A DNA stretch of 63,191 nucleotides, filler included. It is 5 parts of 5 records of this genome, joined end to end, with 100 filler letters (N's around TTAATTAATTAA, not from the genome) between each part and the next. Parts side by side here need not be neighbours in the genome. Positions count along the whole stretch, not along the records: positions 41,929 to 51,123 come from SRR2962707_2563; 4 more parts are not named here. One strand, 5' to 3'. A model generated the notes under the pieces. The model was not told the DNA's origin, made no database searches, and saw nothing but the letters and a program-made list of their open reading frames with translations. This document shows positions 1 through 63,191 of this stretch, one piece after another. The translations under genes and the position numbers were made by a program. Position 1 is the stretch's first letter. Each line of letters starts with the position of its first letter.

Positions 1-45
1 GTCCTGACCGGGTTGGCGAGCGGTCCGTCCACGGCCAGCCTCTCG
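1..45 (-). ncRNA. ffs: Signal recognition particle (4.5S) RNA, 5' portion; truncated by window start
   Basis: Reverse complement reads GAGAGGCTGGCCGTGGACGGACCGCTCGCCAACCCGGTCAGGAC, matching the alphaproteobacterial SRP RNA 5' arm up to the conserved GTCAGG motif. CTTG...GATATA promoter-like sequence lies upstream. Confidence 0.85.
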
Positions 46-234
46 CCCCCTATATCGCGCAAGGTGCGATAAAACGCAAGCCTTGGGTGGGAATTTTTCA
101 ATCATCGCGCAATCGTGGCTTTTGGCATCGCTTGATGCGCGTTAATGTCTTGGCCCGCCACCACAGAAAAACCCGGCTTCTCAGTGGGTTGATATCGCCC
201 CAAGCCGGGAATGAATTTAAGGAAGCGCACCACC

Positions 235-1161
235 ATGAACAGGCAGTTCTTTGAGGCCATCGACCTTGACCGCGATGCTTTGCTGCGGAAGACCGAAAAT
301 TGGCAACAGATTCTGTTGCGTGAAGAGTCGTTGCGCATCCTTATCTGTTATGCGGGTGACCCGCTTTTTGCCTGGCCCGAAGATATCGATGCCCATGAAT
401 TGGTGGTGATGGGCGCACCGGCGTTGCCCCATCTGGACGTTGATTTGAATGGCGGGCACTGGATTTATCTTGGCCGTGATGCGAAGGGGCCGGTGATTGC
501 AGTTGATATCGAACCTGTTGTTTCGGATCGGGATGCCGCGGTTCGTCGGCTGGGCGGCGGGTTTGGTGATATGCGCAACCGCATGGCCGCCCTTTCAAGC
601 GACGAAGCGGCCTTGGCCGCGCAGGCACGCGCAATTTTTAACTGGCATCGCGGGCATCAATTTTGCGGGGCGTGCGGGCATGCCAATAAAATCGTCGAAG
701 CCGGGTATCGATTGCAATGCACCAACCCCGCGTGCGGCAAGTCCCATTTCCCGCGCACGGATCCGGCCGTGATCATGTTGATCCATCATCAGGATCATGT
801 GTTGCTGGCAAGATCGCCGCAATTCCTGCCCGGAACGGTGTCGGTTCTTGCCGGTTTTGTTGAACCGGGGGAAACGTTGGAGCAGGCCGTCGCCCGCGAA
901 GTTTATGAAGAGGTCGGGGTTAAAATTAAACGGGCGCAATATGTCGCGTCACAACCTTGGCCGTTCCCCGGATCGCTTATGTTGGGCTTTATTGCAGAAG
1001 CCGAAACCACCGAACTTTTCCCCGATGAAGAAGAAATTGAATATGCCATGTGGGTGCATCGTGATGAGGTCGCGGGCCTGCCGGAAAAGGGCATAAATCT
1101 TCCGCGGCCGATTTCAATTGCACGCTTCCTTCTGGAAAATTGGTGCGCGGGCCGCATATAA
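235..1161 (+). CDS. nudC: NAD(+) diphosphatase NudC
   Basis: Zn-finger FCGACG...CTNPACG, FPRTDPAVI, Nudix box GFVEPGETLEQAVAREVYEEVG, SQPWPFPGS signature. Confidence 0.95.
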   Translation: MNRQFFEAIDLDRDALLRKTENWQQILLREESLRILICYAGDPLFAWPEDIDAHELVVMGAPALPHLDVDLNGGHWIYLGRDAKGPVIAVDIEPVVSDRDAAVRRLGGGFGDMRNRMAALSSDEAALAAQARAIFNWHRGHQFCGACGHANKIVEAGYRLQCTNPACGKSHFPRTDPAVIMLIHHQDHVLLARSPQFLPGTVSVLAGFVEPGETLEQAVAREVYEEVGVKIKRAQYVASQPWPFPGSLMLGFIAEAETTELFPDEEEIEYAMWVHRDEVAGLPEKGINLPRPISIARFLLENWCAGRI

Positions 1162-1257
1162 GAAAGTAAAGGTCGATTTGAAAGCGCTGGTTTCGTTGCG
1201 GGGCTGGTGTGTCTTCAGATTTTCTTTGGTGGTGGAACTGCAGGAACATACCTATTG

Positions 1258-2055
1258 ATGACGGATCGTTCAGGTCGAAATGTTTTTGTGAAGGTTTGGG
1301 CATTTTGCGCGGTTATGTTGGTGTTTGGAACGACACCGGCAAAGGCGCAGGACCCTGTGACCATTAAAGTCGGGGCTTACGAATATGGTGTTGTCTATTA
1401 TTTTGAAGATGGCAAACAACACGGCATCGTACCGATACTGATCAATCTTCTGAACGACTTACAGGACGACTACAGGTTTGAACTTGCCGAAACATCTTCG
1501 CGACGCAGATATCGGGCTTTGTCGAGTGGCGAAATTGATCTTGTGTTACTCGAAAGTTCGCAATGGGAATGGCAGGAACTTGATGTCAGTTTCTCAGACC
1601 GGATTGTCACCGAGCGTGATGTTTATCTGACGTCTTCGAGCCGGCTTGATGCGCCATCATTATTTGCCGACGTGACCGCACACAGGATACTTTGTGTGCT
1701 TGGTTTCCATTACGGATTTGCCGAATTCAACGCCAACCCGCAATATCTGCGCGATAACTTTGATGTCTTGCTGCGCTACAACGAAAAAGACGTTTTGCAT
1801 GGTGTGCTGACAGATGAAGCCCCAATCGGAATCGTTTCAGCCGGATTCCTTGCCCGGCAATTTGTTGCCGATTCAAGGATGCGGGACCGGGTTGTTATCG
1901 CCGATGAGCCCGATGGGGTATATGATCTGGTTTCAGTACTATCGAACAATTCAGCCATTTCACTTGAACGGTTCAATCAGTTGATTGCCCAATTGCATGA
2001 AAATGGAGAAATTGACCGTCTGTGGCAGCAACTACATATCGGTTTGTCAGATTAA
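1258..2055 (+). CDS. Periplasmic substrate-binding protein, family 3 (PAAT-like)
   Basis: Signal peptide ending AKA-Q; 'GIVPILINLLN', 'RRYRALSSGEIDL' and 'QLHENGEIDRLW' are typical of SBP_bac_3-like proteins; start approximate. Confidence 0.65.
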   Translation: MTDRSGRNVFVKVWAFCAVMLVFGTTPAKAQDPVTIKVGAYEYGVVYYFEDGKQHGIVPILINLLNDLQDDYRFELAETSSRRRYRALSSGEIDLVLLESSQWEWQELDVSFSDRIVTERDVYLTSSSRLDAPSLFADVTAHRILCVLGFHYGFAEFNANPQYLRDNFDVLLRYNEKDVLHGVLTDEAPIGIVSAGFLARQFVADSRMRDRVVIADEPDGVYDLVSVLSNNSAISLERFNQLIAQLHENGEIDRLWQQLHIGLSD

Positions 2056-2095
2056 GGTTAAGGCCAACGCCAACGCCTTTCGAGGTGCCGGGGCT

Positions 2096-2464
2096 TTAAT
2101 CCAGTGGTGGTATGCGGGCAATGACGTTGCGGCGTAAGGTTTCCGGGCGTTCACGCCATGCAACAATGCCATTTTCGCTATCGGCATAGCGGACTGCAAG
2201 ATCGCAAAGGTCATCGATCATGCTTTGCGGGTCGACATTGCCGTAAACATATCCCCATTTTCCGGTACCACTCAGCGCAACCGAACAGCCCGATTTGCAA
2301 TTGGTCAGACATTCGGCGGGATGCAGATCAAAAGGCAAATCACGCTCATTACAGATTTCCTGCATACGATCAAAAAGCTGTTTGCCGTGGCGAGGATCGG
2401 TTTGGCCGTCGGCGGTGGACGCGGTGCAGGTAATGCAAATGTTCAGGCGAGACTTGGTGGTCAT
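2096..2464 (-). CDS. DUF1636 family putative metal-binding protein
   Basis: CITC, CLTNCKSGCSVAL, KWGYVYG, RIPP C-terminus. Confidence 0.85.
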   Translation of the reverse strand: MTTKSRLNICITCTASTADGQTDPRHGKQLFDRMQEICNERDLPFDLHPAECLTNCKSGCSVALSGTGKWGYVYGNVDPQSMIDDLCDLAVRYADSENGIVAWRERPETLRRNVIARIPPLD

Positions 2465-2525
2465 AAGGTCGATCTTTGTTTGCGAAGGTTGATAGGACAA
2501 CCATGATTGCGGGGTGCGCATCCAA

Positions 2526-3410
2526 TCAGCTTGCGACCTGTCGGGTCAAGGCATCATCGAGATTTTGACTGACATATTCCTGAATTTGGCTTGCCAGTTG
2601 GCGGGAAACCAGCGGATGGCTGTTTTCCGTCAGCATCAAGGCAACGCCGACGGCGGGTAAGGGCGGGAAGCCGTCATGGCTGTCTAGAATTTGAAATTCA
2701 TCGGTGACACTGGCCGCCGCCAAGGCCGCAACGCCCAGACCATCGCGCACCAGATGCAAAAGCGATGCGGCCTGACGGGTTGTGGCAAACAGGGTGAAAG
2801 GGCGATCGGATTTTGAAATTGCATCAATTGCCCATGCATGAAATTTGCAATCTTCGGCCGGTAGAACCAAGGGCAATGGATCAAGTTTATGCTGCTTGTG
2901 GATGGGGGATGTGACCCAAACGCCGGGTTCATGGCGGAGAAAATATCCTTCCTCGCCCATGGCAGAACGACTGACGAGCGAGATATCAAGCTCTCCTTGA
3001 TCCAACATACGTTGCAGCAAGATGGTCGGGTTTATCGAGATGAAAAATTTGGCGTCCGGGATGACCTTGCGGATGGCGCGCAGAACAACGGGCAGGATTT
3101 TATGCGCATAATCATCCGGGCAGCCAATGCGAATCGGGCGGGATGCATCCTGTGTGCGCAATTTGTACATTACTTCGTCTTGAAGCGATAAAATCCGCCG
3201 GGCATAGCCGACAAAGGTGATGCCATCATTGGTCAAAAGGACATTGCGACCGTCACGTTCAAACAGCTTGTTATCAACAAGCTCTTCGAGCCGTTTCATC
3301 TGCATTGAAAAGGCTGATGGTGTGCGACCAATACGGTCAGCAGCACGGTTGAAGCTGCCACATTCGGCAAAGGCGACGAAGCTTCGCAACAGATCGGAAT
3401 CCATGGGCAT
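2526..3410 (-). CDS. LysR family transcriptional regulator
   Basis: N-terminal HTH 'LRSFVAFAECGSFNRAADRIGRTPSAFSMQMKRLEE' plus substrate-binding domain. Confidence 0.95.
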   Translation of the reverse strand: MPMDSDLLRSFVAFAECGSFNRAADRIGRTPSAFSMQMKRLEELVDNKLFERDGRNVLLTNDGITFVGYARRILSLQDEVMYKLRTQDASRPIRIGCPDDYAHKILPVVLRAIRKVIPDAKFFISINPTILLQRMLDQGELDISLVSRSAMGEEGYFLRHEPGVWVTSPIHKQHKLDPLPLVLPAEDCKFHAWAIDAISKSDRPFTLFATTRQAASLLHLVRDGLGVAALAAASVTDEFQILDSHDGFPPLPAVGVALMLTENSHPLVSRQLASQIQEYVSQNLDDALTRQVAS

Positions 3411-3418
3411 CCCCTTTG

Positions 3419-3446
3419 ATCAGAAATCATGATCAATTATTTTGAA
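3419..3446. promoter_or_regulatory. Tandem LysR boxes (T-N11-A) between divergent LysR and GST genes
   Basis: ATCA-N7-TGAT (3419-3433) and ATCA-N7-TGAA (3432-3446) immediately upstream of the lysR start. Confidence 0.6.
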
Positions 3447-3563
3447 CAATGGGGTCAAAACTATTCGATTGTTTGAAAATCATCCAGCGGCAAATATCAG
3501 CCCTGGCCGGCCAATGCTTATAACGCCAACGCTTTTGATGCATATGCCACAAGGATACTGACG

Positions 3564-4172
3564 ATGATTTTGAACGACTATTTGCTTTCCGGGAACGGAT
3601 ATAAAATCCGTTTGCTGCTGTCGATGCTGGGTCAGCCGTTTGAATATGTCGAACGCGACATCATGAAAGGTGAAACCCGTACGCCGGAATATCTTGAAAA
3701 GGTCAACCCGAACGGCAAGATTCCGGCCCTTGTTCTTGATGATGGTCGGACCTTGGCCGAAAGCAACGCCATTTTGACCTATCTGGCCGAGGGGACGAAT
3801 TTCATCCCCCAGGACACCTATGAACGGGCCGAAATGATGGGTTGGCTTTTCTTTGAGCAGTATGATCATGAACCCAACGTGGCGGTTCTGATTTCCTGGC
3901 ACGAGATCAAGGGTCTGCCGGAACATGCCGATATTCTGGGACCAATGAAGCAGGCCGGCGCCAAGCGTGCGCTTGATTTGATGGAAAAACGTCTGTCGGG
4001 GCATAACTGGTTGGTGGGCGAGTCTTTGACCATCGCTGACATCTCGCTTTATGCCTATACGCATCGGGCAGAGTTGGGAAAAATCAGTCTGCAACACTAT
4101 CCCGGTATTCGTGCGTGGCTTGATCGGTTTGCGGCGCTTCCGGGCTATGTCCCGATCACGTGGACACCGTAA
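3564..4172 (+). CDS. Glutathione S-transferase family protein
   Basis: SGNGYKIRL, NPNGKIPAL, ESNAILTYLA, TIADISLYAYTH. Confidence 0.95.
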   Translation: MILNDYLLSGNGYKIRLLLSMLGQPFEYVERDIMKGETRTPEYLEKVNPNGKIPALVLDDGRTLAESNAILTYLAEGTNFIPQDTYERAEMMGWLFFEQYDHEPNVAVLISWHEIKGLPEHADILGPMKQAGAKRALDLMEKRLSGHNWLVGESLTIADISLYAYTHRAELGKISLQHYPGIRAWLDRFAALPGYVPITWTP

Positions 4173-4180
4173 TCAGAATT

Positions 4181-4294
4181 AAAAAAGCAGCCACCACAGG
4201 CAAAAACCCACCGTTCACATTGGGGATGGGGGAGGGCGAATTCCCGACCTGTGGTGGCTGAAAGACCCTTGTGCGACTAAGGGGAACACAAGGG
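4181..4294 (-). ncRNA. Candidate two-hairpin small RNA / extended terminator with C-rich loops
   Basis: 8-bp IR 4266-4273/4287-4294 and 13-bp IR 4188-4200/4248-4260, followed on the minus strand by U6; loops contain UUCCCCUU and CCCUCCCCCAUCCCC. Confidence 0.5.
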
Positions 4295-4309
4295 CAGCGG
4301 TTAAACCTA

Positions 4310-4978
4310 TCAAGCAGATTTCAAAACCTGTTCGGGCAATAAAGGATCGGTTTGGGACGCGGAACTTCGTGCTTTAAACCGTTGATAGGCGTCCAATACA
4401 TTTGGCGCATCGCCCAACATTTCCGGACCACCGGGCATGGCATTAAGGTAATGCAACATCGGCATGATCATCATGTCGGGGATGGTGAAACGTTCACCAA
4501 AAAGCCAGCCTTCATCATAAGCCGGGTTTAAAACCGACAAATCATGCCGGATCACGTCGGCCAGTTGGTTCATATGGATTGCAAAGCCCGGATCATGGCG
4601 TTGTTGAGAATCGGCAAAGACCATGGGAATGACGAATTTTCGAATGATGTTTTGATCAATCCGTGTCATGGCAAGGCTGATCCATTGGTTCATCCGGGCA
4701 ATATTTTTACCCGAGACCGGGCGCAGAAGGGGGCCGGGGAAACTGTCATCTATGTAGCGGCAAATAGCAGCGGTTTCATAGAGAGTGAAGGACCCATGCT
4801 TTAGGACCGGCACCTTGCCAAACGGATTGTGTTTCAGAACCGCTGATGTGGGGTCTTGTCCCGGGTTTTGCACATTCCGGCTGCTGAAATCAAAGCGGAT
4901 TTTCTTTTCGATACAGGCAATTCGAACGGTGCGCGTCAAGTTACTGCGCGGCATTCCGACAATGGTGACATCCGACAT
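4310..4978 (-). CDS. Glutathione S-transferase family protein
   Basis: NPFGKVPVL, YETAAICRYID, FTIPDMMIMP. Confidence 0.93.
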   Translation of the reverse strand: MSDVTIVGMPRSNLTRTVRIACIEKKIRFDFSSRNVQNPGQDPTSAVLKHNPFGKVPVLKHGSFTLYETAAICRYIDDSFPGPLLRPVSGKNIARMNQWISLAMTRIDQNIIRKFVIPMVFADSQQRHDPGFAIHMNQLADVIRHDLSVLNPAYDEGWLFGERFTIPDMMIMPMLHYLNAMPGGPEMLGDAPNVLDAYQRFKARSSASQTDPLLPEQVLKSA

Positions 4979-5074
4979 GGCGGGGTCCTTTGCTGCATGA
5001 CTTCCGATCCCAGTTTGCCTGCTCCGGTGTGGTGCAGGTTGGGCAATCGATCTGCAGCTAGGATTACGTGCGGC

Positions 5075-5098
5075 ATAATATGTTCAAGAACATATTAT
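5075..5098. promoter_or_regulatory. Perfect palindromic operator, probably bound by the adjacent TetR
   Basis: ATAATATGTTC-AA-GAACATATTAT between the divergent GST and TetR genes. Confidence 0.75.
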
Positions 5099-5156
5099 AA
5101 AGATGTGTCATATTTTCCGAAACGACAGTTCGAAACACCGCCTGGCGGAGTAGAAA

Positions 5157-5843
5157 ATGCCCTATAGCGCCGACCATAAAGCCAAAACCCGCATTCGCGT
5201 GATCAATGCCGCGACCGCCTTATTCAAGAATGAGGGGTATGAAAACATCACGATTGATCAGGTGATGGCCGCAGCGGGATTAACCCGCGGCGGGTTTTAT
5301 GCCCATTTCAAAAACAAGGAAGACTTGTTTGTTGCCTGTGTTGAAAATGGCATGTCGCTTTTGTCATCGCCGATTCTGGCGGAGCTGCGTAAGGCCGAGC
5401 GTGGCGGCAATGACTGGATAACGTCCTTTGCCGAACTTTATCTATCGCGCATTCATATCGAAAACCCCGATATGGGATGTGCCTTGCCGACCTTATCGAC
5501 GGAAGTGGCGCGGTCCGGGGATAAGGCACGGTTGGCCTTTTCCAAGCTGATCAATCAGGCAACCGAAAAGCTGGCATGGAAACTGGCGAAAGAAGACAAC
5601 ATTCCGGGCATTGATCGCCATATCAATGTTGATGGCGACCAAAAACCCCGCAACGTCCCGGCAGCATATGAACGGGACTCAACGGCGATGCTGGCAATGA
5701 TGGTCGGGGCGGTGGTGTTAAGCCGTGCGGTTGATGATGACACAGCGGACCGGATCCTTAAATCAACCCGCGACAGCATTCTGGATGGACGTGAAAAAGG
5801 ACCGGGCAATACCAACATCCCCGGGATCAAAAAGACCGGTTAA
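5157..5843 (+). CDS. TetR/AcrR family transcriptional regulator
   Basis: HTH 'ITIDQVMAAAGLTRGGFYAHFKNKEDL'; 'GCALPTLSTEVAR' C-domain. Confidence 0.95.
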   Translation: MPYSADHKAKTRIRVINAATALFKNEGYENITIDQVMAAAGLTRGGFYAHFKNKEDLFVACVENGMSLLSSPILAELRKAERGGNDWITSFAELYLSRIHIENPDMGCALPTLSTEVARSGDKARLAFSKLINQATEKLAWKLAKEDNIPGIDRHINVDGDQKPRNVPAAYERDSTAMLAMMVGAVVLSRAVDDDTADRILKSTRDSILDGREKGPGNTNIPGIKKTG

Positions 5844-6983
5844 TCAGTCAAAAAAGCCGCTTAAGACTTCGGCATAGATGCTGACAAGGTTTTCAATGTC
5901 ATCGACCATGGCATGTTCATCAACCTTGTGCATGCTTTGCCCGACAAGTCCGAATTCTGCGACTTCGGTATATTTCTGAATAAAGCGTGCATCGGACGTG
6001 CCGCCAGTGGTGCTCATTTCCGGGCGCTTGCCGGTTACTTTTTCCGAGGCATCGGCAATCAGGCGGGCGAGTTTTCCGGGCGTGGACAGGAATGCCTCGC
6101 CGGAAATTTTGACCTTAAGATCATGTGCGCCCGCGTGATCGGTACAGACATCTTCGATCCATTTTTTTAGATCCGCCCCGGTATGCTGATCGTTAAAGCG
6201 GATGTTAAAAGCGGCACTGACTTTGGCGGGAACGACGTTGGTTGCGGTGTTGCCGGCATCAATCGTGGTGACTTCGAGATTGCTGGGCTGGAAGTGATCC
6301 GTCCCATGATCAAGTTCGCAAGCGTTTAACACATCAAGCGTTTTGATCATGCGCGGGACCGGGTTATCGGCCAGATGGGGATAGGCGACATGGCCTTGTG
6401 CGCCATAGACTGTTAGCCAGCCAGTGATCGACCCGCGACGGCCGACTTTCATCATCTCGCCCAGATATTTCGGGTTGGTAGGTTCGCCGACCAAGCAACA
6501 ATCGAACTTCTCACCTTCCTGATCGCACCATTCGACCAGTTTGACCGTGCCATTGATTGCATCGGCTTCTTCATCGCCGGTAATCAGGAACGAAATGGAT
6601 TCGTCAAAATCCGGGTGTGCCGCCAAAAAGGCATCAACCCCCCCGACAAAGCAGGCAATGCCGGTTTTCATATCAACCGCGCCGCGGCCAAACAAACGAC
6701 CATCAATGACTTCGCCGCCAAATGGATCAACAGTCCATGCCGCACTGTCACCGGCCGGGACAACATCGGTATGGCCGGCAAAACAGAAATTGCGGCCTTT
6801 GGTCCCAAGGCGGGCATAAAGATTATCGATGGCGTCACTGTCATCGCCGTCAAAGACCTTGCGCTTACACTCAAATCCACGGGCTTCCAGTGCCTTTTGC
6901 AAGGCATCAAGCGCGCCTGCATCTGCTGGTGTGACAGACGGGCAACGGATCAGGGATTGGGCAAGTTCAAGGGCGGCAGACAT
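5844..6983 (-). CDS. dapE: Succinyl-diaminopimelate desuccinylase
   Basis: FAGHTDVVP, GRGAVDMK, GDEE, GEPT, GRRGS, GGTSDARF; downstream of dapD. Confidence 0.97.
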   Translation of the reverse strand: MSAALELAQSLIRCPSVTPADAGALDALQKALEARGFECKRKVFDGDDSDAIDNLYARLGTKGRNFCFAGHTDVVPAGDSAAWTVDPFGGEVIDGRLFGRGAVDMKTGIACFVGGVDAFLAAHPDFDESISFLITGDEEADAINGTVKLVEWCDQEGEKFDCCLVGEPTNPKYLGEMMKVGRRGSITGWLTVYGAQGHVAYPHLADNPVPRMIKTLDVLNACELDHGTDHFQPSNLEVTTIDAGNTATNVVPAKVSAAFNIRFNDQHTGADLKKWIEDVCTDHAGAHDLKVKISGEAFLSTPGKLARLIADASEKVTGKRPEMSTTGGTSDARFIQKYTEVAEFGLVGQSMHKVDEHAMVDDIENLVSIYAEVLSGFFD

Positions 6984-7045
6984 CGGCAATCTCTTGTTTG
7001 GTTGGCGGATGGGCACGGTGCCCTTCTGCACAAAGAATGTATGGA

Positions 7046-7078
7046 AAAGGGCAAAACAGCCATGCCGTTTTGCCCTTT
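7046..7078 (-). terminator. Hairpin after dapD
   Basis: 12-bp IR AAAGGGCAAAAC / GTTTTGCCCTTT. Confidence 0.55.
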
Positions 7079-7108
7079 ATAAATCAGGATCAGCTTTGGT
7101 GACAGAAA

Positions 7109-7334
7109 TCAGTCACGCAGCAGTTCATTGATCGAGGTTTTCGAACGGGTACGTTCATCAACACGTTTGATGATAACCGCGCAATACAGGCTTGGCCCCG
7201 GCGTTCCATCCGGAAGCGGTTTGCCCGGAATGCTGCCCGGAACGACAACCGAATATGCCGGAACGCGACCGATAAAGGTCTCGCCGGTGGTGCGGTCAAT
7301 GATCTTGGTCGATGCGCCAATGAAGACACCCATC
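7109..7334 (-). CDS. dapD: Tetrahydrodipicolinate N-succinyltransferase, C-terminal fragment (5' end cut by spacer)
   Basis: [10 protein letters not shown]...[13 protein letters not shown]...[27 protein letters not shown]. Confidence 0.95.
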
Positions 7335-7434
7335 NNNNNNNNNNNNNNNNNNNNNNNNNNNNNNNNNNNNNNNNNNNNTTAATTAATTAANNNNNNNNNN
7401 NNNNNNNNNNNNNNNNNNNNNNNNNNNNNNNNNN
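7335..7434. other. Artificial contig spacer
   Basis: N-run + TTAATTAATTAA + N-run, 100 nt. Confidence 0.99.
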
Positions 7435-7615
7435 AGTGTTCATTATCCGGGTGTGTGAAGGCCGCATAGCATATCAAAAACTGACCCGCCTTGTATGTTT
7501 TTCCACTCCGCAGTGTCACGGATGGCGCTGTATCAGGGCATGTCCGGAGAGGCGGGGAAGGGGGTAGATCTGCTATCATGCGCACCTTTCCAGTTTTTAC
7601 AGAGATTCTACCGCC

Positions 7616-8470
7616 ATGCACAAGCCAGCTAAGCCCCTGGAGGGCCCTGACACCTACAACGACCAGATCCGGATTGTCCTGGTTGAGACGTCCCATTCCG
7701 GTAACATCGGTGCGGTCGCCAGGGCCATGAAAAACATGGGGCTGGGAAACCTGTGGCTGGTAAATCCTGTGTCTTTTCCCGATGAGGCCTCCTACGCCCG
7801 TGCAGCGGGCGCTTCCGATATTCTCGACAAGGCCACGGTTGTTGCGACTCTGGACGAAGCCATTGCCGATTGTGTGTGCGTTATGGGTACCAGCGCGAGA
7901 GGGCGAAAGGTCCCCTGGCCGGTTATCGCTCCACCAGACGCAGCGGCCAAGGCTTCGCAGCAGTCAGAAGCGGGGCAGGTGGCGCTGGTCTTTGGGCGTG
8001 AGAACCATGGGCTGAGCAATGAAGAGTTGCAGCGTTGTCATTTCCACATTCATATCCCGTCAAATCCCGATTACAGTTCCCTGAATCTGGCCATGGCGGT
8101 TCAGGTAATGTGCTATGAATTGCGTATGCATTATCTAAAAGGCCTTGAAGGTGGCGACGGCAGCCCATATCTCAAGCCTATGATGGTGCCCGGCGATGAA
8201 GGTTGGGATGTGCCGCCCGCGCCTGTCCGCGATGTTGAGGGTTTTTTCAGTCATCTTGAACAGGTGCTTGTGGATGTCGACTTTCACCGCCGGGACAATC
8301 CCCGTCAGTTGATGACGCGGCTGCGGCGGCTGTTCCAGCGTGCCGGGCTGGATCAGATGGAGATCAATATTCTTCGGGGAATACTGACTGCCGTACAGAA
8401 ATCGGCTGGTGCTGCGGATACCGCAAAAAATACGTCAAAGGCTGGTTCAACGGCCGGTGAACAGGAATAG
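7616..8470 (+). CDS. trmJ: tRNA (cytidine32/uridine32-2'-O)-methyltransferase TrmJ
   Basis: [51 protein letters not shown]; synteny with cysE-iscR. Confidence 0.95.
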
Positions 8471-8474
8471 GGTT

Positions 8475-9248
8475 ATGTTTGAACGTCTAAGGGAAGATGT
8501 GAACAGCGTGTTTCATCGTGATCCCGCCGCTCGCAATACTTTCGAAGTGCTGACCAATTACCCGGGTTTGCACGCGCTCCTGTGCCACCGGTTCTCCCAT
8601 TGGCTTTGGGGTCTTGGCCTGAAGTGGATTGCACGAACGTTTTCTTCGATCGCCCGTTGGCTGACTGGCATCGAAATTCATCCAGGTGCCACGATCGGGC
8701 GGCGTTTCTTTATCGATCACGGCATGGGTGTTGTCATTGGTGAGACCACGGTGATCGGTGACGACGTCACGCTTTATCAGGGCGTTACCCTGGGAGGGAC
8801 CAGTTGGAACAAGGGTAAGCGCCATCCGACGCTGGGTGACGGTGTTGTGGTGGGTGCCGGTGCCAAGATCCTCGGGCCGTTTACGGTGGGCGAGGGCGCC
8901 AAGATTGGCTCCAACTCCGTGGTGACCAAAGAGGTTCCGCCTGGCGCGACGGTTGTCGGTATTCCTGGTCGGGTTGTGGTGAAGCGCAAAGGGGAAGATG
9001 ACGCCCGGCGCAAGGAAATGGAAGAACGCATGGGCTTCGATGCCTATGGTGTGACCGAGGAAATGCCGGACCCGGTAGCCCGGGCCATGCGCAGCCTGCT
9101 GGATCATATGCATGCTGTGGATGACCGCATTGAGAATATGTGCAAAGCGCTTCGCAAGGTGAACAGTGAATACCAGAACGGCGAGTTGCCGCCGCTGCAG
9201 GAGGAGGATTTTGACTGCGTGCGGGACGACGAGCCGTCGCAACGGTGA
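8475..9248 (+). CDS. cysE: Serine O-acetyltransferase
   Basis: [39 protein letters not shown] hexapeptide repeats. Confidence 0.97.
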
Positions 9249-9281
9249 ATACTTGACTGTTTTGGTAGGTCAATTCATACT
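9249..9281 (+). promoter_or_regulatory. IscR type-1 operator overlapping the sigma70 promoter of iscR
   Basis: ATACTTGACTGTTTTGGTAGGTCAA matches ATASYYGACTRWWWYAGTCRRSTAT at 20/25 by manual count; TTGACT-17 nt-CATACT. Confidence 0.8.
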
Positions 9282-9325
9282 CGGCGTTGTTAAAGCCGAA
9301 TCAATCCCTGACCGGGGCTGACGTT

Positions 9326-9823
9326 ATGAGACTGACCACCAAAGGCCGCTATGCGGTGACGGCAATGCTGGATCTCGCCCTTCATGGGGATCAGGGGCCG
9401 GTGAGTCTGGCTGACATATCTGCCCGGCAGGAGATTTCCCTCTCGTATCTCGAGCAGTTATTTTCCCGCCTTCGCCGTCACAAACTGGTGACGAGTATCC
9501 GGGGCCCTGGCGGTGGTTATCGCCTGAGCCGTGAGGCAGACTCCGTCTTTATTGCGGAAGTTGTCGACGCGGTCAGCGAATCCCTGGATACCACCCGTTG
9601 CGGCAACAAGGGTGATTGCCAGAATGGCGAGAAATGCCTGACCCACCACCTGTGGTCTGATCTCAGTGATCAGATTCATCAGTTCCTCAGTGATATCAGT
9701 CTTGGGGACCTGATGCGCAAACGGGAGATTCAGGTGGTTGCCGATCGGCAGAACAGGCGCCATTCAGACGGCGACTCACAGACGATTAACACCGAGCGCC
9801 TTACGGATCAGGCGCCGGCCTGA
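9326..9823 (+). CDS. iscR: Fe-S cluster assembly transcription factor IscR
   Basis: [29 protein letters not shown]-x5-C-x5-C-x2-H ligands. Confidence 0.97.
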
Positions 9824-9843
9824 ACGACTATCCTGAAACTTCT

Positions 9844-10992
9844 ATGAAAAAGCCCGTCTATCTGGATTATGCGGCCACCACGCCCGTAGACCCTGCCGTT
9901 GCCGAAGAAATGGTCAAATACCTGACGCCTGATGGTGTGTTTGGCAACCCTGCCTCACGCTCCCATGGCTTTGGCTGGCAGGCCGAAGCCGCCGTTGAAG
10001 GTGCTCGCCGTCAGGTGGCCAGTCTGATCCATGCAGACCCACGTGAGATTGTGTGGACGTCCGGCGCTACCGAGTCCGACAACCTCGCCATCAAGGGTGC
10101 TGTTACAGGCAAGAACAATCCGCACATTGTGACATCGATGATTGAACACAAGGCGGTGCTTGATACCTGCAAGTGGCTTGAAGGGCAGGGTGTTGAGGTG
10201 ACCTGGCTGAAACCGGGCGCGGACGGGCGGGTGTCCTGTCAACAGGTTGAAGATGCGCTCCGGGACAATACCGCTTTGGTCAGCCTGATGATGGTCAACA
10301 ATGAACTGGGTAGCCAAACGGATATCGCCGCCATCGGTACCATGCTTCGCGAACGCGGTGTGCTGTTTCATGTGGACGCGGCGCAGGCGGCTGGCAAGAC
10401 CGAGGTGGATGTGGGAGCCATGCCAGTGGATCTGTTGTCCTTGTCGGGGCACAAGGTATACGGGCCCAAGGGTATTGGCGCCCTCTATGTGCGGCGTTCT
10501 CCGGACGTGCGAATTGAATCGCAGATTCATGGCGGTGGTCATGAGCGGGGCATGCGTTCCGGCACACTACCTACGCACCAAATCGTCGGCATGGGCAAAG
10601 CCTTTGATCTGGCCGGCGAAAAACTCGAGCAGGAGAAGACGCGGCTGGAATCCCTGCGGAAGCGTTTCATGTCGGGCCTTGAAGGTCTTGAGGGCGTGAC
10701 GCTTAACGGCAGTGCCGAACATCGGGTGCCGGGTATCATCAACCTCTCGTTTGCCGGTGTCGATGCGGAATCCCTGATGCTGGGATTGCGTGAATTGGCG
10801 GTTTCGTCTGGTTCGGCCTGTTCTTCGGCCACTATTGAGCCTTCGTTTGTACTCAAGGGCATTGGGCTGGATGATGAGCAGGCGCATCGAGCTCTCCGGT
10901 TTTCCTTTGGACGCTTTTCGACGGAAGAGGAGGCAGACTTCGCAGCGGCGCAAATCGTTGACGTTGTAACCCGTCTCCGTTCAGTGCGGTAG
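9844..10992 (+). CDS. iscS: Cysteine desulfurase IscS
   Basis: [28 protein letters not shown] (PLP Lys), SSGSACSS catalytic Cys. Confidence 0.95.
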
Positions 10993-11059
10993 GCAGTTGC
11001 CTCCGGACTGCGTATAATCCCAACCCTGAAATTTTTCTGAACCTGAATGGAGATAGATC

Positions 11060-11488
11060 ATGTCAAATGAGCGCACGCTCTCGATTATCAAGCCCGATGC
11101 AGTCGCAAAAAATGTGATCGGCGAAATCTACACACGCTTCGAAAAAGCGGACCTGACCATCGTCGCTGCGAAAATGATGCACCTGACCCAGGAGCAGGCA
11201 GAAGGGTTCTACGCCGAGCACAAGGAGCGCCCGTTTTTCAATGATCTGGTTGCGTTCATGACCTCCGGCCCTGTGGTTGTTCAGGTTCTGGAAGGCAATG
11301 GTGCTATCCTGAAGAATCGTGACCTGATGGGAGCAACCAACCCCAAGGAAGCGGAAGCAGGCACCATTCGTGCCGACTTTGCATCTTCAATTGACGCAAA
11401 CGCTGTTCATGGTTCAGATTCCGCCGCGTCAGCTGAGCGCGAAATTGCGTATTTCTTTAATGATAGTGAGATCTGCCCGCGCGGCTGA
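11060..11488 (+). CDS. ndk: Nucleoside diphosphate kinase
   Basis: [27 protein letters not shown]. Confidence 0.98.
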
Positions 11489-11499
11489 TCAGGCTGTAT

Positions 11500-11523
11500 C
11501 GGGCCGGACATACGTCCGGCCCG
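11500..11523 (+). terminator. GC-rich hairpin after ndk
   Basis: CGGGCCGGAC-ATAC-GTCCGGCCCG; weak U-tract. Confidence 0.5.
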
Positions 11524-11550
11524 TATTGGTTATTTGATTGAGGTTATGAA

Positions 11551-12663
11551 ATGACAGCTGTTGCTGAGAAAACCAACCTTCTGGGAATGCCCAAGGCCAA
11601 AATGGAGGCCTTTTTTGAATCCCTGGGGGAGAAACGTTTCCGCGCAACACAGGTGCTGCAATGGATTCACCAGCGCGGGGCCGATGACTTCGATCAAATG
11701 ACCAATATGAGTCGGGTGCTGCGGGAAAAGCTGAAGGCCGTTGCGGAAATTCGTGGGCCGGAGGTGGTGTACGACGAGTCCTCCAAAGACGGTACTCGCA
11801 AATGGGTCATGCGCATGGACAACGGCAACAGTGTTGAAACCGTGCTCATACCTGACGGCGAGCGCGGCACGCTGTGCGTATCGTCGCAGATTGGCTGCAG
11901 CCTCGATTGCACGTTTTGTTCGACGGGCAAGCGTGGATTTAACCGCAATCTTACCGCTGCCGAAATCATCGGGCAGGTCTGGGTTGCGCGTAAGGCGTTC
12001 ATGCCATTTGAACCCGGCCCGGACCGCCCGATTACCAATGTGGTAATGATGGGGATGGGTGAGCCGTTGCTGAACTTCGACAACGTTGTCGATGCCATGA
12101 ACCTGATGATGGAGGACCTGGCGTACGGCATTTCCAAGCGACGTGTCACCGTCAGCACCTCTGGGGTGGTTCCGGCACTGGACAAATTGGGTGAAGTTAC
12201 CGATGTTTCACTGGCCATTTCGCTCCATGCGCCCAATGATGAGTTGCGTAACCAGTTGGTGCCGTTGAATAAAAAGTACCCTATTGCGGAGTTGCTGGCA
12301 GCGACGCGTCGTTATCTTGCACGTCTGCCTGACAAGCGGAAGGCAACCATTGAGTACACGGTCATCGAAGGCGTTAATGATCAGCCTGAGCACGCCAGGG
12401 AACTCGCTGTTGTTCTTCGCGGCCTGCCGTGCAAGATTAACCTGATTCCGTTCAATCCGTTTCCCGAGAGCGATTTTCGCCGTCCCAGTAACAACGCGAC
12501 CCGCCGTTTCCAGGCAGTCCTGAACGAGGCCGGCTTTATCGCCACGGTGAGAACCACTCGGGGTGATGATATCGATGCAGCCTGTGGTCAGCTGGTAGGG
12601 ATGGTGGAAGACCGCACCAAGCGTAGTCAGCGTTATATCCAGGTGCAGCAGGTCAGTCCGTAA
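11551..12663 (+). CDS. rlmN: Dual-specificity RNA methyltransferase RlmN
   Basis: Radical-SAM [31 protein letters not shown]. Confidence 0.97.
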
Positions 12664-12676
12664 ACCCGGTGCCGAT

Positions 12677-13516
12677 ATGCACCTTCCAATTCAAGAGGAA
12701 TTGCCGACTGTGACATTTATTCCAGTGAAAAGGATGCGAGCTGCGCTTGTCGTGGTATTGCTGGCGATGTTTGTCGCAGGGTGTGTGACCAATACCGATA
12801 GCCGGTTTGCCCGCGAGGCAGATCGCGACAAGGCCGTCAGGAATTATGTCCAGTTGGGTACCGCCTACATCGGCCAGAATAATCTCGAAAGAGCCCGGCA
12901 TCACCTTGAACGAGCGCTAGAATTGTCTCCCGATGACCCCGGGGCGCTGGCAGCCATGGGGCTGATCTATAACGCCGAGGGCGAACCGGAACTGGCTGAG
13001 CGGTCGTTCCGGGAGTCACTCGATAGTGATCAGGGCTATACCCGCGGGCGTGTTTATTATGGTGCCTTCCTGTACGGTGCGGGCCGATTCGAGGACTCCC
13101 GTGAACAGTTTCTGGCCGCGTCCAGGGATACGTCCTACAACGACAGGGCATCCGTGTTTTTCAACCTCGGATTGACGGAAGAGAGAATTGGCAACCTTGA
13201 GGGCGCCACGACGGCGTACCGGCGCGCCGTTGAATTATCCCGTGGTGATGCAAAGTCACTGCTTGCGCTGTCACGGACGTTGGTCGAATCCGGAGAGCTC
13301 CAGGCCGCCTCTCGTCACTACGGCCGCCTGATGACGTTGATGCAACGGAACCAGAATCTCCGCCATTCTCCTGAAAGTCTTTTTACCGGCATCCGCATTG
13401 CCCGGCATCAGGGCGACAGGAACCGGGAATCGAGTCTTGCGCTCCAACTGAAGAACAATTTTCCAAACTCTGTCGAATACCAACAATACAGGGTGATGAC
13501 ATCCAATGGACAGTGA
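12677..13516 (+). CDS. pilW: Type IV pilus biogenesis/stability lipoprotein PilW (PilF)
   Basis: Lipobox VAGC, TPR repeats, conserved rlmN-pilW-rodZ-ispG synteny; true start is probably GTG 12710 or later. Confidence 0.88.
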   Translation: MHLPIQEELPTVTFIPVKRMRAALVVVLLAMFVAGCVTNTDSRFAREADRDKAVRNYVQLGTAYIGQNNLERARHHLERALELSPDDPGALAAMGLIYNAEGEPELAERSFRESLDSDQGYTRGRVYYGAFLYGAGRFEDSREQFLAASRDTSYNDRASVFFNLGLTEERIGNLEGATTAYRRAVELSRGDAKSLLALSRTLVESGELQAASRHYGRLMTLMQRNQNLRHSPESLFTGIRIARHQGDRNRESSLALQLKNNFPNSVEYQQYRVMTSNGQ

Positions 13517-14564
13517 TGACGCACAACAACCGTCGGGCCTGAGTGAGCCTACGGGCCAGTTGCTCAAACGTGCGCGTGAGCAGAAGGGGCTCAGTGTTTC
13601 CGCCGTGGCCGATGCCCAGCATCTTCGCCCGGCGATAATACAGGCGATAGAGGACGGGCATTATGAACAGATCGACAGTGAACTGTTCCTTAAAGGCTAT
13701 GTCAGAACCTACGCACGACAGGTTGACCTTGATCCGGATGCGGTGATCGCGACGCTGGATGAGGAGCTCGAACCGCTACGACAGCAAAAAGTGCAGGCAG
13801 AAGAAGCGAATCCGCTGATTGATATCGAGCGTCGCAGGCGTCGCAAGCGCCGCGTTGCAAAGTTTCTGCTTCTCCTGCTGGCCATAGCAGTAATTGCCTT
13901 TCTCGCATTGCGCTTTATGGGCGAATTGGACGGTATAACAGGCGACACGACGGAACCGGCTGTGTCCTCGGAAACGGCTGCTCCCGCGCAGCCTGAACCG
14001 TCCGAAGAGACGGTGTCGGTGGACGACACTGTCGATACCGAGTTAGCCGAGCCTGGAACCGAGGAAGAGGCCGATAGGCTATCCGCGCCGGTTGATGAAG
14101 CGTCGATCGTTGAGGACAATAGCGAGTTGGCAGAGCTGCCTGAGGACCCTCAGGTGAATGAGCAGGTCTCTGGCTCTCCGGCCCCGACGGTTGAAGACGA
14201 TTCCGCTCCGGCTGCGCAACCTGCTGTCGATGAGATTGATGAGAGCCAGGTTCCGGTGGTGACCAGTGAGCCGGAGCCAGCGTTTCAGGAGAGCGCCCAG
14301 CCAACGGCTGCCGTCGGCAGCGCTCGCCTGGAAATGACATTCAGCGATGAGTGCTGGGTTCAGGTAACCGATTCGGCGGGCAATCGCCTGGTGGGATCCC
14401 TGCAACGGGATGGTGACAGGATTAATGTATCAGGCAGGCTGCCCATCGACGTTGTTGTCGGCGCAGTCGATGCCATCGAATCTATAAGATTTGATGGCCA
14501 ACCGATTGACCTTTCCGGTTATCGGGTCGTCAACAACCGAGCAGAATTCTCGCTGGATATCTGA
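13506..14564 (+). CDS. rodZ: Cytoskeleton protein RodZ
   Basis: N-terminal HTH ([11 protein letters not shown]), basic stretch plus TM helix, acidic linker, C-terminal 'CWVQVTD' domain. Confidence 0.9.
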
Positions 14565-14599
14565 ACGTTTCGAACCCTCTTTTGCGGTTAGCAGGCTAT

Positions 14600-15718
14600 A
14601 TGAATCACGAATCTCCGATCAAAAGACGCAAATCACGCCAGATAATGGTAGGCGATGTTCCCGTGGGTGGCGATGCGCCTATTGCTGTCCAGAGCATGAC
14701 CAACACCAACACCTGTGACGTGGATGCAACCGTTGGCCAGATCCGCGCCCTGCAGGAGGCTGGAGCGGACATTGTGCGGGTATCCGTGCCTACAATGGAT
14801 GCTGCGGAAGCGTTCGGCAAGATTCGCTCAATGGTGTCGGTACCATTGGTGGCTGACATCCATTTCGATCACCGAATTGCTCTGCGGGTGGCGGAACTGG
14901 GTGTTGATTGTCTTCGTATCAACCCGGGTAATATCGGTCGGGATGACCGTGTCAGCGCCGTGATCAGCGCCGCGCGGGATGGCAATATCCCGATTCGTAT
15001 TGGCGTCAACGCAGGCTCGCTGGAAAAGGCACTGCAGCGTAAGTACGGGGAACCGACACCCGAGGCTCTGGTTGAGTCGGCCATGCGCCATATCGACATT
15101 CTCGACCGTCATGATTTTCAGGACTTCAAGGTGAGCCTGAAGGCCTCAGAGGTCTTCATGACGGTGGCGGCATATCGTCAGATTGCTGCACAGATAGAAC
15201 AACCCCTGCATTTGGGCATTACCGAGGCCGGTGGCCTTCGCTCCGGGACAGTGAAGTCCTCTGTTGGCCTGGGCATGCTGCTGATGGACGGCATTGGGGA
15301 TACCATCAGAGTATCGCTCGCGGCAGACCCGGTGCAGGAAATCAAGGTCGGCTACGATATTCTCAAAAGCTTGCGCCTGCGCAGCCGGGGTATCAACTTC
15401 GTCGCGTGCCCAAGCTGCTCACGCCAGAATTTCGATGTCATCCAGACCATGAATGACCTTGAGGCTCGTCTGGAGGACGTCAACGAGTCCCTGGATGTTG
15501 CCATCATTGGCTGTATTGTAAACGGGCCGGGCGAGGCCAAGGTTGCTGACCTGGGCTTGACCGGCGGCAGCCCCAAGAACCTGTTCTACGCGTCGGGCAA
15601 GCCTAATCAGAAGCTCGACAATGCCAACCTGACCGACGACCTGGAACGGCTGATCCGTGAGGAAGTGGCGCGTCGCAAGGAAAAGGAAGAAGCGATCATT
15701 ACCCGCTCGGCCGACTGA
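14600..15718 (+). CDS. ispG: 4-hydroxy-3-methylbut-2-en-1-yl diphosphate synthase
   Basis: [35 protein letters not shown]. Confidence 0.98.
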
Positions 15719-15758
15719 GAGCAGATCGTCAAATCACCGACACAGATAAGGTAGTAAC

Positions 15759-16589
15759 TTGGCTAAGATCCAGGCAATCCGCGGGATGAACGATATCCTG
15801 CCAGAGCAGACGCCGGTGTGGCAGTTTGTGGAAGACACGGTCAGGAAAGTGCTTTCCCAGTACGGTTATCAGGAAATTCGCATGCCGGTGGTTGAGCAGA
15901 CTGACCTGTTCAAGCGCTCTATTGGCGAAGTGACAGATATCGTTGAGAAAGAGATGTACACCTTTGAGGATCGCAACGGTGACAGCCTGACCCTGCGCCC
16001 CGAAGGTACGGCCGGCTGCGTGCGTGCCGCCGAAGAACACGGTCTGCTTTTTAATCAGACCCGCCGGCTTTGGTACACCGGCCCCATGTTTCGTCATGAG
16101 CGCCCCCAAAAAGGCCGTTACCGTCAGTTCCACCAGATCGGCGTGGAATGTTTTGGCATGACCGGCCCGGATATTGATGCTGAGCTCCTCGTGTTGACGG
16201 CCAGGCTCTGGCGCGCGCTAGGACTGAGTGAACACACCCGCCTGGAAATCAATTCCATAGGTACGTCTGCTGCCCGTCGGGAATACCGCGAGGCGCTGGT
16301 CGCGTACCTCTCGGATTACCGGGAGCAGTTGGACGAAGACAGCCAACGGCGTCTTGGCTCGAACCCGCTACGCATTCTGGACAGCAAGAACCCGGATACC
16401 CAGAGACTTCTGGTGGACGCGCCTCGTCTGGATGATTACCTCGACGACGAGTCTCGGGATCATTTTCGGCAACTGCGCTCGTTGCTGGACGCGGCTGGCA
16501 TTGAGTATACGGTGAATCCAAAGCTGGTTCGCGGGCTCGACTATTATGGCAAAACTGTATTCGAGTGGATTACCGACAGCCTGGGTGCC
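15759..16589 (+). CDS. hisS: Histidine--tRNA ligase (3' truncated by spacer)
   Basis: [31 protein letters not shown]. Confidence 0.97.
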
Positions 16590-16689
16590 NNNNNNNNNNN
16601 NNNNNNNNNNNNNNNNNNNNNNNNNNNNNNNNNTTAATTAATTAANNNNNNNNNNNNNNNNNNNNNNNNNNNNNNNNNNNNNNNNNNNN
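16590..16689. other. Artificial contig spacer
   Basis: N-run + TTAATTAATTAA + N-run. Confidence 0.99.
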
Positions 16690-17157
16690 ATTCTGGCGCA
16701 TGGCGGTGGAGAAATTCATGCGTTCGGACGAATGATGGACTACATGGGCGGCCCAGAACCAGCGCATGCGGTGGCTGGCACGGTGCATCCAGTAGAAACA
16801 GAAATCCACGCCGAGAAAGGTCAGAAATCCGGTCGCCCAGTTCAGCTCCAGTTCCAGCCAGCGATAGTGATAGCAGAGCGCGTAGACGGGAAAGGCGATC
16901 AGGCCGGCAAAAAGTAGCTCCGTAACCTGGTAGCCGGCACCGAGGGCGAAGTTGCGAATAGCCTCCGGCACGTTCATCAACCGTGGGTCATGCCGTATCT
17001 TCAGGTATTCCCACAAGGTAACTGCAATGAACACGGGGGTGGCGATGACGAAAATCAGCTGTCGTTCGTCAAGAGCCAGCCAGGGGGCCAGGAACTGCCA
17101 GAGGCTGATCAGCCCGCTGTCTTCCAGCACTGTCCGCATCATGTCGGTCAACACCAT
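16690..17157 (-). CDS. Sterol desaturase / fatty-acid hydroxylase family protein (3' truncated)
   Basis: His boxes 'DFCFYWMHRASH' and 'WAAHVVHHSS'. Confidence 0.88.
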
Positions 17158-17268
17158 GGCTGCTCCCCAAATTATTTTTGTTGGGAGTCATCATCTCACA
17201 GCGTCGGCTAAAGGCGATGTCCTATTGCGCCAGGGTTGCTGGCCTATTCCGCCACCGCCTGGCCAGCG

Positions 17269-18006
17269 TCACCGGTTCTGGCGATACACCGCGGCGATGG
17301 GATCGATGGCAGTCTGCCATTCGGATAGCCAGGCCTGCACAGGCTTCGGAACCCTGCCCGGCTTTGGCCATGGCACCGGGTACTCGGGCGGCTGGAACAA
17401 CGGCGCCAGCAGCGAGCAGGCAGTGAGATCGGCGCGGGTAAACTGATCGCCTACCAGGAACGGACGTTGCTGATAGATCTCGGCCAGTTCTTTAACCAGA
17501 GCCTCGAGGGTTGCCTGTGAGGTATCGGCGGTTTTCTGGTTGATCTTCATCCACTTGCGCATGATCTCATCAACCCGGCTGAAGGCCAGGCTGAGCAGGA
17601 TACGATTATAGAATGGTGTGCCCGCTGCCAGCATGGGTACCACTATTTTCGGGCGTTGCAGAAAATAGTGGTACACCCAGGTGCGCAGAGCGGGGCCGGC
17701 CTGTTCGTCCAGCTTCTGTTCCCATTCAAGAACCCTGGCCTGAAGGTCTGGATCCGCCGGCAATAAGGGCTTGTCTGGAAAGACCTTGTCGAGGTAATCC
17801 AGGATATGTCCGGAGCCCTGGATGATCTGGCCGTCGTGTTCGAGTACCGGTACAGACGACTCGGCCCCGGTCAGTTTGCGAATGGTGTTTACATGCTGGC
17901 CCGGGAGCAGGTTGACGGTCTGATAGTTGATGCCCTTGTAGTCCAGGGCCCAGCGCGCCTTTTCGCAGTAGTGCGAAATGCAGAACTGATAGAGTTTGAT
18001 CGCCAT
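17269..18006 (-). CDS. Glutathione S-transferase family protein
   Basis: SHYCEKARWALDYK, SVPVL, FTRADLT. Confidence 0.9.
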   Translation of the reverse strand: MAIKLYQFCISHYCEKARWALDYKGINYQTVNLLPGQHVNTIRKLTGAESSVPVLEHDGQIIQGSGHILDYLDKVFPDKPLLPADPDLQARVLEWEQKLDEQAGPALRTWVYHYFLQRPKIVVPMLAAGTPFYNRILLSLAFSRVDEIMRKWMKINQKTADTSQATLEALVKELAEIYQQRPFLVGDQFTRADLTACSLLAPLFQPPEYPVPWPKPGRVPKPVQAWLSEWQTAIDPIAAVYRQNR

Positions 18007-18115
18007 GGTGTTGCTCCGGATGTCTGGTAACTCAAGATTAACCTTTCTGTATGCGAATTCCCAAGATGGCAGGCGTAGAATGTAATGGTTATCTCACTAT
18101 CTATCAGGGGGTTAT

Positions 18116-18553
18116 ATGAGTCTTGCAAAGAACGTCATGGCGATGTTGCTGATTACCGGGTCGCTCTGGGGCTGCTCCCTCAATGCCGAGAAAGAGGGTG
18201 GAAAGCCCGGGTCGCTGGCCGGTAGCCAGTGGTTGGTGGAAGAGATTGATGGTGAGCCGGTGCTTGAGGGTAGTGAGGTTACCATCGGGTTCACCGATGA
18301 AGGGCGGGTGTTTGGCTCATCGTCCTGCAACCGTTACAACGGAGGCTGGCACATTCAGGGTCAAGAACTGGTGTTTTCCCAGATGGCCGCGACGCGAATG
18401 GCCTGCCCCGAGACCCTGATGCAGCAGGAAAACCGGTTTCTGAAACTGCTGGGCGACGTTCACGGGTATCAGTTCGCCGCAGATGGCCGTCTGGTGCTTG
18501 AGACCGGGCAGGGCGTTACCATCCTGGCCTCGCCAGCCGCTGAACAGGAGTAG
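18116..18553 (+). CDS. META domain lipoprotein (HslJ-like)
   Basis: Lipobox LWGC; GSSSCNRY, ATRMAC, MQQENRFL. Confidence 0.9.
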   Translation: MSLAKNVMAMLLITGSLWGCSLNAEKEGGKPGSLAGSQWLVEEIDGEPVLEGSEVTIGFTDEGRVFGSSSCNRYNGGWHIQGQELVFSQMAATRMACPETLMQQENRFLKLLGDVHGYQFAADGRLVLETGQGVTILASPAAEQE

Positions 18554-18676
18554 TTCCGGTCGCCTTGGCGATGACGTGACACAGATACGCTTCTGCCTCA
18601 GCGCTTTGCCTCGATCGTGGTGAATCCAGGATGGAATCTCTACAATGGCGACTTGTAGTCTGGAACAACAGAGGAT

Positions 18677-19660
18677 GTGTTCATGTTTTTGCGACAAGGT
18701 GTATCGCTGTCTGTCGTGGTTCTTGCGGGTGCACTGATCAGTGCCTGTGTCTCCAGCCCGACGAAAACGGGCCTGTCGGAGTTTGGCCGTTACCAGTGTG
18801 GCCAGCTCGAAGTTACGGTCACCAGCTCCGGTGACGACGAACTGGTAGGGCTGGAATACCTGAATCGCCGGGTTCTGCTCAAGCCGGCCGAGAGCGCCTC
18901 CGGCGCCTTGTTTGTCGCGCCCGGCGACCCGGATACCCGGTTCTGGAGCAAGGGGGAGCGGGCATCGCTGAGCCTGCGTGGCGAGACGCTTCCCGAGTGC
19001 CTGGAGCCGGGCGCCATTGAATCCTCGTTTCGTGGGATAGGCACGGAACCGTTCTGGTCTGTTGTCATCGAGAATGGCCAGATGCGGCTGACCCGTCCTT
19101 ACGACCAGCAAGTCACCGAAGATATCCGCCTGAACGAGATTCTTGCCAATCGTCATGGTCGCGCCTATGAAGCCACGCTGGGTGACGAGCGGATGGAAGT
19201 GCGGATCGCTCATCAGTTGTGTGAAGACCAGATGGCCGGTGCTCAGTATCCGGCTCAGGTGCGTCTGACACTCGGCGATGAGACGTTTGAGGGTTGTGGC
19301 GGGGATCGTCAGCGACTGTTCCGGGGTGCCGAATGGGTGGTGGAAGACCTTGCCGGTGCCGGCATTATTGACCGCTCCAGAATGACCCTGAGGTTTCTGG
19401 CGGACAACCGGGTAGCTGGCCGGGCTTCCTGTAATCGCTATATGGGAAGTTATAACCTGACGGGAGAAGGGCTGTCCTTCAGTCTCCAGGCCACCACCAT
19501 GATGGCCTGTGCGCCGGCGTTGATGAATCAGGAAAGGCGTTTCCTGGAGCTGCTGGAAGAGGTAACGGATGGCCGGATCGGCCGGCATGGTGAATTGCTG
19601 CTGCAAACACCCGCTGGCGATACCATAAAGGCTTTTCAGTCTGAGGTGGAAAGCCCGTAG
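18677..19660 (+). CDS. Lipoprotein with MliC-like, COG3650-like and META domains
   Basis: Lipobox ISAC; SASGALF...FWSKG (MliC), GTEPFW, GRASCNRY...TMMAC (META). Confidence 0.85.
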   Translation: MFMFLRQGVSLSVVVLAGALISACVSSPTKTGLSEFGRYQCGQLEVTVTSSGDDELVGLEYLNRRVLLKPAESASGALFVAPGDPDTRFWSKGERASLSLRGETLPECLEPGAIESSFRGIGTEPFWSVVIENGQMRLTRPYDQQVTEDIRLNEILANRHGRAYEATLGDERMEVRIAHQLCEDQMAGAQYPAQVRLTLGDETFEGCGGDRQRLFRGAEWVVEDLAGAGIIDRSRMTLRFLADNRVAGRASCNRYMGSYNLTGEGLSFSLQATTMMACAPALMNQERRFLELLEEVTDGRIGRHGELLLQTPAGDTIKAFQSEVESP

Positions 19661-20469
19661 GACGCCTTGATCACGTCCAGACGGCCAGTTTCAGCCAGCC
19701 TGGCCAGACCTGCATCCAGTAGTCTGGCCAGTTCCTCCGATCTTGAGTTGCCAGCCGAGAAGGCGATGTAGACGGGGGCCTGGTGGGCGATCCCGGCCAG
19801 TCTTGGAGGTGGATATCCTGAATGCTCCCGCAAAAACCAGCTCATGACCGCCTGGTCTTCGGCGAAGGTATCGGTACGTTCCTGTGCCAGTAGTCTGAGG
19901 GCTCGCCCGAGGGGCGCTGCTCCGGAGAGGACCCACACTCGTTCGGGATCATCGGTATAGTCTGCAATATAACGATCCAGCTCCGGAGAGTAGGAGTAAC
20001 CGTTGATCACCAGCAGGGTTTTTCCGTTAAGCGACTCCAGACCCCGGTATTGCCATTGACTCTCCGGATGCGTGTACAAGCCGATACGGGCGGTGCCCAT
20101 GGGGCGCTCCGGAAAGACAAAGTCCGGGGCGTCGCCTTTCAGGGCGCCGATAACGCCATCAATCCGGTTCTCCCGGGCCAGGCTCAGGGAACGGGCCCAG
20201 CCATAGTTTCTGTACTCAACGTCAAAGCCGGATGCGGCAAAAATCTCCCGTGCAATATCCACCATATAACCTTCCTCCGGCGCACCAGCCCGGCAGTTAT
20301 GGGGGCACCAGGGGTCGGCGGCGAGAATGATCCGGTGTTGATCAGGGTGGGGGGCAGGTTGCTGACGCGTGGCGCTTTCCGTGGCTTCATGCCGCCCTGG
20401 TTCTGTAGCCTCATCGGGTGAGCAGGCGGCCATCAACAGGGCCAGGATGAGCAACGGGAATCTGGGCAT
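19636..20469 (-). CDS. Substrate-binding periplasmic lipoprotein (family 3)
   Basis: Lipobox MAAC; ADPWCP, GYMVDIAREIF, WARSL. Confidence 0.8.
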   Translation of the reverse strand: MPRFPLLILALLMAACSPDEATEPGRHEATESATRQQPAPHPDQHRIILAADPWCPHNCRAGAPEEGYMVDIAREIFAASGFDVEYRNYGWARSLSLARENRIDGVIGALKGDAPDFVFPERPMGTARIGLYTHPESQWQYRGLESLNGKTLLVINGYSYSPELDRYIADYTDDPERVWVLSGAAPLGRALRLLAQERTDTFAEDQAVMSWFLREHSGYPPPRLAGIAHQAPVYIAFSAGNSRSEELARLLDAGLARLAETGRLDVIKASYGLSTSD

Positions 20470-20613
20470 GAGCGGACTGGGTCACGGTAATCTGCGAAGG
20501 TGCATTTTCATAGTATACCCTTGCGTACTATTTGCAATAACAGGTTCGGCACTGTCAACGGACTGAAGCATTCCTGGCGCACACTGTCAGCAGCCGTTGC
20601 CAGAGAGCCTGAA

Positions 20614-21714
20614 ATGACCGAACTGAAAGCATTGACGCCCCACGCGGTGATACCAGCGGAGCAAGCCCGCCGGGACAAAGGCCAGAAACGAAGGCTTCGC
20701 ACTTTCCTGCCGGAGCTGATCCAGCTCGAACGGCTGCTGGCGGAGGCGCCGGAAGGTGTCTCCAGTTCCGTGCTGTCCCGTGTGAACGTTCGCGACCTTG
20801 AACTGCCGGTCTATCGGGTCGATCTGGGTACCGATCGCAAGGATGCGCCCGTTGTTATGCTCATTGGCGGAGTTCATGGGCTTGAGCGTATCGGCACGCA
20901 GGTGGTGATGGCGTGGCTGTCTTCTTTTCTGGCACGCCTGGCCTGGGATGACAGCTTACGGGCGCTTCTGGAGCGGGTGCATATCACGCTTCTGCCCATG
21001 CTGAACCCGGGCGGCATGTACCTGAACCAGCGCAGCAATCCGAACGGGGTTGATCTGATGCGTAATGCGCCGATCACGGCCCAGGATCGCAGTGCCTTCC
21101 TGTTGGGAGGGCAGCGGCTTTCACCACGCTTGCCCTGGTATACCGGTGATCCCGAACAGGGGATGGAAGCCGAGAACCTGGCCCTCGAGTCGGTGATCCG
21201 GGAACTGCTCCCGGGCCGTCCATTCAGCCTGGCGCTGGATTGTCACTCCGGGTTTGGCTGGCAGGATCAGATCTGGTTTCCCTACGCCTATCGCCGCCGG
21301 CCCATGCGCCGTATTGGCTCGGTCATGGCGCTCAAGCTGATCTGGGAACAGGCCTACCCCAATCACACGTACCGGTTTGAGCCGCAATCTGCCCACTATC
21401 TTACCCATGGTGATCTATGGGACTACTTTTACAAACAGGTTAACCGAACCAGCGACGGAGTTTTCCTGCCGCTCACCCTGGAAATGGGATCCTGGCGCTG
21501 GATTCGTAAACGCCCGCGTCAGCTGTTTCGGCTGGAAGGCTTCTTCAACCCACTGGTTCCGCACCGACACCAACGGGTGTTGCGCAGTCACATGCCGTGG
21601 ATTGATTTCCTGTTGAACGCCGCTGCCAGTCATGAGAACTGGTTGCCGGGGTCGGATGAAGAGTCCATGCTGAGGGAAGCTGCCATTATGCACTGGTACA
21701 GGGATAGCCGATGA
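20614..21714 (+). CDS. M14-family zinc carboxypeptidase-like protein
   Basis: GGVHGLE (HxxE), NPGG, RSNPNGVDLMRN, LDCHSG, LEMG. Confidence 0.85.
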   Translation: MTELKALTPHAVIPAEQARRDKGQKRRLRTFLPELIQLERLLAEAPEGVSSSVLSRVNVRDLELPVYRVDLGTDRKDAPVVMLIGGVHGLERIGTQVVMAWLSSFLARLAWDDSLRALLERVHITLLPMLNPGGMYLNQRSNPNGVDLMRNAPITAQDRSAFLLGGQRLSPRLPWYTGDPEQGMEAENLALESVIRELLPGRPFSLALDCHSGFGWQDQIWFPYAYRRRPMRRIGSVMALKLIWEQAYPNHTYRFEPQSAHYLTHGDLWDYFYKQVNRTSDGVFLPLTLEMGSWRWIRKRPRQLFRLEGFFNPLVPHRHQRVLRSHMPWIDFLLNAAASHENWLPGSDEESMLREAAIMHWYRDSR

Positions 21715-21715
21715 C

Positions 21716-22453
21716 ATGCACTGGATCCTTCTGAGAGGTCTCACCCGGGAGCAGGGCCACTGGGGCGATTTCCCGGCACAGCTTCGCTCGGCCTTTCCGG
21801 AACACCGGTTCCACACCATTGATCTGCCGGGCACCGGCACACTGTTCCGCGAGGATTCTCCTGACACTATCCCTGAGATTCGCAGGCGCGTCTGTGAACA
21901 GGTCAATCATATACCCAGGCCTTTCAGCCTGTTGGCGCTGTCCATGGGCGGTATGGTGGCCCTTGACTGGGCCCAGCGTGCCGAACCCGGGGAGCTGCAG
22001 CACCTGGTTCTGGTCAACACCAGTTCCGGTTTCAGCCCGTTCTGGAAACGCATGCGCCCGCTGGCCTGGCCGCGCGTGACTCAGCTACTGGCCCGTCGAG
22101 AGCTGTTTCACCGGGAGCGGGATATTCTGCGCCTGACGTCCAATCGAGAGATTCCACTGTCTTTGTGCAAAGCCTGGTACAGCATCCAGCGCCAGCGTCC
22201 TGTCAACTATCGTACGGCGTTCAATCAGTTGCGGGCGGCAGCCCGGTTTCAGCCCTTGCCGCAGCGGCCCATGGCAGATGCCCTGCTGCTGGCGAGCAAG
22301 GATGACCGTATTGTGCACTGGCATTGCAGCGCCGAACTGGAACGGCGTTGGTGCTGGACGCTTCGGCTGCATCCGGATGCCGGGCACGACCTGCCGCTGG
22401 ATGAACCCGGGTGGATCATCCGGCAGATGGAACAGTGGTTGCCTGGTCAATAG
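21716..22453 (+). CDS. Alpha/beta fold hydrolase
   Basis: DLPGTG, ALSMGG nucleophile elbow, DRIV, GHDLP. Confidence 0.9.
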   Translation: MHWILLRGLTREQGHWGDFPAQLRSAFPEHRFHTIDLPGTGTLFREDSPDTIPEIRRRVCEQVNHIPRPFSLLALSMGGMVALDWAQRAEPGELQHLVLVNTSSGFSPFWKRMRPLAWPRVTQLLARRELFHRERDILRLTSNREIPLSLCKAWYSIQRQRPVNYRTAFNQLRAAARFQPLPQRPMADALLLASKDDRIVHWHCSAELERRWCWTLRLHPDAGHDLPLDEPGWIIRQMEQWLPGQ

Positions 22454-22530
22454 CGGTTGCTTGACGCAACTGTTTTTTGCGGTCACGCTCATTGGCGTCA
22501 ATTCAACGAGTGAACGGAGCCAATAACAAG

Positions 22531-23148
22531 ATGAAACTCTTCGAAACCCGAACCGCCCCCAACCCACGCCGAGTGCGCATGTTCCTGGCCGAGAAAGGCT
22601 TGCTGGACCAGGTTGAACTGGTGCAGGTGGATATTGAAAAAGGGGAGAACCTGAGCCCGGACTTTGTTGCCCGCAACCCGATGAAGAAAGTGCCGGTGCT
22701 GGAACTGGATGACGGCATCTGCATTGCCGAAACCATGGCCATCTGCCGCTATTTTGAGGAAAGCTATCCGGACACGCCCAGTCTGTTGGGTGAATCGCCG
22801 CTGGAGAAAGCCCAGGTGGAGCAGTGGCTGCGCTGGATCGAATTCTATTTCATGATGCCCACCGGCATGTGCTTTCAGCACACCACCGGCTATTTCAAGG
22901 ATCGGATGAATCCCATCAAGGAGTGGGGGGAGGAGTGCGGCCAGGGCGTCGAGAAATTCATGCATTTCCTGAACAAGCAGCTCGAGGGCAAAGAATACCT
23001 GTGCTGTGACCGGTTCACCGCCGCCGACATCAACGCTTTCACCACCGTAGCCTTTGCCCGGGTGGTCAATATCCGTATCAAGCCGGAACAGGAGCATCTG
23101 CAAGCCTGGTTCGACCGGATCAAGTCGCGGCCTTCGGCGCAGGTCTGA
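22531..23148 (+). CDS. Glutathione S-transferase family protein
   Basis: APNPRRVRMFLAEKG, NPMKKVPVLELDDG, ETMAICRYFE. Confidence 0.93.
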   Translation: MKLFETRTAPNPRRVRMFLAEKGLLDQVELVQVDIEKGENLSPDFVARNPMKKVPVLELDDGICIAETMAICRYFEESYPDTPSLLGESPLEKAQVEQWLRWIEFYFMMPTGMCFQHTTGYFKDRMNPIKEWGEECGQGVEKFMHFLNKQLEGKEYLCCDRFTAADINAFTTVAFARVVNIRIKPEQEHLQAWFDRIKSRPSAQV

Positions 23149-23257
23149 AGTTTGCCGGTGACCTGTAGTCCGGCTGGCTGATAGTATCGCTTGATGGAAC
23201 GGCGCGCCCTGTTCACACGGGGGCGCCAGGAGCGAGCCGTGCGACTTGAAGGACTGA

Positions 23258-23875
23258 ATGATGAGCAACAGTGTCAATCTGGAATGTGCGATTAATGCCA
23301 TCGACCAGGCAAACCAGCAGGATCCCAACCGCGAGGAAATAGATGGTGAATCCCTTCCCAGGGAATTCGCCTACAGCCTGCACATGACCCGCTGGCTGTT
23401 TGAGCTGGAGCCGGAACCTTCCGAGCGCATGCAGATTGCCTGTCGGGCCCAGCATATCGAGCGCTGGACCATGCCCCGTAGTGACTATGGTGAGGGCCGC
23501 AAGAATTACTATCAATGGCGTCAGGCCTGCGGCCGCATGCATGGTCGCCGGGCAGCGGAGATCATGGCGGCTTGCGGTTACCCGAAAGCGGAGTGCGAAC
23601 GGGTCGAAACCATTCTGACCAAGCGTAAACTGCGGGAAGACGAAGACACCCAGTTGCTGGAAGATGTGGCGTGTATGGTGTTTCTGGAGCGCTATTTTGC
23701 GCAATTCTTTGAAGACAACCCGGATTACGACAAAGAAAAATGGCTGCGCATTGTGCGCCGGACCTGGGGAAAAATGACACCCCGTGGCCACAGTGCCGCT
23801 CTGAAGCTGGCCGAGGGCATGCCCGCTCACCTGTTGGCTTTGCTGCAGGAGGCGCTTGCCGCACCCGCTGAGTGA
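23258..23875 (+). CDS. DUF4202 domain protein
   Basis: IDQANQQDP, RAQHIERW, QLLEDVACMVFL, RTWGKM. Confidence 0.85.
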   Translation: MMSNSVNLECAINAIDQANQQDPNREEIDGESLPREFAYSLHMTRWLFELEPEPSERMQIACRAQHIERWTMPRSDYGEGRKNYYQWRQACGRMHGRRAAEIMAACGYPKAECERVETILTKRKLREDEDTQLLEDVACMVFLERYFAQFFEDNPDYDKEKWLRIVRRTWGKMTPRGHSAALKLAEGMPAHLLALLQEALAAPAE

Positions 23876-23904
23876 ATCCTGCACTTGAGCTACCGTCATC
23901 CGTT

Positions 23905-23923
23905 GCATATGATATGCATTATC
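23905..23923 (+). promoter_or_regulatory. Fur box upstream of the two-component system
   Basis: GCATATGATATGCATTATC, 14/19 match to GATAATGATAATCATTATC. Confidence 0.75.
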
Positions 23924-23945
23924 ATTTGGCAATGGGTGGCAAACC

Positions 23946-24650
23946 ATGGCGACACTGGCCGACCGAAATCCGAAAATCCTGATTGTCGAAGACGATCAGT
24001 CCCTCAGTGATCAGCTGTCCGGATTGCTGGCGTCCCGAGGCTACCAGGTGGTGCAGAGCTACGAGGGCGATCAGGCACTGATCACCGCTATGGGGCAGCG
24101 GCTGGATCTGATTCTTCTGGATGTGCTGCTGCCGCGCATGAACGGCTTCGAATTCCTGGAGAAGCTCCGTAAAACCCGCCAGACCCCGGTCATGATGCTG
24201 ACCGCCTGTGGTGCCGAGCAAGAGCGCATTATGGGGTATCAGCAGGGGGCCGATGACTATGTGCCAAAACCTTTCAGTTTCACCGAATTGCTGTTGCGAA
24301 TTGAGGCGTTGCTGCGACGCACCCTGGGCGAAACCGATCAGCGCGCAGACCCTGCCACACTGGCTGCCGGTGAGTTAAAGCTTGATCGTCATGCCATGAC
24401 CGTCAGCTTTCAGGGGAATCCGGTCTCGCTGACTCCCATCCAGTTTCGCCTGCTCTGGACTCTGGTGTTGCATCAGAGCGAAGCGTTGAGCAAACCCTAT
24501 CTCTACCAGGTGGTGCTGGAGAAAGAGTTCAGTCGCTACGATCGAAGCCTGGACATGCACCTGAGCCGGGTGCGCCGCAAGTTGGTGGAGGCCGGCGTTG
24601 CCGGTGACCGACTGCAGACAGTGCACGGCAAGGGGTATTGCTTCCAGTGA
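23946..24650 (+). CDS. OmpR-family response regulator (PfeR/PirR-like)
   Basis: Receiver (VEDD, LLDVLLP, KPF) plus winged helix (DRSLDMHLSRVRRKL, TVHGKGY). Confidence 0.93.
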   Translation: MATLADRNPKILIVEDDQSLSDQLSGLLASRGYQVVQSYEGDQALITAMGQRLDLILLDVLLPRMNGFEFLEKLRKTRQTPVMMLTACGAEQERIMGYQQGADDYVPKPFSFTELLLRIEALLRRTLGETDQRADPATLAAGELKLDRHAMTVSFQGNPVSLTPIQFRLLWTLVLHQSEALSKPYLYQVVLEKEFSRYDRSLDMHLSRVRRKLVEAGVAGDRLQTVHGKGYCFQ

Positions 24651-25996
24651 ATCGTCGTTTGTGGTGGAAGCTGTCAGGCACACTGGCACTGGGTACGCTG
24701 GTGTTGTTCTGGGTGATCTCCTTTCTGGGGACCACTACCGAACAGCAGATGAGTTTTATTGCCCGCAAGCATCAGGAGACCCTGAAAGACTGGGGGCACA
24801 CAGCAGAGCGTCTGTACCTGGCCGGCGACGAACAGGCCCTTGCCCGCTGGCTGGAGCAGCTGCAACGGGACGAAAACACCTGGGCGGCGGTGGTTCGGTC
24901 CGAGATACAGCCGCTGGCTGGCAGTGAACTGTCCTCACAGTTTCAGGAGGGTTTTCGGCTTGGACGCAACGTGGAATGGAAGATCCATCTGTATTTCACC
25001 GAAAACCCGATCATGGATCTTACCTTCGCCGATGGCCACACCCATTTCCTGATTACCCTGCCTCAGCGTATGCGGCCGGGCGCTTACCTGCCGGAGGCGC
25101 GGCTATTCCTGAAAGCTGCCCTGCCACTGACGGTGCTGCTGGCATTGTGTCTGGTGATTTACCGGCACCTGATGAATCCCGTTCGCCAGCTGGAGCTGGC
25201 AACCCGCCAGTTCAGTGAGGGTAATCTGGGCGCCAGAGCCAGGGCTCTGCTAGGTAACAGAAATGACGAACTGACGGCGCTGGCAGAGACCTTTGACCGG
25301 ATGGCTGAGCGGATCGGCGATCTGATCCAGTCCCAGCGCCGGTTGATCTCAGATCTCTCCCATGAGCTGCGAACGCCCCTGACCCGGATTGATATGGCCA
25401 TCAGTTGCGTAGAGGAAGGCATCGATACCCAGCATTTCCTGCCCCGAATACGGCGGGAGTGCGATCTGATGCGCGCCCTGGTAGAGGACACCCTGACCCT
25501 GGCCTGGCTGGAGAACGAGCAGCCGGAGCTCAACCAGGAGGATCTGGATCTGACCGATCTGGTGGATACCATTGCGGAAGACGCCCGCTACGAGTACCCG
25601 GAGCATCATATCAGGACCGAGCTTCCGGAACAGGCGGAGATTCGGGGTACCAGTCATCGGGCGTTGGCACAGGCCATTGAAAATGTGGTCCGCAATGCCT
25701 GCAAGTATACGCCGGCCGGTGGCACGGTAATGATACGGCTGCAGGAGGAAGCCGGTGGGTACCGGCTGTCGGTGGAGGACGACGGGCCGGGTGTTCCGGC
25801 CGAGCAACTGGAGGCGATCTTCCGGCCGTTTTTCCGTGCCACACGGATCCGGGAAAGTGTGCCGTCTGGCCATGGCCTGGGGTTAGCGCTGGCAAGCCGG
25901 CATCTGGATGCCATAGGGGGGCGAATCCGGGCCTGTAATCTTGCGGGGAACGGTGGTCTGGCGATGCATTTGTGGTTGCCTGCAGTCCGGATGTAA
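24647..25996 (+). CDS. Sensor histidine kinase (PfeS/PirS-like)
   Basis: Two TM helices, HAMP, SHELRTPL, ENVVRNA, DDGPG, GHGLGL; GTGA overlap with the regulator. Confidence 0.93.
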   Translation: MNRRLWWKLSGTLALGTLVLFWVISFLGTTTEQQMSFIARKHQETLKDWGHTAERLYLAGDEQALARWLEQLQRDENTWAAVVRSEIQPLAGSELSSQFQEGFRLGRNVEWKIHLYFTENPIMDLTFADGHTHFLITLPQRMRPGAYLPEARLFLKAALPLTVLLALCLVIYRHLMNPVRQLELATRQFSEGNLGARARALLGNRNDELTALAETFDRMAERIGDLIQSQRRLISDLSHELRTPLTRIDMAISCVEEGIDTQHFLPRIRRECDLMRALVEDTLTLAWLENEQPELNQEDLDLTDLVDTIAEDARYEYPEHHIRTELPEQAEIRGTSHRALAQAIENVVRNACKYTPAGGTVMIRLQEEAGGYRLSVEDDGPGVPAEQLEAIFRPFFRATRIRESVPSGHGLGLALASRHLDAIGGRIRACNLAGNGGLAMHLWLPAVRM

Positions 25997-26040
25997 CAAA
26001 TGTAAAACTGGTTCACTTCGCGACACAAGTTATCGAGAAT
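25992..26040 (+). promoter_or_regulatory. Direct-repeat operator plus sigma70-type promoter for the TonB receptor operon
   Basis: TGTAACAAATGTAAAAC, 3 nt, TTCACT, 17 nt, GAGAAT; a weak Fur-like AATACGAATCATTTGC follows. Confidence 0.65.
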
Positions 26041-26080
26041 GCACTCCAAATACGAATCATTTGCATAATGGAGTGCGGTC

Positions 26081-28057
26081 GTGATGGCAAATTCCTCACC
26101 GATGAAACAACCCCGGCGCTTTCGTCGCAACACCCTCTGGCTGGCGCTGATGGCAGCACCTCTGGCTCATGCACAGCCGGTTTCCCTGGATCCTATTCAG
26201 GTAACCGCAGACCGTGAGGCGGACGCCGATACTGTGGTCGATGCAGAGACCATAGAGCGTTTCCAGGCGGACGATCTGGAAGACGTCTTTGCGGGCCAGC
26301 CAAACGTGAGCGTTGGTGGGTCCAACAGCATCGCCCAGAAAGTTTATGTCCGAGGCTTTGAAGACCCGCTTTTGAACGTATCCGTGGATGGTGCCACCCA
26401 GGCTGGGGCACTGTTCCATCACTCCGGTCGACTGTCGGTGGAGCCGGAGTTGCTCAAGCAGGTTGAAGTCAATGCCGGGGCTGGCCGGGCCACCGAAGGA
26501 GCAGGCGCCCTGGGCGGATCAATCCGCTTTGTTACCAAGGATCCGGACGATTTGTTGCGGCCAGGCGAAAGCGCCGGGGCCCTGGTTAAATTCGGCTCTT
26601 TCTCCAACACCGATGGCTACAAGGCCAGTGGCACGGCCTTTGGTCGGCTGAGTGATAACTGGAGCACTCTGGTGTCTGTCAGCCAGAGTGACCACGAGCC
26701 GTTCAAGGATGGCAGTGGCGACCGTATTGCCGGCAGTGATGCCCGTCAGCAGCTGGGGTTTGCGAAACTGGTGGGCCAGTTGCCGGCCGATCAGACTATC
26801 AAGCTCAGTCATGAAGTACGTACCGATGAGGGGGAACGGCCCCAGCGTCCACAATGGGTTGTCAGTAGTTTCAATCGCCTTTACGAACTGGATGGCCGAC
26901 GGGACACCACTACCCTCAACTACGGATACGCTCCTGCAGGCAATGCCCTGGTGGATCTTGAGGCAACCGTTTACCACACCGAGTCTGACATCGAACAGAA
27001 CGTTGAGGATCGCTGGGGCCGTTACTTTGGGTTTAGCCGGAACATCGGCGGCGACCTTCGTAATACCAGTCGTTTTGGCGAGCACAGCCTGACCTACGGT
27101 GTTGATTATCGTGAGGACAAGGTGAACGCCGGGTATCAGGAGGACAAGCGGGCCGAGCAACAGACCGGTGAAGTGCTGGGCGTTTACCTGCAGGGCGATC
27201 TATGGCTCACCAGCCGTCTGCTGTTCAGTGCTGGCGCCCGTTATGACGACTACCGGCTCAAGGACAACGATGATCAGCGCTTCAGTGAAGACGAGGTCAG
27301 CCCGAATGCCAACCTGGCCTGGGAGGTGGTGGACGGTCTCACTCTGAAAGCTGGTTATGCCGAGGCCTTCCGGGGGCCAACCACTCAGGACTCCTTCAAG
27401 CTGGAAGGTTCTGAAAACGATCCGGATCTGGAAGGCGAAAAAGCCCGGAATACCGAGGTCGGTTTTGATTACCGCTACGAAACTTTCCGACTGTCGGCCG
27501 AGGTATACCGTTCTGAAATCAAGGACGCCATTGCTGATCCGTTGCTGCCGTTCCGGGAATCCATCTACAAGAACATCGGAGATCTCGAGTCTGACGGCTA
27601 CCTGATCTCGGCCGGTTACCAATGGCAGGCACTTTCCGCCGGACTGAGCTTCCACAGTAACGATGCCGAAGTGGATGGCCAGCCGTTGACGGTGTACGAG
27701 CACAATCTGCTGGGTAACACCATGGGAGATACCTGGATTGCCGACCTGGCGTACCGCTGGGATCGAAACCTGGAGTTTGGCTGGCAGGGCCGGTTTGTTG
27801 AGGGTATCGATAATCTGGACACCTCTGTTGGCACCATCGACAAGCCCGGATACGGTGTGCACGACCTGTATCTGCACTGGTTACCCACCGGCAATGAGGA
27901 TCTGCGGCTGAGTCTGACCATCAAGAACGTCGGCGACAAGCAGTACCTGGCTCATGCCAGCAATGCCGATTACCAGCATATTGAGGACTATGAGGGAATC
28001 GTTGGCATGCCGGAGCCGGGGCGGGACATCCGTGTTGGCCTGGCCATGCGGTTCTGA
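26081..28057 (+). CDS. TonB-dependent siderophore receptor (VctA/FetA-like), probable petrobactin receptor
   Basis: Signal peptide AHA-Q, TonB box DPIQVTA, plug 'YVRGF...VDGA...GALGGSIRFVTKD', C-terminal F; adjacent to asb genes. Confidence 0.9.
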   Translation: MMANSSPMKQPRRFRRNTLWLALMAAPLAHAQPVSLDPIQVTADREADADTVVDAETIERFQADDLEDVFAGQPNVSVGGSNSIAQKVYVRGFEDPLLNVSVDGATQAGALFHHSGRLSVEPELLKQVEVNAGAGRATEGAGALGGSIRFVTKDPDDLLRPGESAGALVKFGSFSNTDGYKASGTAFGRLSDNWSTLVSVSQSDHEPFKDGSGDRIAGSDARQQLGFAKLVGQLPADQTIKLSHEVRTDEGERPQRPQWVVSSFNRLYELDGRRDTTTLNYGYAPAGNALVDLEATVYHTESDIEQNVEDRWGRYFGFSRNIGGDLRNTSRFGEHSLTYGVDYREDKVNAGYQEDKRAEQQTGEVLGVYLQGDLWLTSRLLFSAGARYDDYRLKDNDDQRFSEDEVSPNANLAWEVVDGLTLKAGYAEAFRGPTTQDSFKLEGSENDPDLEGEKARNTEVGFDYRYETFRLSAEVYRSEIKDAIADPLLPFRESIYKNIGDLESDGYLISAGYQWQALSAGLSFHSNDAEVDGQPLTVYEHNLLGNTMGDTWIADLAYRWDRNLEFGWQGRFVEGIDNLDTSVGTIDKPGYGVHDLYLHWLPTGNEDLRLSLTIKNVGDKQYLAHASNADYQHIEDYEGIVGMPEPGRDIRVGLAMRF

Positions 28058-28062
28058 GGCCC

Positions 28063-29214
28063 GTGATGTTGCGTTCCCAAATCACAGCCGCCCTGATGGG
28101 CGGCGTTTTCTGTTTACTGGCTGAGCTCTCCCTGGCGGCGGACACGGTTACCGATCTGGCGGGGCGGACGGTAAAGCTGCCGGACCGTGTCGAGCGAGTG
28201 ATCCTGGGAGAGAGTCGCTACATTCCCGCGCTTGCCATACTGGAGGGAGAGCACCTGCCTGACCGTCTTGCGGGGCTGTTACCGGATTTCGAAATGACGG
28301 ATCCGGGCGGCTATGCGCAGTATCTGAAAGCTTTCCCGTCACTGGCGGATATTCCCCGGGTGGGGCACACCTCGGCTGACAGTTTCAGTCTGGAAAGTGT
28401 GCTTGCCATGGGGGCCGACCTGGCCATCTTCAGTCTCGAGGGCCACGGTCCCGGTGCCCATAACCGGGCACTGATTGATAGCCTTCAGCGAGCGGGCGTG
28501 GCAGTGGTGTTTATCGATTTTCGGCAGGATCCTCTGGTCAATACACCCAGGAGCATGGCTGTTCTGGGCGAAGTTCTCGGGCGTCAGGATGAGGCCGAGG
28601 TCTTCAACCGGTTCTACCAGCAACAGCTTGCCCGGGTTACCGGCGTGGTGGCCGAGATTCCGCGAAGCGACTGGCCCAGCGTGTTCCTGCACAGTCGTCT
28701 GGGTCGGCATGACAACTGCTGTGAGACCATGGTGGAGGGGATGATGGGGCACTTCATCGAGGCTGCTGGCGGTAAGAATGTGGCGCAAGGCCGGGTTCCC
28801 GGGGTCAGTGGTGTGCTCAATCTGGAATATCTGATCAGTGAGCCACCCCGGCGTTACGTAGCCACGGCCATTGGCTCCCGACGCTATCAGGCGTCCGAAA
28901 CCGACCATGCTTACGTGATGCTAGGGGCCGGTATTGATGAGCAGACGGCCAGGGCATCCCTTCTCCGGGCCACTGATCGTCCGGGGCTGCGAGCGGTAAA
29001 ACCCATTCGAGAGGGGCGGGTCATGGCTATCTGGCACCACTTCTACAACACGCCCATGAACGTGGTGGCGGTCCAGGCTCTGGCCCGGTGGTTCCATCCG
29101 GCAGCGTTTGGTGAGCTGGATCCAGGTGCGACCCTGGCGGAATTCTACCGGCGATTCCAGCCAGTGCCGCTTGACGGAGTCTATTGGGTGACAGCCGGGG
29201 AGGCGCAGAAATGA
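28063..29214 (+). CDS. Iron-siderophore ABC transporter substrate-binding protein
   Basis: VTDLAGRTV, FSLESVLA, IWHHFYNTP, LARWFHP. Confidence 0.9.
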   Translation: MMLRSQITAALMGGVFCLLAELSLAADTVTDLAGRTVKLPDRVERVILGESRYIPALAILEGEHLPDRLAGLLPDFEMTDPGGYAQYLKAFPSLADIPRVGHTSADSFSLESVLAMGADLAIFSLEGHGPGAHNRALIDSLQRAGVAVVFIDFRQDPLVNTPRSMAVLGEVLGRQDEAEVFNRFYQQQLARVTGVVAEIPRSDWPSVFLHSRLGRHDNCCETMVEGMMGHFIEAAGGKNVAQGRVPGVSGVLNLEYLISEPPRRYVATAIGSRRYQASETDHAYVMLGAGIDEQTARASLLRATDRPGLRAVKPIREGRVMAIWHHFYNTPMNVVAVQALARWFHPAAFGELDPGATLAEFYRRFQPVPLDGVYWVTAGEAQK

Positions 29215-30308
29215 CGCCTGTGCAGTATAGGCAAGATGCAGGGCTGAGATCGTCTGACACCAGGGCGTCCTCGCTGGCCGATGACTATCGGCGTTTTGTC
29301 TGGCGCCGGGTGTTATGCCTGGGAGGGTTGACCCTCGCGGCGATGACGGCACTGCTGGTGGATATTGCCAGCGGGCCGTCGATGTTGGGATTGATGGATG
29401 TGTTCAGAGGACTACTCAACCCTGAGGGTATCGATGCCGGCACCCGCGTGATCATTGAGGATATCCGACTGCCATACGCGTTGATGGCGGTGGTGGTCGG
29501 CGCTTGCCTTGGCCTTGCCGGGGCGGAGATGCAGACGGTACTGAATAATCCGCTGGCCAGCCCGTTTACCCTGGGCGTCGGTGCGGCTGCCACTCTGGGG
29601 GCGTCCCTAGTGATTGCCTTCAATATCTCGGTATTGGGATTGGCGGCCCATGTATTGCTGCCCCTGTCTGCGTTTGTATTTGCCGCAGCCGCCTCGCTGC
29701 TGATTCTGGTATTGTCACGCACTCTGGGGGCCTCGGTGCATGCGGTGGTGCTGTTTGGGATTGCCCTGTTATTCGGCATCAACGCAGTGGTGGGCCTGAT
29801 CCAGTTCATGGCCGATGCCGAGTCGGTTCAGCAGATTGTGTTCTGGACCATGGGTAGCCTGGCTCGGGCCAGTCTGGACAAAGTGGCCATTGTCGCCCTG
29901 GTGCTTGCGCTGTGCCTGCCGTTTTCCCTTCGCAATGCCTGGGCCATGACCTTGTTGCGCAGTGGTGAGGAGCAGGCCCGAAGCCTGGGTATCCGGGTGG
30001 AGCGCATGCGCCTGGTGGTGCTGATGCGGGTGAGCCTTTTGACCGCGGCGGCCATGTGTTTCGTTGGCGAAATCGGGTTTATCGGCTTGGTGGCGCCCCA
30101 CATCGCCCGTTTGATGCTGGGTGAAGATCATCGCTTTCTGTTGCCGGGCAGTGCCCTGGCCGGGGCCGTTCTGCTGTCGTTGTCATCTATCGCCAGCAAG
30201 TTACTGGTGCCGGGAGTGGTATTGCCGGTGGGGATTGTGACCGCCCTGGTAGGTATCCCGCTGTTCATTACCCTGATCATCGGCCGCAGCAGGAGGGCCG
30301 CATTGTGA
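29211..30308 (+). CDS. FecCD-family ABC permease
   Basis: IRLP, MQTVLNNPLASPFTLG, FWTMGS, IGFIGLVAPHIAR. Confidence 0.95.
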   Translation: MTPVQYRQDAGLRSSDTRASSLADDYRRFVWRRVLCLGGLTLAAMTALLVDIASGPSMLGLMDVFRGLLNPEGIDAGTRVIIEDIRLPYALMAVVVGACLGLAGAEMQTVLNNPLASPFTLGVGAAATLGASLVIAFNISVLGLAAHVLLPLSAFVFAAAASLLILVLSRTLGASVHAVVLFGIALLFGINAVVGLIQFMADAESVQQIVFWTMGSLARASLDKVAIVALVLALCLPFSLRNAWAMTLLRSGEEQARSLGIRVERMRLVVLMRVSLLTAAAMCFVGEIGFIGLVAPHIARLMLGEDHRFLLPGSALAGAVLLSLSSIASKLLVPGVVLPVGIVTALVGIPLFITLIIGRSRRAAL

Positions 30309-31090
30309 CCCTGAAGCTGCAATCCGTCACCGCCGGTTACCGGAATCGATCCGTGTTCACAGGGCTTACCCTGCCGGAGATACCCGCGGGCTCACTGGTG
30401 GCCGTGGTTGGCCCTAACGCCGTGGGTAAATCCACGCTGCTGAAATCCATTGCTGGCCTGCTGCCGATTGCCGGCACCATGACCTTTGCCGGGGAAAACC
30501 TTGCGGCGATGACGGCCCACCATCGTATTCGTCGTGTCGGTTACCTGCCGCAACCACTGCCCCAGGCCATTCCGTTGGTGGCCTATGAAACCGTATTCAG
30601 TGCCTGTCGCTCCGCCCGCGGTGACTGGTCCCGGGAAGAAACCGAGCTGGCGATTGAAGAGGTTTTCGACACCCTGGGTATCCGGCAACTGGCGCTTCGG
30701 CGGCTGTCGGAAATGTCTGGTGGTCAGCGCCAGATGGTGGGGCTGGCTCAGGTACTGGTACGTCAGACGCCATTGATGCTGCTGGATGAGCCCACCAGTG
30801 CCCTGGACTTGCACTGGCAGCTGAATGTGCTCAACGCGGTACGTGATGCCACCAGCCGGACCGGCGCCATTGCTCTGGTGGCCAGCCATGATCTCAATCT
30901 GGCCCTGCGCTATTGCGACCAGATTCTGGTTCTGTCCCCGGGGGGCCAGGCCGTGCTGGGCACACCGGCACAGGTGCTGACGCCGGAATTGTTGGCCAGA
31001 ACCTATGGTATCGAGGCCCGCATCGAGCGATGCTCCCGGGGACACCCCATTGTGCTGGCGGATCGTCCGCTATCTGCCAGTGTTAACTGA
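30305..31090 (+). CDS. Iron-siderophore ABC transporter ATP-binding protein
   Basis: GPNAVGKST, MSGGQRQ, LLDEPTSALD. Confidence 0.95.
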   Translation: MTLKLQSVTAGYRNRSVFTGLTLPEIPAGSLVAVVGPNAVGKSTLLKSIAGLLPIAGTMTFAGENLAAMTAHHRIRRVGYLPQPLPQAIPLVAYETVFSACRSARGDWSREETELAIEEVFDTLGIRQLALRRLSEMSGGQRQMVGLAQVLVRQTPLMLLDEPTSALDLHWQLNVLNAVRDATSRTGAIALVASHDLNLALRYCDQILVLSPGGQAVLGTPAQVLTPELLARTYGIEARIERCSRGHPIVLADRPLSASVN

Positions 31091-31113
31091 CCCATTGAGG
31101 TAAGGAGTCTGTC

Positions 31114-31404
31114 ATGCCAACCATGAATGCCCGAGTCGCCACCACCGATCCCGGTCGCCTGATCAATCGCCTCTGCAAACACTTTCGCCACAAGATTGAG
31201 GCTGAGTGGACCGCAACCGATGGCAGGCTGGCTTTCTCCATTGGTGAATGCTGGCTCGAAGCCGCAAACCGGGAGCTGCTGATGCGCTGCCAATCAGCCA
31301 CCGGAACGGAGCTGGAGGAGTTGGGCCAGGTGGTGGCTTCCCACCTCATTCGCTTTGCCGGCGATGAGGTGGATGAGGTTCACTGGCAGACGGCCAGCGC
31401 CTGA
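31114..31404 (+). CDS. DUF2218 domain protein
   Basis: RLINRLCKHFRHK...VVASHLIRFA; family often found in siderophore uptake loci. Confidence 0.85.
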   Translation: MPTMNARVATTDPGRLINRLCKHFRHKIEAEWTATDGRLAFSIGECWLEAANRELLMRCQSATGTELEELGQVVASHLIRFAGDEVDEVHWQTASA

Positions 31405-32255
31405 GATTGCGGGTGGTTCTGGCGAACGTTTTGCCGCAACTGGTGAAGATCGCTGCATAGCACCCGGTAGCTGTCCGGGCCGAACCACTCCAGGGAAATG
31501 TCCAGTGGGGCCGGATGGGTTTGCGACTGATGCCAGCCGGCCAGGGTGTCCAGTAGCGGACGGTAGTCACAGGCACCGTCCAGCACGGGCACCATTCCCT
31601 GCTGGGAACCGGCCGGTGAGTAGACATTAGCCGGAGCAAATACGCCGAGCTGATCCCGATGACGGATATTCTTGAAGTGAAAATGTCTGACCCAGGGCGC
31701 CATTTGTTGCAGCGCCAGCTTTGGGTCTGCTCCGGCTTCCCAGACATGCAAGACGTCGAAGTTGATACCCAGGGCCGGGTGATCAACGTCGGTCAGCAAC
31801 GTCAGAGTGGAGTCGACCGTATCGGCCAGTGTACCGGGGTGTGTTTCCACCACCAGGGTCAGGCCTTCATCTGCGACGCAACGGGTCAGCGTCTGCAGAC
31901 GTCGGGTCCGGGCCTGGCGCTGCCTCTGGTCGAGCTCGGCGCTGCCCTGATGGCCGGCAAACGTTCGCAGTTTGGGTGCCTGCCAGTGTCGGGCCAGCCG
32001 GCAGAGTTCGCGGGTGTAGTGGATGGCCTCCTGTTCACTACCGTCCAGCGGCAGATAGTCGCTGACCATGGGAATAGCCAGTCCCTGGCTTTTCAGCCAG
32101 CGGCCATCCAGTCCGGGCTGCTGTAACAGGTGCCGGGCATGCACACCCCAGAGTTCAATACCGTCAAAGCCGGTGGCGCCAGCCCAGGTGGCGAGTTCCG
32201 GTAACGACACCAACTGGTGGCGGAACGAGATGGTGCACAGGTGGAAGCGAATCAT
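31380..32255 (-). CDS. asbF: 3-dehydroshikimate dehydratase AsbF
   Basis: LCTISFRHQL, GIELWGVH, ETHPGTLADT, INFDVLHVWE, HFHFKNI, NVYSPAG, SLEWFG. Confidence 0.92.
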   Translation of the reverse strand: MIRFHLCTISFRHQLVSLPELATWAGATGFDGIELWGVHARHLLQQPGLDGRWLKSQGLAIPMVSDYLPLDGSEQEAIHYTRELCRLARHWQAPKLRTFAGHQGSAELDQRQRQARTRRLQTLTRCVADEGLTLVVETHPGTLADTVDSTLTLLTDVDHPALGINFDVLHVWEAGADPKLALQQMAPWVRHFHFKNIRHRDQLGVFAPANVYSPAGSQQGMVPVLDGACDYRPLLDTLAGWHQSQTHPAPLDISLEWFGPDSYRVLCSDLHQLRQNVRQNHPQSQALAVCQ

Positions 32256-33262
32256 GGCAATACCTCCAGGGCGGACGTCCGGGTGTTGACCGTGAGGTCA
32301 GGGTGTTGCTGCTGCCATTCTGCAAACAGGCCCTGCAGGCTGTCCTTGATGGCGAACTCTCGCTGATCCTGCTCGTCCAGCAACTGCTCGACCCCGGACA
32401 GCAGGGCAGCGTTACCGGACATCACCAGTTTCAGCGCCCGGTACTGGATCTGGGTGTAGGTTTTCACCAGCCGGTCAATGTCCTCGCACAGCGCTTCGAA
32501 CCACGGATCGCCCTCGGCGGTGCGGCCCTGATCCTCCAGCAGCCAGGCAAAGGCGTGCTCGTAGGCGTACTTGCGAATCGCCATCACTGGAATCTCCCGG
32601 AATGCCCGGGGCAGGTTTGCCAGTGGTTGCCTGGCATCAGGACCGATATGGGCGTGCAGAATCTGCCGCAAGGCATCGGTAAACGGATTGGTCTCCGCTT
32701 TCATGCACTGGGCGAAATAAGCGGCTACCGTCTCCGCGGGCGTATGCCGGATGTCCAGGCCATCGAAACAGAAGCCACCGGCAGCGGCCGGGGAGCGGAC
32801 CGATTCCAGAATCCGGTCTTTGGGCAGCACACCCTCCCAGCGAAAATCCGGGTCCGACATGAACCACTGCTCCGGATCTTTAGTGGCTTCCAACATCACG
32901 TAGTGGGGAAACGGGTTCTGGTGGAATTTGTTTTCCCGTTCTGGAAGTCGGTAAAGGTCCAGCATGACCATGACCTGACGATCGGAAGGGCGCGTTTCCA
33001 CCAGTTCAATCAGCCGGTCGATGTTGGCCTCTTTCGATTGCTGGTGGTTATACCAGGATTCAATGGTGACGCCGTACAGTAGCCGGTACCACTCCCGGAA
33101 CTGGTCGTGGCGGGTATGGGGCGAGTGGTAGGACAGAACCTGCTCTTCACTGACCGAGAAGTCCGCATCCCACACGCCAAAGTAGAAGGGGCGGTGGTCC
33201 ACACCGGGTGTGCGTTTGATGATCTCGCAGACACAGCTGACAAAACAGTGCACTTTGATCAC
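32252..33262 (-). CDS. asbE: Petrobactin biosynthesis protein AsbE
   Basis: IKVHCFVSCVCE, DHRPFYFGVWD, FHQNPFPHYVML, DPDFRWEG. Confidence 0.92.
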   Translation of the reverse strand: MIKVHCFVSCVCEIIKRTPGVDHRPFYFGVWDADFSVSEEQVLSYHSPHTRHDQFREWYRLLYGVTIESWYNHQQSKEANIDRLIELVETRPSDRQVMVMLDLYRLPERENKFHQNPFPHYVMLEATKDPEQWFMSDPDFRWEGVLPKDRILESVRSPAAAGGFCFDGLDIRHTPAETVAAYFAQCMKAETNPFTDALRQILHAHIGPDARQPLANLPRAFREIPVMAIRKYAYEHAFAWLLEDQGRTAEGDPWFEALCEDIDRLVKTYTQIQYRALKLVMSGNAALLSGVEQLLDEQDQREFAIKDSLQGLFAEWQQQHPDLTVNTRTSALEVLP

Positions 33263-33528
33263 AGGGAAACCTCCGGGTTGCCTGTGGCGACCAATAGCGC
33301 TTCCAGGTCCTCAATGGTCTCGAGCTGATGGCTCAGCAGCGCTTCTTCGGGTATATGCAGGCCGTGCTCCAGTTCCAGGTGTACGATCAGTTGCAACAGC
33401 ATAATCGAGTCAATTGCCAGATCGGCGTTGAGGCGGGCAGTCGCTGAGAACGCCGAAAGCCGGGCGTTGGGCAGATGGCTTCGAATCACCGCTTCAATGG
33501 CGTCTCGGGTGGCAGTGGCTGAACTCAT
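33259..33528 (-). CDS. asbD: Aryl carrier protein AsbD
   Basis: Phosphopantetheine site 'LAIDSIMLLQL'; position in the operon. Confidence 0.9.
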   Translation of the reverse strand: MSSATATRDAIEAVIRSHLPNARLSAFSATARLNADLAIDSIMLLQLIVHLELEHGLHIPEEALLSHQLETIEDLEALLVATGNPEVSL

Positions 33529-34826
33529 GCCGGCACCTCCCGCAGGTCTTTGGGGTTGAGGGATTCAGTTAACAGCCGGCGACTGACCTTGCCGTTCGGG
33601 AGCCGGCAGATGCTTTCCACCTGTTCGATCAGTGACGGCACCTGGTGCGGTGACAGTTGGCCCCGGCTCCATTGCCGCAGCTGGTCGGTGTCTATTTCTG
33701 AGTCTGCTACAAAGCGCAGGCAAACCCGCTCACCGGCAAAGGCATCCGGTTGCTTGAAGGCCACCGCCTCTCGAATCCCGGGATAGCCAAGGAACACGTC
33801 TTCTACGGCCCCCGGATAGACGTTGATGCCGGCAACGTTGATGGTGTCATCGGAGCGGGCCAGGAAATGCAGCTGGCCCTGCTGGTCGAAATAGCCCAGA
33901 TCCCTGCTGTGAATGCGCTGCCCGGTGGCCTTAACCGTGATCAGGATTTCATCCGGTTGCCCTGGGGAGCCCCCGGCCTGCACTGACACATGCGGTAACG
34001 GCAGGCCGAGTTGGGCAGGCTCGGTCACGTCCGGGCTCAGCGCAACGCAGCCGGCTTCCGAACAGCCATATTGCTGGCAAACGCGCAGGCAGCGGTTTCG
34101 AAGCTGGTCCAGTACGGGGGCGGGCAGGGGCGCCCCGGACAGCATGACGCTGTGCAGTCTCTGCTTTAAAGGCAGCATTCGTATCAGCAAGCTGACCAGG
34201 GTCGGGGAGGCATAGAGCAGATGCTCGGGTACTGCGCGCAGCCTTGCAAGAATAGAGCGTGGATTGAGATTGGTGATCACCTGGGGGGCAATCCCCCGTT
34301 GCAGGGCTGCCAGCACACCACAGATCAGACCGTAGGAGTGCGTCACCGGGCATGCGACCACCGGTATCAAGGTCATGGCCTCAGTGAACTGGGCAACATA
34401 GGCGGCCAGTTCCCGTTCTATGTCGTGCCAGGGCCGTGTGATGGTTTTGGGGTTGCCCGTGGTGCCGGAGCTGAGCTGAATCAGCTCTCCGCCTTCGGCG
34501 CAGGTCGTCTTCGCTTTCCCGCGAATGACTTCGGGCGTGACTTTCTGGAGTTGCTCGCCGAACAGCAGGTAGGTGCAGCCCGTGCTCTCGGCCAGGGTTC
34601 GGGCGGCGGCATAGGGGGTGCCGGAATGAATGGGCAACACACTGGCGCCAAGGGGTTTCAGCCAGAGGCACAGGGCCAGCCAGTGGGCGGTGTCCTGCAG
34701 GCAGACCGCAAATCGGCAACCGGCCGGCTCCTGAAATTCAGGGCGCTCCTCCAGGCACTGGACTATCTGGTCGCAGTCCGGTTGCGTGTAAGGCATGTTG
34801 TCGACATAGAACAAAGGTGCAGTCAC
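33525..34826 (-). CDS. asbC: 3,4-dihydroxybenzoate--[aryl-carrier-protein] ligase AsbC
   Basis: AMP-binding SSGTTGNPK, HSYG, QQYGCSEAG, RDLGY, NGK. Confidence 0.92.
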   Translation of the reverse strand: MTAPLFYVDNMPYTQPDCDQIVQCLEERPEFQEPAGCRFAVCLQDTAHWLALCLWLKPLGASVLPIHSGTPYAAARTLAESTGCTYLLFGEQLQKVTPEVIRGKAKTTCAEGGELIQLSSGTTGNPKTITRPWHDIERELAAYVAQFTEAMTLIPVVACPVTHSYGLICGVLAALQRGIAPQVITNLNPRSILARLRAVPEHLLYASPTLVSLLIRMLPLKQRLHSVMLSGAPLPAPVLDQLRNRCLRVCQQYGCSEAGCVALSPDVTEPAQLGLPLPHVSVQAGGSPGQPDEILITVKATGQRIHSRDLGYFDQQGQLHFLARSDDTINVAGINVYPGAVEDVFLGYPGIREAVAFKQPDAFAGERVCLRFVADSEIDTDQLRQWSRGQLSPHQVPSLIEQVESICRLPNGKVSRRLLTESLNPKDLREVPA

Positions 34827-36670
34827 GGTAACCTCTTGTGATGGTGATCAATGAAGGGCATCAGGGTGTCGTTGGGGCCCGGGGCCAGGGGATTTGGCAC
34901 CCGGTGGCGAGGCTGCTCGCTGTCTGGCTGAAGTTTGCTGCGCAGCAGCGACTCGGTGAGCGGGTGTGGTTGATCCCATCCCAGGCGATCCAGGCGGGAC
35001 CTCTGCTCCGGGTGTTGTCGTGCGTAGTTGGTCAGGATTGTCCGGACCCGACCCCAGAACCGCGCCTCGTTAAATCCGTAGGCCTCTTCCAGGACCAGCG
35101 CGAGCTCACTGAGATTGAAGATAAACAGGGTATCCATCACCAGCTCGCGCAGGGCCTCCGGGTTGCTCATGCGGTAATACTGGTTGTCCGGTGCCTGATC
35201 GTAGAATGCCTGCCGGGGGCCGAAGTTCGGTTCGGGGGTAGTCTGGGGCAGATAGTCCCGGGCGTACTCGACGCTGTCGTGGAAATCCCGAAGCATCAGT
35301 GCTCTGGGCCAGCCGCTGCGCGCCACCAGAAGGCTGTTCTGGGCATGAGCCTCAAGACCGACGCCGTGGGCAGCGAGCATATGCCAGACTGGCAGAATGA
35401 CAGCCTTGAGTGTGGCCTCCAGCCAGGGGACCAGACCATAATGCTCCACCCAGGGGTGAATAAAGGGCATGTCGTCAGGTTGCCACTGGAACAGGGCGTT
35501 TAAGGGAATGGCCTGCTCACCCTCATGAAGCCGGGAGCCGATGCTGGCGCGCCAGATGGCGGCCAGCTCCCCCGCAAGCTCCGAATTATCTGCTCCCTGC
35601 TCTTCGCGCGCGGCAACGCCCAGGCTGGCATATTCGGGCAGCAGACGTAGCGGGTAGTTGGTATCAAACAGTGGATCGCCGGCGACAATGGACTCGAGCC
35701 AACGGCTGATGACAGGAGCCGATGGCACGGAATGGGGCTCCAGATGCCGGCGTGACGAGGTATTGTGAATGCCCAAAGGCAGTTTGACGCAGGCTTTCGC
35801 TGGCCGGCTGGCATTGAATAGAGACCTGAGCGACTGCCCTGGATGGTAACGGTCTCCCAGAGGCCCCAGGCATTTGATGCCCAGTGCCTCAAGCCGGGCG
35901 GACTCGGGACCCTGGCTGAGTTTCTGCCAGTGCCATGGGTGGGTTGGCAGCGCGCCATATTGTTGCCAGTCAACGCCCGCCCGGTGGAATGCTGCCCGTA
36001 GCAGATAAGCCTGTTCCTGGCCCAGTTCTGATTGCCAGAAAGCCATGTCTGAAGACGGTAACTGGGAATCCAGATTGTGTCGGGGAATTGCCACCCAATG
36101 AAGCCTGAATCCGGTGCTGGTTTCCGGGCTATAGTGCACCAGATCATCGCCCTGGAATCCGAGTCGGCTCTTGAAACAGGGATGGTAGGGGTGGCCTTCG
36201 TGCAGGGCGCTGTCCAGAGCTTCGCCATGCAGGTTCCGGCGGTCTCCGGAATGACGAGCCTTGTGCAGGGCGTCCAGCCGTTCACTGTTGCTGATCGTGG
36301 CCAGCAGCTCCGTTAACAGAGATTGCTGGTGTGAGTTCGTTGCCGGAAGCTGTGCAACCAGCGTGGTCACCGAGAGCGACACCGGTTTCTGGTTCCGCTC
36401 CAAGGTCAGGGAACTGGTGTCCAGTCTCAGTCGGCCAAAACCCCGAATGCGGGCTCGGCAACGTCCGTGCAGATTGCCAGCCTGGAAGCTCAGCCATTGC
36501 CATCCGGTGCGGTTGCAATCGCCCGGATGGTACGCAATCACCCCTTCAAACATCAGGGCTTCAAGCAGCTGCCGCAGCACCCGTTGGGCCGGTAACTCGC
36601 TCAGGGCGGTCACCGGTTGCAGTCCTGCCATGGGGGCTTTGGATAAGGCTCTCGGTTCAGGCAACACCAT
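34823..36670 (-). CDS. asbB: NIS synthetase AsbB (IucA/IucC family)
   Basis: EGHPYHPCFKSRLGF, HPWHW, QSLRSL, EAHAQN, RDFHD. Confidence 0.92.
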   Translation of the reverse strand: MVLPEPRALSKAPMAGLQPVTALSELPAQRVLRQLLEALMFEGVIAYHPGDCNRTGWQWLSFQAGNLHGRCRARIRGFGRLRLDTSSLTLERNQKPVSLSVTTLVAQLPATNSHQQSLLTELLATISNSERLDALHKARHSGDRRNLHGEALDSALHEGHPYHPCFKSRLGFQGDDLVHYSPETSTGFRLHWVAIPRHNLDSQLPSSDMAFWQSELGQEQAYLLRAAFHRAGVDWQQYGALPTHPWHWQKLSQGPESARLEALGIKCLGPLGDRYHPGQSLRSLFNASRPAKACVKLPLGIHNTSSRRHLEPHSVPSAPVISRWLESIVAGDPLFDTNYPLRLLPEYASLGVAAREEQGADNSELAGELAAIWRASIGSRLHEGEQAIPLNALFQWQPDDMPFIHPWVEHYGLVPWLEATLKAVILPVWHMLAAHGVGLEAHAQNSLLVARSGWPRALMLRDFHDSVEYARDYLPQTTPEPNFGPRQAFYDQAPDNQYYRMSNPEALRELVMDTLFIFNLSELALVLEEAYGFNEARFWGRVRTILTNYARQHPEQRSRLDRLGWDQPHPLTESLLRSKLQPDSEQPRHRVPNPLAPGPNDTLMPFIDHHHKRLP

Positions 36671-38489
36671 GGCTTACCTCGACTGCCGGGGCGGCGGTGC
36701 TGCCTTTCGGTGTTGCCCGTGTATCGCCGCGGAGTGGGTTGGCAATACTGGTGTAGACTGCCATCTCCAGCTCTGCATTCAGTTCGTCAACATCGTTGAC
36801 CCGGGTCAGCAGATTGCCTTTGTAGGGTAGACGGCTGTCTTCCAGTAACGACTTGACGAGCGCCTGTGCCGGGCCATGAAGCCGGCTGTGCTCGGCATGT
36901 AGAAAATGTCGGAATTGCTGGATCAACAAGGTTTCCGGTATCAGGTCGTCAATGCCAAAGCGGGCAATTACTGAAAACAGCTGATTTACGATCAGGTAGT
37001 AGCAGAACCTGTCGCGGATCATGGCGTCCCGGTAGAACAACTCCGGGGTTTCTTTAAGGTTGGTGCATTGCTCTGTGAGTGGCCCGCGCAAGCTCTCCGA
37101 GAGGTAGTAACCCTGATTGTCCCGGTAGTAGTAACAGCGTGGATAGCCCCCGCTGACATCCAGCAGACTGTTCTGCTGATGGGCTTCCAGGGCAATGCCG
37201 TGCTCATCATAAAGCCGCAGTGCCGGGCCAATCGCGCATGATAGATACTGCTGGAACCAGTCCCGGCTGACGGCTGTGAGGCTGCGGTTCTCGTTCAATG
37301 CCAGGCCCTCGATCAGATCCAGTAACCGGGAATTCCGGCCCGGCAGGGGATCCTGGGTCAGGGCGGCAATGCTGATCACCCCCTGGTCCTGCCCCGGCGG
37401 GAAAGGGTTGTTCCGGAAAATAACTTCAAAGCCGCTTTCGGTCAGCCCGGGTAGCATGACGGTCAGATAGGCCGGGTCCTGAAGGATCCGGAAGCCGGGC
37501 TCCGCCTCGCCAAAACCGGTTTGCCGGAGCAGCCGGGACATAACCACCCCCGCTTTCAGCTCGTGGGCCTTGTTGACCCGCAGCGAGTTGGTCACCTTGA
37601 CTGGAATGGAGAACTTCAGCATCCATTCGGCTTGCTCGCAGTAGACAGTGCGTACCGATGACGTCGCGGAAAATTCCGGACCAAGCGCACCCAGGGGGTG
37701 AATCAACCCCTGGGCGATGGCGTCCAGCACCCCGGGTTGCGTCATCAACCACTGAGCCTGCAAAGGGTGGGCCGGAATCAGGGCATGGTTGTCCGGCAGG
37801 TTCAGGGAGGCTTGACTGTCCTGCAACAGAGATTCGGCCATGGCACTGGCTGGTAAAGGACCATCAGAATCCTCCAGGACGCAATCCCGATGAACCAGAA
37901 AGTAGTGCAGCTGAAAGCGCCCGGTCAGCTCCGGCGCGTAGGCATGCTGCTGCCATTCCGACATCCCCTGGCGGCTCTTGGGAGTGGGATGGGCGGTGTG
38001 TCCGAACAACAGAGACTGCTCTGAATCGATAAACCGGTTGGCCAGAAGGCGTGAATCGTTGCGCCTGTGTTCGACGTAACGGGTCATGACCCCGTAGCTG
38101 TCGGTGAGCCGATGCAGGAACTCCAGTTCCCGGAGTTTTCGGAGTTCGGGCACCATGCCGCCGGATAACGCATAGAGTTCACGGGCCAAGAGACACATTG
38201 CCTGAAAAGGGTCGATGTCGGCCCAGCAATGACGACCGCTGAGCCACTGTCGTACCTTGCCGTAGCGGTGTCGGCCCAGAGCGGAGCGGTAGACAATATC
38301 GATGGCCAGGCGGGAGCGCTGGCTGTTCAGAGTCAGTTCGCATACCCAAGGCCCCGAGAACCGGCCTGTTGGATCCTGGGTGCGCTGGCTGGCGGACTGC
38401 CAGTCGCCGGGATCAACTTCCTGAAGGTAACCATGCAGGAAAGCCTGAAAACTTGCCTGTTCGGCAATTGCCCGGGCAGACGGTCCCAT
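36657..38489 (-). CDS. asbA: NIS synthetase AsbA (IucA/IucC family)
   Basis: EQSLLFGHTAHPTPKSR, HPLQ, TSSVRT, TNSLR, EAHQQN, RDNQG. Confidence 0.92.
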   Translation of the reverse strand: MGPSARAIAEQASFQAFLHGYLQEVDPGDWQSASQRTQDPTGRFSGPWVCELTLNSQRSRLAIDIVYRSALGRHRYGKVRQWLSGRHCWADIDPFQAMCLLARELYALSGGMVPELRKLRELEFLHRLTDSYGVMTRYVEHRRNDSRLLANRFIDSEQSLLFGHTAHPTPKSRQGMSEWQQHAYAPELTGRFQLHYFLVHRDCVLEDSDGPLPASAMAESLLQDSQASLNLPDNHALIPAHPLQAQWLMTQPGVLDAIAQGLIHPLGALGPEFSATSSVRTVYCEQAEWMLKFSIPVKVTNSLRVNKAHELKAGVVMSRLLRQTGFGEAEPGFRILQDPAYLTVMLPGLTESGFEVIFRNNPFPPGQDQGVISIAALTQDPLPGRNSRLLDLIEGLALNENRSLTAVSRDWFQQYLSCAIGPALRLYDEHGIALEAHQQNSLLDVSGGYPRCYYYRDNQGYYLSESLRGPLTEQCTNLKETPELFYRDAMIRDRFCYYLIVNQLFSVIARFGIDDLIPETLLIQQFRHFLHAEHSRLHGPAQALVKSLLEDSRLPYKGNLLTRVNDVDELNAELEMAVYTSIANPLRGDTRATPKGSTAAPAVEVSHGVA

Positions 38490-38520
38490 GTCGACGCTCC
38501 AAATTCCTGAATTTGGAGTA

Positions 38521-38569
38521 AATCTAAATGAGAATCTGTTGCAGGTGAAATGGTTTTACATTTTTTACA
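38521..38569 (-). promoter_or_regulatory. Direct-repeat operator plus sigma70-type promoter of asbA, with a Fur-like box in the spacer
   Basis: Minus strand: TGTAAAAAATGTAAAAC, 3 nt, TTCACC, 17 nt, TAGATT; TGAGAATCTGTTGCA at 38529-38543. Confidence 0.65.
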
Positions 38570-38570
38570 A

Positions 38571-39938
38571 TTAGCCGGGAACGGTGATCACCCGCTGCGG
38601 CCGGAAGCGTAAAAACAGGGCTATTGCGAGGCCGAAGGTGAGCCATTCCGCCAGTGGCAGTGCCAGCAGTAGCGGCCATTCCGGCGCAAAGCGGGCAATG
38701 CCGACCAGCAGCAGTGCGGGCAGCACCAGGCTTCTGGAAAAGGCGACAAGGGCTGAAGGCAGGGCTTTGTGCATGGCCGTCAGGTAGACCGACAGCAACA
38801 CGTTGATGCCGTTGACCAGAAACAGCGGCCACAGGATGGTCAGAAAACGGTCTGCCAGGGCCGCGGTGGCCGGGTCTGCCGTGGTGTCCAGAAACAGGCG
38901 GACCACCTGATTTCCAAACAGCCACACCGTGACCACCAGCGTCAGTGCCAGGCTCAGAATGACGGTGGCCCCGCAGCCCATGAAGCGCCGGATACGTTCG
39001 GCATTGCCGGCCCCGAGGTTGTGGCTGATCAGCACGTGCATGGCGTCTGAAATGCCATAGAACACCATCAGGCTCAGGAAGATCAGATAGTTCACCACGG
39101 TAAAGGCGGCTACCCCCGCCACGCCCTGAGTGGTCATCAACAGCCAGTTGATCAACAGCATAACCAGCCCCACGGAGAGTTCGTTGATCCACTCCGAAAC
39201 GCCATTGGCGAACGCCTGGGGAATCTCCTGCCAGTGTTTTTGCTGAAGCTGGAAGTGAAGCTTGCGTTCCGGCTTGAGAAAGTAACAGGCCAGAACCGCG
39301 AACTGCAGCACCTGGGCCAGGCCGGTGGCGATGGCTGCGCCGCGCAAACCGTAATCCAGGTAGCCCACCAGCAGGGCGTCCAGCAGGATATTGGCGGCGG
39401 CTCCTGTTACCAGAGCCGTGGTTGCCAGCCCAGGGAAGCCGTCTACTCGCACGAAGTAATACAACACCATGGTGACCAGCTGGGCCACCAGCACCCAGAT
39501 GATCACCAGAAAATACTCGGACATCAGCGGGTAAATGTCCGGGGAGGCGCCGAGCACACGATAGATCGCATCATGGAACAACAGCCCCGCCAGTGCTCCG
39601 GTCAGAGCCAGGGTCAGAGTAGCCATCAGGCACTTGCTGAAGATGGCAGATGCGGCGTCGGTCCTGCCTTCGCCCAGATAGCGGCCAGCCCGAACGGTAC
39701 CACCAATGGCCAGGGCGAGCGCCATGCCGAATAGCAGGGTAAACCAGGGAATCAGCAGGTTCAGAGCCGCCAGGGCATCTGCGCCGGCGAAGTTGCCAAT
39801 GAAAATGCCGTCAACGATGTTGGCGGTGGTCAGTGCCAGCAACCCCGCCACTGAGGGCAGGGCATAGCGGAAGAAAACCGGCCAGAAGGGGCCGGTCAGT
39901 ATCGGGTTGTCGGAATCCTTGCCGGTCTCTGCGTCCAT
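38571..39938 (-). CDS. MATE family efflux transporter
   Basis: About 12 TM helices; 'FFRYALPS', 'IVDGIFIG', 'NILLDALL', 'GAAIAT', 'ISHNLGA'. Confidence 0.92.
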   Translation of the reverse strand: MDAETGKDSDNPILTGPFWPVFFRYALPSVAGLLALTTANIVDGIFIGNFAGADALAALNLLIPWFTLLFGMALALAIGGTVRAGRYLGEGRTDAASAIFSKCLMATLTLALTGALAGLLFHDAIYRVLGASPDIYPLMSEYFLVIIWVLVAQLVTMVLYYFVRVDGFPGLATTALVTGAAANILLDALLVGYLDYGLRGAAIATGLAQVLQFAVLACYFLKPERKLHFQLQQKHWQEIPQAFANGVSEWINELSVGLVMLLINWLLMTTQGVAGVAAFTVVNYLIFLSLMVFYGISDAMHVLISHNLGAGNAERIRRFMGCGATVILSLALTLVVTVWLFGNQVVRLFLDTTADPATAALADRFLTILWPLFLVNGINVLLSVYLTAMHKALPSALVAFSRSLVLPALLLVGIARFAPEWPLLLALPLAEWLTFGLAIALFLRFRPQRVITVPG

Positions 39939-39965
39939 ACTTGCCTCACCCGTTTATCCTGTGAA

Positions 39966-40778
39966 TCAGCCGAACAGCTCCTGCAGTTTCTCACCCGGAT
40001 CTGGCGCGCGCATGAACGACTCACCCACCAGAAACCCGTAAATGCCCCGGCTGGTCATGGCCTCAACATCTGAACGGGTCATGATCCCGCTCTCGGTAAT
40101 GGTCAGTCGGTTTTCGGCAATCCGGTGGTGCAGTTCAAAGGTGGTGTCCAGCGACACCTCAAAATTGTGCAGATTTCGGTTGTTGATGCCTACCAGCGGC
40201 GTGCTCAGGGTAAGTGCATCGTCCAATTCCTCGCCATCATGCACCTCCACCAGCACATCCAGGCCAATCTCGTGGGCGATGCCCTCCAGTTCCTGCATCT
40301 GGTCTTTGGTCAGGCAGGCGGCAATCAGCAGAATGCAGTCGGCGCCAATGGCCCGGCTTTCATACACCTGATAGGGCGCCACCATGAAGTCCTTGCGGAT
40401 CACCGGCAGGCTGCAGGCCGCGCGGGCGGCTTTCAGGTAGTCTTCGTGGCCCTGGAAGAAATCTTGGTCGGTGAGCACTGACAAGCAAGCCGCACCGCCT
40501 TGTTCGTAGCTTTCGGCGATGCGTTCCGGTTCAAAGGGATCTCGCAGGATGCCTTTGCTGGGTGAAGCCTTCTTGATCTCGGCAATGACCGCTGGCCGCT
40601 GAGCTTCGATGCGGGTGCGCAGGGCATTGGCGAATCCACGCGCTGGAGCTTGATCGCCGGCCATGGCTTTCAGGTCTGCAATCGAAATCTTGGGCTTACG
40701 TTCATCAATTTCCCCCCATTTCCGATCAACGATTTTACGCAGGATGGTGGGAGTCTTATCCAAATGTCTGTCAGTCAT
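39966..40778 (-). CDS. trpC: Indole-3-glycerol phosphate synthase
   Basis: [39 protein letters not shown]. Confidence 0.97.
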
Positions 40779-40802
40779 AGCTGGCCCGTATAAAGTTTGC
40801 GA

Positions 40803-40912
40803 GAGCTGGTGAGGGAGCCTTTCCAAAACTGTCTTCAGCCATGGATGGCTGAAGTCAAGCCCTACAGGGACGTACTCGTGGGCGTGTTTTGGAAAGGCTC
40901 CCTCACCAGCTC
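40803..40912. repeat. 110-bp palindromic intergenic element (REP/MITE-like)
   Basis: Perfect 27-bp terminal IR (40803-40829/40886-40912) enclosing the hairpin CTTCAGCCAT-GG-ATGGCTGAAG and a second imperfect hairpin. Confidence 0.8.
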
Positions 40913-40940
40913 GTCCGGCTCCATCAAAAATAGGCCGGAA

Positions 40941-41828
40941 TTAGAAACACTGAGAAAAATCAGCCAGCTCCGACATCTTGCCAGCCGCTAAACCGGAACC
41001 CATGGCATCCAGTGCCATGTCGACGCCTTCTTTGGCGGTCTTGGCCAGGCCGGCGACATAAATGGCCGCGCCGGCGTTCAGCGCGATCATGTCGCGGGCT
41101 TTTTCGGTGGTTTCGTCGTGGTTGCGACCGAAAGCGGCCTTGATGAGTTTCAGGGATTCGTCGGAGGAATCCACCGTCAGGCCCACCAGCGACTGGCTCT
41201 TGAGGCCCAGGTCTTCCGGCGTCAGGTCGTATTCGGTGATTTCGCCATCCTTCAGTTCGGCAACATGGGTGACCGTGGCCAGACTGATTTCATCCAGGCC
41301 ATCCTTCGAGCAGACCACCATGATGTGTTCTGCGCCCAGGCGCTGCATGACTTCTGCCATCGGGCGGCACAGTTCCCTGGTGAACACGCCGATAAGCTGG
41401 CGAGTGACGCCGGCCGGATTGGTCATCGGGCCAAGAATATTAAAGATCGTCCGGCAACCCAGCTCCCGGCGCGGACCGATGGCGTGTTTCATGGCGCCGT
41501 GGTGGGCCGGCGCAAACATGAAGCCGACGCCGATCTGTTCGACGCAGCGGGCCACTTCCTCCGGCTTCATGTCCAGATTGATGCCGGCCTTTTCGATCAG
41601 GTCGGCGCTGCCGCTCTTGGACGATACGCCCCGGTTGCCGTGCTTGGCGACGAAGCCGCCGGCTGCGGCCACCACAAAGGAAGAGGCAGAGGAGACGTTG
41701 AACAGATTGGCACCATCGCCCCCGGTGCCGACGATATCCACCAGCGGGCTGGCGTTGATGCTGACCTTGGTGGCCAGTTCACGCATCACTTCGGTGGCGC
41801 CGGTGATTTCGTCGATGGTTTCGCTCTT
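40941..41828 (-). CDS. trpD: Anthranilate phosphoribosyltransferase (5' truncated)
   Basis: [35 protein letters not shown]. Confidence 0.97.
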
Positions 41829-41928
41829 NNNNNNNNNNNNNNNNNNNNNNNNNNNNNNNNNNNNNNNNNNNNTTAATTAATTAANNNNNNNNNNNNNNNN
41901 NNNNNNNNNNNNNNNNNNNNNNNNNNNN
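41829..41928. other. Artificial contig spacer
   Basis: N-run + TTAATTAATTAA + N-run. Confidence 0.99.
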
Positions 41929-42078
41929 GAACAGTGGGGCAAGCTGACCGATGACGATCTCGACGTGATCTCGGGAAAGCGTGAGCAGCTCGAAGGAAAG
42001 ATCCAGGAGCGCTATGGCAAGTCGAAAGACGAAGCCAAGCAAGAGGTCGATACCTGGTTCGACCGGAACGGCTGGTAA
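41929..42078 (+). CDS. CsbD/YjbJ family stress protein (5' truncated; absent from ORF track)
   Basis: Translates EQWGKLTDDDLDVISGKREQLEGKIQERYGKSKDEAKQEVDTW... Confidence 0.9.
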   Translation, partial: EQWGKLTDDDLDVISGKREQLEGKIQERYGKSKDEAKQEVDTWFDRNGW

Positions 42079-42101
42079 GCCTTCCCCATGCCATATAAAG
42101 C

Positions 42102-42132
42102 AAAGGCGGCACCCGCGGGTGCCGCTTTTTTT
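42102..42132. terminator. Rho-independent terminator between convergent csbD and GST
   Basis: GCGGCACCC-GC-GGGTGCCGC followed by T7. Confidence 0.85.
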
Positions 42133-42134
42133 GG

Positions 42135-42842
42135 TTACTTAGCGCGTTGATTAAAAAGCACTTTCTGGGCTTCCTTGTCGTCGGCGAGGTTCATCTGCTG
42201 ATCCTCGGGCAGTTTGACGGCGAGGCCACGCTCCACCGCAGGGCGGGCCTTGAGGCGGTCCTGCCAGGCGGCGACGTTGGGGAATTCCTTGAGGTCCATG
42301 CCCTGCTTTTCCCAGCCCAAAGACCAGCTCAGCGAGGCGATGTCGGCGATGGAGTACTCGCCGGCAATGTAATCCTGACCTTCAAGCTGCTTGTTGAGCA
42401 CGCCATAGAGACGGTGCGTCTCGTTTACATAGCGATCGATCGCATATTGAATTTTTTCAGGCGCATATTGCTTGAAATGATGGTTCTGACCGAGCATCGG
42501 GCCGAAACCGCCCATCTGCCAAAACAACCATTCGTCCACTTCTACCCTGGTGCGCGGGTCACGGGGATAAAATCTGTCGAACTTTTCGGCGAGATATTTG
42601 AGGATCGCGGCGGATTCGAACACTGAAATGGGCGCTCCGCCGGGGCCTTCGGGATCGACAATGGCCGGGATCTTGTTGTTTGGCGAAATGGCCAGAAACT
42701 CGGGCTTGAACTGATCGCCCTTGCCGATGTGGATGGCGTGAACGGTGTAAGGAACGCCCAATTCCTCGAGCATTATCGAGACCTTATGCCCGTTGGGGGT
42801 GGGGAAATAGTAAAGCTCGATGGGCGCTGTCTGCTCGGGCAT
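42135..42842 (-). CDS. GST family disulfide-bond oxidoreductase (YfcG/Nu class)
   Basis: TPNGHKV, SPNNKIPAI, FESAAIL, WLFWQMGGFGPMLGQNHHF. Confidence 0.92.
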   Translation of the reverse strand: MPEQTAPIELYYFPTPNGHKVSIMLEELGVPYTVHAIHIGKGDQFKPEFLAISPNNKIPAIVDPEGPGGAPISVFESAAILKYLAEKFDRFYPRDPRTRVEVDEWLFWQMGGFGPMLGQNHHFKQYAPEKIQYAIDRYVNETHRLYGVLNKQLEGQDYIAGEYSIADIASLSWSLGWEKQGMDLKEFPNVAAWQDRLKARPAVERGLAVKLPEDQQMNLADDKEAQKVLFNQRAK

Positions 42843-42922
42843 GGGAAATCCGTTTATTTGACTTTGGGTGGGGTGAACGGCACTTCATCGTAGTTCGCCG
42901 ATGAACGCAAGGCCCGGCATGG

Positions 42923-42952
42923 AAAAACCGGGACGCTGAGGGGCGCCCCGGT
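42923..42952 (-). terminator. Rho-independent terminator of the glyoxalase-superfamily gene
   Basis: Minus strand ACCGGGGCGC-CCCTCA-GCGTCCCGGT followed by T4. Confidence 0.75.
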
Positions 42953-42957
42953 CTGTT

Positions 42958-43404
42958 TCAGGCTCCTGCGAGAACCATGTGCGGCTGGCCGTCGCTGGTC
43001 CGCGAGAGTGAGACACCGTCACGATTGACGGTGGCATCGACCCTCTGGCGGAAGGCGGAAAAGCTATCGAAAGCAACGACATCGACCGGCTCATCGAACT
43101 GGATGGTCAGGCGGAACATCTCCCCTGCCCCCAGCGCCTGGACGCCGATGATGGTGCCGGTGAAGGGCTGCTTGAGATAGGTTCCGGCGACCTGCTGGCT
43201 GACGGCATAGGCCGGGCCGCGAGTGACGGGAAGCACGCCGGAGGCCGTATTCCAGTCCCGGAAACCGTGAAATCTCGCAACCATTTCAAGGGCTTGCGAT
43301 TGGGTTATGGATCGACCGGCGTCGAGCTGGGCGGCACGATACTGGCGCGCCTCGGTCTTGAGGTCGGTCGTGGTCAGATGGGATGCAGGTTTACGCATCG
43401 TCAT
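42958..43404 (-). CDS. 'Glyoxalase superfamily' (Glyoxalase_8-like) small protein with a C-terminal beta-rich domain
   Basis: LKTEARQYRAA...ITQSQALEMVARFHGFRDWNTA; GGAG RBS before ATG 43404/43398, so the 43533 start in the ORF track is probably too long. Confidence 0.75.
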   Translation of the reverse strand: MTMRKPASHLTTTDLKTEARQYRAAQLDAGRSITQSQALEMVARFHGFRDWNTASGVLPVTRGPAYAVSQQVAGTYLKQPFTGTIIGVQALGAGEMFRLTIQFDEPVDVVAFDSFSAFRQRVDATVNRDGVSLSRTSDGQPHMVLAGA

Positions 43405-43570
43405 AGTCTCCACGGCGGAATTTTCGTCTTGGGAGCCCGCATTGCCAAGCACCGCCAATGGGTTGGGACGATGTTTGCTGGTTCGCGCGGCCCGGAAACC
43501 CGGGTTGGCGTGGAAGACTTCACCGTAAGGCATGTGCCCTTGCGGACGGCAGGCGCTTCAACCAAGCGCT
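43405..43570 (-). ncRNA. Candidate structured 5' leader RNA (about 170 nt)
   Basis: At least four hairpins between a TTGACA-17-TATCTC promoter and the RBS (see findings). Confidence 0.5.
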
Positions 43571-43599
43571 GAGATAAGTACGCTGCGACGCTTTGTCAA
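43571..43599 (-). promoter_or_regulatory. sigma70-type promoter
   Basis: TTGACA (43599-43594), 17 nt, TATCTC. Confidence 0.65.
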
Positions 43600-43673
43600 T
43601 ATGGGCAACAATGGCGGCAAAAACTATGGACTTGTGCGTTCGGGAGCCACAGATTGCAAAATATTGTGGGTAT

Positions 43674-44453
43674 GTGGGATTCCTGAAATTGACGTTTGTA
43701 TTGCTGTTCGCCGCCGGCTTGCTCGGCGGGATGATAAATTCGCTCGCCGGTGGCGGCTCTTTTGTGATTTTTCCGGCGCTTCTGTTTGCCGGGGTGCCTC
43801 CGGTGCTCGCCAATGCGTCGAACACTTATGCATGCCTGCCCGGCTATGTGACCGGGGCGATCGGCTACTGGAAGCATATCGCGCCGCACAAGGGGCGGCT
43901 GGCCCTATATTGCGCGCTGGGGCTGGTGGGGGGATATCTGGGCGCCGAGGCGCTGATGCGGATTTCGGACGAAATGTTCGCCGGGATCATCCCCTGGCTG
44001 ATGGCGTTCGCCGTGGCGATCTATATTTTCGGGCAGCGGATCAACCGGTTCTTTGCGGCGCGCTCGGTGGGCTCGCAACGCGCGGCGCGGGCCGGCGCGG
44101 CCGGGCTGTCGGCGCTGCTGCTGGCCATCAGCTTTTATGGCGGGTTCTTTAACGCGGGGCTGGGGATCGTGCTTCTGGCGTGGCTGGCGCTGGCCGGGTT
44201 CGAGGACGTTCATGCGATGAACGGGCTGAAGCTGCTGATCTCGTCGGTGATCTCGGTGGTGGCCGTTATGCGGTTCGCCGCGACCGGATCGATCGCCTGG
44301 GTCGAAGGCAGCGTGGCGCTGGCGGGGGCGATGGTCGGCGGGTTCGCGGCGGCGTATTTTTCCCATCTCGTGCCGGCCAAGGTGATCCGGGGGTTTGTGA
44401 TTGTGTATGGCGTGGGGCTGACGGGGTATTTTTTCTGGGGGGTTTATGGGTAG
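43674..44453 (+). CDS. Sulfite exporter TauE/SafE family membrane protein
   Basis: GGMINSLAGGGSF, PPVLANASNT, FYGGFFNAGLGI, MNGLK; start approximate. Confidence 0.9.
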   Translation: MGFLKLTFVLLFAAGLLGGMINSLAGGGSFVIFPALLFAGVPPVLANASNTYACLPGYVTGAIGYWKHIAPHKGRLALYCALGLVGGYLGAEALMRISDEMFAGIIPWLMAFAVAIYIFGQRINRFFAARSVGSQRAARAGAAGLSALLLAISFYGGFFNAGLGIVLLAWLALAGFEDVHAMNGLKLLISSVISVVAVMRFAATGSIAWVEGSVALAGAMVGGFAAAYFSHLVPAKVIRGFVIVYGVGLTGYFFWGVYG

Positions 44454-44520
44454 GGATCGTTGACGGTGTCGGGCCTTAGAGGGTGTTGCGGTAATCGCGT
44501 CAGGAGCGTCAGGATAGTAC

Positions 44521-45129
44521 CTAGTTTATGCGTCGGTTCACGAGATGTCTCACCTCGGTTTTTGGGTCGGCCATTATCTGCCGATCGCCACGATACTTCT
44601 CACACGCACGCCGCAGTCGACGCTTCTGCTCAACTCGATCGTTTTCTCCGATGTCAGGAAATATCCTTCGATACGGATGCTTATCCACCTCCGGCGCCAG
44701 CTTCTCTTCATTGATAGCGAAATACCAAACTTGAATCACCTGCGCCTCTATGGGCAGCACCCCCGTCAGCGCCTGGTAATCATGCCATCCTTCCCATATC
44801 ACGGTGTCGTTTTGCACATCGCTGAAGCTCCCTAAAAGGTCGCCGTCCTCACGCACGGTCTTTTTGTCCTGCTCGTAGAAATGTTTCATCGCGTTCCAAT
44901 ACTGGTTTCGCAAACGAACTACTTTTCCAAGCTTCATGTCTGGCTGGAGCTTCAGCACCAGTGCAGACAAAACCTCGACATTTTTGACCTGGCCAACTCC
45001 ATCCAAAAGTTCGCACGCACCGCAAGCCAGAGCATGAACTGAGATCGGATCCCTATCTTTGAGGAATAGCTCTGTCGCCGTACCAAGTTGAGCGCGCGCT
45101 ATGTCGATCTTGAGCTGATGGATGTCCAT
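44521..45129 (-). CDS. Hypothetical protein (lower GC than flanks)
   Basis: 202-aa ORF with GAGGAA RBS; N-terminal K-x3-A-x2-QL...D-x2-SVHAL pattern; no family recognised with certainty. Confidence 0.7.
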   Translation of the reverse strand: MDIHQLKIDIARAQLGTATELFLKDRDPISVHALACGACELLDGVGQVKNVEVLSALVLKLQPDMKLGKVVRLRNQYWNAMKHFYEQDKKTVREDGDLLGSFSDVQNDTVIWEGWHDYQALTGVLPIEAQVIQVWYFAINEEKLAPEVDKHPYRRIFPDIGENDRVEQKRRLRRACEKYRGDRQIMADPKTEVRHLVNRRIN

Positions 45130-45309
45130 GTCGTTTCCTCTTTCGGCCGGGGAAGGCTAACCCACTTGCAGCGCAAGTTTTTCGAATAAGGTTGGCCACT
45201 TTCGGATTTCATAACCGAATTGCGACGTGGGTTGGCAACGGAAAAGACATTTCCCCCACTCGCCTCATTACGGCCCACGCCCGTATGCCGAGCGCCGTTT
45301 TGCCTCTGT

Positions 45310-45522
45310 GGGTCCCCGGGTCGGCCCCGGGATGACGGTGGGGGGCTGCCGGGGGTTGAGTTCCTGCGGTTCTCGGGGGCTCCCGATTGCAAGACACAGG
45401 GAGCGGGAGGATTTTGAAGTGTTGGCTGGCGCTACATCTTCGGTGAACGCAGACACTTAGCGGGTCCCCGGGTCAAGCCCGAGGACGACGAAGGATTTGA
45501 AGGGTCGAGCCCGAGGACGACG
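45310..45522 (+). repeat. Three direct copies of an alphaproteobacterial REP/RPE-like palindromic half-unit
   Basis: GGGTCCCCGGGTCGGCCCCGGGATGACG (45310), GGGTCCCCGGGTCAAGCCCGAGGACGACG (45462), GGGTCGAGCCCGAGGACGACG (45502). Confidence 0.7.
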
Positions 45523-45576
45523 AGGGAATTGAAAGGTGGCGTTGAGCGGGAAATGTGGTTCGGGGTTGTGGGCCCC

Positions 45577-46644
45577 CTACTCCTCCGGCGGCGCCAGCAG
45601 CATTTCATCCAGCACTTCGGCGGCGCACTGGTTGGTGAGGTCGCTCAGCGCGATGTCCTGTTCGGGGGTGCGCTGGGGGGATTCGAGCATGGGCCAGAGG
45701 TTGTCGGCTTCGATGCTGTTTAGCGTGCAGGCGCAGTAGGCGGTGCAGTAGGCGGCGTCGGGGGCGGATTGGATGCAGCTCGACTGGCAGCTTGAGAGGA
45801 AGTTTTCGGCGCGGCGGGTTTCGCTGATGCCGGTGAGGGACGCGATGCCCATCAGGATGCCGATGAGAATGGGCTGGTGCAGGACGTAGATGACGAGGCT
45901 CCAGCGGCCCAGTTTTGCCAGAACGCGGGAGGGCGCTGAGGTGCCTTTGAACCGGGCAATGCGGGTGGCGACGCTGGCGCCCTCTGAGGGGTCGATGTCT
46001 GGTCGGGCGGTCGCACCGGGAAGGTCTGCGGCTTTTTCCGGTCGCACGCTAGTGGCAAGCGCCCAGCGGGTGGCGGCGATGCCGAGGAGGGCGACGCCGA
46101 ACCAGGGGAAGATGGGGACCAGATCTTCAGTGGGGGGCGGCGCGTCCCAAAGGCCGATCCATGACCAGAGTTTTTCGCCAAACAGCGGGTTTTGGATGAA
46201 CAGTTGCAGGCCGATGAGGATGATGGCCAGCCCGATGATGAGGATGAGCGGCGCTGTGAGGAAGGCCAGCCCCAAAAGGGAAAAGAGGGCTATGGCGTGC
46301 AGGACGCCGAAATAAACAAAGGTGCCGGGATTGAACGCGTAGGTGCCCGCAGAGATGAGGAGCGCGGCGCCAAGGATCATCGCAAAGCGGCGCCAGAAGG
46401 GGCGCCAGCGGATGGCTTCGCCATGGCCGAGGACGAGGGACACGCCGGTCAAAAAGATGAAGGTGCCGACGATGGACTTCTGGAAGATCACCCAGGGGAG
46501 AGACTGGGTGGGGTCGAAATCGACAAAGCCGAGGAAGGCCAGATCCCATGAGAAATGATAGATAATCATCGCGACGATGGCGACGCCGCGCGCGACGTCG
46601 ATGGCGGCGATGCGCGGGCGGGATGCGGGGGCGATGGACGTCAT
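45577..46644 (-). CDS. DUF1624 / heparan-alpha-glucosaminide N-acetyltransferase-like membrane protein
   Basis: RIAAIDVARGVAI, YHFSWDL, YFGVLHAI, DLVPIFPW, GRWSLVIYVLHQP; Cys-rich C-terminal extension. Confidence 0.88.
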   Translation of the reverse strand: MTSIAPASRPRIAAIDVARGVAIVAMIIYHFSWDLAFLGFVDFDPTQSLPWVIFQKSIVGTFIFLTGVSLVLGHGEAIRWRPFWRRFAMILGAALLISAGTYAFNPGTFVYFGVLHAIALFSLLGLAFLTAPLILIIGLAIILIGLQLFIQNPLFGEKLWSWIGLWDAPPPTEDLVPIFPWFGVALLGIAATRWALATSVRPEKAADLPGATARPDIDPSEGASVATRIARFKGTSAPSRVLAKLGRWSLVIYVLHQPILIGILMGIASLTGISETRRAENFLSSCQSSCIQSAPDAAYCTAYCACTLNSIEADNLWPMLESPQRTPEQDIALSDLTNQCAAEVLDEMLLAPPEE

Positions 46645-48740
46645 GCAGCGGAGGCCCGGACCCAGACGGCGGCATCGTGGAAGGCAGCGCCGCCGAAGGG
46701 TTTGACCGGATCGGAGCCGATCAGGGTATTGATGCCCCTGCCCTTTCGATGCGCCTTGTGCGGGTGCAGCCCCTCGGCGACGACGACGCCGGTGCGCAAC
46801 CCGTTGAACAGGCGCAAGGTCAGCTCCACGCTGCCGCGGTGATTGCCGATGGTGACGGGGGCGCCGTCTTGCAGCGCCAGCCGGGCGGCATCTTCGGGGT
46901 GCATGAGCAAGGACGGGGTTCCTTCGCGCTTCTGGCTGCCGGGTGTTTCCCCGAAGGTGGAATTGAGGAAGGTGCGGGCCGGCGAGGTGGTGAGCCGGAA
47001 CGGGACAGTTTCGGAGGTCGGCTCGTTCCAGTTCATGAAATCGACCATGGCGGGCATTTCGGACGGGTCACAGACCCATTCGACGCCGCGCTTGATGCGG
47101 GTGGCTTCCCAATCGGGCTTGAAGCGGAACTTGCCGTCGGGCCAGGCAAAGCCATCGGCGTAGCGGGATTTGTCGTCCGGCAAAGCGCGGTCCACGAAGC
47201 CGGAGGCGGCTTCGATTTCGTCGAGATCGCCATAGCCGGAGCGCGAGAAGGTTTCGGCGACCATCTCCCTGTCGGTTTTTTGGGTGACGGCATCGGGCGC
47301 CCCTACCCGTTTGGCGATCTCGTTGATGACGAAATGGTTGGGCATCGCCTCGCCGGGGGCATCGACGATTTTCGGGCCGTAGAGGACGCGGGTGTGGCCG
47401 CCGCGGGTGTAATAATCGTTGTGTTCGACAAACATGGTGGCGGGCAAAACGATATCGGCCATCTGGGCGGTTTCGGTCATGAACTGCTCGTGGACGACGG
47501 TGAAGAGGTCCTCGCGCTCGAACCCCTGACGGGTCAGGGAGTGATCGGGGGTGACGACCATGGGGTTGGTGTTCTGGATCAGGAGCGCCTTGACCGGAGC
47601 ACCGCCCTTTAAGGCTTCGGGATCGCCGGTGAGGATGGGGCCGATGCGGCACATGTCGAGCTCGCGCACGCGGGATTTTTTGAGCGCGGCGCCGGTGATC
47701 TGGGATTTATCGAGCCCCCAGGTGCCCGAGTTTGAATGGAAGGCGCCGCCGCCGCGATATTTCCACGCGCCCAACATCGTGGGGATCGAGAGCGCAGCGT
47801 GCATGTTGAGCGCGCCATTGCGCTGGCGGGAAAAGCCATAGCCGAGGCGGAAATAGGCGCGCGGGTTTTCGCCAACCAGATGGGCGAAGGCTTCGATTTC
47901 GGCGGGGTCGAGGCCGGTGATCTCGGCGGCCCATTGCGGGGTTTTTGCCGCAAGATGTGATTCAAGGGATGAATCGAAGTCCGTGTGGGAGCTGAGAAAA
48001 TCGCGGTCGGCGAGGTTGTCGCGCAAAAGCACGTGCATGATGGCGAGCGCCAGCGCGCCATCGGTGCCAGGGCGGATGAGCAGCGCCATATCGGCCTGCT
48101 CCATGGTGGCGGTGCGGTAGATATCGATGACGACGAGCTTTGCGCCGCGCTCCTTGCGGGCGCGGATGGCGTGGGTCATGACGTTGATCTGGGTGTTGAC
48201 CGGATTGGTGCCCCAGATGATTACGCAGTCGCTCTCGGCCATCTGCTCGGGATTGGGGCCGGTGAGAAGCCCGGTGCCGGCGATATAGCCGGTCCACGAG
48301 ATCATCACGCAGATTGTGTCGTATTGCTCGGAGTAGCCCTTGGCGTTGCGCAGGCGGTTTATGCCGTCGCGGTGAACATGGCCCATGGTGCCGGCGTAGT
48401 AGTAGGGCCAGATGGATTCGGGGCCGTGCTCGGCTTCGATTTGCAGGAAGCGGGTGCCGATTTCATCGAGCGCTTCGTCCCAGGAGATTCGCTGGAACTG
48501 TCCCGAGCCCTTGGGGCCGGTGCGGCGGAGGGGATAGAGGACCCTGTCGGGGTGGTTGGCCCGTTCGGCATAGCGGGCGACCTTCTCGCAGATGATGCCG
48601 GCCGTATAGGGGTCGTCCTTGGCGCCGCGCACGCGGCCGATGATGCCGGTCTCCAGCACTTCGATATCGAGGGCGCAGGTCGAGGGGCAATCGTGGGGGC
48701 AGACGGTGCGGGCGGTGCGCAGGACGAGTGGCTTGGTCAT
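46641..48740 (-). CDS. Molybdopterin-dependent oxidoreductase (DMSO reductase family) with N-terminal [4Fe-4S] motif
   Basis: CPHDCPSTC...C, RISWDEAL, WGTNP, RPGTDGAL, ADIVLPAT, C-terminal MHPEDA domain. Confidence 0.92.
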   Translation of the reverse strand: MTKPLVLRTARTVCPHDCPSTCALDIEVLETGIIGRVRGAKDDPYTAGIICEKVARYAERANHPDRVLYPLRRTGPKGSGQFQRISWDEALDEIGTRFLQIEAEHGPESIWPYYYAGTMGHVHRDGINRLRNAKGYSEQYDTICVMISWTGYIAGTGLLTGPNPEQMAESDCVIIWGTNPVNTQINVMTHAIRARKERGAKLVVIDIYRTATMEQADMALLIRPGTDGALALAIMHVLLRDNLADRDFLSSHTDFDSSLESHLAAKTPQWAAEITGLDPAEIEAFAHLVGENPRAYFRLGYGFSRQRNGALNMHAALSIPTMLGAWKYRGGGAFHSNSGTWGLDKSQITGAALKKSRVRELDMCRIGPILTGDPEALKGGAPVKALLIQNTNPMVVTPDHSLTRQGFEREDLFTVVHEQFMTETAQMADIVLPATMFVEHNDYYTRGGHTRVLYGPKIVDAPGEAMPNHFVINEIAKRVGAPDAVTQKTDREMVAETFSRSGYGDLDEIEAASGFVDRALPDDKSRYADGFAWPDGKFRFKPDWEATRIKRGVEWVCDPSEMPAMVDFMNWNEPTSETVPFRLTTSPARTFLNSTFGETPGSQKREGTPSLLMHPEDAARLALQDGAPVTIGNHRGSVELTLRLFNGLRTGVVVAEGLHPHKAHRKGRGINTLIGSDPVKPFGGAAFHDAAVWVRASAA

Positions 48741-48811
48741 TCAGATCAGGTTCATTGTGGAGATGGCCATAGTAGGGCGGATCGGGGCTGGTGTCAGCCG
48801 CTTGCGGCCAA

Positions 48812-48834
48812 GTTGCAACACCTTGTTTTGCAAC
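48812..48834. promoter_or_regulatory. Palindromic operator candidate between divergent genes
   Basis: GTTGCAA-N9-TTGCAAC. Confidence 0.4.
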
Positions 48835-48929
48835 GGCACTTGTCCCGGAATAATCACATTCGGGCGTCACCATCGCCCGGAGAGCGGGGGCTCACTTGTC
48901 TATAGACCCAATAAGGAGGGTAACCCCCC

Positions 48930-49685
48930 GTGACACCAAAAATCTTCGCTCTTTCCGCCATGGCCGCAGCACTTGCGGTTTCGGGTTGCACCAGCTCGGG
49001 TTCGGGGCTTCCGCCCTCGCCGCTCAGCTATTCGGCCGTCGGGCTGAACGCCGGTGGCACGGCGGTCGGCAATGGTGCGTTTTCGGCCAATCCGAGCACG
49101 ATCACCGTCGCTGTGGATGGCCGGAACTATACTGTCGGCAATGGCGCGGCGACGCCCGGCCTGCCGGGTGGACTGACGGGGTACACCTATTCCAGCGGTG
49201 GTAATACGGCGGCCTATGTCGGGGGCAGCCATGCGGCGACGGCGCTGACCAGCCCGGCGGGATCGAACGCCGTTTATGCGATTGTCGACGGGCGGGAAAC
49301 GACCGGCAGCCAGATGCAGAACCTGCCCATGCAGGCGGCCAATTACGATGGCGTGTGGGGCATATCGAGCTCGTCGGGCCAGCAGGCGGGCGGGACGTTC
49401 CAGGCGGGGGCGAATTTTGATTCGCGCTCGGTGGGGTTCGAGCTTTACGACCAGTCCGGGCTTGTGGGCGGCGGCAATGGGCGGATCATCGGGACCGGGT
49501 TCACCAGCACGCTCGATACGCGCGATGCGGTCGATCAGGGGCCCAACAACGTCCGGCTCAATTCCAACAACACGATCGATGGCCAGTTCTATGGGCCGCG
49601 GGCCGATGAAATGGCCGGGCTGGTGCGTGGCAATACGACTGACGGCAATGGCGCGACGGCCGGTTATCTGATCGGCACGCAGTAA
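48930..49685 (+). CDS. Surface lipoprotein with TbpB-like C-terminal beta-barrel (Slam cargo)
   Basis: AAGGAGG RBS, lipobox VSGC, Gly/Ser linker, 'ANYDGVW', 'ANFDSRSV', 'DGQFYGPRADEMAG'. Confidence 0.78.
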   Translation: MTPKIFALSAMAAALAVSGCTSSGSGLPPSPLSYSAVGLNAGGTAVGNGAFSANPSTITVAVDGRNYTVGNGAATPGLPGGLTGYTYSSGGNTAAYVGGSHAATALTSPAGSNAVYAIVDGRETTGSQMQNLPMQAANYDGVWGISSSSGQQAGGTFQAGANFDSRSVGFELYDQSGLVGGGNGRIIGTGFTSTLDTRDAVDQGPNNVRLNSNNTIDGQFYGPRADEMAGLVRGNTTDGNGATAGYLIGTQ

Positions 49686-49691
49686 TCTTAG

Positions 49692-49714
49692 GAGGCGGCG
49701 TGCGGCGCCGCCTC
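49692..49714 (+). other. Intergenic GC hairpin without U-tract (possible mRNA stabiliser)
   Basis: GAGGCGGCG-TGCGG-CGCCGCCTC. Confidence 0.5.
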
Positions 49715-49742
49715 AACCCCTTGTAATGCGTATGGGTCTCTG

Positions 49743-51050
49743 ATGGCTTTCTCCAAAATCCTTGCGGCGGGCTTTCTGGCCGGAGCCGTCTTTTTCGGTA
49801 CGGCGACGGGCGTGTTGGCGCAGAGTGTTTCGCTGGCCTCGCTCGATGAGGCCATCGGCGCGGGCGACTGGGTGCGGGCCGAGCAGATCGCGATCCAACT
49901 CGATGCGGAGGCCGGGCAAGGCGACATCATGGCAGCCTATGCAGCTTCGGTGCGGCACGCGCAGTCGGGGCAGTGCGGCGATGCGGTGGTGCTTGCCGAT
50001 CTGGTGATCGGGGCTGTGCCGTTTTTCGTGCCGCCCTATCTCGTGGCGCAGCGGTGTTATTCGGAGCTTGGGCAATCGGAGTTGGCAGCGGCGCGGCTGG
50101 CATCGCTGCAGGCGATCTTGCCCGATGGGCCGGAGCGCGACGTGGTTTCCCAGATGCTCCAGAACGAGCAATCGCGCGGCAAGCCAGTGTTTGGCGGCTA
50201 TTTCACTGTGGCGCCCTCGACCAATGTGAACCGGCAGACCGGGGAAGACACCATCGATGGCGGGGTGTGGGGGCCGGGAGAGATCCCCGAGGAGGCGCGC
50301 GGGCAGCGGGGCGTGCTGTTCAGCCTTGGCGGATCGGTGGCCGTGGAACTGGCGCGGAGCGAGGCGGCGAGCCTTTCGGGCGTGCTGCGCACCGACATAC
50401 GGTATTCGACGGCAGACAAGGTGTTCGAGCCAAGCTTTACGGCTGAACTGCCGGTGACGTTTTCCGTGGGCGAGGCGGCGCGGGCCGTGGTTGCGCCCTA
50501 TGTGACGCTGGGGCTGGAAGAGGACACGCTGGAGCGGACGGAGGTGGGCGTGCGCTCCAGCCTATCGGTGCCGCTAGATGCTTCCCAGCGGCTGGCGTTC
50601 GATCTGAAGCTGGCGGCGGTGGAGCGGCATATCGATCCGGGGCGGTCGGGGATGCTGGCCGATGGGACTGCATCTTATTCGACGTCGCTGGCGCCCAACA
50701 CCAACCTCACGACGACGGCGCGGGCGGTTTACAACCACACCGATGACGAGACCCTGCGCACGCTGGTGGCGACGTTGCGGGCGCGGGTGGATACGCTGTT
50801 CGACAACGGATTGCTGCTTGGGGTCGAAGGGACCATAGGACAGCGCTGGCACTGGCGCCCTGCCCCGTTCCAGCTCGAAGACCAGGTTGACCGATTTGCG
50901 ACGGGGCGGATCGAGGCGAGCCATCGCGACATCACGATCGGGCCGCTGATGCCCTCGATCTATTATGAGTACACCAACAGCTGGTCGGACAATGTGTTTT
51001 ACACATATGACAGCCACGATATCGGGCTGACGCTCAGGGCGAGTTTTTAG
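49743..51050 (+). CDS. Surface lipoprotein assembly modifier (Slam / DUF560, type XI secretion translocon)
   Basis: Signal peptide, TPR-like helical N-domain, 'APSTNVN', amphipathic beta strands, 'SDNVFYTYDSH...RASF' with terminal Phe. Confidence 0.78.
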   Translation: MAFSKILAAGFLAGAVFFGTATGVLAQSVSLASLDEAIGAGDWVRAEQIAIQLDAEAGQGDIMAAYAASVRHAQSGQCGDAVVLADLVIGAVPFFVPPYLVAQRCYSELGQSELAAARLASLQAILPDGPERDVVSQMLQNEQSRGKPVFGGYFTVAPSTNVNRQTGEDTIDGGVWGPGEIPEEARGQRGVLFSLGGSVAVELARSEAASLSGVLRTDIRYSTADKVFEPSFTAELPVTFSVGEAARAVVAPYVTLGLEEDTLERTEVGVRSSLSVPLDASQRLAFDLKLAAVERHIDPGRSGMLADGTASYSTSLAPNTNLTTTARAVYNHTDDETLRTLVATLRARVDTLFDNGLLLGVEGTIGQRWHWRPAPFQLEDQVDRFATGRIEASHRDITIGPLMPSIYYEYTNSWSDNVFYTYDSHDIGLTLRASF

Positions 51051-51100
51051 GGCGTTTGGCGGGGCAAGCTTGGGTGTCGATGTTCGGCGCTGGGGGTACT

Positions 51101-51123
51101 GGATCCCGGATCAGGTCCGGGAT
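51101..51123 (+). repeat. REP/RPE-like palindromic unit at the contig end
   Basis: GGATCCCGGATCAGGTCCGGGAT, similar to the units at 45310-45522. Confidence 0.6.
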
Positions 51124-51223
51124 NNNNNNNNNNNNNNNNNNNNNNNNNNNNNNNNNNNNNNNNNNNNTTAATTAATTAANNNNNNNNNNNNNNNNNNNNN
51201 NNNNNNNNNNNNNNNNNNNNNNN
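51124..51223. other. Artificial contig spacer
   Basis: N-run + TTAATTAATTAA + N-run. Confidence 0.99.
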
Positions 51224-52412
51224 GGGCGGCTATGGCCGCGCCTATTTCAGTGCAACATCGGCACACACATGCACAGGTGATGGCGGCGGCATGACCGCAC
51301 GCGCGGGTCTGCCCCTGCAAGATATGGAATTCGTTCAGTTCCACCCCACCGGCATTTATGGTGCGGGCTGCCTGATCACGGAAGGCGCGCGCGGTGAGGG
51401 GGGTTATTTGACCAACTCCGAAGGCGAACGCTTTATGGAGCGTTATGCGCCGACCTATAAAGATCTTGCCAGTCGTGACGTTGTTTCACGCTGTATGACG
51501 ATGGAAATCCGCGAAGGTCGTGGTGTGGGCGAAAACAAAGACCACATTCACCTGCACCTGAACCACCTGCCCAAAGAAACGCTGGACCTGCGCCTGCCGG
51601 GTATTTCGGAATCCGCGCGTATTTTTGCGGGTGTTGACCTGACCAAGGAGCCGATCCCGGTTCTGCCGACTGTGCACTATAACATGGGCGGCATTCCAAC
51701 GAACTATTGGGGCGAAGTGCTGGCACCGACCGCTGACAAACCCGACAACGTCGCACCCGGTCTGATGGCTGTGGGCGAGGCGGGTTGTGCGTCTGTTCAC
51801 GGTGCAAACCGTCTTGGGTCTAACTCGTTGATCGATTTGGTGGTATTCGGCCGGGCCGCAGCAATTCGTGCCAAGGACATCGTTGACCCGACGACGCCAG
51901 TACCAACACCAAACCAGCGTTCGATCGATGCAGCGTTCAACCGCTTTGACGGTCTGCGTTACGCCAAGGGCGACATCGCAACCGCCGAGCTGCGTCTTGA
52001 GATGCAGAAAACCATGCAGGCCGATGCTGCTGTGTTCCGCACCGACAAGACGCTGAACGAAGGCAAAGTGAAAATGGACGAGGTTGCAGCCAAAACTGCG
52101 GACCTTAAGGTGACGGACAAGTCGCTGGTCTGGAACTCTGACCTGATGGAAACGCTTGAGCTGACCAACCTGATGCCAAACGCTGTGGCAACGATCACGG
52201 CAGCGGCAGCGCGCAAGGAAAGCCGCGGGGCGCACGCCCACGAGGATTATCCTGATCGCGATGACAAAAACTGGCGCAAGCACAGCCTTGTTTGGTTCAA
52301 AGGGAACGAAGCATCCCTTGGCTATCGGGGCGTTCACCTTGATCCTTTGACCACCGAGAAAGAAGGCGGCATCGACCTCAAGAAAATCGCGCCAAAAGCG
52401 CGCGTATACTAA
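51224..52412 (+). CDS. sdhA: Succinate dehydrogenase flavoprotein subunit (5' truncated)
   Basis: [49 protein letters not shown]. Confidence 0.98.
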
Positions 52413-52473
52413 AATCACGGCTCCGGTCCGGCAAACGCTGGGGCGGGGCATGCCCAACATCAAAGGAAACACT

Positions 52474-52872
52474 GTGTCAGTTGCCCAGTATACATTTCAA
52501 AACCCCTTGGGTGGCCTGCGTAACCGCCGGTCCCGTTCGGCAGCGTTTTGCATGGTGTTGGTGGCCGCAGGGCTATCGGCCTGTACACAAGCATCGGAAC
52601 GGGTCGATTCAATCGCGCGCGAAAGCACCAAAGGTGTCGTAACCGAGACCATCGCCACGCGGTTCCCCCAAGTGCCAAAACAGATGATCACCCCTTTCAC
52701 CAACTGCGTGATCGACAATGCCAGCGCCGACGAAGTACGTGTTTTTGCCAGATCGGCCGTGGTCGGTGTGGATGACACGACAGTTGCAACCGTGCGCTCG
52801 ATTTTGTCGCGCCCTGAAACCGTGAACTGCTTGTCGCAAAACAGCCTTGGCGTGACGGGAATTCTTGGCTGA
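52474..52872 (+). CDS. Hypothetical lipoprotein
   Basis: Lipobox LSAC, Cys pair (TNCVIDNA...ETVNC); start approximate. Confidence 0.7.
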   Translation: MSVAQYTFQNPLGGLRNRRSRSAAFCMVLVAAGLSACTQASERVDSIARESTKGVVTETIATRFPQVPKQMITPFTNCVIDNASADEVRVFARSAVVGVDDTTVATVRSILSRPETVNCLSQNSLGVTGILG

Positions 52873-52898
52873 TGGGGGTTGAGGGGGACAGCAACGCG

Positions 52899-53690
52899 AT
52901 GGCGGAGCAGATCGAAGCGGCTGAGATGGACGCCCTGCGCGACCGCTACCGCAACGGATCGCCGCACGAGCGGTCAAAAATCAAGGCATTGCTGGGCCCG
53001 GTTGAGGTTGAATTCGCCGATATCAAGATGGTTGTTGATCCACGTGATAACTATACGGAAACCCGCATGTGGCTTGATGGGTGCCCACCCGAGCTGAAAT
53101 CGTTGGTGGCCGTGGTCGAGTTGGTGGAAGATCGCAATGTGCTGGTGATGGACATCGGCGCGAATTGCGGTGCCTTCACCATTCCGCTGGCGCTTGCTTG
53201 CGGCACGGGATCACGCGTTATTGCGTTTGAACCGAACCCGATCATGATTGGCCGCTTGGGCGTGAACATCCAATTAAACGGCCTGACCGACGTCATCCGG
53301 ATCGAAGGGTGCGCATTGTCGGATCGTGAGGGCGAGGCGCGGCTGAACTTTTGCGGGCATAACTATGGGCAGGCGTCATTGAACGACGTGAAAGCCGGGA
53401 TGCGCAATGGTGCCATCGTAGTGCCCACCCGTCCGCTGGGTCATTTTACGGCTGCGTCGAAAGACCACGATTTTACGCTGATTAAAATCGATGTTGAGGG
53501 GGCTGAAGAAACCGTTCTTGGCCCGATACTGGAAGGCGCGCAGTCAGGTGGATGGCTGCCCGACGCGATCTTGATTGAAGTGCGGCATGCTGATGAATGG
53601 CAGACCGACCTTTGCGAACAAATACTGGCCAGCGGTTTCAAAGAAACGATGCGGGCCGAAGGAAACGCGCTTTACCTTAAGAAAAAGTAA
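52899..53690 (+). CDS. FkbM family SAM-dependent methyltransferase
   Basis: DIGANCG, AFEPNP, ALSD, IKIDVEGAE. Confidence 0.9.
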   Translation: MAEQIEAAEMDALRDRYRNGSPHERSKIKALLGPVEVEFADIKMVVDPRDNYTETRMWLDGCPPELKSLVAVVELVEDRNVLVMDIGANCGAFTIPLALACGTGSRVIAFEPNPIMIGRLGVNIQLNGLTDVIRIEGCALSDREGEARLNFCGHNYGQASLNDVKAGMRNGAIVVPTRPLGHFTAASKDHDFTLIKIDVEGAEETVLGPILEGAQSGGWLPDAILIEVRHADEWQTDLCEQILASGFKETMRAEGNALYLKKK

Positions 53691-53743
53691 GCGCCCGAAT
53701 TTATTGAAAACGGGGTAACGCCCGGCAGACTAGGAGAAGCGAT

Positions 53744-54523
53744 ATGGTTCAACTCACGCTCCCAAAGAATTCCCGGATGACATCCGGTAAGACATGGCCA
53801 AAACCCGAGGGTGCCAAAAACCTCAAGCAGTTCCAGATTTACCGCTGGAACCCTGATGATGGTAAGAACCCTGCCATCGACACCTATTTTGTCGATATGG
53901 ACAGCTGCGGCCCAATGATTTTGGACGCGCTGATCAAGATCAAGAACGAGATCGACCCCACCCTGACATTCCGCCGTTCTTGCCGTGAAGGTATTTGCGG
54001 ATCTTGCGCGATGAACATCGACGGGATCAACACCCTTGCCTGTACGTACGGCGTTGACGAAGTTTCGGGTACAGTCAAGATTTACCCATTGCCGCACATG
54101 CCTGTGGTCAAGGATTTGATCCCCGACCTTACCCATTTCTATGCGCAGCACGCGTCGATCCAGCCCTGGCTTGAAACCAAAACAGCAGCCCCTGCGAAAG
54201 AATGGAAACAGTCGATTGATGACCGCGCCAAGCTGGACGGTCTGTATGAATGCATCATGTGTGCGTGCTGTTCGACATCTTGCCCCAGCTACTGGTGGAA
54301 TGGCGATCGCTACCTTGGGCCAGCCGCCTTGTTGCACGCCTATCGTTGGTTGATCGACAGCCGCGACGAAGCAACTGGCGAGCGTCTGGACGAGCTTGAG
54401 GACCCCTTCAAGCTGTACCGCTGCCACACCATTATGAACTGCGCCAAAACCTGCCCCAAAGGGCTGAACCCCGCAGCAGCAATTGCGAATATCAAAAAGA
54501 TGATGGTCGAACGCACCATCTAA
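53744..54523 (+). CDS. sdhB: Succinate dehydrogenase iron-sulfur subunit
   Basis: [34 protein letters not shown]. Confidence 0.98.
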
Positions 54524-54571
54524 TCAGCTTGGCCCATCCCGCGTTTGTCGGGGTGGGCCGGCGGCCTTTCT

Positions 54572-54793
54572 ATGCCTCTTATTCTAATCACATTTATTGT
54601 CGTATTTCTGGCCGTCGCCTATTTCACCCGACGCGGCAAAGATACCCGCGCTTGCCGTTGGCGTAAAAACACGACCCGCGATAAAGATAGCCTGCACTAT
54701 TATCGCTGTGCGGCCTGTGGCGCTGAAGTCTACACCGCGACAAATGGCACCCCGGAAGACTGCAAATCCAAAGTAACCTCACGGCCACTTTGA
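54572..54793 (+). CDS. Small membrane-anchored Cys-rich hypothetical protein
   Basis: N-terminal TM helix; C-RWR...CAACG...P-x2-C. Confidence 0.6.
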   Translation: MPLILITFIVVFLAVAYFTRRGKDTRACRWRKNTTRDKDSLHYYRCAACGAEVYTATNGTPEDCKSKVTSRPL

Positions 54794-54855
54794 ACACGGT
54801 CCTCGACACCAGCGTTGGTCGTCGACTAGCCTTTGTTCTGAGGTAGGGGGGATTC

Positions 54856-56508
54856 ATGACAGATAAAAACTTTAAAGCGGATGTGATTGTAGTGGGTGCT
54901 GGCCTTGCCGGTATGGTGGCCGCACACGAAGCAATTCTGCGCGGACGCCGCGTTTTAATGATAGATCAAGAAGGGGCGCAAAGCCTTGGCGGGCAAGCGT
55001 TTTGGTCGCTTGGTGGGTTGTTCATGGTGGACACGCCCGAACAACGCAGGCTGGGTATCCGCGACAGTGCTGAGCTGGCCTTGCGCGATTGGATGGGTTC
55101 TGCCCAGTTTGATCGCCCCGAGGATGCGAACCCGCTGGCCTATGCCACGCGGTTTGTTGAATGGGCCGCAGGTGATATGCGCGGCTGGCTGCACGGGTTG
55201 GGCATGCGATGGTTTCCCGTTGTCGGCTGGGCGGAACGGGGTGGTTCTATGGCAGGCGGGCACGGAAATTCGGTGCCCCGGTTCCACATCACCTGGGGGA
55301 CAGGCACCGGCGTGGTCGCGCCTTTTGCAAAGCTGATGCACGACTATGCCGCCGCCGGACAGTTGCGCATGGCGTTTCGCCATCAAGTTACCGCGCTTGA
55401 GGTCACAAATGGTGCCGTTTGCGGCGTGTCGGGGAATGTGCTTGAGGCGACAACCAAACTGCGCGGGGAAAGCACGGGCCGTTCCGTCATTGGCACGTTC
55501 AGCTATCAAGCCGAGTCCGTTATTTTGACCACGGGGGGCATTGGTGCCAATCATGATCTGGTCCGTAAACATTGGCCCGCTGATCGTCTGGGCCAGCCGC
55601 CACGCCGTATGGTGTCGGGCGTGCCCGATTACGTGGACGGCAAGATGCATGCAATCGCCGCCAATGCAGGTGCGGGGCTGATCAACGAAGACCGCATGTG
55701 GCACTATTGCGAGGGTGTCGAGAATTGGAGCCCGATCTGGCCCAACCACGGCATTCGCATTTTGCCCGGCCCGTCTTCGATCTGGCTGGATGCGAAAGGC
55801 GACCGGATGGAGGCCCCCTGCATGCCCGGTTTCGACACGTTGTCGACGCTCAAGCGGATATTGCAGGCCGGCGAGCACAGTTGGTTTATCCTGACCCAAA
55901 AGATCATCGAAAAGGAATTTGCGCTGTCAGGGTCCGAACAAAATCCCGACCTGACAGATGGCGGCTGGCGCGATGTGTTGAAAGCGCGGCTTGGCAAAGG
56001 GGCAACGCCCGCTGTCGAAGCGTTCAAGGAAAACGGCGCTGATTTCATCGTCGCTGACAGGTTGGAAGAACTGGTTGCGGGCATGAATAAATTGACCCCG
56101 GATCAGCCGGTTGATCTGGACCATGTGCGCAGCCAGATCGCCGCGCGGGACGGGCAGTTGGACAACCCATTTTCCAAGGACGCGCAGATCACCGCTATCC
56201 ACGGGGCGCGCAATTATCGCGGTGATAAATTGATACGCACGGCCAAACCGCACGCTATTCTGGATGCCCAAAACGGTCCTTTGATCGCGGTGCGGCTGAA
56301 CGTATTGACCCGTAAAAGCTTGGGCGGCCTGCATACCGATCTACAAGGCAGGGTGCTGACCCCACAGGGCGACGTTTTGCAGGGCCTTTTTGCCGCAGGC
56401 GAGGTTTGTGGCTTTGGCGGTGGTGGCTATCATGGGTACAACGCGCTTGAGGGGACATTCCTTGGCGGGTGTCTGTTCTCGGGTCGAACTGCAGGAAAAA
56501 ACGCATGA
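54856..56508 (+). CDS. FAD-binding dehydrogenase (KsdD-like)
   Basis: VVGAGLAG, GGQAFWSLGGLF, HGNSVPRFH, RKSLGGL, HGYNALEGTFLGGC. Confidence 0.9.
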   Translation: MTDKNFKADVIVVGAGLAGMVAAHEAILRGRRVLMIDQEGAQSLGGQAFWSLGGLFMVDTPEQRRLGIRDSAELALRDWMGSAQFDRPEDANPLAYATRFVEWAAGDMRGWLHGLGMRWFPVVGWAERGGSMAGGHGNSVPRFHITWGTGTGVVAPFAKLMHDYAAAGQLRMAFRHQVTALEVTNGAVCGVSGNVLEATTKLRGESTGRSVIGTFSYQAESVILTTGGIGANHDLVRKHWPADRLGQPPRRMVSGVPDYVDGKMHAIAANAGAGLINEDRMWHYCEGVENWSPIWPNHGIRILPGPSSIWLDAKGDRMEAPCMPGFDTLSTLKRILQAGEHSWFILTQKIIEKEFALSGSEQNPDLTDGGWRDVLKARLGKGATPAVEAFKENGADFIVADRLEELVAGMNKLTPDQPVDLDHVRSQIAARDGQLDNPFSKDAQITAIHGARNYRGDKLIRTAKPHAILDAQNGPLIAVRLNVLTRKSLGGLHTDLQGRVLTPQGDVLQGLFAAGEVCGFGGGGYHGYNALEGTFLGGCLFSGRTAGKNA

Positions 56509-57347
56509 ACACACCAAAAGACGCGGCTGCACGGCGCGCGATTAAACCGGTTATCTGCTATCCGGTTGATACCCTTCCAGTGCCTGACATGGCCGCGTAC
56601 CAGAATGCGCGTGCCACGATGACCAAGGTCGACGAAGTTCTGGTGCCGCCGCGTGATGCGGGGTGCTTTACCGTGCCTGCCGGACATTTCTTTCGGATCG
56701 TGAGCGTCGAGGGGTCGCAGGTCGGCGATTTGAACCTGTGGGCGCGCGATAATTTCGCTGAACGGTTCTATTCCGGCAAAACCCGTGCGCTGCATGGCAC
56801 ACACATCACGACCGGCCAGCGGATGTGGGCCAGCTTTCCGTATCTGCGGCCCATGGCAACGATCACCCATGATACGCTGGGCTGGTACGGTAAGGACGAA
56901 TTCGGCGGATCGGTGCATGATGTTATCGGCACGCGCTGCGACCCTTATACCCATCACTTGTTGGCGGGCGGGCAGTACCATCATTGCTGTCATTCCAACT
57001 TGACCCGCGCGTTGGCGAACCATCTAGGCGTTCCCGTGGCCGAGGCCGAACCTCATGTGCATGATGTGTTGAACGTCTTTATGTGCACCGGATTTACCCG
57101 CGACACAGGCCAGTACTTCATGAAGGCAAGCCCGGTTCGGCCCGGTGATTATCTTGAATTCTACGCCGAGATTGATCTGCTGGGCGCGTTAAGCGCGTGT
57201 CCGGGGGGAGACTGTTCGGCCGAGCATTCTTCTGATGTTGCGGCCTGCTATCCGCTGCTGGTCGAAATTTATGAGCCCGAAGCAGGACGCATGGATGCGC
57301 CGACGGAACCCCATGTCAGTGGCTATGACCGATCTCATGGCGTTTGA
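56505..57347 (+). CDS. DUF1989 / urea carboxylase-associated family protein
   Basis: QVGDLNLW, HDVIGTRC, CCHSNL, NVFM, LSACP; ATGA overlap with the upstream gene. Confidence 0.88.
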   Translation: MNTPKDAAARRAIKPVICYPVDTLPVPDMAAYQNARATMTKVDEVLVPPRDAGCFTVPAGHFFRIVSVEGSQVGDLNLWARDNFAERFYSGKTRALHGTHITTGQRMWASFPYLRPMATITHDTLGWYGKDEFGGSVHDVIGTRCDPYTHHLLAGGQYHHCCHSNLTRALANHLGVPVAEAEPHVHDVLNVFMCTGFTRDTGQYFMKASPVRPGDYLEFYAEIDLLGALSACPGGDCSAEHSSDVAACYPLLVEIYEPEAGRMDAPTEPHVSGYDRSHGV

Positions 57348-57348
57348 G

Positions 57349-57376
57349 GCTTAAACCCCTTTGGCGGGGTTTAAGC
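57349..57376. terminator. Hairpin between convergent genes
   Basis: 11-bp IR GCTTAAACCCC / GGGGTTTAAGC. Confidence 0.65.
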
Positions 57377-57389
57377 GTGCCGACGATTA

Positions 57390-58100
57390 TTATGCGTCGG
57401 GAAAGGCGGCTTTCAGCGCGATCTCGACCATGTCGCCAAAGGATTGTTCGCGCTCGGATGCGGGCAGTGCTTCACCGGTTTGCAGGTGGTCGCTGACAGT
57501 GAGTACAGCCAAAGCCCGGCATTTATGGCGCGCGGCCAAGATATAAAGCTCTGCGGCTTCCATCTCTACGCCCAAGACACCGTGGCGCACCATTTGCTCG
57601 TCCAGATCCGGGCGCTCGGCGTAAAACACATCAGACGAATAGATGCCGCCGACATGGGTATTCGTGCCCATTTCTTGCGCCGCTGTAACCGCAGCTTGCA
57701 ACAATGACCAATCGGCACAGGGCGCGAAATTCATTTCACGGAAAATACCAGAAGAAGGGGAGGTGATTGTGGTCGCGGTCATTGCAATGATGACATCGCG
57801 AATTCCGACATGTGGTTGCATGCCGCCACATGACCCGATGCGGATCAATGTCTTGGCCCCATAGGTCGAAATCAGTTCGTTGGCATAGATAGAAAGCGAC
57901 GGCATGCCCATTCCGGATCCCTGAATGGTAACGCGGTGGCCGTTCCATGTGCCGGTAAAGCCAAGCATGCCACGCACTTCGTTCACAAGTTTGGCGTCTT
58001 TCAGAAAAGTCTCTGCCGCCCATTTTGCGCGATAGGGGTCACCAGGCATCAAAACCGTTTCAGCGATTTCACCCTTTTGGGCACCAATATGTGTCGTCAT
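57390..58100 (-). CDS. deoD: Purine nucleoside phosphorylase DeoD
   Basis: [40 protein letters not shown]. Confidence 0.97.
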
Positions 58101-58174
58101 TTTGAAAACTACCGTTCAATGTGAAAGAGCGCCCCAGATCATGAGGCGCTCGATTTTACGTTACAGATATAGCC

Positions 58175-58489
58175 TTAGATAGCCAGTTCTTCAGGCGAAA
58201 CGCCTTTGGCTGCCAGTTCGCGGTACCAGTTGGGCTGGCGGCCTTTGCCAGTCCATGTTTGGGTTTTATCAGCCGGATTAGCGTATTTTGCCGCAGCTTT
58301 GGCACCTTTAGATTTTTTGGCACCCGAAGACACCTCATCCAAAGAGAAACCAAATTCAGCGGCCGCTTTTTCAGCAGCTTTACGTGCTTCGACACGATCA
58401 CGTTCATACGCGGATTTAATTGCCGTTTTCACGTCGGTCAACAAAGTCTCAAGCTCTTTATGAGACATGGAGTCTAGTTTAATGCTCAT
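58175..58489 (-). CDS. hns: H-NS family nucleoid-associated protein (HvrA/Spb-like)
   Basis: KYANP...TWTGKGRQPNW DNA-binding motif. Confidence 0.92.
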   Translation of the reverse strand: MSIKLDSMSHKELETLLTDVKTAIKSAYERDRVEARKAAEKAAAEFGFSLDEVSSGAKKSKGAKAAAKYANPADKTQTWTGKGRQPNWYRELAAKGVSPEELAI

Positions 58490-58572
58490 TTTACTCGTCC
58501 CTATTCAGAAAGTGTGTTTTCTGCCTTACGCGAAAAGAATAAACATAAAAAGAAAATAAACTCTGAATCAAA

Positions 58573-60540
58573 TCACTGTGCTGCAATAGTTTCCGGGTCT
58601 GCCAGTATTACGATATCTTGCATGATTGTATTCAACTCAAAGTCTTTTGGCGTATAAACCCGCGCCACACCCATTCCGAGAAGTCTTGTTTTATCGTCTT
58701 CTGGAATGATACCGCCCACAACTACAGGGATATTCCCAAGACCAGCTTCGCGCATTTGGTTCATTAGATCTTCGACCAGCGGAATATGAGACCCCGAAAG
58801 AATAGAAAGTCCAACAACATGGTGGCTGCCGTCTTTCGCGGCTTGTACGATTTCGGAAGGGGTTAGACGAATTCCCTCATAGGCGATGTCCATGCCGCAA
58901 TCGCGGGCGCGTACGGCAATTTGTTCTGCGCCGTTCGAATGGCCATCAAGCCCTGGCTTGCCAACAAGAAAGCTTAGACGGCGGCCCAGACGGGTGCTGA
59001 CGGCATCTACGGCCTCGCGCAGATCATCCAAGCCTTCGGTTTTGTTTGACCGACCTGCGGCGACACCCGTCGGCCCCCGATATTCACCATGCACGGCACG
59101 CATTTGCGCGGCCCATTCGCCAGTAGTCACCCCTGCCTTGGCGGCTGCAATTGACGGTCCCATCACATTGCGCCCTTCGGCGGCGGCGGCACGTAGATCG
59201 GCAAGCGCTTTGTCGACGGCGGCCTGATCACGGCCATCACGCCACGCATTCAGACGGTTGATCTGGTCCGCCTCAACGGCGGGGTCAACGACCATGATCC
59301 CACCGTCGCCGGTCATCAGGGGGGATGGTTCGCCCTGCTGCCATTTGTTGACCCCGACAACAATTGTTTCGCCCTGTTCGATCCGGCCCAGACGGTCGGC
59401 GTTGCTTTCGACCAGACGTGATTTCATGTAGTCGATTGCGGAAATTGCACCGCCCATGCCATCAAGGTTGGCCAATTCAGCGCGCGCGCCTTCTTTCAGC
59501 GCTTCGACCTTGCGATCAACAGCCGGATTGCCATCAAACAGGTCATCAAATTCAAGCAAATCCGTTTCATATGCCATGATTTGCTGCATCCGCATCGACC
59601 ATTGCTGGTCCCACGGGCGCGGCAGGCCAAGCGCTTCGTTCCATGCGGGCAATTGAACGGCACGGGCGCGGGCGTTTTTGGAAAGGGTAACGGCCAGCAT
59701 TTCGATCAAGATGCGGTAGACGTTATTTTCGGGCTGCTGTTCCGTCAAACCAAGAGAGTTCACCTGAACGCCATAGCGGAAACGGCGGTATTTGGGGTCT
59801 TCGACGCCATAGCGTTCCAGGCAGATTTCATCCCACAGATCGCCAAAGGCCCGCATTTTGCACATCTCGGTGACGAAACGAATGCCAGCGTTCACAAAGA
59901 ACGATATCCGCCCAACCACGGCCGGGAAATCCTTTTCAGGCACGCGGGGGCGCAAGGCATCCAGAACAGCTGTGGCTGTGGCCAAGGCAAAGGCCAATTC
60001 CTGTTCAGGTGTCGCGCCGGCTTCTTGAAGGTGGTAAGAACACACGTTCATCGGGTTCCATTTCGGCACGTTTGTATAGCAATATTCGGCAACGTCGGCG
60101 ATCATCTTGAGCGACGGGGCAGGCGGGCAGATATAGGTGCCGCGCGACAGGTATTCCTTGATCAGGTCGTTTTGAACTGTGCCCTGCAAGGCGGACACAT
60201 CAGCGCCCTGTTCCTCGGCCACGGCAATATACAGCGCCAACAACCACGGTGCGGTCGCGTTGATCGTCATCGAGGTGTTCATTTGCTCTAGCGGGATATC
60301 TTTGAACAAGGCGCGCATGTCGCCAAGGTGGCTCACCGGAACGCCGACTTTGCCGACCTCGCCCCGCGACAGGATGTGATCGCTGTCATATCCGGTTTGT
60401 GTGGGAAGATCGAAAGCAACAGAAAGGCCGGTCTGACCTTTGGCCAGATTACTGCGGTACAGCGCATTGGATGCCTCGGCGGTAGAGTGTCCGGCGTAGG
60501 TGCGGATGAGCCAAGGGCGGTCTTTGGTTTGTTGCGTCAT
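58573..60540 (-). CDS. ecm: Ethylmalonyl-CoA mutase (MeaA/Ecm), B12-dependent
   Basis: RPWLIRTYAGHS, GLSVAFDLPTQ, CSYHLQEAGA, GKPGLDGHSNG; near ccr. Confidence 0.93.
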   Translation of the reverse strand: MTQQTKDRPWLIRTYAGHSTAEASNALYRSNLAKGQTGLSVAFDLPTQTGYDSDHILSRGEVGKVGVPVSHLGDMRALFKDIPLEQMNTSMTINATAPWLLALYIAVAEEQGADVSALQGTVQNDLIKEYLSRGTYICPPAPSLKMIADVAEYCYTNVPKWNPMNVCSYHLQEAGATPEQELAFALATATAVLDALRPRVPEKDFPAVVGRISFFVNAGIRFVTEMCKMRAFGDLWDEICLERYGVEDPKYRRFRYGVQVNSLGLTEQQPENNVYRILIEMLAVTLSKNARARAVQLPAWNEALGLPRPWDQQWSMRMQQIMAYETDLLEFDDLFDGNPAVDRKVEALKEGARAELANLDGMGGAISAIDYMKSRLVESNADRLGRIEQGETIVVGVNKWQQGEPSPLMTGDGGIMVVDPAVEADQINRLNAWRDGRDQAAVDKALADLRAAAAEGRNVMGPSIAAAKAGVTTGEWAAQMRAVHGEYRGPTGVAAGRSNKTEGLDDLREAVDAVSTRLGRRLSFLVGKPGLDGHSNGAEQIAVRARDCGMDIAYEGIRLTPSEIVQAAKDGSHHVVGLSILSGSHIPLVEDLMNQMREAGLGNIPVVVGGIIPEDDKTRLLGMGVARVYTPKDFELNTIMQDIVILADPETIAAQ

Positions 60541-60622
60541 GGTGCGGCCTCTCGTGAATTGGTCGAGCAATATTATTACCCTGACAGACTGATACTTGAA
60601 ATAATCGGGCGGTGTCAATTCG

Positions 60623-60635
60623 CTGCATCGCGGCA
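60623..60635. promoter_or_regulatory. PhaR-like motif upstream of ecm
   Basis: CTGCATCGCGGCA next to a minus-strand TTGACA; near-identical copy upstream of ccr. Confidence 0.5.
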
Positions 60636-60708
60636 TGTTGATATCGGTTTAAGGGGGAACGTCTGTTTAATATTGCTCAGCCCCTTTTGGTTCTGCAAGG
60701 GTGGGCCA

Positions 60709-62055
60709 ATGACGCAGAGCATTGAACTTCCTATCTGGCTATTTGTCGTGATCTTGCTTTTTGCGGCAGTCACCGCCCTTAGCCATTTTCTATTGCCGTC
60801 CGTGCGCTGGTTCTTTCGCCTGCGCTTAGAACGGGCGGTCGCGCGGTTGAACAAACGGCTGACGCGCCCGATCGAACCTTTCAAGCTGGCCCGTCGTCAC
60901 GATATGATCCAGCGGCTGATCTATGATCCCCAAGTAAGTCAGGCGATCGCGGATCATGCCCGCGCCGAAGGGATTCCCGAAAACGTCGCGTTCGAGCAAG
61001 CCCGCAGATATGCACGCGAGATTGTCCCGAGTTTTAGTGCCTATGCCTATTTCAGCTTTGGCATTCGTCTGGCGCGGTTTCTGGCCAACACATTGTACGA
61101 GGTGCGCACAGGCACAAACAACGCCGCGGTTATCGAAAAAATCCCCAGCGACGCCACAGTGATTTTCATCATGAACCACCGCAGCAACATGGATTATGTA
61201 TTGGTGACCTATCTGGCGGGCGAGGCATCCGCGCTTAGCTATGCGGTGGGGGAATGGGCGCGGGTTTGGCCGCTTAGCCGACTGATCAGATCGATGGGCG
61301 CCTATTTCATCCGGCGCAAATCGCGGGGTGCCTTGTACCGCAAAGTATTGGCGCGTTACGTGCAAAAGGCGACCCAAGGCGGCGTGACCCAAGCGATTTT
61401 CCCAGAGGGCGGGCTGAGCCTTGATGGCAAGTTGATGCCGCCCAAGATGGGGTTGCTCGGCTATGTTCTCGAGACCGATCTTGTGGACCGGGATGTGGTC
61501 TTTGTGCCGGTTGCGATTAACTATGATCGGGTTCTGGAGGACCGGGTGTTGATCGCCGCAGGCCAGGCAGGCACCCGCCGTTTTAAAGCGCGCATATCGG
61601 TAATCTTGATATTCATCCTGCGGAAAACATGGCTGCGGATACGCGGTAAATTTTTGCGCTTTGGCGTGGCGGCAGTGGTTTTTGGGGAACCTGTTCCCTT
61701 GCGCGACTATGGCCCCGATCCCGATGTTGATCTTGTCGCCCAAGATTTGATGGGGCGCATCGCCAGCGAGATGCCAATGCTGTTTGTCCCGCTGATGGCG
61801 CATGCCTTGGTGTCGGCCACGGGGCCGCTGACCGATGACGCCTTGGATGCTGAAATGGCGCGGTTGTTGGCGCTGGCCAAAACCACCATAGACCTCCCGC
61901 ATGATGATTTCGGCGATGGGGTTCAAAAAGCGCGTGAACATTTGCTGCAGCGCGGGATGATACGCGTCGACAAGGATGGTGTCGCAATTGTTGCCGGACA
62001 ACTGCCCGCACTGACCTTCTATGCCAATTCAATCGCGCATTTCTTCGAAAAATAG
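60709..62055 (+). CDS. Glycerol-3-phosphate / lysophospholipid acyltransferase family protein
   Basis: NHRSNMD (HX4D), GAYFIRR, FPEGG. Confidence 0.9.
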   Translation: MTQSIELPIWLFVVILLFAAVTALSHFLLPSVRWFFRLRLERAVARLNKRLTRPIEPFKLARRHDMIQRLIYDPQVSQAIADHARAEGIPENVAFEQARRYAREIVPSFSAYAYFSFGIRLARFLANTLYEVRTGTNNAAVIEKIPSDATVIFIMNHRSNMDYVLVTYLAGEASALSYAVGEWARVWPLSRLIRSMGAYFIRRKSRGALYRKVLARYVQKATQGGVTQAIFPEGGLSLDGKLMPPKMGLLGYVLETDLVDRDVVFVPVAINYDRVLEDRVLIAAGQAGTRRFKARISVILIFILRKTWLRIRGKFLRFGVAAVVFGEPVPLRDYGPDPDVDLVAQDLMGRIASEMPMLFVPLMAHALVSATGPLTDDALDAEMARLLALAKTTIDLPHDDFGDGVQKAREHLLQRGMIRVDKDGVAIVAGQLPALTFYANSIAHFFEK

Positions 62056-62079
62056 GCCGGGCCGTCAATTTTTCTGCAC

Positions 62080-62179
62080 TTGCAAAGTTATAAAATTACA
62101 AATTCGACCCAATTACGGTTGCATTGTTGCGCTTCGAGCAATATCTCACTTTTAGACGCCGCGATTCTGCACTGCGGCA
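62080..62179 (+). promoter_or_regulatory. ccr upstream motifs: 8-nt periodic repeats and a PhaR-like site
   Basis: TTGCAAAG-TTATAAAA-TTACAAAT (62080-62103); CTGCACTGCGGCA (62167-62179). Confidence 0.45.
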
Positions 62180-62207
62180 CAAACGAATTCTGACAGTGGA
62201 GACACCC

Positions 62208-63191
62208 ATGGCCCTGGACACGAACATCGCGCAATATGACGCGCCGGAAAAAGACCTGTACGAAATCGGTGAAATCCCCCCGATGGGGTTCGTACCCAAG
62301 CAAATGTATGCTTGGACAATCCGTCGCGAGCGTCACGGCAACCCAAACACAGCGATGCTGGAAGAAGTGGTGGATGTTCCAACGCTCGACAGCCACGAAG
62401 TGCTGGTTCTGGTGATGGCCGCTGGCGTTAACTATAACGGTGTTTGGGCTGCTTTGGGCAAACCTATCAGCCCGTTTGACGGCCACAAACAGCCCTTTCA
62501 CATCGCTGGTTCCGATGCTTCGGGCATCGTCTGGGCAGTTGGTGACAAGGTAAAGCGCTGGAAAGTCGGCGACGAGGTCGTCATTCACTGTAACCAGGAC
62601 GATGGCGACGACGAGCACTGCAACGGTGGCGACCCGATGTATTCGCCCAGCCAGCGCATCTGGGGCTACGAGACACCCGACGGATCGTTCGCGCAGTTCA
62701 CGAACGTTCAGGCGCAGCAACTTATGCCACGGCCCAAGCATCTGACCTGGGAAGAATCCGCCTGCTATACGCTGACGCTGGCAACCGCCTATCGCATGCT
62801 GTTCGGTCACGAACCACATGACCTAAAGCCCGGCCAAAACGTGCTGGTTTGGGGTGCATCCGGTGGTCTGGGGTCTTATGCGATCCAGTTGATCAATACC
62901 GCGGGTGCGAATGCGATTGGCGTTATCTCGGATGAATCCAAGCGTGATTTCGTTATGGATCTGGGTGCCAAGGGCGTTCTGAACCGCAAAGACTTTAACT
63001 GCTGGGGTCAGATGCCCACGGTGAACACACCTGAATACGCGGCTTGGTTTAAAGAGGCGCGCAAGTTCGGTGCGGCGATCTGGGAAATCACTGGCAAGGG
63101 CGTGAACGTCGATATGGTGTTTGAACACCCCGGCGAGGCGACATTCCCCGTGTCTACATTCGTTTGTAAAAAAGGCGGCATGGTTGTGATC
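62208..63191 (+). CDS. ccr: Crotonyl-CoA carboxylase/reductase (3' truncated; absent from ORF track)
   Basis: MALDTNIAQYDAPEKDLYEIGEIPP...VMAAGVNYNGVW...HIAGSDASG...IWGYETPDGSFAQF...WGASGGLG. Confidence 0.95.
   Translation, partial: MALDTNIAQYDAPEKDLYEIGEIPPMGFVPKQMYAWTIRRERHGNPNTAMLEEVVDVPTLDSHEVLVLVMAAGVNYNGVWAALGKPISPFDGHKQPFHIAGSDASGIVWAVGDKVKRWKVGDEVVIHCNQDDGDDEHCNGGDPMYSPSQRIWGYETPDGSFAQFTNVQAQQLMPRPKHLTWEESACYTLTLATAYRMLFGHEPHDLKPGQNVLVWGASGGLGSYAIQLINTAGANAIGVISDESKRDFVMDLGAKGVLNRKDFNCWGQMPTVNTPEYAAWFKEARKFGAAIWEITGKGVNVDMVFEHPGEATFPVSTFVCKKGGMVVI

Follow-up and report, generated by a model that had tools for sequence, protein, structure and literature searches.

The locus and its leader

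What a leader of about 165 nt does ahead of a small Glyoxalase_8 gene, and whether it acts as an RNA, is the question raised by a locus on the minus strand of the stretch of DNA analysed here (63,191 nt of joined records, hereafter the window). A first-pass annotation, made from the letters, had read a promoter TTGACA-17-TATCTC, a leader, a ribosome-binding site (RBS), an open reading frame and a terminator at this place, and all of these were found on the minus strand, as follows.

43571..43599, minus strand: promoter read from the sequence, with -35 TTGACA at 43599-43594, a 17-nt spacer and -10 TATCTC at 43576-43571
43396..43411, minus strand: Shine-Dalgarno (SD) GGAGA (43411-43407) and ATG start codon (43398-43396); GGAGA and GACGATG invariant in 12 sequences
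42958..43398, minus strand: coding sequence of 146 aa, Pfam Glyoxalase_8 (PF20066, E 3.7e-54)
42923..42952, minus strand: intrinsic terminator, a 12-bp hairpin followed by U5 (-27.2 kcal/mol, z -2.33)

The promoter elements TTGAC and C.TAT.T showed no variation in 12 Pelagibacterium-type sequences, and a generic sigma-70 scan of the region did not have the TTGACA/TATCTC promoter among its predictions. We infer a transcription start at about 43565-43563; the leader occupies minus-strand positions 43566 to 43396. For the protein, given earlier as 146-148 aa, the shorter length holds, with 146 aa from the conserved ATG at 43398, whereas the longer start at 43404 is not kept in relatives, where AAG, CTG or GAG stands at the same place. 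The ATG lies 5 nt inside the 3′ end of the covariance model described below in 73 of 89 instances. An ATG further upstream, at 43533, from which translation had been named as an outcome that would speak against a leader RNA, was rejected as a start: it is not conserved in relatives, and their frame is broken by an in-frame TGA (in L004) and by indels that are not multiples of three. In relatives about 93-94% identical, contigs from RNA libraries extend over both the coding sequence and the leader, and a single polyA-library contig covers 43094-43524; as assembled contigs, these show neither start nor strand. The leader region is a divergent intergenic spacer, the neighbour being a TauE gene.

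A conserved pseudoknotted fold

Folded as a single sequence, the leader gave no signal (energy z +0.26, with 115 of 200 shuffles folding equally well), so that the case for an RNA rests on comparison. Searching 80 homologous loci with a covariance model revealed the motif upstream in 77. Paired cells amounted to 80.1%, compared with 70.4% in shuffles, none of 500 reaching 80.1%, and with 36-54% for slid partners, while the covariation score was 0.319 compared with 0.164 in shuffles, again with 0/500 as high. Aligning the leaders with MAFFT left this picture of pairing and covariation unchanged. On comparative evidence, then, the leader is a member of a conserved, previously uncatalogued family of pseudoknotted cis-regulatory RNAs with ~18 invariant nucleotides, and the earlier proposal that it is a cis-regulatory RNA not yet annotated, whether riboswitch-like or a protein site for autoregulation, is supported by conservation and covariation upstream of homologues. 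The fold has the stems P1, P1a, P2, P4 and P5, and the P4 loop forms a pseudoknot with the strand 3′ of P1a. Its elements, from 5′ to 3′, are listed here.

43556..43559, minus strand: P1 5′ strand GAAG, pairing with 43516-43513
43548..43553, minus strand: J1 core CC.GCC, with C, C, G, C and C invariant in 58 diverse sequences
43542..43547, minus strand: pseudoknot 5′ strand GUCCGC, pairing with 43440-43435
43527..43540, minus strand: P2, a variable hairpin AGGGC-ACAU-GCCUU (3/3 modelled pairs covary, 67.9% paired)
43518..43524, minus strand: conserved junction GGUGAAG, with G, G, U, A and A invariant
43513..43516, minus strand: P1 3′ strand CUUC, partner of the P1 5′ strand
43491..43504, minus strand: P3, a lineage-variable hairpin CCCGG-GUUU-CCGGG, found in relatives with altered sequence; outside the model and uncounted
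43467..43473, minus strand: linker CAUCGUC, invariant in 12 sequences
43452..43456, minus strand: P5 5′ strand GGCGG, pairing with 43418-43414
43428..43449, minus strand: P4 hairpin CUUGG (43449-43445) / CCAAG (43432-43428) with loop CAAUGCGGGCUC (43444-43433), which holds the pseudoknot 3′ strand
43414..43418, minus strand: P5 3′ strand CCGCC, directly 5′ of the SD

The pseudoknot is 99.6% paired, with covariation at 5/6 pairs (for example UA 37, CG 36 and UG 4) and at least nine compensatory haplotypes, and it was recovered unaided by RNAalifold in 25 Sulfitobacter-type sequences. P1 is 93.2% paired with 4/4 pairs covarying in 77 sequences, and 35 distinct sequences of this helix occur. P4 reaches 63.9% pairing in the model alignment; it has GG.AA.G and CC as invariant nucleotides, and 43 distinct stems surround the same loop. 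A pairing is proposed between the GCC of J1 (43550-43548) and GGU (43524-43522); its pairs G:U, C:G and C:G are unchanged in 77/77 sequences and so do not covary, and the invariant G:U of the J1 core is compatible with the minus strand only. P2 has shrunk to a few nucleotides in Sulfitobacter-type leaders. Support for P5 is moderate, with 4/5 pairs covarying, yet 54.4% paired in the model alignment; because a best-of search, in which 74 of 87 leaders had at least 6 bp, barely exceeded the shuffles (59%), the case for this stem rests on the fixed-column counts. From the 3′ end of P5 to the AUG there are 12-25 nt in 79 of 87 leaders.

Several hairpins had been drawn by eye at the outset, and two of these are real in spirit, the second corresponding to P2 and the third to P3. 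For the first (GCGCUU/AAGCGC) and the fourth (CAUCG../..CGGUG) the sequences are there, overlapping the 5′ strands of P1 and P5, respectively, which makes them alternatives outside the conserved fold. A long-range helix closing the leader also exists, as had been suspected from UGCCG and UGGCA; the covarying pair, however, is the adjoining GUCCGC (43547-43542) and GCGGGC (43440-43435).

The earlier remark that no known Rfam family could be recognised was borne out by Rfam 15, which gave 0 matches across the whole window, 0 at E<=10 in 43300-43700 and 0 in ten motif-bearing loci of other lineages. A literature search on riboswitch candidates, glyoxalase, MATE, GC-IGR and Alphaproteobacteria/Rhodobacterales, with supplements outside its scope, returned no account of the motif, and no paper with the terms "Glyoxalase_8" or "PF20066" was found. 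The Rhodobacterales motifs in the available parts of Brewer 2021 (PMC8632094) and Weinberg 2017 (PMC5737381) are other RNAs (cco, cysS, rpoB), while the available part of a 2026 preprint (10.64898/2026.10.21.760802) mentions a cluster, left without a name, that precedes glyoxalase, monooxygenase and NmrA genes and may or may not equal the leader motif.

Distribution and linked genes

The motif was found in 10/150 genomes of a class sample, 44/150 of Rhodobacterales and 29/150 of the window's own order, which amounts to roughly a fifth to a third of the sampled species in two large alphaproteobacterial orders for an element absent from Rfam 15. The records name the genera Sulfitobacter, Roseibium, Devosia, Pelagibacterium, Mesorhizobium, Bradyrhizobium and Methylobacterium. 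The motif lies within the 5′ UTR in the sense orientation of the gene, with a start codon always at its 3′ end. Two kinds of gene follow it, namely genes that begin with N-dom, a ~55-aa three-helix domain forming the first third of Pfam Glyoxalase_8, or MatE efflux pump genes, usually followed in turn by an N-dom gene. In the class, Rhodobacterales and own-order samples, no credible motif match stood before a gene of any other family. Going beyond what the first-pass annotation saw, the RNA goes with the helical domain at the N-terminus and not with the whole protein, and it also heads MatE operons.

All 16 N-dom genes in the class sample have the motif upstream, 12 at first and 4 more with filters off, and the only PF20066 match lacking N-dom (L157, the single C-domain-only homologue) is without the motif, its best score being 5.4 bits. 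In the phylum sample, the motif was found at 22 of 24 loci at E<=0.01, the exceptions being a weak match at the right place with the core visible by eye (L181) and a 5′-truncated gene (L171). At least five different C-terminal parts occur in fusion with N-dom (a Tudor-like barrel, a bleomycin-binding-like VOC domain, a Lon substrate-binding domain, a ClpX zinc finger and Clp_N), and the motif precedes all of them. Among 52 Rhodobacterales matches, the first gene is N-dom in 27 and MatE-like in 24; an N-dom gene comes next in 17 of these 24, leaving 7 without an adjacent one. A second copy of the motif stands before an N-dom gene in six of those seven MatE genomes, the seventh (G293) being outside the check. 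The protein occurs in 0 of 61 genomes around the nearest genome (G001), which is akin to other parts of the joined stretch.

The protein and its N-terminal domain

The Glyoxalase_8 profile PF20066 spans the whole protein (183.1 bits against a cut-off of 23.7), and its relatives carry the NCBI name "glyoxalase superfamily protein". An AlphaFold2 model (pLDDT 87.6) consists of three helices and a five-strand barrel; N-dom is predicted to occupy residues ~8-57 and the C-terminal barrel residues 61-146. The best matches of the whole protein in a fold search are Tudor/SH3/KOW-like (Z<=6.0), with no VOC chain among the 50 best rows, and PF20066 is the sole Pfam match, so PF00903 is not among them. 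The lack of a glyoxalase metal-binding motif remarked on earlier agrees with the predicted fold of three helices and a Tudor/SH3-like barrel. Foldseek gave nothing against the PDB at E<=0.001 for the protein model, the PDB sequence profile search gave a single match (E 0.72), the ESM Atlas gave no usable match and NCBIfam has no family for the window's protein. Proteins with a true VOC domain (Glyoxalase_7) have only N-dom in common with the window's protein and, since the C-terminal barrel appears Tudor/SH3-like, the family name Glyoxalase_8 probably comes from the shared N-terminal domain, which makes the Pfam name misleading as to the barrel. Helix 1 of N-dom has conserved K14 and R21, and K14, E38, W49 and N50 are invariant across architectures. 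Searched alone, N-dom found as its best fold match a DUF1244 structure (Z 5.0), which is uninformative and gives no link to the ANTAR or CAT domain.

Closure of the ribosome-binding site

The linker CAUCGUC is complementary to GACGAUG (43402-43396, with the start codon) and, through G:U pairs, also to GGCGGUG (43456-43450). In 51 of 87 leaders the SD has its likeliest partner in the linker, the duplex of linker and start region has a median z of -1.84 over 86 leaders with 60% below -1.5, and RNAalifold also paired the linker with the start region. This linker:RBS helix (P6) has statistical support without covariation support. Since the RBS is predicted to lie within a helix that extends the conserved fold, control is likely exerted on translation. 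Accessibility of the SD was the same whether the aptamer was constrained or not (0.256 vs 0.251, Wilcoxon p = 0.2). The alternative hairpin of the linker with the P5 5′ strand, which is the fourth hairpin drawn earlier and would make the RBS accessible, does not hold across leaders in general (median z -0.48). An anti-SD in the P1 3′ strand was also considered and rejected, as it reaches -14.7 kcal/mol in the window but is not general, with a permutation p of 0.38 for own-versus-cross duplexes.

What the leader may respond to

The effector to which we tentatively incline is the N-dom protein itself, which may bind its own leader. Once the RNA has folded, the linker on the 5′ side of P5 would pair with the SD/AUG region, lengthening P5 outward and shutting the RBS. 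Free N-dom protein would bind its own leader at the pseudoknot core, and would bind the MatE leaders likewise in trans, and this binding would stabilise the closed form and repress translation. Once the C-terminal domain is occupied by a drug or client, the protein would be titrated away and translation would resume, the outcome being that the free pool of a stoichiometric binder stays constant and the pump is on when needed. Linkage to an N-dom gene is as for an autogenous leader, at 16/16 in the class and 22-23/24 in the phylum. The conserved K14 and R21 in helix 1 of N-dom and the signs of a closed RBS also favour this reading. Speaking against autogenous control are the seven MatE genes without a neighbouring N-dom gene, the large core with ~18 invariant nucleotides around the pseudoknot, which is typical of metabolite aptamers, and the combination of MatE pumps with bleomycin-binding-like proteins, a typical toxin-response regulon for a riboswitch. 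On the same side stand the uninformative fold search with N-dom, the want of covariation in P6, the SD accessibility that did not shift on constraining the aptamer, and the RBS-opening hairpin that is not shared by leaders at large. It is conceivable, if on balance doubtful, that leader and N-dom together form a portable feedback cassette, in which a new RNA-binding domain would clamp the pseudoknot, close its own RBS and that of MatE, and let go when the binding domain is occupied. Acting at the level of RNA, such a cassette would parallel repressors like TetR that are released by a drug, and evolution would have reused it for at least five stoichiometric binders, protease-adaptor-like domains included. 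Were N-dom a new RNA-binding domain and the leader its cognate RNA, the N-terminal domain would also gain a function and its many fusions to binding modules a reason.

A small-molecule riboswitch of a new class is a serious contender that we regard as quite possible. The pseudoknot core would bind a toxic or stress compound and alter access to the RBS, the regulon, made up of a MatE exporter, bleomycin-binding-like VOC proteins, Tudor-like binders and protease-adaptor-like proteins, would handle that compound or its damage, and N-dom would be functionally tied to the same compound. This would suit the complexity and conservation of the fold, whose invariant nucleotides in junctions and loops gather around the pseudoknot, in a structured, covarying 5′ UTR domain that runs on the sense strand up to the start codon, as well as the wide spread of the motif in the three genome samples. 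It would also suit the MatE-like pumps, which make up 24/52 of the Rhodobacterales matches, 7 of them lacking an adjacent N-dom gene, and the Glyoxalase_7 fusion partners, whose resemblance to bleomycin-binding proteins is below the cut-off (34 bits vs 140). MatE aside, however, every regulated gene carries the same 55-aa domain and the C-domain-only homologue is without the motif, which is the pattern of an autogenous site; the regulon contains no enzyme or importer family; the folded form seems to shut the RBS, and the resulting OFF switch is odd logic for an efflux pump; and no ligand can be named. If such a riboswitch for efflux pumps and antibiotic-binding-like proteins were real, it would point to an unknown natural toxin.

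Autogenous control by N-dom, the reading we prefer, must also be set against three less likely proposals. The leader might have no specific effector and be a stability or processing element or a standby or tuning structure, or it might sense temperature, ions or pH, having been inherited as a module with the first coding segment. The RBS is indeed predicted to be mostly paired in every modelled state (mean unpaired probability 0.25), a search for a conserved switch partner found none, and leader and N-dom move together through domain shuffling; still, we think this improbable, as ~18 invariant nucleotides and an exact pseudoknot across three orders exceed what stability or thermosensing usually needs, and the motif also sits before MatE genes without N-dom. 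That the leader mimics a cellular RNA bound by N-dom, the candidate being the 16S decoding-site region, or in a variant senses an aminoglycoside-like drug through an A-site-like loop, was suggested by the invariant GGUGAA(G) opposite CC.GCC across a small asymmetric loop and by the 16S 3′ region of a Pelagibacterium genome, which has GGGGTGAAGTCG, with CCGTCACACC upstream, two segments that we take to form the decoding site. We judge mimicry very unlikely, the local alignment of leader and 16S scoring 19, a chance-level value reached by 209/300 shuffles, the covariance model giving 0.6 bits on the 16S 3′ region, and the nucleotide facing the two A's being an invariant C. Conservation for a reason other than RNA, as a DNA operator or promoter of divergent genes or as a longer reading frame from 43533, might be considered given the divergent spacer next to the TauE gene and the in-frame ATG at 43533, and is scarcely credible: it is contradicted by the covariation counts, pairs being kept by compensatory changes and both invariant and variable G:U pairs fitting one strand only, and, beyond the broken frame noted above, the motif occurs in unrelated genomic contexts, each time before a start codon.

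Comparison with known systems

The S15 and alpha-operon S4 sites are leaders under autogenous control by ribosomal proteins and carry a pseudoknot at the RBS. The leader described here resembles them in being pseudoknotted, in reaching the RBS, in preceding the gene or operon of one protein and in having a folded form that would close or trap the initiation site. It differs in that N-dom is not a ribosomal protein and its RNA target is putative, in that the same leader serves at least five architectures and a pump, and in that no rRNA mimicry was detected.

Among riboswitches, SAM-II and preQ1-II are H-type pseudoknot translational riboswitches of Proteobacteria, and guanidine-IV is a structured 5′ UTR RNA that controls MATE-family efflux genes and responds to a toxic small molecule. 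The leader shares with the former a pseudoknot with conserved loop nucleotides by the SD and with the latter the position of a structured 5′ UTR RNA before MATE-family efflux genes. Unlike guanidine-IV (the mepA motif; preprint 10.1101/2020.10.21.349134, available in part), it has a long-range pseudoknot and five stems, occurs in another taxon, runs up to a start codon instead of a terminator and has no Rfam match. Unlike SAM-II and preQ1-II, it is far larger (130-190 nt), with no match to their Rfam models and no biosynthetic genes in its regulon.

The ANTAR domain and the CAT domain of BglG/LicT are small RNA-binding domains that are joined to variable sensor domains and act on terminator/antiterminator hairpins. 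The RNA here is instead a complex pseudoknot at the RBS, and no fold link of N-dom to either family was found. Like them, N-dom is small (~55 aa) and has varied partner domains, and its candidate target RNA lies in the leaders of the regulated genes.

Locus layout and start codon

On the minus strand of the window, a promoter, a leader of about 170 nt, a ribosome-binding site, an ORF and a terminator were all seen as the first-pass annotation had described them:

43599-43571, minus strand: promoter, TTGACA-17-TATCTC, read from the sequence
between the promoter and the SD/start, minus strand: leader of ~165 nt, read from the sequence
43411-43407, minus strand: SD sequence GGAGA, read from the sequence
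stop codon ending at 42958, minus strand: ORF, by its match to PF20066
42952-42923, minus strand: 12-bp hairpin followed by U5 (-27.2 kcal/mol, z -2.33)

The ORF product matched Pfam Glyoxalase_8 (PF20066) with an E-value of 3.7e-54, and the ORF is preceded by a divergent TauE-family gene and followed by a glutathione S-transferase gene. The window is made up of at least five pieces, and each of its four junctions (7335-7434, 16590-16689, 41829-41928 and 51124-51223) consists of two 44-N runs with 12 bases in between. The joined piece that holds the locus (41929-51123) shares 98.5% identity with a contig of 'Rhizobiales bacterium UBA1912', and its identity to Pelagibacterium genomes is 86-88%. 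A search of the nearest genome, G001, and 60 of its relatives did not find the gene, because the window consists of several joined pieces; G001 appears to be related to others of them, not to this one.

GACGATG and GGAGA do not vary across 12 Pelagibacterium-type sequences; the ATG at 43404 does, and the reading frame of the upstream start at 43533, raised earlier as a possibility, is interrupted in relatives. The start is therefore 43398, so that the ORF proposed at 146-148 aa stands at 146 aa from this conserved start, but not in the longer form from ATG 43404. Judged from these comparisons, the leader is non-coding.

A conserved, covarying leader RNA

From a scan of one genome per species, 80 loci encoding relatives of the protein were collected, and a covariance model, R1, was built on 58 non-redundant leaders. 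In the window and at 77 of the 80 loci, R1 matched the gene's strand over its full length (E 1e-8 to 3e-26). Among the other three, upstream sequence is missing from L034, a contig end cuts the leader of L080 with its 3' half still visible, and L051 gave no match. Helices were counted in the 77 sequences aligned to the model:

43559-43556 with 43516-43513, minus strand: P1, 93.2% of cells paired, 4 of 4 pairs covary
43550-43548 with 43524-43522, minus strand: P1a (GCC/GGU), 100% paired, 0 of 3 covary; never varies and is thus uninformative
43547-43542 with 43440-43435, minus strand: pseudoknot, 99.6% of cells paired, 5 of 6 pairs covary
43540-43536 with 43531-43527, minus strand: P2, 67.9% of cells paired, 3 of 3 modelled pairs covary
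43456-43452 with 43418-43414, minus strand: P5, 54.4% of cells paired, 4 of 5 pairs covary
43449-43445 with 43432-43428, minus strand: P4, 63.9% of cells paired, 3 of 5 pairs covary

In P2, P4 and P5, some cells count as unpaired only because the alignment has visibly slipped by one column. The pseudoknot was left out of the model structure, so fitting to the model did not shape its count; with a plain MAFFT alignment the outcome was the same (99.7% paired), and RNAalifold, unaided, proposed the same long-range helix from 25 Sulfitobacter-type leaders. One pseudoknot pair is UA in 37 sequences, CG in 36 and UG in 4, and another is CG in 46 and UA in 29. When the partners were shifted by one, two or three columns, pairing fell to 36-54%, and the covariation score of the whole structure was 0.319 compared to 0.164 for shuffled controls, with none of 500 shuffles reaching 0.319. 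The G:U pair of P1a is compatible with the gene's strand only. CC.GCC, GGU.AA, GG.AA.G and CC are invariant in 58 diverse sequences and are brought together by the pseudoknot, while the single-sequence folding energy of the leader is unremarkable (z +0.26). This conservation and covariation upstream of homologues bears out the earlier suggestion of an unannotated, structured cis-regulatory leader, and we have little doubt that the leader forms a genuine cis-regulatory RNA structure that is conserved. Hairpin 1 of the first-pass annotation (GCGCUU/AAGCGC) fared less well: the complementarity is there, and RNAalifold drew a similar hairpin in Sulfitobacter, but in both cases it competes with P1 and the CC.GCC core strand, J1, and never varies.

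In the leaders of N-terminal domain-Glyoxalase_7 genes at L185, L186 and L188, CC.GCC is replaced by CC.GCA together with GGUGAA by GGCGAA, a double change that turns the otherwise invariant G:U pair into G:C.

No Rfam family reached its gathering score across the window, none appeared at E<=10 when the 401 bases spanning the leader were searched, and none was found in ten motif-bearing loci of other lineages, in agreement with the initial failure to place the leader in a family. Neither Rfam 15 nor the papers searched yielded a description of the RNA; an unnamed listing in the supplementary tables of large surveys or among the clusters of a 2026 preprint is possible. R1 was run, with strict filters that lose weak variants, on three samples of genomes. 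Of 150 other genomes in the class of a Pelagibacterium genome, 10 carry the motif, as do 29 of 150 from its order; around a Sulfitobacter genome, the order-level sample yielded 44 of 150, with 52 matches once the two in the centre genome are counted. All named records with the motif or the N-terminal domain are Alphaproteobacteria or MAGs named only 'Pseudomonadota bacterium', and PF20066 was found in none of 14 control genomes, including Caulobacter vibrioides.

Association with the N-terminal domain

In a reverse approach, loci were picked by protein family (PF20066) and the leader was then examined for the motif. The class sample held 17 PF20066 matches, 16 of which span profile positions about 5-60, the N-terminal domain, and the motif lies directly upstream of all 16 (12 found in the strict class search, 4 only with filters off at 19.9-29.6 bits). 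The single match limited to positions 58-133, without this domain, had no motif (best 5.4 bits). In a phylum sample of 400 genomes, the motif was present at E<=0.01 in 22 of 24 loci tested. At L181 the match is weak and correctly placed, and all core features can be made out by eye; in L171 the 5' end of the gene and the leader are replaced by other sequence; around L171:1400-1500, the Glyoxalase_8 gene lacks its first codons and leader, and the unrelated sequence that adjoins is suspected to be a recombinase gene on the other strand. Fusions of the domain came from records of Bradyrhizobium, Tardiphaga, Mesorhizobium, Neorhizobium, Methylobacterium and Xanthobacteraceae, and its partners are:

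Tudor-like barrel, which is Glyoxalase_8 proper
Glyoxalase_7, a VOC domain that weakly resembles bleomycin-binding proteins
ClpX-type zinc finger
Lon substrate-binding domain, with or without Clp_N
at least two further C-terminal parts without assignment

On these sequence associations, the motif is tied to the N-terminal domain. In small proteins at L184 and L161 (Bradyrhizobium-type) and at L187 and L158 (Tardiphaga-type), the N-terminal domain is joined to the ClpX zinc finger or to the Lon domain, the latter with or without Clp_N. These partners are the regions with which AAA+ proteases bind substrates or adaptors, present here with no ATPase, and the leader RNA lies upstream of every one of these genes.

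For 73 of 89 instances an ATG lies 5 nt inside the 3' end of R1, and for 85 of the 89 one lies within -12 to +5. The ten new matches in the class sample precede nine Glyoxalase_8 genes and one N-terminal domain-Glyoxalase_7 VOC fusion. For the 52 Rhodobacterales matches, the first gene encodes the N-terminal domain in 27, a MatE-like pump in 24 (MatE confirmed by Pfam for 2, the others judged on length and a common N-terminal sequence) and a product left unassigned in one. An N-terminal domain gene directly follows 17 of the 24 pump genes, and for six of the remaining seven the genome holds a second motif copy before such a gene; one stand-alone motif-bearing pump is followed by ribosomal protein genes. 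In the third sample, from the order of the Pelagibacterium genome, 29 loci were examined from 34 matches, 24 before N-terminal domain genes and 4 before MatE-like genes; the weakest match (26.4 bits), followed by an unrelated gene, is probably false.

At L093 (1651-1773), L123, L229 and L232, the N-terminal domain gene starts 90-125 nt past the motif end rather than inside it, with a 41-codon ORF between the two at L093. At L179/L210 (G228:C1), the gene behind a good motif copy ends after 99 aa, and the remaining portion of the Glyoxalase_8 profile, which carries an in-frame TGA, is located ~2.5 kb away; this gene looks disrupted.

The ribosome-binding site

In 79 of 87 leaders, 12-25 nt separate the end of the P5 3' strand from the AUG downstream of it, and for 51 of 87 the unconstrained ensembles place the most likely partner of the SD in the linker that joins P1 to P5. 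Compared to shuffled linkers, pairing of the last 25 nt of the linker with the SD-to-AUG stretch had a median z of -1.84, with 60% below -1.5; in the window, CAUCGUC (43473-43467) pairs with GACGAUG (43402-43396). The linker and the SD flank P5 immediately on its 5' and 3' sides, so a linker:SD helix would extend the conserved arm outward, and the fully folded RNA should then close the initiation site. As the linker:SD helix lacks covariation support, we only infer this closure. Constraining the aptamer left predicted SD accessibility unchanged, and the candidates examined included no general opener of the ribosome-binding site. Hairpin 4 of the first-pass annotation (CAUCG../..CGGUG), which pairs the linker with the 5' strand of P5, proved lineage-specific. 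An anti-SD in the 3' strand of P1 is strong in the window and was rejected as not general.

Among assembled contigs of public runs, RNA-library contigs of relatives ~93-94% identical cover the coding sequence and leader, showing neither start nor strand, and one polyA-library contig spans 43094-43524. This coverage is compatible with co-transcription of the two.

Protein structure and candidate effectors

AlphaFold2 predicted three helices (residues 10-26, 33-43 and 49-55) followed by a five-strand barrel (pLDDT 87.6). In a fold search the barrel best matched Tudor, SH3 and KOW-type domains, with the C-terminal Tudor domain of UvrD/PcrA at the top (Z 6.0, rmsd 2.3 Å, 54 residues aligned), a level at which the modelled likeness may be only a common arrangement. 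Foldseek with the protein model returned no matches at E<=0.001, and for the N-terminal domain modelled alone (pLDDT 89.4) the fold search was uninformative (Z<=5.0). K14, E38, W49 and N50 are invariant across architectures, and A17, R21, L37, G45 and A54 nearly so.

Two readings of what the leader senses remain close to each other. We tentatively favor autogenous control, in which the N-terminal domain proteins would bind their own leaders, given the one-to-one association with a 55-aa domain regardless of the C-terminal part, the homologue with only the C-terminal domain and no motif, and the lack of any gene family other than MatE behind the motif. A ribosome-binding site closed by default would suit repression through stabilization of the fold, and because the partner domains are all binding modules and none are enzymes, feedback on the pool of free protein would be biologically sensible. 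A riboswitch for a small molecule, either a metabolite or a toxin, is a possibility that we take seriously, given how large and conserved the RNA core is, the MatE pumps in the regulon (seven without a neighboring N-terminal domain gene) and the partner domains resembling bleomycin-binding proteins. That the leader is a structural element without an effector seems unlikely. We consider mimicry of a cellular RNA very improbable: the leader's invariant GGUGAAG (43518-43524) also occurs in the 16S 3' region of L189, GGGGTGAAGTCG, but alignment and model scores of the leader against that region were at chance, making GGUGAAG only a lead.

Flanking sequence

The glutathione S-transferase gene (window 42135-42842) lies directly 3' of the terminator, with synteny kept in L001-L003. 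The match to L001, a near-identical public contig, ends exactly at 41929, the edge of the joined piece. Window 44456-45574, which includes a 202-aa ORF (44521-45129, minus strand) with no Pfam match, has a lower G+C of about 0.52. L001 and L002, collinear elsewhere, lack this stretch, which may represent a small insertion.
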